Shown here one piece after another: positions 1 to 25,282 of a DNA stretch of 25,282 nt (positions are counted from its first letter, which is position 1; the number at the start of each line of letters is the position of its first letter). Source of the stretch: a virus; IMG/VR virus record IMGVR_UViG_3300025587_000227, positions 1 through 25,282 of that record; one strand, written 5' to 3'. A model generated the notes under the pieces. That model was given only the letters and a program-made list of their open reading frames with translations. It had not been told where the DNA came from and did not search any database. The position numbers were made by a program, and so were the translations under genes.

Positions 1-933
1 TCACTTGTCATAAACAGGACCCACTATCCCCCAACCAAGATGTTGGATACCCCTACTACAGCAGGGGGCCCCCAAGGGCCGGCCCGTCTTGGTGGCGCTG
101 ACATAGTCCCAGACTGTCCACCGTTCAGGGGGGAGACTGACGCTGGCCAATTCCTTCCCCGCGACGCGGAGGAAGTAATGCCCATACCACTTGTTGTCGT
201 TACATTTAACTTTAACGTGTTCTATGCGGACTGAATAGCCGAGTCCCTCGATAACTGGCTTGAAAAGTTGACAGGCGTCGGTGCAATTGATCCCATCAGT
301 CACCATCTTTTTAAGGGCTTCCCTGTTTGGTGTTTGGTCATTATAGTAGAATTTGTACTTACATCTCCTTGAGACGAGAGTGTAAAGCTGTGTGGCTGTT
401 TTGAATTCACCGAGAACCCTGCGCATCTCCCTGACCTCCTCAGGCACGGGTGGTTCAGGGGGAGTCACGTATACTATCCTTGGCTCCCTTCGGTTTTCTT
501 CAAGGAACTGATTATATCTCTTGCACATGTCTTTGAAGGTTTCTAACGATACGCTTGGGCCCCCACCTGAGTCGATGAACACTACCCTGGGTTCTCTCCC
601 ATTAACCTCCTTGAAGCGGTTGTACCTGCTTAACATGTCTTTAAATTGGGTTATGGATACATACTCTGGAGTGTTCTCATTAACCTCAGGCACGGGTGGT
701 TCAGGGGGAGTCACGTATACTATCCTTGGCTCCCTTCGGTTTTCTTCAAGGAACTGATTATATCTCTTGCACATGTCTTTGAAGGTTTCTAACGATACGC
801 TTGGGCCCCCACCTGAGTCGATGAACACTACCCTGGGTTCTCTCCCATTAACCTCCTTGAAGCGGTTGTACCTGCTTAACATGTCTTTAAATTGGGTTAT
901 GGATACATACTCTGGAGTGTTCTTATTAATCAT
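1..933 (-). CDS. peiP: Pseudomurein endoisopeptidase (endolysin): 4 pseudomurein-binding repeats plus transglutaminase-like Cys protease domain, 310 aa
   Basis: PMB repeats (FKDM..RY..F...N.REPR); triad motifs GINCTDACQ (Cys), WYGHY (His), VWDYVS (Asp). Start placed at ATG 933 after RBS GGAGGTGG rather than TTG 945. Confidence 0.95.
   Translation of the reverse strand: MINKNTPEYVSITQFKDMLSRYNRFKEVNGREPRVVFIDSGGGPSVSLETFKDMCKRYNQFLEENRREPRIVYVTPPEPPVPEVNENTPEYVSITQFKDMLSRYNRFKEVNGREPRVVFIDSGGGPSVSLETFKDMCKRYNQFLEENRREPRIVYVTPPEPPVPEEVREMRRVLGEFKTATQLYTLVSRRCKYKFYYNDQTPNREALKKMVTDGINCTDACQLFKPVIEGLGYSVRIEHVKVKCNDNKWYGHYFLRVAGKELASVSLPPERWTVWDYVSATKTGRPLGAPCCSRGIQHLGWGIVGPVYDK
438..929. repeat. 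Tandem 246-bp duplication in pei (438-683 and 684-929)
   Basis: Copies read identical except 678 (C) vs 924 (T); each encodes 82 aa = two PMB repeats. Confidence 0.95.
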
Positions 934-1094
934 GTCCACCTCCAAAAATTAGATTCATTAAACTCATCATTAATTTCAGTAATCACCCCTGACCCTGCGA
1001 AGTCCTCATCTCCAGTGTATTCATTCAGGAAATGGGTCAGAGAAAGTTGCCCATCACCATCCTCTGGGATCATAACCCTAAATTCACCAGCCAT
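930..1094 (-). CDS. Small acidic protein, 54 aa (MAGEFRVMIPEDGDGQLSLTHFLNEYTGDEDFAGSGVITEINDEFNESNFWRWT); not in the ORF track
   Basis: Fills the 934-1083 gap; GGTGG RBS; ATGA overlap with the pei start and 11-nt overlap with the upstream gene. Confidence 0.6.
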   Translation of the reverse strand: MAGEFRVMIPEDGDGQLSLTHFLNEYTGDEDFAGSGVITEINDEFNESNFWRWT

Positions 1095-1734
1095 ATACCG
1101 CCACCTTCCCGGTTAAAGTCCCATCACTCGATTTAATGTGGATTGAATCAACAGTAGAGGTTAAATCGTCCCAACGGCCATTCCAAACTCCCCAACGCGT
1201 GTAATCCCCACTAGTCATCGTGTTATCATTCACAGCAAACCGCCTCACTCCAGGTTTCAAGGTGATCAATACATGCCCAACGTTCATCGCTATCTCGTTA
1301 GCTTCGTCTCCTCCGGCGAAGAATGGATACTTAAAGGGCCATACACCCTTCCTGGTATGGCTCCCGTCACTGTCAACATGGTGCATGTGGCTGGTATAGT
1401 TCGACTTGTTATCATCATTGTTAAAGAGTATTCTGAAATGGCCCTCACCAGTGGACCATGTAACCCTCACCGCGTACTCGAGTTTAAGCACGTCTAAATC
1501 GGTTGGCACCTGGAAATTAAAGGAATGAATTGGCTCCTCAAAGTTGTAAAGCTTGAGGAGGCGCCAGTGACCACTGCTGCCGCCTCCACCGGAGCCGAGG
1601 TAAGGGCCGAGGTAATCTAGAAGGGCCTCCCTACCAAGAAACTCCAAGAGGGCCTCCCTATCAACCATGTGCTGATCATCATTCCAATCCCCCGCCGTCA
1701 CCGGGCCATTAATCTTCCGATTATGCCAGATCAT
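1084..1734 (-). CDS. Putative tail fibre / receptor-binding protein
   Basis: End of the tail module; N-terminal VTAGDWNDDQH anchor, Gly linker (GSGGGGSSG), beta-rich aromatic C-domain. Confidence 0.5.
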   Translation of the reverse strand: MIWHNRKINGPVTAGDWNDDQHMVDREALLEFLGREALLDYLGPYLGSGGGGSSGHWRLLKLYNFEEPIHSFNFQVPTDLDVLKLEYAVRVTWSTGEGHFRILFNNDDNKSNYTSHMHHVDSDGSHTRKGVWPFKYPFFAGGDEANEIAMNVGHVLITLKPGVRRFAVNDNTMTSGDYTRWGVWNGRWDDLTSTVDSIHIKSSDGTLTGKVAVYGW

Positions 1735-2348
1735 AGACTATGCACCCTCCAAACCAGTTGATCCACATACCCGTTACTTGGGATGATAAGTGAAAGTGTT
1801 GGTTTGTTCACAAAGTTGGTTGATTTCACATATTTCCCCGTCACTATCCTAACCCCTGAATCACTGTACACGGTACATGCCATTGTCAGTGAGGCGCCTC
1901 GAAGGTACCCCTCCAACCTGCCCCCTATCAAGGCATTGCCTTCAGATAATGAATCAGGAAGAAGGAATAGGGGGAGGCCCGCGCCACTCGTAGCACCATA
2001 ACTTGGCCCCGAGGCAGAAAGAAGGAAATATGACCCAGAATACCTCGACTCAGTACTATCACTATCCACCCGCAGATAAACAGGAGCATCATTCGAATCC
2101 GTCCTCTTTCCCTGACATTTGAACTCAATGAGGAACTCTGAGGGGAGACTCGTATGAGTATAATTCATATTGACAGTGTACTCACCACTTATCGCCGTCT
2201 CAGACCCCGCCCCCGTCCGGGGGATCTGCAGACAATACTGGGACATGAAGACATCCATATCTTCAATGGCATGTTCATCATTCCAGTCATCACCAGTCAC
2301 CTGATGCTCCTGAGAAGCAACAGCCTTATGATACACTCTGAAAACCAA
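1731..2348 (-). CDS. Putative tail fibre / receptor-binding protein (paralogous N-terminus)
   Basis: N-terminal VTGDDWNDEH motif shared with 1084-1734; ATGA coupling; beta-rich. Confidence 0.5.
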   Translation of the reverse strand: MVFRVYHKAVASQEHQVTGDDWNDEHAIEDMDVFMSQYCLQIPRTGAGSETAISGEYTVNMNYTHTSLPSEFLIEFKCQGKRTDSNDAPVYLRVDSDSTESRYSGSYFLLSASGPSYGATSGAGLPLFLLPDSLSEGNALIGGRLEGYLRGASLTMACTVYSDSGVRIVTGKYVKSTNFVNKPTLSLIIPSNGYVDQLVWRVHSL

Positions 2349-2363
2349 ACTAACACCCCATTT

Positions 2364-3389
2364 CTATCTCCTACCAAACAAGTAATTCACAACTCCTGTG
2401 ATGATTGTTGCGGTGGTGAATCTTATATCACCATCTATAGACCCCCGTATATGTGTCCTGAGAGCTCCACCCATGAACTCGTACTCCACTTCTGTCACGA
2501 TGAACCTTCTCCGCAGGGGGTCTTCGGGGATGATTATATGATCCCCTACCTTACAATCGAAGTATCCCTCCACTACGCATTCAACTTCACTGTTGGGCCT
2601 CTTGGCCTTCTCTGATACTCTCGGGTTCTCACGGAGTGGATCTTTATCATCATTAACTTTATCAAAGAGACCCCCTGGACTAGTAGGGGAGCCATCAGAG
2701 ACTTTCTCCTCTTCTAGTGGGGGGTTGCGGCCCGCGACGGGCCCCCCACTATGACTTGGCCCGTAATCCGTATACTTCGGCCCCGCTGATGGGAGTGGTG
2801 TGGGGTTCCTGTTACCCCACTCGGGAGTCTCATACTCCGACTCATCAAATAATGGGAAGGGGACGCCCCCACCACCAGGCGGCCCAACCTTATACAATTT
2901 CACAGTTGAGACACTGAACACAGGCCCTGACCTTGCAGATGACCAGTACTTCATGATAACAGACCGATCCTTCCTCCCATAGCCCTTCGAGTCGATCACA
3001 AGTGCTTTGATCTCCGCATCCCAATCAGCATAAAAATAGCCGTAATAATACCATGCTACGGTCCAGATCCCGGCAGTAGCCGAGGGTCTGCCCCCCTGCG
3101 CCATCACAGACGCACCCTTACTCGAAACCCCGATTGGTTCGCTGAAATCAGGGACCTCAATCACCATGTAACGCCAGTCCTCCACCGGTTTAGAAGTGAA
3201 GGCGAATTTTGCAGCGGAGGCCCCTGGATCAGTGAATGGGGAGTACGCGACTGTCTTCTTCCTTGTCCACCCTAAAGCCCAACCCAGCTCGACGCTCCCA
3301 TCATCACCTTCAAGGAATTGTATAGTTGGATCCTTAATGGGGACGCGGTACCATCCCCTGTTTTCCTGAAGCCATTTATCAGACACCAC
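2364..3389 (-). CDS. Tail-tip/baseplate hub protein, C-terminal part with inserted beta domain and Pro/Gly linker
   Basis: C-terminus VEGYFDCKVGDHIII...FIVTEVEYEF...THI resembles the end of gp27/GpD-like hub proteins; GTG start directly after the upstream TAG. Confidence 0.5.
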   Translation of the reverse strand: MVSDKWLQENRGWYRVPIKDPTIQFLEGDDGSVELGWALGWTRKKTVAYSPFTDPGASAAKFAFTSKPVEDWRYMVIEVPDFSEPIGVSSKGASVMAQGGRPSATAGIWTVAWYYYGYFYADWDAEIKALVIDSKGYGRKDRSVIMKYWSSARSGPVFSVSTVKLYKVGPPGGGGVPFPLFDESEYETPEWGNRNPTPLPSAGPKYTDYGPSHSGGPVAGRNPPLEEEKVSDGSPTSPGGLFDKVNDDKDPLRENPRVSEKAKRPNSEVECVVEGYFDCKVGDHIIIPEDPLRRRFIVTEVEYEFMGGALRTHIRGSIDGDIRFTTATIITGVVNYLFGRR

Positions 3390-4088
3390 CTAATAGACCA
3401 CCCGTAAGTTTTCAAGTGACTCAACAACTTCAGTTGCGTCCTCTGTGATTTTTAATGATTTTAGGAGGTTAGGGTTGACCTCGAAACCCGCATTACCCTT
3501 GCATCCGATGTACATCATTTTCCCATGCAGAACCCAAAACAGGTCCCGACCGGTTTCCTCCATTAAGTTTTGAATCAGGTCATTCCATGTCACCGTGATT
3601 ACCTTCACATCATCTTTTGTCTCCACCATCCCATGAAATGGGTGCAACTTCATGAAGGTTTCCAGGGAGGATTTCCCTGGTTGAACCATGGTTCCATAGA
3701 GGTAACTCGCCCCTGCATTAACCCGTGACTGTGCAGGGATGCAGGAGTGGGGGTGTAATGTGATCCCACAGGACTGCAGGAACCGGAGGAGGACAACCCC
3801 CCATGAGTGAAACTCCTGCTCCTTAAAGGTGTAAGAGTATTGCATGAGGCGATTATGTATTGGTGAGGAGATCGCCCGGCAATTAGATGTCATACTACCA
3901 TAATCGAGGGTGACATGATTCACATACCCCTCAAAGATTTTCTTATCATCATCGGAGATTACACTTACAGAGTACCCCACACGCACCTCCTCATGGGTGG
4001 AGAATGTGGCCTTCGCAACAGAGTTGATCATGTGATTCACGCTTAACCCTGTCACCGGGACTTCCCGGTTGTTCACCAGGATCTTCAC
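3390..4088 (-). CDS. Tail-tip/baseplate hub protein (Tal/gp27-like), N-terminal part
   Basis: MKILVNNREV...ATF...IFEGYV pattern typical of hub N-termini; position after tape measure and Dit-like genes. Confidence 0.55.
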   Translation of the reverse strand: MKILVNNREVPVTGLSVNHMINSVAKATFSTHEEVRVGYSVSVISDDDKKIFEGYVNHVTLDYGSMTSNCRAISSPIHNRLMQYSYTFKEQEFHSWGVVLLRFLQSCGITLHPHSCIPAQSRVNAGASYLYGTMVQPGKSSLETFMKLHPFHGMVETKDDVKVITVTWNDLIQNLMEETGRDLFWVLHGKMMYIGCKGNAGFEVNPNLLKSLKITEDATEVVESLENLRVVY

Positions 4089-4870
4089 CGGATCACCCCC
4101 TTCAATAGGAAGTAATCCGTGACTATCGTGGCCTCCTCCCAGGACACATCCACAGTCAAATGTGGTGACTGTGACTTCAACCAGTCATAATTCATGATGC
4201 GGCCAGGATCCACAGGGACACTGAACCCCGTATAGATGAAGCCCATCCACCTATCCCCGGGGTTCCTCAAGTAGGCCCGTATCTTCCATTCATCCCCGGA
4301 TCCCTTCTTCAACCAGATCCAGGGGATGAACCGCTTATCCCCTGCTATACCCCCATCAAGTGTTAGTGGTTCTATGAGGATATCCTCATAGTCAAACCTG
4401 CTCTTCCGTGGGGGGTTGGGGAGGTTGAAATCGATGATCCACTCCTCATGACTGACGCGTGCTGGCACGGGTATCTCCGCACGGTAATTCACGGGGTATC
4501 CGGGGGAGGCTGTTCCTGACTTGTTAGTGGCGGTGGCCAGGATTATGAACTGGAAGGGGCCGGTGCATGGTGGCTGCAGCGTGTACTCTACCATCACCTC
4601 ATCCCCGGGTATGATCTTGTCAGGGAGGCGGGGCTCCTCAAAGGTTAGGGAGGACATCATTAGCTCATTCATCCATGACTGTTTCTCACTGAAGGAGGCG
4701 AAGGGATCCTGGGCCGGCATGATTAGGAGGTCCTCAATGACCTCATCCCCTGTGTTTTTTAGGATAGCGTAGCCCTTGATTGTGTCACCACGCCGGGCTA
4801 CTATGAACTCCTCCTCCAGGTCAACCCACCCGCGGCCGCCGAACTCTATGAACCTGAAATCCATCACCAT
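4085..4870 (-). CDS. Tail-tip protein with Ig-like (CARDB-like) segment
   Basis: GDTIKGYAILKNTGD...PGDEVMVEYTL Ig-like pattern; start moved to ATG 4870 after RBS GGAGTGA. Confidence 0.45.
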   Translation of the reverse strand: MVMDFRFIEFGGRGWVDLEEEFIVARRGDTIKGYAILKNTGDEVIEDLLIMPAQDPFASFSEKQSWMNELMMSSLTFEEPRLPDKIIPGDEVMVEYTLQPPCTGPFQFIILATATNKSGTASPGYPVNYRAEIPVPARVSHEEWIIDFNLPNPPRKSRFDYEDILIEPLTLDGGIAGDKRFIPWIWLKKGSGDEWKIRAYLRNPGDRWMGFIYTGFSVPVDPGRIMNYDWLKSQSPHLTVDVSWEEATIVTDYFLLKGVIR

Positions 4871-4874
4871 GGGA

Positions 4875-5309
4875 TCACTCCACGCCAACATGGAAATAGA
4901 AAGAGTTGAAATATGTGGGGGAGAAGTCCCCTGCCTTGAAGACCCTGCTTATATCAGAGGGTAGCTCCAGGTGGATGGTTAGGGTGTATTCTATGATCTC
5001 ATCACTGAACCTGTCCAACTGGTAGGAGGGGGGTTCGATCATCCCCTTGAATACATTCACACCGTCTGTGATGGTTAGGAGGTCACGGCTCCTATCCCCC
5101 TGCACATAGGTCCCCTTATTTAGGAGGAAATCATTGCTGACCTGGTACTTCGCCAATCCCATGAATAGTTTAACCTCATCCAGGGGGGTCTTCCCGGGCT
5201 TGGGGAGGGCCACGCATTGCAGGGTGACCTTTGGGAGGTTCACCTGCACGGATACTATCCCTGATGGTTTATGTCCCTGTATGCTCCAATTACCATAGAC
5301 TATGATCAT
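4875..5309 (-). CDS. Putative distal tail (Dit-like) protein
   Basis: First gene after the tape measure, ATGA-coupled, 144 aa, beta-rich; positional inference. Confidence 0.45.
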   Translation of the reverse strand: MIIVYGNWSIQGHKPSGIVSVQVNLPKVTLQCVALPKPGKTPLDEVKLFMGLAKYQVSNDFLLNKGTYVQGDRSRDLLTITDGVNVFKGMIEPPSYQLDRFSDEIIEYTLTIHLELPSDISRVFKAGDFSPTYFNSFYFHVGVE

Positions 5310-8300
5310 CTCACCCCCCTCACATATCCGCGGCCATACAGGTAGGGGAGGATACCTTGCCTGTTCAATTCATCACACATATTCTCCTTCACCTTGTTCG
5401 TGATCTTCCTCGTCATCGCCTCGACGTCAACATCATCCTCCACCCTGTCTATTGACACATTGGTGTTTATCTCTATGTTTATGTTCTGTGAGGTGGGGGT
5501 TCCTGTGGTTAAGTAGGAGGGTGGGAGGAAGTTTGGCTGCCCGAGGCTTGAGATTGTGTTGGGGATTGTCGCCGCCAGGCCTTCATTGAAGTGTCTCCCG
5601 AGGAGGAAACCATACTCCCTCATCGCATCATAGGTTAGGGTGGATAATGGGCCCTCCTTGGGGGGTGACGATGGGAGTAGTCGCCTGATCTTAGCGAGGA
5701 TATTGTTCAGGTTGGGGAGGGCGGACCTTATCCCCTCAGCGAGGTTGTGGATGAAGCGTGCCCCCCACGCTCTGAAACTGGATGCTATCCCACTGAAGTT
5801 AGGGAGGGGGAGGCGTGGCCATTTGAATGACTTGAACGAGGATGACACGGCACTCTTAAATTTGGACCATGCTGATTTCATAAGCCCTGCGAAGTCTGGT
5901 AGTTTGATGTTGGGAAGGTTTGGCCATCTGAATGATTTGAAGGCTGAGCGGACCCACGCCTTGAACTGCTCCCATTTACTCCGTATGCCTCCCACTATAT
6001 CAGGGACCTTAATAGGGGGTAAGCTCGGCCATTTAAAGGAGGGGATGTGACTGTACACCCACGCCTTGAACTGCTCCCATTTACTCCGTATGCCTCCCAC
6101 TATATCAGGGACCTTAATAGGGGGTAAGCTCGGCCATTTAAAGGAGGGGATGTGACTGTACACCCACGCCTTGAACTGCTCCCATTTACTCCGTATGCCT
6201 CCCACTATATCAGGGACCTTAATAGGGGGTAAGCTCGGCCATTTAAAGGAGGGGATGTGACTGTACACCCACGCCTTGAAATCACTCCACATCTGACTGA
6301 ACCCTTCTTTAAGGTATCTTGCAGGGTCCTTGAAGAAGTTCTCAACTTCACGCCTGAACGGTTCCTGGATGTACACTCTGGCATTCTCGAGGAGTGTGTT
6401 CTTCGCTTTTTCCCACTCTTCAGGTCCCATGATGGCCTTGAATATTGTTTCTGGGGAGAAGATCCTCCTTAACCATTCAGGGTAACTGTACTCTGCAACA
6501 GGACTGACGAATTTGAATGGATCCTCGAGGATGTCCCTCAAGTACTCTTTAAAGTTGTAGAGGATGTCTGCTGTTTGCAGCGCCACCCCGACGCCTTCCC
6601 CCACAGCCTTCACGAGAGTTCTCCCTATACTGGTACCGAACCTAGGAAGAATACTGCTGGCAGCATCATCAAGGTTCGTGCCGAGACGAGTGATTACCCC
6701 GTCAACATCTAGCCTATCAAAGGCTCTACCACCTTCATCCCTGAGCAGATTCTTTAATCGATCCCAGAGTTTCCGGGCCACCCCCCTCAGAGAGTCCTCC
6801 ATCTTATTCAAAAATTTCTGAACAAAATCATCCGTCTTGAGACGGGTGATAGCATCATCCAAGGCATTTTTCAATGCGTCTTTCACGGATTCAGCGAATC
6901 CTGTTAGTCTCCCCCTCCCCCTGCTAACATTCTTAAGTGAATCCTCCAGGACGTCCCATATCTTTGTACTCACTATCTTCAGGGCTTTTTTAACTAAGTC
7001 GTAGATATCCTTACCGATGACAAAGAATAGGATTTGCCCTACATACCCAGCTCCCTCCAGGAAAGTATTAATATCATCAATAAACTTGTCAAGATTCCCT
7101 TTTATCTCTGTGAGGATATCACGGTGCGCAGCGGCTGACTCACCCAGCGCCTTGTTTGTCCTCTTAGCATTCTCTTCACTCACATCCCCCAATTCATCCC
7201 ATTTATCAGCAACCTCTGCAAGAGCCGGGCCGGCCTTCTCACCGAAGATTTCAGTAGCCACTCGGGCTCTCTCCGCATCATCAGGTATGGTGCTCAAGTA
7301 TGTGAGGAATTCCTCCAGCACCTCATTGAAGCTCTTCAGGTTCCCTGATGAGTCTCTAACACTTATCCCGACTTTCTCCAGTTTCTTACCATACTCCTCC
7401 ACCACATCGGAGCCTTCCTTCCATTCACGTCCGATGTTTCCGAGTTCTCTGCCCAGCTGCCTGATAACCCTTGTCCCCCGTGGCCCTAGGCTGGCGATGA
7501 TCTTCGCTGTGGTGTCAGCTGACACCCCCGCTTGGTCCAGGTAGTACCCTGCACGGTCAACCATTCCGAGAAACTCGGTGAAGCTGGAGAACCCTGACCG
7601 TCTCCAGAGTTCTAAGAGTTTATGGGTGAGGCCCTCACTCTCCGCGACTGTGATGTTAAAGTCCCTGAAAACCCTTGCAAGGGTGAGTGTTACTGTGGAT
7701 GCATCCTCCCCACTCCTTGCGACTGCTGTGAGTGCCGCCTTATAGTATCCGATGGTGAGTGTGTAGTCACGTGTGTATGATGCGAGGGTGTACATTATCG
7801 TAGCCCCACCCTTCATCCCGAGGGTGTAGTTATAGTTCGCCTCGATCGTTTTCTCCAGTTCTTTCCTCTGCTCCCTCGTGGCGTTTGTAAGGACGGCTGT
7901 CTGATCTATGAGCTTCCCATAGTTCAGGGCTGACGTTATACCTTGGTAGCTCATGTATGCCCCTAACAATCCCATGACCTGGGATTCCAGGTCTGAGACT
8001 GCGGATGTGATGCCGGATAGCCTGTCCTCCGCTTCCTCAATACCCTCCGTGTTAACCTCAACGTTCACTTCCTGGCCGTCTGCTTCCTTGATACTATGTT
8101 TCAGTTCATCTACCCCTTCAGCCCCTTCAACTGAAACCTCCACGGTTGTGGAGTATTCTCTCTCCAGATCATCCAGTACATGGTTAAAGTCTTTGATGTC
8201 ATCCATGCCCTCCACTTCAGCGTGCACTGTGGTGGTGATGTCATTGGGGATTTCATGGATTGATTTGATGATGGATTCTATGATGGTTGTGGCGTTATCA

Positions 8301-8761
8301 TCCACTCCCACTTTTATGGTGACTTCATCTGGGAGTTCATTCAACTTTTCAAGGACTGTGTCAAGGGTTTTGGTAGCGTCATCATCTGTTGTGATCTTCA
8401 GGTGCGCTTCTTCAACTTCGTCAAGTTTCTGGTTGATCTTCTCCAGGACATCTATGACTCCATCTTCCTCTGCAGTGAGGTGAATGTTTATATCGTCAGG
8501 GATGTGGTCTAATTGGATGAGTATGTCTGTGAGGACGTCTGTGAGTTCATTCTCAGCGGAGAGGTGTACTTGTAATTCCTCAGGTAGTTCATCGAGGCTG
8601 CTGTTGATCGAGTCAAGTATGGGGGTGAGGTTGTCCCCCCCCTCCAGGTTGATCTGAACATCCCCGGGGAGATTCTGTAGGGTTTCGTTCATCTCTTGCA
8701 GTCCAGTCACGACGCTTTCAGCGTCCATCTGGACTTCAATGGCTATGCTATGGTCACTCAT
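5306..8761 (-). CDS. Tail tape measure protein, 1151 aa
   Basis: Longest ORF, helical, Trp-periodic repeats, TMP-like core (GISVRDSSGNLKSFNEVL; EIFGEKAGPAL), C-terminal PSSPPKEGPLS motif. Confidence 0.92.
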   Translation of the reverse strand: MSDHSIAIEVQMDAESVVTGLQEMNETLQNLPGDVQINLEGGDNLTPILDSINSSLDELPEELQVHLSAENELTDVLTDILIQLDHIPDDINIHLTAEEDGVIDVLEKINQKLDEVEEAHLKITTDDDATKTLDTVLEKLNELPDEVTIKVGVDDNATTIIESIIKSIHEIPNDITTTVHAEVEGMDDIKDFNHVLDDLEREYSTTVEVSVEGAEGVDELKHSIKEADGQEVNVEVNTEGIEEAEDRLSGITSAVSDLESQVMGLLGAYMSYQGITSALNYGKLIDQTAVLTNATREQRKELEKTIEANYNYTLGMKGGATIMYTLASYTRDYTLTIGYYKAALTAVARSGEDASTVTLTLARVFRDFNITVAESEGLTHKLLELWRRSGFSSFTEFLGMVDRAGYYLDQAGVSADTTAKIIASLGPRGTRVIRQLGRELGNIGREWKEGSDVVEEYGKKLEKVGISVRDSSGNLKSFNEVLEEFLTYLSTIPDDAERARVATEIFGEKAGPALAEVADKWDELGDVSEENAKRTNKALGESAAAHRDILTEIKGNLDKFIDDINTFLEGAGYVGQILFFVIGKDIYDLVKKALKIVSTKIWDVLEDSLKNVSRGRGRLTGFAESVKDALKNALDDAITRLKTDDFVQKFLNKMEDSLRGVARKLWDRLKNLLRDEGGRAFDRLDVDGVITRLGTNLDDAASSILPRFGTSIGRTLVKAVGEGVGVALQTADILYNFKEYLRDILEDPFKFVSPVAEYSYPEWLRRIFSPETIFKAIMGPEEWEKAKNTLLENARVYIQEPFRREVENFFKDPARYLKEGFSQMWSDFKAWVYSHIPSFKWPSLPPIKVPDIVGGIRSKWEQFKAWVYSHIPSFKWPSLPPIKVPDIVGGIRSKWEQFKAWVYSHIPSFKWPSLPPIKVPDIVGGIRSKWEQFKAWVRSAFKSFRWPNLPNIKLPDFAGLMKSAWSKFKSAVSSSFKSFKWPRLPLPNFSGIASSFRAWGARFIHNLAEGIRSALPNLNNILAKIRRLLPSSPPKEGPLSTLTYDAMREYGFLLGRHFNEGLAATIPNTISSLGQPNFLPPSYLTTGTPTSQNINIEINTNVSIDRVEDDVDVEAMTRKITNKVKENMCDELNRQGILPYLYGRGYVRGVR
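5952..6280. repeat. Three identical 105-bp (35-aa) tandem repeats plus 14 bp in the tape measure
   Basis: ACCCACGCCTTGAA recurs at 5952, 6057, 6162, 6267; unit FKAWVYSHIPSFKWPSLPPIKVPDIVGGIRSKWEQ; two degenerate units follow. Confidence 0.95.
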
Positions 8762-8823
8762 CTATCCCACCGACCGAAAAGAACATATACCAATATACTA
8801 ATATAATAAATCAAGGGGTGATC

Positions 8824-9258
8824 ATGATGGAAGTGAAATGTGAAAAATGTGGACTTGAATACACAATCCCCGAAGGAGAAAAGGTGGAGGGGTACGTCTG
8901 TGAATGCGGAGGCCCCCTGAAGGAGAGCCCTCAACATGACCCTGCCCCAGGACTCATAGGCCTCATAATCCTCGATGCAATAACACTCATCTGGAACCCA
9001 CAGGTTACAACAGACCAGTGCATGCTCCTAATGATTGGCCTCCTAAGCCTCCCCCTCCTCATCATATTGAACATCGCCCTATACAAGAAACATCCCCGGT
9101 TCCTGAGGACTGTGAATCCCCTCCCATCAATATTCATAGGAGCGGCATGGTACAATATCTTCACAGGGGCAGGGAACTATCTGATGGGGGTAATAGGATT
9201 AATCATAATATCCATAGCTATGGAAACCACCTATAAAGCCATCAGGAACCAGCCTTAA
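8824..9258 (+). CDS. Inverted accessory (moron) membrane protein: N-terminal Zn ribbon plus 3-4 TM helices
   Basis: CEKCG...CECGGPL, then hydrophobic segments; own RBS GGGGTGA and AT-rich promoter at 8785-8810; opposite strand to the tail operon. Confidence 0.75.
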   Translation: MMEVKCEKCGLEYTIPEGEKVEGYVCECGGPLKESPQHDPAPGLIGLIILDAITLIWNPQVTTDQCMLLMIGLLSLPLLIILNIALYKKHPRFLRTVNPLPSIFIGAAWYNIFTGAGNYLMGVIGLIIISIAMETTYKAIRNQP

Positions 9259-9271
9259 CCAGTCACCCTCC

Positions 9272-9457
9272 CTATTTTTTTCTCTGATAATTCAACCTTT
9301 TCAGTTCCTCAATTTTCTCCTCCACATCCACAGAAAACCGCCCCTCAACAGATGGGGGGTCCATCTGTGCCAGATAATATTCCACGAGGAGGGAGTATGG
9401 GAACTCCAGGATCCTATTAACCATCCATCCCCCTTTTAAACTTAAATTCAGAATCAT
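9272..9457 (-). CDS. Tail assembly chaperone T-part (gpT-like), probably made as a -1 frameshift extension
   Basis: Frame is -1 relative to the upstream chaperone and open from 9511; ILEFPYSLL pattern; classic G/T position. Confidence 0.6.
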   Translation of the reverse strand: MILNLSLKGGWMVNRILEFPYSLLVEYYLAQMDPPSVEGRFSVDVEEKIEELKRLNYQRKK

Positions 9458-9999
9458 CCTTTTGAGGTGGATCCACTCTTCTTCCGCCTTGAACCCTTCT
9501 TTTTCTTCCCCTTAACACCCCCACTGTCAGAGGGCTCCCCTATCAACTCAGGATTACTAAGTTTCAGCATGGTGTCTACAACTGTCCTGACCATCATAGG
9601 GGGTATCTCCACGTCTGGGAGCCCATCAATGTACTCCGTTAAGCGACCATCCCTCTCAGCCTCCTTATAATCCTCCTCATCCCTGTACAGACTCCTCTTG
9701 AGACCTCTCTGTGCTAACCTGTAACCCAGTTCACTGGTCTCAACCAGGAGCCGGTCCACACGATCCTTCATCTCCTTAACCTTCCTAGCATCCTCCTCTG
9801 TGATCTCCTCCTCAGTCTTTCCCTCAATCTTCTTCATCAAGTTATTATACTTCACAGAAATCTCAAGCGCTTCATTGCGTTTCTCCATGAGGGGGATGAC
9901 GTACTCACTGTCCACCACCCTGTACCCTTCCAGTTCCACTTCCACACCATTCAGATCGATGACTTCCTTCTTAAAAAATGAAAACCTTGGGGTTGTGAT
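9454..9999 (-). CDS. Tail assembly chaperone (gpG-like); start uncertain (non-AUG ATC 9999, or GTG 9945)
   Basis: Between tail tube and tape measure; charged helical protein; frame open up to the TGA that lies inside the GGGGGTGA RBS. Confidence 0.7.
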   Translation of the reverse strand: MTTPRFSFFKKEVIDLNGVEVELEGYRVVDSEYVIPLMEKRNEALEISVKYNNLMKKIEGKTEEEITEEDARKVKEMKDRVDRLLVETSELGYRLAQRGLKRSLYRDEEDYKEAERDGRLTEYIDGLPDVEIPPMMVRTVVDTMLKLSNPELIGEPSDSGGVKGKKKKGSRRKKSGSTSKG

Positions 10000-10016
10000 A
10001 ATCAGTCACCCCCACA

Positions 10017-10730
10017 CTATTCTTTAGGAAGAATCAGTTTTGGTGTTTCGGCGACGGTCATCTCCAGGTCGAATGTCAAGTTATCACCTGCCTTCGCGGC
10101 GGGGAGGCTGGGGGACATTTTCACGTTCTCAAAGTATATCCTTCCAAGTGTTTCATCCGCAACGTGAAACGTCATGTAACCGTAGAGATTCAGTGGCTTG
10201 TCCATGAGCCTGTACACTGACTCTGATGTTTCTGATGATTCCTCATAGAACATGAGCTTCCTGAACTGTTCAAGCCCATTCGCACTGAGTATCTGATCTG
10301 ACTTTATCGTTATTGTCATACCAGCGTATGCTGTGAGCTTCGCAGCATTGTTCAGTATACTGACTTCCTTAGTATCCTGCTTAATATCAACGGTGACCCC
10401 CTGCGCCAGGAAGGGTTCCAGTTCCTCCACATAACTAGCCGTCACGGTGGTCTCTGATCCACCTGTTTCAAAACCAACCGCTCGTCCTTCATCATCCTCA
10501 ATTATGTCAGTCACGGTAACGGTTGACCCGTCACTGTCACTAGTAACCGTCACATCCTCAGGTTTCACGCTAAGCGAATTACATGACCGGGGGAAGATCG
10601 GGGGATTCTTTACCATGAATTCCCCTGTCCCAGTTATATTTTCACCAGTAATGGGTATCCCAAGGAAAAACCCAACATTTTCACCTGTAAGTATAGTTTC
10701 TGCCAGTTTATCCACCAGCATATATATCAC
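10017..10730 (-). CDS. Major tail (tube) protein
   Basis: Acidic, beta-rich 237 aa after the terminator gene; ends with tube-like LPAAKAGDNLTFDLEMT. Confidence 0.75.
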   Translation of the reverse strand: MIYMLVDKLAETILTGENVGFFLGIPITGENITGTGEFMVKNPPIFPRSCNSLSVKPEDVTVTSDSDGSTVTVTDIIEDDEGRAVGFETGGSETTVTASYVEELEPFLAQGVTVDIKQDTKEVSILNNAAKLTAYAGMTITIKSDQILSANGLEQFRKLMFYEESSETSESVYRLMDKPLNLYGYMTFHVADETLGRIYFENVKMSPSLPAAKAGDNLTFDLEMTVAETPKLILPKE

Positions 10731-11146
10731 CTCATCATGTTTTTCACAGTGAGTGTGATGTCAAATGCGACGTAGTATCGCGTATCATCCATCACATCCT
10801 GCCATATGGCCTTATCCCAGGCCTGTACCATCACCCTTGCAGTGCCGAGATTCGTGTACATGAACTCAGAGGTCAGCTTTTCAAGGACAGTGTTCCGTTT
10901 CTCGATAGCATCTGTGATACCCTCAGCCACCTTCCAGATCCCTGTAATGTGGGCCTCGAATTCCCCCTCGTAGGCAGAACCATTCAAAACTGGTTCGAAG
11001 CGTTTGAGCTTTGAGATGTTCAGTATTATGACTGATTCACCCTCAATCCTCTCATTGAAGTCGAGGACGACGGTGTCGACTAATCCAAGTTCCTCCAGTT
11101 TCTCCTTGAATAGTAATTCTATCTCAGAGATCATTCTCTCAACCAC
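10727..11146 (-). CDS. Tail terminator / completion protein
   Basis: Position, size (139 aa), C-terminal YVAFDITLTV strand. Confidence 0.6.
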   Translation of the reverse strand: MVERMISEIELLFKEKLEELGLVDTVVLDFNERIEGESVIILNISKLKRFEPVLNGSAYEGEFEAHITGIWKVAEGITDAIEKRNTVLEKLTSEFMYTNLGTARVMVQAWDKAIWQDVMDDTRYYVAFDITLTVKNMMR

Positions 11147-11541
11147 TCTATGAGTGTTTCCTCCACCACACCCTCAGGTGCACTGTACGCCACAACGGCG
11201 CTGAAGTAGTCATTTGGTGGCGCGGGTCTCGCATAGGCGACTGGATGGGGTAGTTCAGGCCACCAGAGAGCTTTCCTCCGGACCGGGAACACCCATCCAC
11301 GTCCATGGAGTACGAATGGGAGGTAGTATGCGAGGTTACTTAGTTCACCAGTGCTTCCTTCGATGCTGATGATGTGGCTGTCGCGGAGATTCCCTGTCTT
11401 TACTGGGGCTGTGTTCTCAGCGATCCCCTGGAGTTGATTCAATATCTTTTCAAGGGTCTCCTCGATTTTCCCTTGGACCTCATGGGGTTTCTCCATGAGA
11501 GCATCTGGCTTGTCTATCCTGATCTCTATCATGGCATTCAC
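11131..11541 (-). CDS. HK97 gp10-like neck/tail-completion protein
   Basis: APVKTGNLRDS motif and YLPFVLHG. Confidence 0.8.
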   Translation of the reverse strand: MNAMIEIRIDKPDALMEKPHEVQGKIEETLEKILNQLQGIAENTAPVKTGNLRDSHIISIEGSTGELSNLAYYLPFVLHGRGWVFPVRRKALWWPELPHPVAYARPAPPNDYFSAVVAYSAPEGVVEETLIEWLRE

Positions 11542-11888
11542 GTGTCCGCTATCCTCTGTAGGGTTGCCTCGATATGTGTCCTGTTCTTGATGATACTAGT
11601 AACGGTGTACTTGTCCTCGCCGATGAGGATGTGGTCCCCTCTCATGATGGACACACCGAGTGGTATGAGTACGTATGCGTCATAATCACTGATCCTCTGC
11701 CCCTTGATGATGCGTTCCCCTCCACGGTTCACATGGAAAAATGCCTTCAGAGGCCTGGTATCATCCTCATAGACTGGTTGTCCTCGCTGATCCCTCTCCT
11801 TCAGGGTGTGATGCACAAGTGTAACCTCCTGTCCATACCTCCGTAGCAACCGTTGGAACCCTCCTTTAATCCTCTTCATCACCATCAT
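11538..11888 (-). CDS. Head closure (stopper) protein
   Basis: YGQEVTL...GDHILIGEDKYTVTSI pattern; position. Confidence 0.7.
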   Translation of the reverse strand: MMVMKRIKGGFQRLLRRYGQEVTLVHHTLKERDQRGQPVYEDDTRPLKAFFHVNRGGERIIKGQRISDYDAYVLIPLGVSIMRGDHILIGEDKYTVTSIIKNRTHIEATLQRIADT

Positions 11889-12186
11889 CCCTTGGTCTCC
11901 AGATCCTCATACCCTGTAGTCTTAGAAGAGCATGGGATAGTCTCCTCCTCACATCCTCAGCCTGTTCTGTGATGCTGAACCGTCCATCGGTGAAGTTCAT
12001 GTCCTTTGTGAGGTCATTGAGTATCATTGCAACCACATACTCGTCCACGATGTCCTCAGGTGCATGGGGGTTGATCCTCTCAGCTCTTGCCCTGTACTCT
12101 TCTATTTTCCTATCTATGAATGCCTGTAGGGATTCATCCGCTTCGTCCAGGCCAAGATGGATGTAGATGTCATGCTTAGGGTTCAT
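11866..12186 (-). CDS. Head-tail adaptor (connector) protein
   Basis: Helical 106 aa directly after the capsid gene. Confidence 0.6.
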   Translation of the reverse strand: MNPKHDIYIHLGLDEADESLQAFIDRKIEEYRARAERINPHAPEDIVDEYVVAMILNDLTKDMNFTDGRFSITEQAEDVRRRLSHALLRLQGMRIWRPRDDGDEED

Positions 12187-12257
12187 TTTGCATTCCTTCT
12201 ATCACCATGGCAAGATAGTGTACTGTGGTTATTAGGAGGGATCTACTACTGCCATTC

Positions 12258-13202
12258 TCATCCACCTGAGGACATGTCTATGACCGCAGCGACTGCCGCA
12301 TTCTCATCCTCATAGTTGCAATCTGCTCTGAGGCTGGCAATGTACTCAGTCCTCCTCATCGCAGCGTCACGTTTGGGTTCTATCCTGATATTCCTCCAGA
12401 ACCCGTATACGAGGTTCGTGGGGACCGTGAGGAGGGCCCTTGCTTTATCGTCGCCGAGGGCATCCAGGGCAGGGACATACTGTATTGGTATACCATCATA
12501 CTGCAGTCCCGTGGCACCCATGAGGGCCGAGTCACCGAGTCCTGTTTCCCTGACGAGTAGCTGCTTCCTGTATCCGTTGTATATCTCATTGGAGACGTAG
12601 AACTTCATCCTTGGCTTGAGCTGCAAGTACCTCGTGTCCAGTTCATCCATCATGCCGTCAAAGAGGTTGAGGGGCCAGTTCTCATCTTCAGGTTCTGCAT
12701 CAGTATACTGGTTCCCTGCAAGCTTCATCCATCCATCATTGATCCTGTAGAGTTCCCTGCCAGTGGTGAGGCTGGAGTCAGCATGTAGGAAGAAGCACTC
12801 CAAGTCATAGGTGACTCCACTTGCAAGGAGTGATGTGATTGTCTGTTCGAATGCTGACTGTTCTATGTTGTCCTCCAGGGCCTCATCCTCAAGGACGACC
12901 TTGGTTACGAGTTCTTTCATCTCCAGTGTATTGGTGCTCACGGTCACTTCATCAGCAGTCGGGGCAACCTTTGTCCCTGATGTGTTCCTGCCAGGTTCCA
13001 GTTCAACACCGAGGCTTATCCTTGAAATGTCCACCTCATATGACTTGAGGGCATTCAGGACCCTTGCATCCTTTATTATCGCGGAGTTTTCACGGACTTC
13101 CCTGACGAACTCCCCGAACCTCTGAACCGCGAGTATCCCTTTTCCAAGGTCAGGGACGTCTATCTTAGGGGTTATTTGGAATGGTTTGTTCAGAAAATCC
13201 AT
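12258..13202 (-). CDS. Major capsid protein (HK97 fold), 314 aa
   Basis: Size and position; GLQYDGIPI and IRIEPKRDAAMRRTEYIASLRADC HK97-type C-terminal strands. Confidence 0.9.
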   Translation of the reverse strand: MDFLNKPFQITPKIDVPDLGKGILAVQRFGEFVREVRENSAIIKDARVLNALKSYEVDISRISLGVELEPGRNTSGTKVAPTADEVTVSTNTLEMKELVTKVVLEDEALEDNIEQSAFEQTITSLLASGVTYDLECFFLHADSSLTTGRELYRINDGWMKLAGNQYTDAEPEDENWPLNLFDGMMDELDTRYLQLKPRMKFYVSNEIYNGYRKQLLVRETGLGDSALMGATGLQYDGIPIQYVPALDALGDDKARALLTVPTNLVYGFWRNIRIEPKRDAAMRRTEYIASLRADCNYEDENAAVAAVIDMSSGG

Positions 13203-13219
13203 ATTACCACCTCATATCA

Positions 13220-14437
13220 TCATCTTTTTATGGGCCTGCCGAAACGGTCAACACCCATGATTTTTAAGTCACTTGCATCGTTATGCTTCTCAGCCACCTG
13301 CCCCTTCAGGGATTGTGGTTCTACTTTGGACGTGGCGGCTTCATCGACTACTTGTTCGGGGTTTACTTTATCTTCGTCCTCATCATCATCCTCTTCTTCC
13401 ATTTCATTGAGGCGTTCATGTATCTTGGATATCTCTTTTTTCAATTCCTGGATTGCTTCTAGGATGGTATTTGTGGTTATTTCCTCTTCCGGTTCTGGTT
13501 CTTGTTTTTCATCCTTCACAGCCTCTCCCCCCTCATCATCATCGAAGTAGGATTTGAGGGTTGTGAAGATCTGCTTCAGGAGAGATTTCTCATCCACATC
13601 ATCACCTCCATCTCGTTTGATGCTCAAGTATTTGGCCTTAGGGACGGCAGGCTTGTCAACTATTGAGATAGTGACAACTTCCCATGGCCATCCCAGTTCA
13701 CGGAGGGTTGTCTTCGGGTAAGATTTCTGTGCTTTCTGTGCGGGCACGGCTGTGATGCTGAATCCAGTATATTTCCCCGTCTTCACCCCCTCCCATATGC
13801 CGTCATCGTAGATCCTCGCTGTGATCATCCACGTCCCCCGGGGTAAGTGGACGCCATTGATTTCCTCATCATCACGGAGGATGTAGGACTCCACTGGTCT
13901 GGCGACGTTCCTGAACCTATGCATAATGTCAATGTTCTGGTAGTCCTCCATGAACTTGTAGGCAACCTCTTCAACCTGTTCCGCCGTCACCACATCCCCA
14001 TCTAGGTCAGGTTCATCCGGGACGAGAACAGGTCCTGTGACCAGGCGTTTATCCTTGTTTATCTTCACAGCACGGTTCCCATACTGGAGGGTGTATGTTT
14101 TCTCCGATGCCTCCTCCTTGGCCATCTCGAGGAGTTCGCTTGCAGCATCATATATCTCCTGGTTCCTGGGCGCGCCTCTGGCCCCCGCAGTGTAGGACTT
14201 GATGGCCCTGAGGGCTGCAAGGTACACCTTCCCATCCTTCCCATATGGATACTTGTATGCCTCTGCATTTTCAGGGTCTGCTTCCGTATCTACGCCAAGA
14301 TGGTATAAGCTGTACTCATCGATACCCCCCTGGAAGTCTGCGAGTTTAGGGGCCTCCCATTCCCCATCACTGATTTTGCCCTCATTGATGAGGGTCTTCG
14401 CATGATTATACGCCTTCCTGTTTAATTTCACAGTCAA
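13220..14437 (-). CDS. Prohead protease (XkdF-like) fused to an N-terminal helical domain and C-terminal acidic scaffold
   Basis: RLVTGPVLVPDEPDLDGD...IDIMH...VESY...GTWM...GKYTGFSI XkdF-type motifs; acidic coiled-coil tail. Confidence 0.8.
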   Translation of the reverse strand: MTVKLNRKAYNHAKTLINEGKISDGEWEAPKLADFQGGIDEYSLYHLGVDTEADPENAEAYKYPYGKDGKVYLAALRAIKSYTAGARGAPRNQEIYDAASELLEMAKEEASEKTYTLQYGNRAVKINKDKRLVTGPVLVPDEPDLDGDVVTAEQVEEVAYKFMEDYQNIDIMHRFRNVARPVESYILRDDEEINGVHLPRGTWMITARIYDDGIWEGVKTGKYTGFSITAVPAQKAQKSYPKTTLRELGWPWEVVTISIVDKPAVPKAKYLSIKRDGGDDVDEKSLLKQIFTTLKSYFDDDEGGEAVKDEKQEPEPEEEITTNTILEAIQELKKEISKIHERLNEMEEEDDDEDEDKVNPEQVVDEAATSKVEPQSLKGQVAEKHNDASDLKIMGVDRFGRPIKR

Positions 14438-14451
14438 TTACATCACACCTC

Positions 14452-14985
14452 CTATATTCCATGTCCCTCCACTTCCACTTCCTCGCCGATGGGGTTGCCA
14501 TGTTCATCGCAGGGTTCCACACTACACCTACAATTGGGGTGGGGTGTGTGCGGGCATTCCATGATGGGCCATGGGCTTCTATCCTCATATTCATGGCAGA
14601 CGCTGCAGACGAGTTCATCACCCACAGTCACCCAGTTCACGTATCGCACCCCATTCAACATCCACCATTCAAGGGTGTGGGTCTTCTGGTAGTCCCATGC
14701 AAGGTATCCCACCCCTAGAGCGAGTGGTAGGATGAAGGCCATCATCCTGTCCTCAACCTCTTCCACACTCCCCCCCTCAGATACTGTTTCTTCAAGGATG
14801 CTGATGAGTTCCTCATACTCCCCCTCCGTGACACCATACTTTTTCATGAATTCGGCGCGTGAGAGACTTTGAAGGTCTGTGATGATGTGTTCAATGTCAC
14901 CGTATCTTTTCCTTTCGAGTATGAATAGGATCTCATCTAGGCTGGAGTCTATCTGGTTCATGAACCATTGAGGATCATAATCCAA
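14452..14985 (-). CDS. Head morphogenesis protein (Mu gpF / SPP1 gp7-like)
   Basis: WVTVGDELVCSVC...PHTPHPNCRC signature; TTG start after RBS GGGAGG. Confidence 0.85.
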   Translation of the reverse strand: MDYDPQWFMNQIDSSLDEILFILERKRYGDIEHIITDLQSLSRAEFMKKYGVTEGEYEELISILEETVSEGGSVEEVEDRMMAFILPLALGVGYLAWDYQKTHTLEWWMLNGVRYVNWVTVGDELVCSVCHEYEDRSPWPIMECPHTPHPNCRCSVEPCDEHGNPIGEEVEVEGHGI

Positions 14986-16578
14986 TCACAATCCCTCCCA
15001 TTCAATCACCTTGAGGAGGTATGATTTCATCCTCTCCGTCATATCATCCAGGGTGAGGTCTATGAGTCTTTTATACTTCCCCTCAAGGCCCCCTGATGGG
15101 AGGGTTATCTGACCATGTGCCACCCCAGAGGGGACCTGTGCTGGGATAAGCCTGTAAGCGTAAGCCCTCGCATCATCCTTGAACTCTTCAAGGATAGTAG
15201 TGACTGCAGCGCCTTTAGCATCTGATGGTTGTTGTGACCTGAGAACATCTTCTATCTTCCCGGAGTATTTGGTCTTGAAGAGTTTCTCGAGTCTCTGCCT
15301 GATCCTATCAGTGCCTGGTGGTTCCTGGGACTTCAGGCTCCTCAGTCTTTTCCCTGATACACTCCCAGCATTAGGGGATAACTTGTTGTACACCTCCTCG
15401 GGTGATAAGACGCCGTAGTGGATGAGGCTGCAGTAGTTGTTCACTATACTGGATTCGAGTAGTGTTTCATCATTGAACTCGAATATCACATCGGATGAGA
15501 ATTTGATCTGGAAGAAGTCAGTGAGGATTGAAGCGATGATCTTCTGCTGGGGCCTCACCACAGATTCGTAGTACGTCTTCCTCGTCGATTCTGCGAGGTT
15601 CCCCCCGAGGGCCCCTATGTCCCCTATCCCTAACCTGTACGGGTCGATCATATGGGCCGCTGCAACATCAAACTTTTTATCATGATAGTACTGTTTAAAG
15701 TCCGCGTCATCCATTGACTTGTTGAGGGGGGTGAATTCCACCTTCACCGTGTCATTTCCTGGGATGCTGAGGACTATCGGACTGTGGGGGTTCTCCTTAA
15801 GGTATGTGAAGTTCTCCTCGATGGCCTTCTGCAAAACCGTCCGGCCGGTGGGGTTCCCTTCACTGTCAAGTATCTCCTCATCCTCAAAGTCGCCCGTCAC
15901 TGTGATGACATAGGATGGGAGGGTGAAATTATCGAAGAATGCATAATTGTATTCGTCTATCTTTTTCATGGTGAGGATGCTGTTCACTGCTGAAAGGTAC
16001 TTCGGGACCCCGTAGTAGCTGCAGATGGGTGAGGGGAGATGGATGAAGAGGAGTTCATTCGCACCCACACCACCCCCCTCGAGGTCCTCCCCGGTCTCAG
16101 GGTTTACTTCACCTTCATGCCTGTAATCCTTGAAATAAGTGACATGCACACCATCCCATGTCTGCTTGTACCTTGTCCCGTCCCTGTGCACCCGGACGGT
16201 GTGTGCCGGGACATACTCAAAACGGACAGGCTCACCATCATCATCCCGGACTATCTCAAGGCTGCAGTAATTGAAGACTTGAAGGTCCTCAATGCTGGAT
16301 AAGAGGACGTACTCGAAGCTGGGCTTGCAGGCCTTCAGGAATCCTTCAACCCTCCCATCATCATTCGTGAGTGTGTATCCTGTTCTCACGATATCGTTAG
16401 TCTTAATCGTGCAGGCGGCGGCATGGTATGGGTTGCTGTTCAGGAGTTGGAGCAAGTATAGGGGATGTACCCGTGGCTCAACATAATCCCCTACTGACTC
16501 CTCTTTCAGGCTCTGTGAGGGGAATGGCTGATACTTTTCAAGTGACTTGACTGATGATAAATATTCTCTCATAATCAT
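14986..16578 (-). CDS. Portal protein
   Basis: 530 aa after TerL; YYGVPKY, F(D)NF..PS..I, VAAAHMIDPYRLG portal-like motifs. Confidence 0.9.
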   Translation of the reverse strand: MIMREYLSSVKSLEKYQPFPSQSLKEESVGDYVEPRVHPLYLLQLLNSNPYHAAACTIKTNDIVRTGYTLTNDDGRVEGFLKACKPSFEYVLLSSIEDLQVFNYCSLEIVRDDDGEPVRFEYVPAHTVRVHRDGTRYKQTWDGVHVTYFKDYRHEGEVNPETGEDLEGGGVGANELLFIHLPSPICSYYGVPKYLSAVNSILTMKKIDEYNYAFFDNFTLPSYVITVTGDFEDEEILDSEGNPTGRTVLQKAIEENFTYLKENPHSPIVLSIPGNDTVKVEFTPLNKSMDDADFKQYYHDKKFDVAAAHMIDPYRLGIGDIGALGGNLAESTRKTYYESVVRPQQKIIASILTDFFQIKFSSDVIFEFNDETLLESSIVNNYCSLIHYGVLSPEEVYNKLSPNAGSVSGKRLRSLKSQEPPGTDRIRQRLEKLFKTKYSGKIEDVLRSQQPSDAKGAAVTTILEEFKDDARAYAYRLIPAQVPSGVAHGQITLPSGGLEGKYKRLIDLTLDDMTERMKSYLLKVIEWEGL

Positions 16579-17882
16579 GTTCTCACTCCTCTGGGACTGG
16601 AGATGTATATCCTCCTGTTCCTCATGGATGCCTCAGTAAGGGTATTAAAGGCCCCTGATGCAGCGTCCACCTGGTCATCATGCACCCCCTGTGTGGGGAA
16701 GGCCTCCAGTTCTCTGAGGAAATCATAGACCCATATGCCCCGGAGGATTGTCACGTTCCCGGCTTCTACTTGTGCGCTGAAAGCTCTGGCCCGTTCCACT
16801 TTGTTCCTGGTGGGCCTGTCCCCTTTGATGTCATATCCCTTGAGGAGGCGTGTGAAATGGTTGATGATCATTTTCCCACTACTCCCCCCTTCCTCCTCGA
16901 TTCTTATCATCGTACCTTTCCCATCCTCGTGGGCTGTCTGGATTATGGTTTCCTCAACCTCCTTCGGGGTTCCCCTCAGCCGCTTAACGTCCAGGATGTG
17001 ATATGTGTCATCCTGGAGTCCCATAAGGCACCCTACTGTCCAGTCAGGGTCCGTGTTCATCTGGGTTGGGGGCGTGGCTGCAAGGTCCCAGTACCTACAT
17101 TTCAACTGCACTGATGGGGGGTTGTCTATGATCCTAAACCATTCCCTCCTAAAGAGACCTCCTGTGATTGAAGCATCCCAGTCCCCCTCCATCAGTTGCC
17201 TCCTTGTGATCGGATCCAGCTTCTTAAGCGATTCTTCGTAGGATACGTCCAAATGGGGGTTGTCCTTGTACCTGGCGGGGATAAATGGTCGGCCACCTTC
17301 AATGAATCGTTTCCTGACCCATTCGAGACCGGGCCCGGTGGGGTTGGTGGCGGCGCGCATCCGGAGAGGTACAGGGTTTTCCCCGGTTTTCCTGAGGCGG
17401 CTGAACAGGAAAAGGTACTGTGACTCTGTGAACTCTGTAAGCTCGTCGAAAGCAACAAGTTGAAATTCGCTGGACTGGTAACGGTACTTGTCACGCTCTG
17501 AATCTATATGGCCAAATGTGAGGGTGGCGCCTGATGGGAACCTCCATGTCTTCTTCTCCGCGTTCCACTCAGCATCAGTACTGTGGAGCCACTGGCACGC
17601 GCGGTCCATCAGGCCCCCAGGAAGAGCTAATTCCGGGTAATTCCGTCTGAGCACCAATGCATGATAATCAGGGAGGTCCACATATTGGAGCGCTGCCATG
17701 AGGAGAGCCTCGGATTTCCCTCCTCCTGCCGCGCCGCCATAAAGAACCTCCCGGTCATGAGAGGTGAGAAATATGGCTTGTTTGGGGGTAGGCTCAGTGG
17801 GGATGTATGGGTTTTCAAGGACGCTCCAACGTAAGAAATCAAGATCCTCCTCAGATAGTCTTTTATTTGTCGTTGAAAGCAC
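16575..17882 (-). CDS. terL: Terminase large subunit
   Basis: Walker A GGAAGGGKS, Walker B VAFDELTEF, ATNP coupling motif, nuclease motifs WDLAAT and HDDQVDA. Confidence 0.95.
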   Translation of the reverse strand: MLSTTNKRLSEEDLDFLRWSVLENPYIPTEPTPKQAIFLTSHDREVLYGGAAGGGKSEALLMAALQYVDLPDYHALVLRRNYPELALPGGLMDRACQWLHSTDAEWNAEKKTWRFPSGATLTFGHIDSERDKYRYQSSEFQLVAFDELTEFTESQYLFLFSRLRKTGENPVPLRMRAATNPTGPGLEWVRKRFIEGGRPFIPARYKDNPHLDVSYEESLKKLDPITRRQLMEGDWDASITGGLFRREWFRIIDNPPSVQLKCRYWDLAATPPTQMNTDPDWTVGCLMGLQDDTYHILDVKRLRGTPKEVEETIIQTAHEDGKGTMIRIEEEGGSSGKMIINHFTRLLKGYDIKGDRPTRNKVERARAFSAQVEAGNVTILRGIWVYDFLRELEAFPTQGVHDDQVDAASGAFNTLTEASMRNRRIYISSPRGVRT

Positions 17883-18411
17883 CTACCTCAGCCTCCCTTA
17901 ATCTTTTGAGGTATTCTTGGATCTTACGGGCCCTTTCCTCTCTTTCCCTCTTGGCGGATTCAGCATCCGCCACCTCAAGGCTCACCCTGTTCACATCTTC
18001 ACCCTGAGCCGTCCGTAGGACCTCCTGGGCATTTTTCAGAGCGGTGGCCGTGTTTGACAACTCGATGGCCCTGATAAATCTTTTTTCATTGATATCCTGG
18101 TCCATCTGGGTGATCTTCTTCATGATCACCTCGGTCAAGGACATGGCTGTCTGTTCAAAAATCATGTCAGCTTTCACCATATCCTCAGCCACAGACTCGG
18201 CACGTGCATCCATGATCTTCTCTTGGAGTTTCAGCTGTGCTTTTTCCCTTTGTTTAGACCAGGACTCCCTTCGCGCCCTACTTTTCACAGTGCCCAGGGG
18301 GATGTTGTGCTTCTCAGCCAGCTTGCCGAGTGAAGGGTACTCCCTCTGACCAGTTTCATCCATGTGCCCGTAGATATACTCGTCACGGATCTTGTCCCAA
18401 TCGTATTTCAT
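17863..18411 (-). CDS. terS: Terminase small subunit (start ATG 18411, or TTG 18432)
   Basis: N-terminal HTH (YDWDKIRDEY...SLGKLAEKHNIPLGTVKSRARRESW) plus helical oligomerisation region, directly upstream of terL. Confidence 0.8.
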   Translation of the reverse strand: MKYDWDKIRDEYIYGHMDETGQREYPSLGKLAEKHNIPLGTVKSRARRESWSKQREKAQLKLQEKIMDARAESVAEDMVKADMIFEQTAMSLTEVIMKKITQMDQDINEKRFIRAIELSNTATALKNAQEVLRTAQGEDVNRVSLEVADAESAKREREERARKIQEYLKRLREAEVGAFNDK

Positions 18412-18557
18412 TTTTGCGTCCCCTGGATTCAAAATAGATTCATAATGGAGTCATCCACGGATGCATTACAGTAAGAGGGGGGGTTGTAAAGGAGGTGAAA
18501 ATAGGAGGTTAAGACATGATTTTTCATCCCCACTCTTTTCCCTGTGCATCAGGATGG

Positions 18558-18788
18558 TTATGGAGGGTGGAGTATCATGTAAGTTGCAATAGGGATCAAG
18601 ATTGTCGTCATGAAAAATAGTAGTAGCTTAAGATATGTTTTGAGGACTGCTATGTCCTCCTGTATAGTAGATATGCGCTTCAGGAAGTCTTTGTATTCAT
18701 ATAATTCATTTTCTATTAGTTTTATTCTTTCCTGGAGTATTGTGATTTCTTTTTCTTTGTCACATTTGTATGTCTCCTTTATCATCAT
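18558..18788 (-). CDS. Coiled-coil plus C-terminal TM protein (XhlA/holin-like)
   Basis: Heptad-rich N-terminus then LLLFFMTTILIPIATYMIL; poly-G RBS. Confidence 0.6.
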   Translation of the reverse strand: MMIKETYKCDKEKEITILQERIKLIENELYEYKDFLKRISTIQEDIAVLKTYLKLLLFFMTTILIPIATYMILHPP

Positions 18789-18804
18789 CCCCCCATCTTA
18801 GGGA

Positions 18805-18951
18805 TCATCCCCCCCTCTTGTGGGTTAGGTACCCTGCAATTGCGCCGAGTGCTACTGATGCTATTTCAGTCATGTTTTTTGTCATGGCTGTTATTGTGAT
18901 GATTGTGAGGCATATGATCCCTATTGTTTCCACTCCCAGGTTGTCTTTCAT
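18805..18951 (-). CDS. 48-aa two-TM protein, holin-like (MKDNLGVETIGIICLTIITITAMTKNMTEIASVALGAIAGYLTHKRGG); not in the ORF track
   Basis: RBS AGGGGGA, two hydrophobic segments, basic C-terminus; first gene of the late minus-strand block. Confidence 0.7.
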   Translation of the reverse strand: MKDNLGVETIGIICLTIITITAMTKNMTEIASVALGAIAGYLTHKRGG

Positions 18952-18961
18952 AGTATCCCCC

Positions 18962-18979
18962 TTTCAATAATTATTGTAA
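18962..18979. promoter_or_regulatory. Palindrome TT-T-CAATAATTATTG-T-AA, candidate operator before the late block
   Basis: Perfect 12-bp palindrome at 18965-18976 with extra paired flanks, in the divergent intergenic region. Confidence 0.4.
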
Positions 18980-19056
18980 CATAGTCATGATGTATGTAAT
19001 AGTTCATGGAGATTATTGCAAAAGTAATATGGTCTCTGCAGTTGTGATGTTTCATT

Positions 19057-19440
19057 ATGGATGCAACATTTAATGCATCTGATATGAAAGAGTGGAGAAT
19101 GGCGCAGTACTACTTCTTCATTGAACTCGTCAAGCATGATCTCCATCTCTCCAGGACAGATGTTATGGAGGTGATGGAAATAGTGCGGCGAGTTGGCCTG
19201 AAAGAGTTGCATCGGAATGCCAGTATGGAACAGATAATCCTCTCATTATGCTTGTATGTGAAAGAAAAAAATGGGGTGAAAATCCCAATCGAGAGGTACA
19301 AGCTGATGAATGAGTATAATGTAACCTACAAGTTGTACAGTCGTGTCCTCTTGAACCTCCTACGGTTCCAGGTGAGGAGGATGCCACTTGTGAGAGTGGT
19401 GAAATGGACAGAGAATACAACATATTCAAGTGCAAAATAG
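19057..19440 (+). CDS. Single cyclin-fold repeat resembling the TFB/TFIIB core
   Basis: LHLSRTDVMEVMEI...KELHRNASMEQIILSLCLY aligns by eye with the TFB repeat pattern L.LP...EEA..L...K.L.RGRS.E.V.AA.VY. Confidence 0.6.
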   Translation: MDATFNASDMKEWRMAQYYFFIELVKHDLHLSRTDVMEVMEIVRRVGLKELHRNASMEQIILSLCLYVKEKNGVKIPIERYKLMNEYNVTYKLYSRVLLNLLRFQVRRMPLVRVVKWTENTTYSSAK

Positions 19441-19619
19441 AAGATACGCTTCACATCCTCCTTGGGGCAGAGGAGGCTTGTGTGGAGTGTGGGTGCAGGT
19501 CCCTGGAGCTTGATAAGGAGTATCATTTGTTCTGCAAGGGGTGTGGTCTTGTCCTTGCAGCTGTTGATCCATATGTGGCTGGGATGAGGATTGACCTACC
19601 ATTTGGCCTGTTAATTTAA
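19404..19619 (+). CDS. TFIIB-type Zn-ribbon protein
   Basis: CVECG-x14-CKGCGLVL spacing and CGLV motif of the TFB N-terminal ribbon. Confidence 0.75.
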   Translation: MDREYNIFKCKIEDTLHILLGAEEACVECGCRSLELDKEYHLFCKGCGLVLAAVDPYVAGMRIDLPFGLLI

Positions 19620-19720
19620 CCATGTATATAGAATGATTTCAAGTGTAATGAGAAAGAGAATAATTTGACCCATGTATATATATATATATCAAAATTTTTT
19701 TTGTATATATATATATACAA
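19620..19720. repeat. AT-rich element: CCATGTATATA x2, two (TA)7 tracts, T-tract, 20-bp perfect palindrome
   Basis: CCATGTATATA at 19620 and 19670; (TA)7 at 19675-19688 and 19704-19717; TTGTATATATATATATACAA at 19701-19720. Confidence 0.85.
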
Positions 19721-19759
19721 GGGGTGAGGGGTTGTCTCCCCCAATACTCCTGAAGTTCA

Positions 19760-20269
19760 TTATTTAGATACATATACACTATTATAATACTCTATCAGAT
19801 CATCCACATTCACCCCTTTCACCCGTGCGGCCACCTGGTACACATCCTCCCCAGTGTCAAAGACCAGGTCATCCGCACTGACTAGTCCTCTCTCCTGGAC
19901 TCTTTCCATGATGAATTCACAGGCTTCATCTAACCGCATCACCTCTGCATCCACCACCTCTGTCTTTGGCGGGGAATGTAACAGTTTAATTTTCTCTTCG
20001 CACTCCTCAATCTCTACCCTCAACTCCTCCTTACGTAGTTCAAGGCCCTGAATCTTCTGGTCAATGGATCTTATCTCATCCTTTGCCCTGATTATCCTCC
20101 TCTTCAGACGGGATGTTTCTTCTATGATGTGTGCTTCTGATTCTAATGTACCCCCCTCAACGAGGACTTTATAGCCTGCCTTGATTAGGTCTGGGAGGGT
20201 TAAGCCTTTCCTCCTCGCGTCCTCGTGAAGTTTTTCATCTACTCTAACAGTTGTTAATTTCATGTTCAT
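19760..20269 (-). CDS. RHH (CopG/CcdA-like) domain plus coiled coil
   Basis: TTVRVDEKLHEDARRKGLTLPDLIKAG, followed by a long heptad segment. Confidence 0.65.
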   Translation of the reverse strand: MNMKLTTVRVDEKLHEDARRKGLTLPDLIKAGYKVLVEGGTLESEAHIIEETSRLKRRIIRAKDEIRSIDQKIQGLELRKEELRVEIEECEEKIKLLHSPPKTEVVDAEVMRLDEACEFIMERVQERGLVSADDLVFDTGEDVYQVAARVKGVNVDDLIEYYNSVYVSK

Positions 20270-20510
20270 CCCGAAGTTTGTAAGTGGTTACCTTGTGTTG
20301 GTAGGTGTTCTCTTTTTCCCCAACCCCCTTAGCTACGACACGTACCTGAAAGAGGATGGACTGGCGTGTGGGGTTGTATTTCCTACTGAACTCATACCTT
20401 TTCCCAAGGTTGCCGATGATCTCTTCAAGTGTGAGTTCAGCATCCTCATCTTCCAGGACCTTTATGATGGCTTCTCTGAGATCCTTCCTCCCTTTTATTT
20501 TCATGATCAT
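20244..20510 (-). CDS. Winged-helix DNA-binding protein
   Basis: LREAIIKVLEDEDAELTLEEII...PTRQSI...TTYKL. Confidence 0.6.
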   Translation of the reverse strand: MIMKIKGRKDLREAIIKVLEDEDAELTLEEIIGNLGKRYEFSRKYNPTRQSILFQVRVVAKGVGEKENTYQHKVTTYKLRDEHEINNC

Positions 20511-20570
20511 CCACCCGAGACCATTCTATGAGTTTCCTCCAGGCGACTAAGGATTCCCGAACATCCTTTT

Positions 20571-20852
20571 TCATGCTACATCCCTCCTTGAAGACATGAG
20601 ATCCTTTCTCCTCTTCTCCTTCTCCAGGTTCCTCATGCTCTCCTCGTTCATGGCCCTGGCCTCTATACTCATCCTCATCAATGCCTCCTCGAGGTCCACT
20701 TCCTTTAGGAGGCCATATGTGCCGATGGCCTCCCTGAAACAGTAATTCATCTGGTTGATGAGGACTTGGATGAGGACCTGCAGGTCAGCCCCCTCTCCTT
20801 GGAGGAACCTGTAGAGGTCATCATCCACTTGGATTGTCACGTCTACTTCCAC
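20571..20852 (-). CDS. Putative RHH-like protein
   Basis: VTIQVDDDLYRFL...DLQVLIQVLI; GTG start with RBS. Confidence 0.5.
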   Translation of the reverse strand: MEVDVTIQVDDDLYRFLQGEGADLQVLIQVLINQMNYCFREAIGTYGLLKEVDLEEALMRMSIEARAMNEESMRNLEKEKRRKDLMSSRRDVA

Positions 20853-21420
20853 TCCTCATCACCCCCATTTTAAATCTTTTCAGTCTCGCCCTCACACTTC
20901 CTTTACTTCTTTGAAGCTCATCAGCAATTGTACTGATGAGCTCTCCCTCCCTGTACATTCTGAGAAGTTTTTCTTCTTCATCCGGGCTCCATGGCTTCAT
21001 ATGCCTCTTCGGGGTTGTATTCGCGTAAGATCTCCTCCGTGTCCTAATATGGTATTTTCCCATGTAGGATCTGATGCTAGGTATGGTCCTGGGTTTCACA
21101 TGGGGATTCCATAGGGAGATGTACTGGAACGTTGCTGAGATTTCCTTGTATGTGAATCCCTTGCGTACGAGGCTGTGAAGGAGCTGTTTCTCCACGCGAC
21201 TCCACCTACTCCACCTACTCCTCACACGTTTGGACATGTCAGGATCATAATTTACCGCGTAGATAATGGATTGCCTTGACCTTCCCATCTCTTCCGCTAT
21301 CTCAGTATAGCTATGCCCTTCCTTGAAGAGCCTCTTGACTTTCTTTAGGAGTTCTGGTGTCCATGGGGCCCCTTGGTTTTTGGGTATGGGGGGTATCCTA
21401 TCCCCCCCCACCCATGTCAT
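20821..21420 (-). CDS. Three-repeat Myb/SANT-like HTH protein (start ATG 21420 or ATA 21396, not 21507)
   Basis: Three W(T/S)...L..L...G.(S/T)..EI...(GR)S..S(I/V) repeats. Confidence 0.75.
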   Translation of the reverse strand: MTWVGGDRIPPIPKNQGAPWTPELLKKVKRLFKEGHSYTEIAEEMGRSRQSIIYAVNYDPDMSKRVRSRWSRWSRVEKQLLHSLVRKGFTYKEISATFQYISLWNPHVKPRTIPSIRSYMGKYHIRTRRRSYANTTPKRHMKPWSPDEEEKLLRMYREGELISTIADELQRSKGSVRARLKRFKMGVMRSGSRRDNPSG

Positions 21421-21640
21421 TAATGATGGTATGGAGGACGGCCCAGCAGTGCTTGCAGAGGTAGGATCCCTCCGGCCCGTGACGATAATAATAATCAGGA
21501 CATTCACACCTGATCATATCATCATAGACTGTGACAAGGTACTCCTTGCCACTATACCCTTTCACGTGGAAAGCCTGGAGGGACTCATCTCTCTCCAAGA
21601 TCTCAACTTTCAGGTTTCTCCCTTTCCCCATTCTCATCAT
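21398..21640 (-). CDS. SWIM zinc-finger protein
   Basis: Y.V...CECPDY...CKHCWAV. Confidence 0.85.
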   Translation of the reverse strand: MMRMGKGRNLKVEILERDESLQAFHVKGYSGKEYLVTVYDDMIRCECPDYYYRHGPEGSYLCKHCWAVLHTIINDMGGGG

Positions 21641-21827
21641 AGACCCTCAAATCGTAAGTCCTATACAAGGAGTTGTGATCCAGGTAGTAGAGTATCGCGT
21701 CATTCACGATCCTGGTGATGGTGACATCCTTCCTCCCGTAGAACCTGCAAGTCTCACAGAACTCCCGGAGGAACTGATGAACGTGCTTGTTAATCCGTAT
21801 CGTTGTCTGAACATCACCCTTTACCAT
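21603..21827 (-). CDS. RHH protein
   Basis: TTIRINKHVHQFLREFC...TITRIVNDAILYYL. Confidence 0.7.
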   Translation of the reverse strand: MVKGDVQTTIRINKHVHQFLREFCETCRFYGRKDVTITRIVNDAILYYLDHNSLYRTYDLRVYDENGEREKPES

Positions 21828-22033
21828 GCATCATCCTCCTCTATTCTTTGGAGGGTCTGCACACCCCCCATGACGAGGAATTCTCTCCCTGCAACGTTAA
21901 TGAAGAATTTGTTGTTCCACACGTCCACCTCTGTTATCCTCCCTCTAAGGGGGGGATGGGAGTTTATAAATTCCACGATAACCATCTCCCCCTTGAGGTT
22001 CATCAGTCTTTTCTGGTAGGGGTTAAGCTTCAC
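21821..22033 (-). CDS. Sm/LSm/Hfq-like protein, 70 aa
   Basis: Helix then LKGEMVIVEFIN...LRGRITEVDVWNN (Sm1-like) and EFLVMGGV (Sm2-like). Confidence 0.65.
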   Translation of the reverse strand: MKLNPYQKRLMNLKGEMVIVEFINSHPPLRGRITEVDVWNNKFFINVAGREFLVMGGVQTLQRIEEDDAW

Positions 22034-22581
22034 CCCTCAACACCCCCCAGGACACCCCGTATCCTGTGGTACTCCTCCTCAGTGACGCGACCATCACTGT
22101 ATATGTCCTCAAGTTCCTGTAAAACTGTGCTAAGGTGTGTATTGCCATGCTTTGCCCTGGTGAGATCTATCAGGGCCTTGACTGTTTTATCATCGTATTC
22201 TTCACTCCTGAGTTCGGTGAGCCCAACCTGCCCACTCCCTGGCTTCTTGATCTTCACCGTGTAAACATGGTACTCAGTCCCTGTCTTGGCCTTCTTCTTC
22301 CCATGATACTGTATGAGGACACCGTACCCCTCATTGATCCTTTTGAAGTACCATATGAGGGCCTTATGACCCTTCACAAGGTACTTTTCCCTGTCCACTG
22401 TGAGGACCTCCATCACCTGCAGGTCCCCCATCTTTGTGGGGATCTTCCTGATTCCTAGGCAGACCCCTCGGAGTTCATCCCCTGGTTTCGGTTCCCAGAA
22501 TGGGATCTCCATGTCGAGGGGCTCCCATCCATCATCTTTTTTGACTTCTTGTAGCATTCTTTCCACCTCATTCATCTCCAT
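22030..22581 (-). CDS. OB-fold putative ssDNA-binding protein with SHOCT-like C-terminus, 183 aa
   Basis: WEPKPGDELRG...GYGVLIQYHGKK...YHVYTV; C-terminal LEDIYSDGRVTEEEY; start ATG 22581 after GGAGG (upstream part of the track ORF is spurious). Confidence 0.6.
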   Translation of the reverse strand: MEMNEVERMLQEVKKDDGWEPLDMEIPFWEPKPGDELRGVCLGIRKIPTKMGDLQVMEVLTVDREKYLVKGHKALIWYFKRINEGYGVLIQYHGKKKAKTGTEYHVYTVKIKKPGSGQVGLTELRSEEYDDKTVKALIDLTRAKHGNTHLSTVLQELEDIYSDGRVTEEEYHRIRGVLGGVEG

Positions 22582-22595
22582 ACCCAATTCCTCCT

Positions 22596-22757
22596 TCAGA
22601 GATTGAAAGTGTGGCGTGGAGAAGCCTCCATCACCTGTAAAAAAACAAATAAGATGAAAAATAATAGCACACACCCCATTATGAGGATGAAGCGGAGAAC
22701 TTGTGGGTCAACTTTACATGTCTCCTTCTTCTCTAACCTCATATCGAAAAGGTTCAT
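22596..22757 (-). CDS. 53-aa single-TM protein (MNLFDMRLEKKETCKVDPQVLRFILIMGCVLLFFILFVFLQVMEASPRHTFNL); not in the ORF track
   Basis: ATGA overlap with the upstream histone-fold gene; fills the gap to the next RBS; 19-residue hydrophobic stretch. Confidence 0.7.
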   Translation of the reverse strand: MNLFDMRLEKKETCKVDPQVLRFILIMGCVLLFFILFVFLQVMEASPRHTFNL

Positions 22758-23047
22758 CTGTATCCCTCCATCTGGATGTACTCACCATCTCTGTTCATGC
22801 CTCTCACCACTGCAAGGTACCCCCTCCGCACGTTCTCTTCTGTGACTCGGAGGATGCCCTCTTCTCCTTTCAGGTAGGCTTTCATCCTCGCGTCCCATGC
22901 AGCGTCCTGTATGAGACGTAGGAGGATGGCTATGGATGCCTTTTCAAGTTCATCCATGCCTTCAGGGGAAAATTCGACTTGGAAGTTTTTTATGGTGTCT
23001 TTAGCCCATTCTTTCACGGCTTCTTCTCGCATCCTGATTTTTATCAT
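22754..23047 (-). CDS. Histone-fold protein B, 97 aa
   Basis: EFSPEGMDELEKASIAILLRLIQDAAWDARMK...RVTEENVRRGY fits the histone L1-alpha2-L2-alpha3 register. Confidence 0.7.
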   Translation of the reverse strand: MIKIRMREEAVKEWAKDTIKNFQVEFSPEGMDELEKASIAILLRLIQDAAWDARMKAYLKGEEGILRVTEENVRRGYLAVVRGMNRDGEYIQMEGYR

Positions 23048-23500
23048 TTACTCCCCCTCCATGAGTATTTCCCGGATTCTGTTGTACTCTTCCACTGATT
23101 CCTCATCCGTGTATGAGAGAATGTCAAGATAGCCGAGGTAAATGTGTTCTTCGTCTATGGTGATGTCATTCTGTGTTTCCCCGAGGTCCCTTGTGAAGTC
23201 TTGTATGTGTGCTGTCTGCCCGGCGCTTTCAAGGATGTTCCAGGCCAGACTGGAGAGGTATCTTTCGAGGGCGCGGATGGCCTCGGGAGTGATTCTCGCG
23301 TTTCTCTTGTTGCGGATGCCGAGGATCTGGTCGTGGACCATCTCCTCGAGTGGGGGTTTTCTGTTAATGATTTTCACGATGACTCTGTTGAGTTCATCGT
23401 ATTCTTCCCAGGCCTTTCTTGCTTCTTCTTCTCGTCCTTCTTTTTTTAGTGCCTGGTATTTTCTCCAGGCTTTCTCTTTTTTTGAGAGGATTGGTTTCAT
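23048..23500 (-). CDS. Histone-fold protein A with charged N-terminal extension, 150 aa; first early gene
   Basis: RITPEAIRALERYLSSLAWNILESAGQTAHIQ...TIDEEHIYLGY vs HMf-type [45 protein letters not shown]. Confidence 0.72.
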   Translation of the reverse strand: MKPILSKKEKAWRKYQALKKEGREEEARKAWEEYDELNRVIVKIINRKPPLEEMVHDQILGIRNKRNARITPEAIRALERYLSSLAWNILESAGQTAHIQDFTRDLGETQNDITIDEEHIYLGYLDILSYTDEESVEEYNRIREILMEGE

Positions 23501-23504
23501 GTCT

Positions 23505-23631
23505 GATCAACTCCTTTTCCTTTAGTAGTATATTCTATCTCTTAGTATATATTTTTTTTGGTATATTGTTATTTTGGTATGTTGTTATTTGAGAGGATAA
23601 ATATATAAGATATGCACACCAAGAATAAAAC
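23505..23631. promoter_or_regulatory. Divergent promoter region (early operon vs RHH gene) with four ~16-bp-spaced T(A/G)GTAT(A/G)T boxes
   Basis: Boxes at 23526, 23543, 23559, 23575; minus-strand A-run/ATATATA near 23545-23559; plus-strand AAATATATA near 23599-23607; RBS GGAGTTGA. Confidence 0.65.
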
Positions 23632-23808
23632 ATGAAAGAAAATGAAAAAATACATACAAGCATATACATAAACTCAAGAAAGTTCAAACTCTTCAAAGTA
23701 ATAGCGATGCTCAAATATGAGAAAAGCCCAATGACCTCCTCCTGGGAGGAAGCCATCGATCTTTTCATAAAACACAACAAAGAATACTTAGAACACCTTG
23801 AAATGTAA
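23632..23808 (+). CDS. 58-aa RHH protein, candidate repressor (MKENEKIHTSIYINSRKFKLFKVIAMLKYEKSPMTSSWEEAIDLFIKHNKEYLEHLEM); not in the ORF track
   Basis: Alternating beta strand HTSIYI, helix A, helix B SWEEAIDLFI; TATA about 25 nt upstream (leaderless); divergent from the lytic genes. Confidence 0.75.
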   Translation: MKENEKIHTSIYINSRKFKLFKVIAMLKYEKSPMTSSWEEAIDLFIKHNKEYLEHLEM

Positions 23809-23819
23809 TCCATGATCAA

Positions 23820-23990
23820 AAGCCCCCCACAACTCAATGTCTGATCAACTCCAAAACAGTTAGGGGGGCACCTATATATACAGCATGAATTCTACTATAC
23901 ATTGTATCCCCCTGGGATGCACCGCCTCAGGAGGGGGTCTTGTATTTTCTTGGTGGGCGTCAAGAATATACCCCCCATCCTGAGGCTTAA
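23820..23990 (+). ncRNA. Candidate multi-target antisense RNA locus with three hairpins
   Basis: Hairpins at 23822-23869, 23903-23921 and 23925-23985, each carrying a segment complementary to a viral translation start; internal TATATATA at 23873-23880. Confidence 0.5.
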
Positions 23991-24052
23991 CTAATGATAA
24001 TAAATATAAAATTAATAAGAATAGTGAAGGAGAGCATCAGAAAACTAAAGCA

Positions 24053-25261
24053 TTATCTTTCAAGTTTTTCCAGTATCTCCGGATGAGACGATATAAGATT
24101 ATACAACTTCTCAGTCTTCCTCACCCACTCTCTTAACTTCTCCTGAGACTCACGCAATTCTTTAATCTCATTCTCCTTCTCTTCCAGTTCTTTCACAATC
24201 TCACGAACCTCAGGGGCCATTACTCGTCTTGTAACAGTCTTCTCAAAAGTCAAAGATCGCATCCTTTTTCTGTATTCTCTTTCAAGGTGATCTATATTCA
24301 CTTTGAAATACGCCTCTGTGACTGGATTCACTTTATGACCAAGCAGCCAATCAATTGCCAGCTTATCCATTCCCTCCTTATAAAGGATGGTCGTGAAAAG
24401 CTTCCTAAGTTTGTGGGAAGTTAAACGACGATTACCCGCTGCATCCCTTCCAAGATAGAATCTGTCATTAAGACGATTGAAAATGTTAGCATAAGTGATC
24501 GGTTTGAGTCTATCTCCATTTTGAGTTGAAAATAGAGGCTGAGTCTCTTTTAAAGGTCCTCCATTTAATCGACGGTACCTTAGATAGTCAAGGATTTTTA
24601 TATTAGCCTCAGGAGTGCTGAAAGTAACATATGGCATTCCTGTCTTTACTCTATTTACCTTCCAAACTCCAACAATCTCTTCATCTTGTATGCGTTTTCT
24701 GGCATCCTCATAATCCTCTCCGAGGACATTGAAACCTATGGCCTTATTATAATCAACAACATTGAGTCTTCGAAGTTCCGCGGATCCCATCCCACTGGTG
24801 AGGTGCAGGAGGATCATGGCTTTTTCCCGTGGATGGGTGTTGTCCAGGACATTTTTGATCTCATGGAGATTTATAAGATCATCCATGGATTTATTTTCAG
24901 GTCGAATTTTGTATGTGATCTTTGGGGGGTCAATCTCATATTCATTGTATAGTGCTTTGATTTTGGAGATGTATAATCTGATAGTTGATCCTTTGACCCC
25001 CTGGTCTTGTAGGTGTTGAATGTATTTTAGGAAATATTGTCTGATCTTGCGTTTTCTTCTTTTAACCCCTGAATCTTCCTCTTTTTCCGCTTCTTCTATT
25101 AATTCTGTGATTGTTTTTCCTGTGACTTGTGAGTAGTGTTGTATTGCTGCAATGTATGTCTCTATAGTTTTTTCTTTTATGTTCCTGGAAAATATGAATT
25201 CTTGTAGGAGAGGGTCTTGGAGAAGTTCTTCTTTTGTTGGGTGTGTTTTCTTGGTGGGCAT
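24053..25261 (-). CDS. int: Tyrosine recombinase / integrase with C-terminal coiled coil (start ATG 25261, or 25282)
   Basis: N-terminal SAM-like domain (TIETY...Y), RVKTG Lys, SHKLRK (HxxR), LGH, AYF Tyr; box I reads SGMGSAEL. Confidence 0.92.
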   Translation of the reverse strand: MPTKKTHPTKEELLQDPLLQEFIFSRNIKEKTIETYIAAIQHYSQVTGKTITELIEEAEKEEDSGVKRRKRKIRQYFLKYIQHLQDQGVKGSTIRLYISKIKALYNEYEIDPPKITYKIRPENKSMDDLINLHEIKNVLDNTHPREKAMILLHLTSGMGSAELRRLNVVDYNKAIGFNVLGEDYEDARKRIQDEEIVGVWKVNRVKTGMPYVTFSTPEANIKILDYLRYRRLNGGPLKETQPLFSTQNGDRLKPITYANIFNRLNDRFYLGRDAAGNRRLTSHKLRKLFTTILYKEGMDKLAIDWLLGHKVNPVTEAYFKVNIDHLEREYRKRMRSLTFEKTVTRRVMAPEVREIVKELEEKENEIKELRESQEKLREWVRKTEKLYNLISSHPEILEKLER

Positions 25262-25282
25262 GGATGGTATGTATACTCGCAT

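Follow-up and report, generated by a model that had tools for sequence, protein, structure and literature searches.

A TFB-like zinc-ribbon and cyclin-domain gene pair, inverted in one lineage of psiM2-like methanogen viruses, as a possible split transcription initiation factor

The locus and the junction of the two genes

The stretch of DNA analysed in this work (the window) is the IMG/VR provirus record IMGVR_UViG_3300025587_000227, 25,282 bases in length, which is called here a psiM2-like tailed provirus of a methanogen. Nearly all of the credible genes of the window lie on its minus strand. On the plus strand are two overlapping genes, gene A (19057-19440), which starts with ATG and encodes 127 amino acids, and gene B (19404-19619), which also starts with ATG and encodes 71 amino acids. 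The late block lies on one side of this pair. Its first gene, on the minus strand, encodes a 48-amino-acid protein with two transmembrane (TM) segments (18805-18951), which was identified by tblastn to the relatives L011/L012 and L030 and from ORF lists, and whose homologue follows B in psiM2-type genomes. It is followed on the same strand by an ORF7-like gene for a TM/coiled-coil protein (18558-18788), by TerS (17863-18432) and by TerL (16575-17882), and the portal and structural genes are also located on this side. The early/regulatory side includes a 169-amino-acid ORF (19760-20269) and the integrase gene, which encodes a tyrosine recombinase at the end of the provirus (24053-25282), both on the minus strand, as well as genes for HTH proteins and small early genes. 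Since all credible neighbours are on the minus strand, with early genes on one side and late genes on the other, the pair is divergent from the late genes and is located at the border of the two blocks, as had been proposed in a preliminary description of this DNA.

A blastn search with the region 18500-20500 against phage records gave no match, and relatives of this region were therefore detectable at the protein level only. Contigs from RNA libraries (two metatranscriptome libraries of one digester study) span A and B, although DNA carry-over is possible and the strand, ends and level of a transcript are not readable from them; two further RNA libraries gave coverage of the TerS/ORF7 region only.

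Genes A and B overlap by 37 nt (19404-19440), B being in the -1 frame of A (347 nt offset), and A terminates with GCA AAA TAG (19432-19440). The ORF coordinates thus agree with the preliminary description in the lengths of both ORFs, their overlap, the frame of B and the end of A. It had further been suggested that a -1 slip at the end of A could fuse the two products. Such a programmed slip on A AAA TAG (19434-19440), which would yield a chain with the cyclin domain first and the ribbon second, is mechanically possible, because a P-site tRNA-Lys could move from AAA to AAA with the stop codon in the A site and would enter the B frame at residue 12. The same junction is also retained in a closely related contig (L003). 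However, the junction takes four types across the relatives and the window: in psiM2-type genomes it reads VRG-TAG-AGC-GTG/ATG, with B in the same frame at a distance of stop plus 3 nt; in psiM100-type genomes it is an ATGA overlap; in L007 it is TGA-ATA-TTG, again in the same frame; and in L003 it is the 37-nt overlap of the window. The junctions of the psiM2 group, the psiM100 group and L007 fit no single recoding event, and this variation among relatives indicates that there is no conserved recoding signal. Furthermore, B has its own start, which lines up with the starts of its relatives and has a purine-rich leader, and a GGTGA Shine-Dalgarno-like motif is located directly 5' of its ATG. 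A slip would remove conserved N-terminal residues of B. In addition, a ribbon is found before the A domain in 24 of the 108 proteins of the A family and after it in none. A fusion by frameshifting is therefore very improbable. The 37-nt overlap results from the last 13 codons of A, which extend past the stop of the psiM2/psiM100 homologues, and we read it as ordinary tight coupling of two genes.

Conservation of the pair and its inversion

By sequence, gene A is a homologue of ORF6 of psiM2 and psiM100, to which it is 47-50% identical (tblastn). It matches the family phrog_30657 with an E-value of 8.4e-36 (residues 6-113 on profile positions 9-117 of 118), and an exhaustive profile search yielded 107 relatives at E <= 1e-3. 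Gene B matches, with 43-52% identity, an unannotated ORF in psiM2 (3736-3948) and in the psiM100 record (10510-10728). The arrangement of A followed by B is present in at least nine lineages of tailed methanogen viruses that are psiM2-like or related to these, the carriers being the window and L003, psiM2, psiM100, L010, L011/L012, L025, L027, L030, L032 and L033. The two genes are adjacent, with A first, in 9/9 IMG/VR relatives. When the contigs of six distant single-domain relatives of A were inspected, a B-family ribbon ORF of 52-72 amino acids was found after A in five (L025, L027, L030, L032 and L033), in 4/5 of which the gene caller had left it uncalled; the sixth contig (L024) is too short for the presence of B to be judged. 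A ribbon gene of 50-70 amino acids was likewise overlooked by gene callers in psiM2 and psiM100, as in L025, L027, L032 and L033. Wherever the flank suffices, the pair sits upstream of the small TM, TerS and TerL genes. Judged by these sequence comparisons, A and B are both real genes.

The relatives range from 30% to 50% in G+C content, and several of them have TerL or the portal in common with psiM2-like viruses. A Methanothermobacter MAG/provirus fragment with psiM2-like late genes (L036) carries an unrelated gene of 219 amino acids in the place of the pair, indicating that the module is dispensable or replaceable, and thus common rather than obligatory. Further searches for carriers yielded little: besides this one Methanothermobacter MAG fragment, a TerL scan returned many bacterial prophage terminases; a scan of a genome collection with the A profile found no provirus; and word-based protein searches returned only the clusters of the window itself.

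The orientation of the pair in the window differs from that in other lineages, a point that was absent from the preliminary description. In psiM2, psiM100, five other IMG/VR relatives, L025 and L030, the pair is co-directional with TerL, and an inverted pair was found only in the window and in L003, an IMG/VR contig that is 97% identical to it and comes from another sample. Because L003 has the same inverted layout, the inversion did not arise from faulty assembly of a single sample. The divergent orientation is thus a lineage-specific inversion. Two promoter-like elements are located around the start of the pair. A BRE/TATA-like element, GCAAAAGTAATATGGTCTCTGC (19018-19039, plus strand), whose last base is 18 nt upstream of the ATG (19057), aligns with AAAGTTTTATAGTCT(A/C)TGC, which precedes the start at the corresponding alignment position in psiM2- and psiM100-type relatives, and we infer that GCAAAAGTAATATGGTCTCTGC may be the promoter of A. 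On the minus strand, 5' of the first late gene, alignment revealed a late-promoter-like element consisting of GACTATGTTACA and AATAATTATTGAAAGG (18960-18986), of which there is one exact copy in the window. In psiM2-type relatives, GACTAYGTYACA followed by an AT-rich box is conserved before the small TM gene, which in those genomes comes after gene B, and this conservation suggests a putative late-promoter role for the element at 18960-18986. A motif enrichment analysis of the window showed no enrichment of TTACATACAT or GACTAYGTYACA. The inversion took the promoter-like element of A along, and since the late element was retained, the two are now back to back in a divergent spacer of 105 bp.

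The right side of the inverted segment is marked by an AT-rich palindrome (19672-19720), which was identified by inverted repeats and an RNA fold z of -3.45 and consists of a T8 run (19695-19702) with a (TA)7 tract on either side. It separates the ends of B and of the 169-amino-acid ORF of the minus strand, which converge here. Oligo-T is an archaeal transcription termination signal, and this palindrome is a plausible candidate for the terminator of an A-B transcript. Rfam gave only sub-threshold chance matches to it. We also considered that the opposite orientation might reflect an invertible DNA switch, in which a site-specific recombinase flips the module on or off, since the module runs opposite to that of every other lineage and a tyrosine recombinase gene is present in the provirus. 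However, this recombinase is a typical integrase at the end of the provirus, no inverted repeats flank 19018-19619, the contigs show no joints or alternative forms, and L003 has the same orientation in another sample. A switch is therefore extremely improbable, and the lack of flanking inverted repeats gives the inversion the appearance of a fixed rearrangement. The inverted, divergent arrangement of the module, together with its own promoter-like element, fits a diffusible factor whose action would be independent of co-transcription with the late genes.

Likeness of the two proteins to TFB

The product of gene A was modelled with AlphaFold2 (AF2) on an alignment of eight sequences. The model is a single domain (residues about 4-108 of 127) with five helices, and the pLDDT is 86-92 over residues 11-110. 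It gave a cyclin fold for 19057-19440, the absence of which the preliminary description had named as evidence against its proposal of a TFB-like pair. When the model was compared with the PDB by Foldseek, 13 of the best 16 rows were TFB/TFIIB and the remainder were Brf proteins (Brf1 and Brf2), with probabilities of 0.97-1.0 and TM scores of 0.60-0.63 but an E-value of only 0.1; the first row was the TFB of P. woesei (1d3u_B, probability 1.0, TM 0.60). By VIA-align, without the Foldseek prefilter, human TFIIB came first (Z 10.8) and cyclin C was tied with it (Z 10.1). In every TFB, TFIIB and Brf chain, residues about 6-108 of A fall on the first cyclin repeat with Z of 9-10.9, namely on residues 105-205 of human TFIIB, 113-218 of yeast TFIIB, 71-172 of Brf1, 64-163 of Brf2 and 1100-1200 of P. 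woesei TFB, the last alignment (1d3u_B) having a Z of 9.9, an rmsd of 3.2, 100 aligned residues and 19% identity. A VIA Z of about 10 can be reached by helical models through their arrangement alone and is not decisive by itself. Those named clusters of the ESM Atlas that are nearest to A carry PF00382, and one neighbour is a Methanobacteriota family of 206 amino acids with both PF08271 and PF00382 (TM 0.58). The K.L.R..S.E motif named in the preliminary description corresponds to KELHRNASME in A.

Sequence models did not detect this likeness. PF00382 had no match to A at E <= 10, none to 30 relatives of A at E <= 0.01 and none in a six-frame search of the window, and a Pfam search with A returned nothing. 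The NCBIfam models, including those for TFB, did not match A, its relatives or B, and when HMM profiles of the A family were run against the PDB sequences, no TFIIB chain was obtained, but only chance matches (a cytokine receptor and SarZ). Because the sequence models fail, the link of A to TFB rests on the predicted structure, on language-model features and on the domain fusion described below. On this combined evidence, the assignment of A as one cyclin domain like the first repeat of TFB/TFIIB is supported as a prediction, in agreement with the preliminary description. A second cyclin repeat was found neither in the models of A and B nor encoded nearby (ORF list and six-frame search with PF00382).

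Gene B was predicted to encode an N-terminal helix, a TFIIB-type ribbon of the form CxxC-x14-CxxC (Cys 26, 29, 44 and 47) and a C-terminal tail, PYVAGxRIDLPFGLLI. The four cysteines, a CGLV motif and the tail (PY[VT]AGxR[IL]xLPxGLL) are kept across nine B sequences. PF08271, the zinc-binding domain of TFIIB, matches B with 21.5 bits and an E-value of 1.7e-4, which is below the Pfam cut-off of 29, and it is the best Pfam family in 8/8 members tested, at about 1e-4 and with a sub-gathering score in each case. A profile built from diverse B sequences and run against all PDB sequences gave the TFB ribbon of P. furiosus (1pft_A) as the best match (E = 4.9e-4), with ribosomal ribbons behind it. The AF2 model of B has a pLDDT of 60, which is low confidence, and consists of the helix, a three-stranded ribbon and a disordered tail; the best Foldseek rows for this low-confidence model were the ribbons of Brf1 and TFIIB, with eL43 intermixed. 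That B carries a TFIIB-type zinc ribbon, as first noticed from the letters of the window, is thus supported, with a Pfam score below the cut-off. The conserved tail of 20 residues that follows the ribbon is disordered in AF2 and the structural alignments of A begin at the first cyclin helix; a B-reader or B-linker was not recognisable in A or B.

The strongest single argument for kinship to TFB is the fusion of a ribbon to A in relatives. Among the 108 proteins of the A family, 73 are single-domain; a CxxC..CxxC is located N-terminally in 24 and C-terminally in none. In four of the fused proteins (P0029, P0064, P0073 and P0099), the N-terminal ribbon scores above Pfam's own cut-off for PF08271. 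The B family aligns with the ribbon of P0029 by hhalign with a probability of 91.5% and an E-value of 8.8e-7, and the language-model neighbours of this protein are PF00382 clusters. The existence of chains in which a ribbon, a linker and A follow one another in TFB order suggests that A and B belong together and that both are tied to TFB. The gene for P0029 is located upstream of TerL with one small gene in between, and the gene for another fused protein (P0032, on L034) lies apart from packaging genes, among early-type genes that include a histone gene.

These results also bear on whether the likeness to TFB might be superficial. In that case, A would be a helical or cyclin-like protein and B a zinc-ribbon protein, both of a generic kind, with another role near the packaging genes, for example in DNA binding, as an accessory to the terminase or, in connection with the small TM genes, in the timing of lysis. 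The silence of the TFIIB-repeat sequence model on A, a VIA Z of a size that arrangement alone can give to helical models, the scores of ribosomal and other ribbons near those of TFB for B, and the constant vicinity of TM-protein and terminase genes are all consistent with such a view. However, the Foldseek list for A is dominated by TFB, TFIIB and Brf, the named neighbours in the ESM Atlas carry PF00382, and the 24 fusions, four of them with a ribbon above the PF08271 cut-off, reproduce the exact domain order of TFB. We therefore consider a superficial likeness quite unlikely.

A proposed role in transcription initiation

In TFIIB and TFB, the ribbon binds the dock of RNA polymerase, the first repeat makes contact with the wall and, downstream of the TATA box, with TBP/DNA, and the second repeat reads the BRE. 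The family of archaeal TFB and eukaryotic TFIIB, with Brf1, Brf2 and Rrn7 (a PF08271 ribbon and two PF00382 repeats; structures 1pft, 1ais, 1d3u, 4bbs and 7o4i), resembles the pair in several respects. The ribbon of B follows the TFIIB pattern C-P-x-C-G ... C-x-x-C-G-L-V, the cyclin domain of A superposes on the first repeat of TFB/TFIIB and Brf, and in the fused relatives of A the ribbon precedes the cyclin domain as it does in TFB. In contrast, TFB is one polypeptide with an N-terminal ribbon, while the pair consists of two separately started ORFs, with that for the cyclin domain in front, so that the genes stand in the opposite order to the domains of TFB, as the preliminary description had also stated. 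TFB has two PF00382 repeats and the pair has one, and hence lacks the BRE-reading helix-turn-helix; TFB has a B-reader and B-linker, whereas none is recognisable in the pair, and the PF00382 model is silent on A. Moreover, TFB and TFIIB are cellular and the pair is viral. The pair is therefore not a true TFB, having one repeat and no recognisable reader or linker and being split. By the predicted domains, it appears to keep the parts for contact with the dock and with the wall and TBP, without the part that reads the BRE.

The pair probably acts on the transcription start machinery of the host. We propose, with a probability of roughly 0.55, that A and B are two subunits of a virus-encoded split "mini-TFB" that works in trans with TBP, TFB and RNA polymerase of the host and favours viral late promoters. 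In this model, A and B would associate, perhaps via the conserved C-terminal tail of B; the ribbon of B would bind the polymerase dock, and A would take the place of the first TFB repeat at the polymerase wall and, immediately downstream of the TATA box, at TBP/DNA. Working in trans on initiation complexes at viral promoters, the two proteins would most likely switch on the late operon, whose conserved promoter-like element adjoins their genes. Since the pair has neither a second, BRE-reading repeat nor a recognisable B-reader or B-linker, it would probably act alongside TBP and TFB of the host rather than replace TFB, comparably to TFB3 of Sulfolobus. No evidence emerged for the cooperation with the histone-fold pair that the preliminary description had thought possible.

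The same domain content could also make the split mini-TFB an antagonist, which would occupy the dock and wall, or TBP, block host TFB and thereby shut down host or viral early transcription. The ribbon and the first repeat, through which TFB binds polymerase and TBP, are retained in the pair, it has no second repeat or recognisable reader/linker, which are needed for BRE reading and DNA opening, and a viral partial mimic of TFB is known, the RIP protein of ATV, which imitates the B-linker (PMC9501531). However, the conserved place of the pair before the late operon and next to a late-promoter-like element resembles that of the late activators of tailed phages, and a general block would be of little benefit to a provirus that depends on the host polymerase. 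Neither argument decides the matter. We regard an antagonist as a possible but rather doubtful alternative. A two-subunit initiation factor that replaces host TFB at late promoters, a reading that overlaps with action in trans, seems to us unlikely. For such a factor, the ribbon subunit would recruit polymerase and the single-repeat subunit would read, together with TBP, GACTAYGTYACA at the position where a BRE would be. If this replacement were true, the pair would correspond, in archaea, to the late sigma of phage T4, which is likewise split, and the inversion would have created a compact divergent pair of a regulator and its target promoter.

Comparison with known systems places the proposed mini-TFB among other cut-down or virus-borne initiation factors. 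TFB3 of Sulfolobus/Saccharolobus is reportedly, from work of 2009 and later, a truncated paralogue of TFB that works in trans together with TFB1. Like the pair, it is cut down, keeps a ribbon without full promoter-binding capacity and would act beside a full-length TFB; it differs in being cellular, a single chain and without a cyclin core. In the viral pair, one repeat is retained, on a protein of its own. The late sigma of phage T4 consists of two proteins, gp55 and gp33, and the late activators RinA and ArpU are encoded just upstream of terS in phages of Gram-positive bacteria. The resemblance of the pair to gp55/gp33 and to RinA/ArpU is an analogy of logic only, in that a cut-down or split initiation factor stands at the head of the late genes; these proteins belong to the bacterial sigma system and have no homology to the pair. 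TFB homologues have been reported in Italian rudiviruses (vTFB) and in Asgard viruses and mobile genetic elements, and a redirection of host polymerase was proposed for them (PMC9501531; bioRxiv 10.1101/2021.07.29.453957). As in the pair, a TFB-family gene is thus carried by an archaeal virus. By their descriptions, those proteins are set apart as TFB homologues, whereas the pair is split, has a single repeat and is unseen by sequence models, and, unlike them, it belongs to tailed viruses of pseudomurein-type methanogens. In the literature, we found no connection drawn between TFB and either psiM2 ORF6 or the ribbon ORF; a recent psiM2 preprint, a taxonomy paper on archaeal Caudoviricetes and the MSTV1 paper make no mention of TFB, ORF6 or a zinc-ribbon/cyclin pair.

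To our knowledge, the timing of late genes in archaeal viruses is largely unknown, and we know of no virus-made basal initiation factor that has been characterised in archaea. The module described here occurs in psiM2, a cultivated virus of Methanothermobacter marburgensis, where it has gone unrecognised since 1998, and the ribbon gene is absent from the annotation of both the psiM2 and the psiM100 record. A purified in vitro transcription system exists for the genus Methanothermobacter, and since psiM2 is cultivated, the question is directly testable. The window adds a clear test of the frameshift idea and, as a new feature, the inverted pair with its own promoter-like element, an arrangement that is limited to the lineage of the window; if this element is indeed the promoter of A, the inversion can be taken to show that the module is an independent transcription unit. 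Furthermore, a factor in two pieces with one repeat would be a natural dissection of TFB, which may indicate which of its parts suffice to engage polymerase and TBP.

Divergent spacer and palindrome flanking the A-B pair

The 105-bp divergent spacer of the window contains two promoter-like elements arranged back to back, one on the minus strand (18960-18986), heading the late genes, and the other on the plus strand (19018-19039), heading gene A, which encodes the single cyclin-fold protein. Both elements are conserved and recognisable in psiM2-type relatives, in which they are co-directional. In the RNA library X7, the assembled contigs, which carry no strand information, end at 18991 and restart at 19077, leaving a gap (18992-19076) at the divergent spacer, and in a second RNA library from the same study the assembly breaks at 18881/18958. 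These breaks near the spacer hint no more than weakly that the two sides are transcribed separately.

Downstream of gene B, which encodes the zinc-ribbon protein, a long AT-rich palindrome (19672-19720), in which two (TA)7 tracts flank a T8 run, is located where gene B and a 169-aa minus-strand ORF converge, in the interval separating their 3' ends. The RNA fold z-score of this palindrome was -3.45, and a bidirectional terminator is one of several roles that it may have.

Small genes absent from the reference annotations

Homologs of gene B that are absent from the reference annotation are located at 3736-3948 in psiM2 (NC_001902) and at 3824-4042 of the psiM100 locus, corresponding to 10510-10728 in NC_002628. 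Located 3' of each zinc-ribbon gene is a small ORF with two TM segments, also absent from the record annotation, inside 3960-4178 in psiM2 and at 4121-4267 of the psiM100 locus.

Gene content and kinship of the relatives

A gene for a histone-fold protein (PF00125/PF00808; 3533-3742) is present in L034, the viral contig that carries the fused mini-TFB P0032, and histone-fold genes were likewise noted in the window, from sequence alone, in the preliminary description. L025, a 38.9-kb psiM2-like viral contig whose TerL is 56% identical to that of the window, contains type IV CRISPR-Cas-like genes (807-3520; Csf1 and RAMP, both weak, and Csf3). These precede its A-B pair by a few genes, among them genes for an MTase and a PAPS reductase. 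In L036, a contig from a Methanothermobacter sp. MAG, the small TM, ORF7, TerS, and TerL genes are all psiM2-like, and an unrelated 219-aa ORF (594-1253) occupies the expected position of the A-B pair.

In its N-terminal half, the psiM2-type large terminase shares approximately 45-51% identity with prophage terminases of Pirellulaceae/Planctomycetota genomes (genome-contig matches, L038-L061). Such a close similarity is unusual between viruses of archaea and viruses of bacteria.

Follow-up and report, generated by a model that had tools for sequence, protein, structure and literature searches.

A paralogous gene pair with a plausible histone-like fold at the exchangeable immunity cassette of a psiM2/psiM100-type Methanothermobacter provirus

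Gene content and boundaries of the locus

The stretch of DNA analyzed here in its whole length (referred to below as the window) is an IMG/VR provirus record of 25,282 bp from the psiM2/psiM100 group among the Methanothermobacter viruses (Leisingerviridae); it shares 99.9% DNA identity with the prophage psiM100 across positions 23043-25282. Two adjoining minus-strand open reading frames (ORFs), whose coordinates in a first-pass annotation were confirmed, are the subject of this work: gene A (23048..23500, 150 aa) and gene B (22754..23047, 97 aa). Gene A belongs to the ORF31 family of psiM2 and psiM100, matching phrog_37053 over its full length (residues 1-150, E 1.6e-85). ORF31 is annotated as "unknown" in the records of both viruses, and a search of the literature returned no assignment of function or fold for it. 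Protein A can be divided into a basic N-terminal helical hairpin (residues 7-45, pI 9.4), a candidate histone-fold core (residues ~48-128), and a C-terminal helix (residues 133-147), the secondary structure being taken from a full-length AlphaFold2 (AF2) model of low confidence (pLDDT 65.7). Gene B encodes an N-terminally shorter paralogue that comprises the core domain only; its start aligns at residue 41-44 of A, and it lacks the N-terminal 40 residues as well as most of the C-terminal helix of A.

The two genes meet at a junction that reads GGAGGGGGAG-TAA-ATG on the minus strand (23045..23062), in which the stop codon of A (TAA, 23050-23048) abuts the start codon of B (ATG, 23047-23045) in the same frame, and in which the last codons of A contain a strong Shine-Dalgarno sequence for B, GGAGGGGGAG. 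The layout would fit translational coupling of B to A. The same-frame abutment had been taken to place the pair one codon away from a fused gene; it is present in the window but is not conserved, as the junction of a 99%-identical sibling contig (L004) reads TAA-AA-ATG, with two extra A's that put the genes out of frame with each other. An RNA-library contig (22805-23227) spans the junction, which constitutes weak evidence, since it may result from DNA carry-over. The RNA runs were all available as assembled contigs, and read depth therefore gives no ranking of the genes; one of the runs had no contig that mapped to the window. A separate RNA contig (23639-23989, depth 260) joins a tRNA-like sequence and may come from another locus.

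A cluster look-up for B returned 17 distinct sequences with 90-100% identity, which occur in several length forms (97, 103, 106, 107, and 66 aa). The common form is 107 aa long and has a loop L1 of 16 residues, which is long for a histone fold, and the 97-aa form found in the window is a rare one with a 10-aa deletion (YSDPEKYADP) in L1. The variants differ mainly by I/V, L/I, L/V, and D/E changes, with one variable site, R75, and the reading frame is kept in all of them with the exception of two forms, in which a 16-nt duplication alters the tail only. Judged by the intact frame and by the mostly conservative nature of the substitutions, B looks like a maintained, functional gene.

Comparison with two related viruses delimits the unit to which A belongs. 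At the DNA level, the match to psiM100 extends from the integrase gene through A and ends exactly at the stop codon of A, the sequences being unrelated beyond it. The DNA of a psiM2-type metagenome contig (L005) is 98.9% identical to the window over the integrase gene and then shows zero similarity across both the small-gene region and ORF31, and the ORF31 protein that it encodes is 39% identical to A. These mosaic breakpoints, at the end of the integrase gene and at the stop codon of A, identify A as part of an exchangeable immunity cassette of ~1 kb (about 23043-24070). Within this cassette A is divergent from the small-gene ORF and is exchanged jointly with it, the two features by which we defined the first lytic gene of an immunity cassette.

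The small gene in question is a plus-strand ORF of 58 aa (23632..23808), a candidate repressor with no match in Pfam. Between the window and the psiM2-type cassette its product retains 54.5% identity, gapless over 55 aa (70.5 bits), whereas the overlapping, annotated minus-strand "ORF30" frame retains 47% identity with gaps (48.5 bits). Since this divergent and better-conserved gene precedes A, A plausibly stands first in the leftward gene block, and to that extent the first-pass suggestion that the pair heads an early operon is a plausible one. An AT-rich, TATA-like box, AAAAAAAATATATAC (23541..23560, minus strand), lies about 45-60 nt upstream of the ATG of A and may be the promoter from which the leftward genes are transcribed. 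The ribosome-binding site and start codon of A, GGAGTTGATCAGACAT (23499..23514, minus strand), have an exact second copy of 16 nt (23837..23852, plus strand), located 352 nt upstream of the site of A, past the 58-aa gene and downstream of it in the direction in which that gene is read. The psiM2-type cassette carries a 10-nt copy of its own at the matching place, 344 nt upstream of its ORF31 site. A transcript running rightward through either copy would be antisense to the translation start of the respective ORF31.

Paralogy of A and B and breadth of the family

The paralogy of A and B, which the first-pass annotation had read from shared motifs, held in three comparisons. The two proteins align by BLASTP with 22% identity over 88 residues (E 3e-4), B gives a marginal match to the ORF31 family PHROG 37053 (E 9.4e-4 over residues 2-81), and the A-type and B-type alignments match each other in hhalign with a probability of 84% (P 7.4e-6, 60 columns). 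On this sequence evidence A and B are true, distant paralogues. The identity of B to any A type is just 24-29%, low enough to show that B did not arise from A by recent duplication.

The family is very narrow: when 1.84 billion cluster representatives were searched exhaustively with an HMMER profile, only four clusters at 50% identity emerged, namely, that of A, that of B, the psiM2 ORF31 type (P0006), and a third type (P0007). All family contexts are psiM-type. Three of them came from metagenome scans: the sibling contig L004, which carries A together with a variant of B; L005, with a psiM2-type ORF31 and no B; and L006, with the P0007 type and no B. No relative was found in the scans of genome contigs, nor in those of viral contigs with P0006 and P0007, and tblastn found no B in psiM2 or psiM100. 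The A-type relatives are 34-41% identical and share 26 invariant residues. From these distributions ORF31 is the conserved gene of the group and B an extra confined to one sublineage. This bears directly on the first-pass proposal of an obligate viral heterodimer: since psiM2, psiM100, L005, and L006 have an ORF31-type gene and no B, and the two paralogues are thus not always found together, an obligate A:B heterodimer is not supported. The fused A-B doublets that had been anticipated in related viruses were likewise not encountered among the four clusters from the 1.84 billion representatives.

Sequence and structural evidence on the histone fold

The first-pass annotation held that both proteins fit the register of archaeal histones. 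In sequence comparisons this fit did not stand out from the background. Pfam returned no histone match for A or B, a six-frame search of the whole record with PF00808 gave 0 matches, and the best score in the wider family, that of P0007 against PF00125 (E 0.066, 13.9 bits), lies below the cut-off of 26.4 bits, so that no family member exceeded the curated cut-off of either PF00808 or PF00125. For a more sensitive comparison we aligned 20 database archaeal histones, fetched with a 69-aa HMfB probe that is 100% identical to the database entry P0008. Against this set the family alignment matched in hhalign in the proposed register with a probability of 7.5% (P 0.0046), and the A type and the B type alone with probabilities of 4.1% and 0.1%, respectively. 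When the histone profile was run against single sequences as a control, A ranked 5th of the 109 ORFs of the window, and an unrelated ORF scored 21.1; since that ORF scores equally high, the fit to the register is no better than chance.

Profile searches of the PDB gave a similar picture. One family profile (A2) returned two matches only, a histone H3 chain (8ua7) and the Marseillevirus histone (E 0.3-0.65), both sub-threshold and both aligned in the alpha1-L1-alpha2 register. A larger profile (A6) ranked DNA polymerase, P450, and YbaB above the histones, matches that we rejected as noise, as we did those of a further profile (A1) to the ET domain of BRD3/4 (E 0.14-0.6).

Two further sequence features that had been pointed out, an insertion in loop L2 and the loss of the RKT..D motif, were borne out. 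Between alpha2 and alpha3 the family proteins are longer by 6-10 residues, and RKT is absent from the aligned L2/alpha3, as is the aspartate that should follow 7 residues later. The motif RKT with its partner aspartate has been described as a universal histone signature (10.1101/2025.06.26.661778). In its place the aligned L2 of the family reads GE.G.(I/L).(V/I)(T/D)EE, with N, H, V, or M standing where the clamp aspartate would be. A and P0007 have the L1 arginine; the psiM2 type and B do not. Neither protein is a small basic one, the pI being 5.18 for A, 5.59 for B, and 4.96-5.34 for their relatives, compared with 8.06-9.59 for HMfA/B and HmtB. Given the acidic pI and the loss of both RKT and the R-D clamp, DNA wrapping by A or B in the manner of the HMt histones is unlikely. 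The first-pass annotation had also raised the chromatinisation of viral DNA as a possible action of the pair. The A-type proteins have a basic L1, in which G-I/V-R-N is invariant, and this, together with the basic N-terminal hairpin, means that some nucleic-acid contact by the A type may be possible.

Structure prediction gave moderate support for the fold in B. From a shallow alignment of 9 sequences, AF2 produced a model of B with a pLDDT of 74.6 and a pTM of 0.61, and four of the five models scored alike (mean pLDDT 72.4-74.6). The predicted helices (residues 8-21, 28-60, and 70-82), with loops of 6 and 9 residues between them, form a helix-loop-long helix-loop-helix shape with an alpha2 of 33 and an alpha3 of 13 residues. 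In a Foldseek search of the PDB with this model, the best 50 matches were all histone-fold proteins (H3, CENP-A, H4, CENP-W, and Marseillevirus), with probabilities of up to 0.92, TM scores of 0.5-0.58, and E values of 0.13 or worse. VIA-align, a method independent of Foldseek, was run against 48,161 representative chains and placed TAF6/TAF9 first (Z 6.7); about 20 of its best 30 matches were histone-fold chains aligned over 66-77 residues, among the matches being CENP-W (Z 6.5), NC2 (Z 5.2), and the archaeal histone HPhA (Z 4.8, rmsd 2.7 Å, 62/66 residues). A second look with the same tool (603 of 998 chains at a Z of at least 5) yielded a best 50 consisting entirely of histone-fold chains, the Z values of 5-6.7 being below 8 and falling in the range that the tool itself describes as a "common arrangement" for helical proteins. 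In the viral library BFVD the best matches of B were giant-virus histones.

For protein A the evidence is less direct. Its full-length model gave no Foldseek match below E 2, and in VIA-align it matched assorted helical proteins, several sigma-factor region 2 chains (Z ~5) among them; we treat these searches with a low-confidence model as uninformative, and as no evidence against the fold. In the ESM Atlas features, the named neighbours of A and of B all belonged to the histone clan, with scores of 0.81-0.87, a range (<0.9) that the tool rates as leads only, so that the indication is weak for both proteins. The histone-fold claim of the first-pass annotation thus finds moderate structural support where B is concerned and no histone match in the model of A itself. 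B probably adopts a histone-like fold of three helices, as judged from its predicted structure, and the core of A would share it solely by virtue of its homology to B.

The resemblance of the pair to characterized histone-fold proteins is a partial one. With the archaeal histones HMfA/B and HMtA/B (PF00808), A and B share the predicted alpha1-L1-alpha2-L2-alpha3 order, a similar domain size, and, in register, an alpha2 N-cap (T/S-P/E-E/D-A) and a hydrophobic strand followed by an acidic start of alpha3; they differ in being acidic (pI about 5), in showing no significant sequence match, in the absence of RKT and the R-D clamp, in an L1 arginine that is not conserved, in an alpha2 plus L2 that is 6-10 residues longer, and, for A, in the extra N-terminal hairpin and C-terminal helix. 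The best structural matches of B are to the TAF6/TAF9, CENP-T/W, CENP-S/X, NC2 alpha/beta, and NF-YB/C modules, whose function is to pair proteins, not to wrap DNA, and which often consist of paralogous partners. These modules, however, are eukaryotic, no sequence relation between them and A or B was found, and the pairing of A with B is putative. The histones of Marseillevirus and Medusavirus, which are the best viral-library matches and also appear among the PDB matches, resemble the pair in being virus-encoded histone-fold proteins, but they are basic and build nucleosomes. A further comparison is offered by the "phage histones" of viral and bacterial metagenomes, in which an N-terminal histone part without RxTxxxD, with a shortened alpha2 and an alpha3 of 3-4 residues, is combined with an extra helical domain and a C-terminal tetramerisation helix (Schwab et al. 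2024, PMC11390915). Protein A likewise lacks RxTxxxD and has an extra helical domain and a C-terminal helix (133-147). The B model, on the other hand, has an alpha3 of 13 and an alpha2 of 33 residues, which sets it apart from this alpha3-truncated family, and the host here is an archaeon with histones of its own.

Possible roles of the pair

In several temperate phages the first lytic gene beside the immunity gene is subject to a gate: icd/ant of P1 is controlled by c4 RNA and ant of P22 by sar RNA, both being antisense RNAs, and cro of lambda lies within the immunity cassette. Gene A resembles these genes in that it is the first beside an immunity gene, is exchanged together with it, and has a ribosome site matched by a type-specific antisense copy. 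It differs from them in that it is related to Ant, Icd, and Cro neither in sequence nor in fold, and the antisense RNA here is a putative one. From its position and from this analogy we infer that A may be a gated trigger of lytic growth. The account that we prefer, which as a whole we rate a little short of an even chance, can be put as follows: (i) A stands first in the leftward (lytic) block, inside a psiM2/psiM100-type exchangeable immunity cassette; (ii) A and B would both carry a central histone-like dimerisation module; (iii) A would act as a dimer, A:A where B is absent, and possibly A:B or B:B in the present virus; (iv) A would serve as an antirepressor- or Cro-like switch protein, acting via protein contacts or via contacts made by the basic L1 and the N-terminal hairpin; and (v) B would be a trimmed accessory or modulating paralogue. 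What this account adds is the link between ORF31 and an exchangeable, putatively antisense-gated immunity cassette.

The same observations can be explained by other rationales. The likeness to histones may be an artefact, with A and B being ordinary small helical phage regulators, that is, an analogue of Cro or an antirepressor and its duplicate, whose three-helix pattern led both AlphaFold and the structure searches towards the most frequent of the open helix-loop-helix shapes. We consider this unlikely, with a real chance of being right: every sequence test was sub-threshold and within the background, the alignment behind the B model was shallow with its 9 sequences, the VIA-align Z stayed below 8, the A model matched assorted helical proteins, and the ESM scores were leads only at <0.9. 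An artefact accords less well with the similar scores of four of the five B models (72.4-74.6), with structural matches that span the whole domain (70-79 residues) and dominate both the search of 48,161 chains and that of the viral library, and with an independent language-model method that gave the histone clan for A and for B separately. A more far-reaching reading, put forward in the first-pass annotation, is that an A/B histone-fold heterodimer targets host chromatin, co-folding with or capping HMtA/HMtB, or acts like NC2 on TBP/TFB. It draws on the histone-like fold predicted for B, on the presence of TAF6/9 and NC2 among the structural matches of B, on the packing of host DNA with histones, with capping variants described in Methanobacteriales (PMC7776873), and on the expectation that a poison subunit would resemble just such an acidic, DNA-blind protein with a histone fold. 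Against it stand the occurrence of A-type genes alone in the four viruses named above, by which a heterodimer is not obligate, the lack of any sequence similarity to HMf/HMt-type histones that would support co-folding, and the divergence of ORF31 between virus types (34-41% identity), to be compared with the conserved host histones, for which the matches listed show 75-100% identity to HMfB. This disparity in conservation fits a virus-type-specific partner better than host histones. We therefore regard the host-chromatin reading as improbable, and the claims attached to it, like that of the obligate heterodimer, as unsupported so far. Slightly less probable again is an elaborated version, in which an acidic, DNA-blind histone-fold protein, kept silent under the repressor and the antisense RNA, would on induction pair, alone or with B, with HMt histones or TBP/TFB, with the result that hypernucleosomes would be capped or dissolved or host promoters blocked; if true, it would be the first viral "anti-histone" made from the histone fold.

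Whether B is a gene in its own right is a question independent of these readings. B could be a remnant, namely the 3' two-thirds, of some other ORF31-type gene, stranded when the cassette was swapped by recombination, since the mosaic breakpoint with psiM100 falls exactly at the stop codon of A and the start of B, B begins at a point equivalent to A residue 41-44 and is without the N-terminal hairpin, its identity to every A type (24-29%) rules out a recent copy, and it exists in several length forms, from 66 to 107 aa. A remnant of this kind would hardly be expected to keep its frame in 17 variants whose substitutions are for the most part conservative, nor to have a strong Shine-Dalgarno sequence of its own (GGAGGGGGAG), and an RNA-library contig crosses the junction from A into B. 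On balance we hold a leftover origin to be distinctly unlikely and retain the preferred description of B as a trimmed accessory or modulating paralogue.

To sum up the state of the locus, its anatomy and the paralogy of A and B are real, and the histone fold is plausible on the strength of the structure predictions. Should the fold fail, the pair would still present the first lytic gene, putatively gated, within an exchangeable immunity cassette, which would be ordinary phage biology in an unusual host. Histone-fold proteins encoded by viruses are known from eukaryotic giant viruses and, by prediction, from a few phages, and our literature search found no histone-fold genes described for archaeal tailed viruses. 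Genetic tools now exist for Methanothermobacter. If the fold prediction is right, ORF31, for 25 years an "unknown" of psiM2 and psiM100, would become a tractable candidate, and it could show how methanogen viruses flip from lysogeny to lytic growth or how they handle the chromatin of their host.

Deletion near the end of gene B and the leftward genes that follow

Comparison with the 99%-identical sibling contig L004, which carries gene A and a variant of its paralogue B, revealed that 256 nt of the sibling (8084-8339) are missing from the window at about 22742-22757 (B itself spans 22754-23047, minus strand). The loss takes out a 90-aa gene (L004:8068-8340), of which the first codons, MNLFD, alone are left in the window; a homologue of this gene follows ORF31 in L005, a psiM2-type metagenome contig without B, at 8698-8955.

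Several other genes are encoded on the minus strand: (i) a 214-aa ORF1-like protein (phrog_28379; 22030-22674), in which a short C-terminal motif matches SHOCT-like models as well as Topo-V HhH, the latter at E 8.9e-5 and below the cut-off; (ii) an 80-aa SWIM zinc-finger protein (21398-21640; E 4.4e-6, above the cut-off); and (iii), after the SWIM zinc-finger gene, a 228-aa protein (20821-21507) that carries two Myb/HTH_23-like domains. An 88-aa ORF (20244-20510, minus strand) gave the top single-sequence hhalign score against the alignment of 20 archaeal histones, 21.1 over 22 columns, and its Pfam matches were weak and sub-threshold, the best being PF0610-like_N (E 0.046). We took this histone signal as background.

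Metatranscriptome contigs, strand assignment and a repeated ribosome site upstream of gene A

A 351-nt contig from metatranscriptome run X16, covering 23639-23989, reached a depth of about 260, the contigs on A and B having depths of 2-4. At 23989, the assembly also connects to a 10-kb contig and to a loose end resembling a tRNA T-arm (GGTTCGAATCC), and the abundant RNA may therefore derive from a different locus that shares this sequence. ARAGORN found no tRNA in the window.

The same region holds two overlapping frames, namely, 'ORF30' as annotated in the prophage psiM100 (23535-23837, minus strand) and a 58-aa ORF on the opposite strand (23632-23808). Neither has a significant Pfam match, the only one for the ORF30 frame being at E 0.24. 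Conservation between cassette types is stronger for the 58-aa ORF (70.5 versus 48.5 bits), and the public ORF30 annotation may therefore sit on the wrong strand.

The Shine-Dalgarno sequence and start of A recur as an exact 16-nt repeat (23837-23852 and 23499-23514), the copies being 352 nt apart and the second lying upstream of A, while the psiM2-type cassette, in L005 and in psiM2 itself, has a different 10-nt copy of its own (AGGCGGCGAC), lying 344 nt upstream of the ORF31 in that cassette. Judged by sequence, these two copies are candidate type-specific antisense elements.

Mosaic boundaries of the immunity region

The integrase gene (24053-25282, minus strand) has its ATG at the exact end of the record, and the attachment site therefore falls immediately beyond the window; the psiM100 att core lies about 50 nt past the integrase start. 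The psiM100 prophage matches the window over 23043-25282 with 99.9% identity, stopping at the stop codon of A, and L005 matches over 24071-25282 with 98.9% identity, confined to the integrase. Both breakpoints are sharp, and on these alignments the approximately 1-kb immunity region, together with ORF31, acts as a swappable cassette.

What the first reader, a model, noticed from the sequence alone, without database searches (positions are those of the whole stretch)
23820..23990. Triple-hairpin locus antisense to the start codons of the first early gene, the first late gene and the integrase: candidate multiplexed sRNA lysogeny switch
Seen: the + strand just downstream of the RHH gene repeats three distant start regions of minus-strand genes, so its RNA would pair with their mRNAs. 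(1) 23837-23852 ATGTCTGATCAACTCC is identical to 23499-23514 (16/16; RBS through AU of histone-fold A) and sits wholly in the 23-nt loop of a hairpin (GCCCCCC 23822-28/GGGGGGC 23863-69; AACT/AGTT). (2) 23900-23913 CATTGTATCCCCCT vs 18949-18962 CATAGTATCCCCCT (13/14; RBS plus AUG of the 48-aa first late gene), in hairpin TGTATCCC-cct-GGGATGCA. (3) 23945-23960 vs 25246-25261 (15/16, covers the integrase AUG) plus 23929-23942 vs 25206-25219 (13/14); both differences give G-U wobbles only if the + strand is the guide, and the AUG-proximal seed lies in the loop of the 61-nt hairpin 23925-23985. Inference: a lysogen transcript (RHH mRNA 3' extension, or an sRNA from the TATATATA at 23873) blocks translation at three control points at once. 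I know of no such system described in archaeal viruses.
Basis: partly seen in the sequence, partly recalled or inferred. Interest (0 to 1): 0.9.

Follow-up and report, generated by a model that had tools for sequence, protein, structure and literature searches.

The report
Antisense hairpin behind provirus repressor gene
In psiM2/psiM100-type proviruses of methane-producing archaea, a hairpin just after the small repressor gene shows in its loop an exact copy of the start region of the first lytic gene.

Summary
The window is a psiM100/psiM2 mosaic provirus. All three sequence matches exist at the stated coordinates.

**Match 1: strongly supported.** This is the hairpin 1 loop at 23837-23852 against the ORF31 start region at 23499-23514.
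- Three immunity types have unrelated loop sequences. Each is identical to its own ORF31 ribosome-binding region (16, 24 and 10 nt).
- Every target begins at -14 from the start codon.
- Cross-type pairing is weak: -8.5 to -12 kcal/mol against -27 to -46 for each type's own target.
- The one natural guide/target difference is a G-U wobble.

**Match 3: plausible but without covariation.** This is hairpin 3 against the integrase start. An 8-nt core sits at the hairpin apex and at the integrase start in every type, although the hairpin has three different stems. Only this type has the long match.

**Match 2: not supported.** This is hairpin 2 against the 48-aa ORF. The match is at chance level, lies inside a stem, and has no target in psiM100, which carries the identical hairpin.

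**Other results.**
- The 58-aa plus-strand gene is a real ribbon-helix-helix (RHH) gene.
- The published minus-strand ORF30 is probably spurious.
- No transcript data could be obtained.

**Best reading.** The RHH mRNA 3' UTR carries a type-specific anti-ribosome-binding-site loop, analogous to the c4 RNA of phages P1 and P7. That would be new for archaeal viruses.

The parts
23632..23808 (+). 58-aa ribbon-helix-helix (RHH) gene. It is the only plus-strand gene in this region, divergent from ORF31 and convergent with the integrase gene.
   Evidence: The protein is conserved in psiM2 and the third type. Its frame has lower pN and higher pS than the antisense frame in all 6 pairs. AF2 model has pLDDT 75 with an extended N-terminus and two helices. 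Nearly all of the top 30 structural matches are RHH proteins, Z 4.3-6.1. PDB profile hits are SSV-RH E73 (E 0.009) and SIRV1 SvtR.
23822..23869 (+). Hairpin 1: a G/C clamp (23822-28/23863-69), an inner 4-bp helix, and a 23-nt open loop.
   Evidence: MFE folds at 37 and 65 C. An equivalent G/C-clamped hairpin lies 14-40 nt after the RHH stop codon in all three types.
23837..23852 (+). Anti-start-region segment in the hairpin 1 loop, complementary to ORF31 mRNA.
   Evidence: 16/16 identity with 23499-23514. No other copy in the window within 3 mismatches. Loop shuffles reached the observed match 0 times in 20000.
23499..23514 (-). Target: Shine-Dalgarno sequence through AU of the AUG of ORF31 (-14 to +2). 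ORF31 is the first gene of the lytic-direction operon (23048-23500).
   Evidence: The target begins at -14 in all three types, counted by me from the sequences.
23873..23880 (.). TATA-like box inside a 16-nt block conserved in all types. It is a candidate archaeal promoter that would place a plus-strand start at the foot of hairpin 2.
   Evidence: Invariant block in alignment A2. The start position is inferred from the usual 26-27 nt TATA-to-start distance (my own knowledge). The direction is not shown.
23903..23921 (+). Hairpin 2: an 8-bp stem and a 3-nt loop. It has no convincing trans target.
   Evidence: Seven stem pairs are conserved, with one C-G to U-G change and variable loops. The identical hairpin in psiM100 has no target.
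23925..23985 (+). Hairpin 3: a long stem with an apical stem-loop (23947-53/23960-66, loop 23954-59).
   Evidence: Three different stem sequences all pair, and the apical stem covaries.
23941..23960 (+). Segment complementary to the integrase start region. A second segment lies at 23929-23942.
   Evidence: Highest ungapped helix in the whole window (score 40). The core TGGTGGGC is found at the hairpin apex and at the integrase start in every type.
25242..25261 (-). Integrase start region, with AUG at 25261-25259. The second matched stretch is 25206-25219.
24053..25261 (-). Tyrosine integrase gene (psiM100 ORF29).
   Evidence: Pfam PF00589, E 1.4e-12. 99.9% identical to psiM100.
18949..18962 (-). 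Start region of a 48-aa ORF.
23535..23837 (-). ORF30 as annotated in psiM100 (TTG start at 23837). Probably not a gene.
   Evidence: Annotation. It lies antisense to the conserved RHH frame and shares its wobble positions. Its starts differ in psiM2, the third type and here. It runs across the AT-rich promoter region.

Best explanation
**Proposed mechanism.**
- Hairpin 1 is an RNA element in the 3' untranslated part of the RHH (candidate repressor) mRNA.
- Its open loop is complementary to the Shine-Dalgarno and start region of ORF31, the first gene of the lytic-direction operon, which is transcribed divergently.
- When the RHH gene is expressed, as presumed in the lysogen, its transcript pairs with any ORF31 mRNA and blocks ribosome binding.
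- The loop and its target differ together between virus types, so this RNA arm would be type-specific: a second layer of immunity beside the RHH protein.
- Hairpins 2 and 3 form a second, conserved structured unit behind a TATA box. The hairpin 3 apex can pair with the first codons of the integrase mRNA. Any plus-strand transcript reaching this far would also be cis-antisense to the 3' end of the convergent integrase mRNA. This second part is less certain.
- Hairpin 2 has no late-gene target. It is more likely a 5' stem-loop or a protein site.

**What is shown and what is inferred.**
- Shown: the sequence identity, the predicted folds, and covariation across types.
- Inferred: that the plus-strand RNA exists, that pairing occurs, and that translation is blocked.
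For: 1. In every psiM-like locus, the longest common substring between the 260 nt upstream and the 330 nt downstream of the RHH gene is the ORF31 start region and the hairpin 1 loop. It is 16 nt in the psiM100 type, 24 nt in a third type and 10 nt in the psiM2 type, and the three sequences are unrelated.
2. In position-specific shuffles, the observed match was reached 0/20000, 0/20000 and 6/20000 times.
3. Specificity matrix: own pairs give -32.0, -45.9 and -26.6 kcal/mol, and foreign pairs -8.5 to -12.
4. All three targets start at -14 and cover the Shine-Dalgarno region, which is the place where a translational blocker must bind.
5. In all three types the copy sits in the loop of a G/C-clamped hairpin right after the RHH stop codon, with no run of five or more T in between.
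6. The one natural variant with a guide/target difference (L032) has guide G opposite target U. That is a wobble only if the plus strand is the guide. The two differences in the integrase matches behave the same way.
7. The perfect duplexes stay stable at 65 C, -12.6 to -23.5 kcal/mol.
8. A variant that has lost hairpins 2-3 and the integrase gene still keeps hairpin 1 with its 24-nt copy (L029).
9. The putative RHH operator repeats in the divergent promoter region are not present in the loops.
10. For the integrase: the 8-nt core lies at the hairpin 3 apex in all types despite three different stems.
Against:
- Only three independent types exist in the collections searched.
- The hairpins fold equally well on either strand, so structure does not pick the strand.
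- The match is only 10 nt in psiM2, and genome-wide that length is not an outlier.
- Relatives whose RHH gene is followed by a different gene lack the hairpin although they keep an ORF31-like start (L028, L030, L035).
- A type-specific DNA-binding protein recognising both sites would also produce covariation.
- For the integrase there is no type specificity, and most of the seed is paired within the apical stem.
Confidence: 0.55

Rival explanations
1. DNA-level sites. The two copies are binding sites for a type-specific DNA-binding protein, either the RHH protein or the ORF31 product. One site overlaps the ORF31 leader and the other lies behind the RHH gene, perhaps allowing a repression loop. 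Covariation would then follow the protein's specificity.
For: The presumed DNA-reading N-terminal strand of the RHH protein differs between the three types while the helices are conserved. Immunity regions of temperate phages typically show repressor/operator covariation (established knowledge). The hairpins fold equally on both strands.
Against: The repeats do not resemble the tandem boxes in the divergent promoter region that fit RHH operators. The shared segments have no internal symmetry and very different lengths (10, 16, 24 nt), yet share the -14 boundary and Shine-Dalgarno coverage. Display in the loop of a G/C clamp has no obvious meaning for duplex DNA. The L032 difference is a wobble-compatible transition.
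Confidence: 0.15
2. Minus-strand reading. The copy acts in minus-strand RNA as a second ribosome-binding region. It would be either the true start of ORF30 as annotated in psiM100, or a decoy for ribosomes or for a regulator of ORF31.
For: psiM100 ORF30 is annotated with a TTG start at 23837, directly after the copy. The antisense frame is open in all types. The third type's copy includes an ATG.
Against: In psiM2 the copy is followed by no start codon, and the annotated ORF30 starts 90 nt upstream at a GTG. The RHH frame has lower pN and higher pS than the ORF30 frame. The ORF30 product is Cys- and Phe-rich, has no family match, and runs across the promoter region.
Confidence: 0.08
3. One lysogen transcript blocks three start codons at once: ORF31, the 48-aa ORF at 18951, and the integrase.
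For: All three matches exist and lie in direct orientation. Four near-perfect 14-mer diagonals are found against 0.75 expected.
Against: psiM100 carries the identical hairpin 2 but has no target within 2 mismatches, and the same holds for psiM2. The 13/14 match is below background in the helix scan. It lies inside the hairpin 2 stem. The 17.5-23 kb part of the window has no psiM100 or psiM2 counterpart, so this target cannot have co-evolved with the guide.
Confidence: 0.07
4. Leftovers without function. The copies are remnants of partial duplications of the ORF31 and integrase 5' ends. For the integrase this is an in-frame fragment with an internal deletion.
For: The hairpin 3 segment reads as the integrase N-terminus with a 24-nt in-frame deletion and its start codon lost. 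The integrase match shows no type specificity.
Against: Copies of 10-24 nt stay identical within each genome while being unalignable between genomes whose flanking genes are 55-68% identical. The 8-nt core survives in three otherwise unrelated versions of hairpin 3. Both observations imply selection.
Confidence: 0.05

Closest known systems
c4 antisense RNA of the immI region of coliphages P1 and P7 (Citron and Schuster 1992, listed in PMC8546580; details from my own knowledge)
   Same: Short antisense segments, displayed by a structured phage RNA, pair in trans with the ribosome-binding region of the first gene of a lytic or antirepressor operon. Guide and target differ together between heteroimmune relatives.
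   Different: No sequence or structure homology: no Rfam family matched, C4 included. Here the element sits in the 3' UTR of a divergently transcribed repressor gene rather than upstream of the target in the same operon. The host is an archaeon. There is one contiguous 10-24 nt segment rather than two short ones. Processing and the downstream effect are unknown.
Tant antisense RNA of Halobacterium virus phiH (Stolt and Zillig 1993, cited in PMC6210493)
   Same: An antisense RNA in an archaeal tailed virus acts on an early lytic transcript in immune cells.
   Different: By my recollection of that paper, Tant is a cis-encoded counter-transcript fully complementary to its target. Here the guide lies 340 nt from the target, on the far side of a gene, and is a short segment displayed in a loop.
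sRNA162 of Methanosarcina mazei (PMC3510493)
   Same: A trans-acting RNA in a methanogen masks a ribosome-binding site. That RNA also has two domains with separate cis and trans targets.
   Different: sRNA162 is a cellular sRNA, its pairing region is a single-stranded linker rather than a hairpin loop, and it has no link to virus immunity.
Dual-function RNAs and 3' UTR-derived sRNAs of bacteria (PMC12612679, PMC9731577)
   Same: One transcript both encodes a protein and carries a base-pairing regulator in its 3' part, and both act in one pathway.
   Different: Those cases are bacterial and mostly Hfq-dependent. None is a phage repressor mRNA, to my knowledge.
CI RNA immunity of satellite phage P4, and retroregulation of lambda int by sib (from my own knowledge; not checked in papers here)
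   Same: P4: immunity is carried by a small RNA that pairs with repeated target sequences in lytic transcripts. sib: a hairpin beyond the int gene controls int expression after transcription.
   Different: P4 CI acts by transcription termination. sib acts in cis on the same RNA through RNase III. Neither matches the geometry here.

Membership tests
Trans-acting antisense RNA that blocks translation initiation (functional class) | Contiguous complementarity to the Shine-Dalgarno and start codon region of the target mRNA | tested here: met
   16/16 in the window, 24/24 and 10/10 in the other types, all covering -14 to -5.
Trans-acting antisense RNA that blocks translation initiation (functional class) | Guide and target covary between relatives | tested here: met
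   Three types with unrelated sequences and a diagonal specificity matrix. One G-U-compatible variant. This is met for ORF31 only. It is not met for the integrase or for the 48-aa ORF.
Trans-acting antisense RNA that blocks translation initiation (functional class) | The pairing segment is accessible in the predicted structure | tested here: met
   The whole 16-mer lies in the 23-nt loop at 37 and 65 C. It is only partly accessible in hairpin 3, and not in hairpin 2.
Trans-acting antisense RNA that blocks translation initiation (functional class) | The guide strand is transcribed and pairs with the target in vivo | not testable with these tools
The one recent psiM2 paper has no transcriptome.
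Rfam C4 antisense RNA family, or any other curated RNA family | Match to a covariance model | tested here: not met
   cmscan of 23400-24200 on both strands at E up to 10 gave only sub-threshold noise, the best being 22 bits against a 45-bit cut-off.
Ribbon-helix-helix (Arc/MetJ/CopG) superfamily, for the 58-aa protein | Strand-helix-helix fold | tested here: met
   The AF2 model has an extended N-terminus plus helices at 15-29 and 33-48. Nearly all of the top 30 VIA-align rows are RHH proteins: Rv0298, TacA, NikR, AmrZ, SvtR, PutA, Arc, omega; Z 4.3-6.1. Z is modest and no Pfam model matched.
Ribbon-helix-helix (Arc/MetJ/CopG) superfamily, for the 58-aa protein | Dimer that binds repeated operator boxes | not tested
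Tyrosine recombinase (phage integrase) | PF00589 catalytic domain | tested here: met
   E 1.4e-12, 48.2 bits against a 27.1-bit cut-off.

The most novel reading that the evidence does not exclude
The repressor mRNA of psiM-type methanogen viruses is a dual-function RNA. It encodes the RHH protein, and its 3' part carries loop-displayed guides that silence the first lytic gene in a type-specific way and also the integrase. This would be the first trans-acting RNA immunity determinant in an archaeal virus, and one that could be reprogrammed by changing one loop.
Probability: 0.3. Interest if true: 0.78.

Novelty: new variant of a known kind. Interest (0 to 1): 0.63.

Why it matters
- **The gap.** How tailed archaeal viruses hold lysogeny and set immunity specificity is almost unknown. 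For methanogen viruses there is no regulatory model at all.
- **What this offers.** A short, type-specific guide/target pair gives a concrete hypothesis that compensatory mutations can test. It also gives a molecular marker for immunity groups in psiM-like proviruses.
- **Parallel with bacteria.** It would show that RNA-based immunity, known from P1/P7 and P4, arose in archaeal viruses too.
- **Annotation.** The RHH gene replaces the published ORF30 in psiM2 and psiM100.
- **Practical use.** Methanothermobacter is used for biomethanation, so an understood and portable translational off-switch would be useful.

Tried and rejected
- **Rfam.** Nothing near threshold.
- **RNAduplex scan of the whole 185-nt guide against all 50-nt target windows.** It was uninformative, because long gapped G/C pairings dominate and the control strand scores as high. 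I replaced it with an ungapped helix scan.
- **Strand choice from fold energy or G-U counts.** There was no asymmetry.
- **Coding potential of the hairpin region.** The small plus-strand ORFs over hairpins 2-3 are read in different frames in psiM2 and in the window, and the ORF is cut short in L012. Coding was rejected.
- **C/D-box sRNA reading of hairpin 1.** The box-like motifs are not conserved in the other types, so I rejected it by inspection.
- **attP.** The psiM100 att core is an AT-rich 17-mer upstream of the integrase gene, unrelated to the hairpins.
- **Bacterial-type terminator.** There is no conserved T run after hairpin 1 on either strand.
- **Deletion products between the two direct copies.** None were found in viral contigs. 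This is not informative.
- **More immunity types.** I searched with the RHH profile in viral, genome and metagenome contigs and in family genomes, and with the conserved TATA block. No fourth hairpin-bearing type turned up.
- **Foldseek on the RHH model.** No significant hit. VIA-align was then used.
- **Complex prediction.** Not used, because no protein-protein claim is made.

Full report
**What the window is.**
- It is an IMG/VR provirus record of 25282 nt.
- Positions 23043-25282 are 99.9% identical to the Methanothermobacter wolfeii provirus psiM100.
- Other parts are nearer to psiM2, and 17.5-23 kb matches neither at the DNA level.
- Almost all genes lie on the minus strand.
- Around the finding, reading along the minus strand, the order is: integrase (25261-24053), the hairpin locus, a small plus-strand gene (23632-23808), then ORF31 (23500-23048) at the head of the lytic-direction genes.

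**The small gene.**
- The psiM100 and psiM2 records annotate a minus-strand ORF30 here.
- The plus-strand 58-aa frame is conserved as a protein in psiM2 and in a third type, at 54-65% identity with an invariant helical core.
- It has lower nonsynonymous and higher synonymous divergence than the ORF30 frame in all six pairs.
- Its model has the strand-helix-helix layout.
- Its structural neighbours are almost all ribbon-helix-helix (RHH) proteins, at Z 4.3-6.1. A PDB profile search gave the viral RHH proteins E73 and SvtR.
- ORF30 starts at a different place in each type.
- An AT-rich divergent promoter region with tandem boxes lies between the RHH gene and ORF31, as another note of this scan also says (e1-5805155).

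**The observation.**
- Against dinucleotide shuffles, a 16-nt exact direct match is rare (1 in 2000).
- A single 13/14 match is ordinary (53% of shuffles).
- Four such diagonals against 0.75 expected is unusual.
- In an ungapped helix scan of the whole minus-strand RNA, the integrase start, the ORF31 start and the second integrase stretch are the top three. They stand slightly above background. The hairpin 2 match does not.

**The key result: target 1.** Protein and DNA searches brought in psiM100, psiM2 and a third group from bioreactor and hot-spring metagenomes and MAGs.
- In each locus, the longest substring shared between the regions upstream and downstream of the RHH gene is the same pair of places: the ORF31 start region and the loop of the hairpin that follows the RHH stop codon.
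- The shared string is 16 nt here, 24 nt in the third type and 10 nt in psiM2. The three strings are unrelated.
- Loop shuffles reach these lengths 0, 0 and 6 times in 20000.
- Each loop pairs strongly only with its own start region.
- All targets begin at -14 and cover the Shine-Dalgarno region.
- One genome (L032) differs at a single position, with guide G opposite target U. That keeps pairing only if the plus strand is the guide.
- A variant that lost hairpins 2-3 and the integrase gene, by a deletion between two TATA-like runs, keeps hairpin 1 (L029).
- Segments this short cannot stay identical within genomes, while diverging completely between them, without selection on the match.

**RNA or DNA?** The folds are equally good on both strands, so folding does not decide.
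- For RNA pairing:
  - the copy is displayed in an open loop clamped by G/C pairs;
  - it lies immediately inside the RHH transcription unit with no strong T run before it;
  - the targets share the -14 boundary and Shine-Dalgarno coverage despite very different lengths;
  - the natural difference is wobble-compatible;
  - the copies do not resemble the operator-like boxes.
- For a DNA-level site:
  - the RHH N-terminal strand differs between types, so a protein with type-specific reading exists.
- My odds are about 0.55 for RNA pairing and 0.15 for DNA sites.

**Target 3, the integrase.**
- The apex of hairpin 3 and the integrase start share an 8-nt core in every type. No further exact copy of the core lies near either site; the window has one more at 16808. 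This holds although hairpin 3 exists in three versions with different stems that all pair, and with a covarying apical stem.
- The integrase start is itself conserved (Met-Pro-Thr-Lys), so covariation cannot be seen. The cross-type matrix is flat.
- Only the psiM100 type has the long bipartite match. It also reads as an in-frame fragment of the integrase N-terminus.
- Most of the seed is paired in the apical stem.
- I rate a trans effect on the integrase at roughly 0.35. Any plus-strand RNA reaching this far would in any case be cis-antisense to the 3' end of the convergent integrase mRNA.

**Target 2, the 48-aa ORF.** I reject this link.
- The start region is real.
- The match is at chance level, and the 'guide' is the 5' arm of the hairpin 2 stem.
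- psiM100 has the same hairpin 2 but different early and late-leader genes, and it has no target within two mismatches. psiM2 has none for its own version either.
- The hairpin 2 stem is conserved with variable loops. It lies about 22-26 nt after a conserved TATA block, which fits a 5' stem-loop of a separate small RNA or an operator at a start site. The promoter direction is inferred, not shown.

**Comparison with what is known.**
- No Rfam family matches.
- Functionally the closest is the c4 RNA of P1/P7, with its loop-displayed guides, its ribosome-binding-site target and guide/target covariation between heteroimmune phages (reference list of PMC8546580; details from my own knowledge).
- Antisense control in an archaeal virus was first described for phiH (PMC6210493). 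By my recollection that RNA is a cis counter-transcript.
- Masking of a ribosome-binding site by a trans sRNA is shown in Methanosarcina (PMC3510493).
- Dual-function mRNAs are known in bacteria (PMC12612679).
- The combination here is not described in the papers I could search: an archaeal virus, a repressor 3' UTR, and a trans-acting loop guide with type specificity. The recent psiM2 preprint has no transcript data.

**Limits.**
- The evidence is computational only.
- There are three independent types.
- There is no expression data.
- The RHH protein's role as the lysogeny repressor is itself inferred.
- The scan has not noted this element on other DNA.

Noticed in passing
23535-23837 (-), and psiM2 L002 659-1033: ORF30 of the published psiM100 and psiM2 annotations is probably an antisense artefact of the conserved 58-aa RHH gene on the other strand. 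The public records likely need correction.
   Followed up: yes
L029 (G001:C47), about 60-80 nt after the RHH stop: A Methanothermobacter MAG carries a variant in which everything from the TATA block after hairpin 1 to the integrase promoter region is deleted, that is hairpins 2-3 and the integrase gene. The junction lies at two TATAT runs. Hairpin 1 is intact.
   Followed up: partly
L028 1-720; L030; L035: Relatives whose RHH gene is followed by a different gene have no hairpin module. G004 contig 4 has two RHH paralogues 4 kb apart (L032 and L035). Behind the RHH gene, L030 and L035 carry perfect palindromes containing TGTACA.
   Followed up: partly
24020-24052, and alignment A2 columns 270-310: A block just beyond the integrase stop codon is conserved in all types, including L012 whose hairpin 3 differs. 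It may be the integrase terminator or another signal.
   Followed up: no
L012/L021 against the window and psiM2: Module shuffling. Hairpin 1 travels with the RHH/ORF31-start cassette, and hairpins 2-3 travel with the integrase 3' part. The conserved TATA block lies at the boundary and may act as a recombination joint.
   Followed up: partly
438-929: A perfect tandem duplication of 246 nt lies inside the pei (pseudomurein endoisopeptidase) gene region. It matches psiM2 sequence that is present there once.
   Followed up: no
5952-6280: Three overlapping 119-nt direct repeats at 105-nt spacing lie in the tape-measure-like gene, as psiM2 and psiM100 annotate for ORF21.
   Followed up: no
19638-19754: A large imperfect palindrome with (TA)n runs. 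Part of it is also complementary to 23873-23902 (I3), which is probably only TA-run similarity.
   Followed up: no
23837-23846: The hairpin 1 loop resembles the 3' end of 16S rRNA (the anti-Shine-Dalgarno sequence), as expected for a sequence that must pair with a Shine-Dalgarno region. The ORF31 Shine-Dalgarno here is a 9 of 10 match to the extended consensus, which I recalled from memory and did not check against the host rRNA.
   Followed up: no
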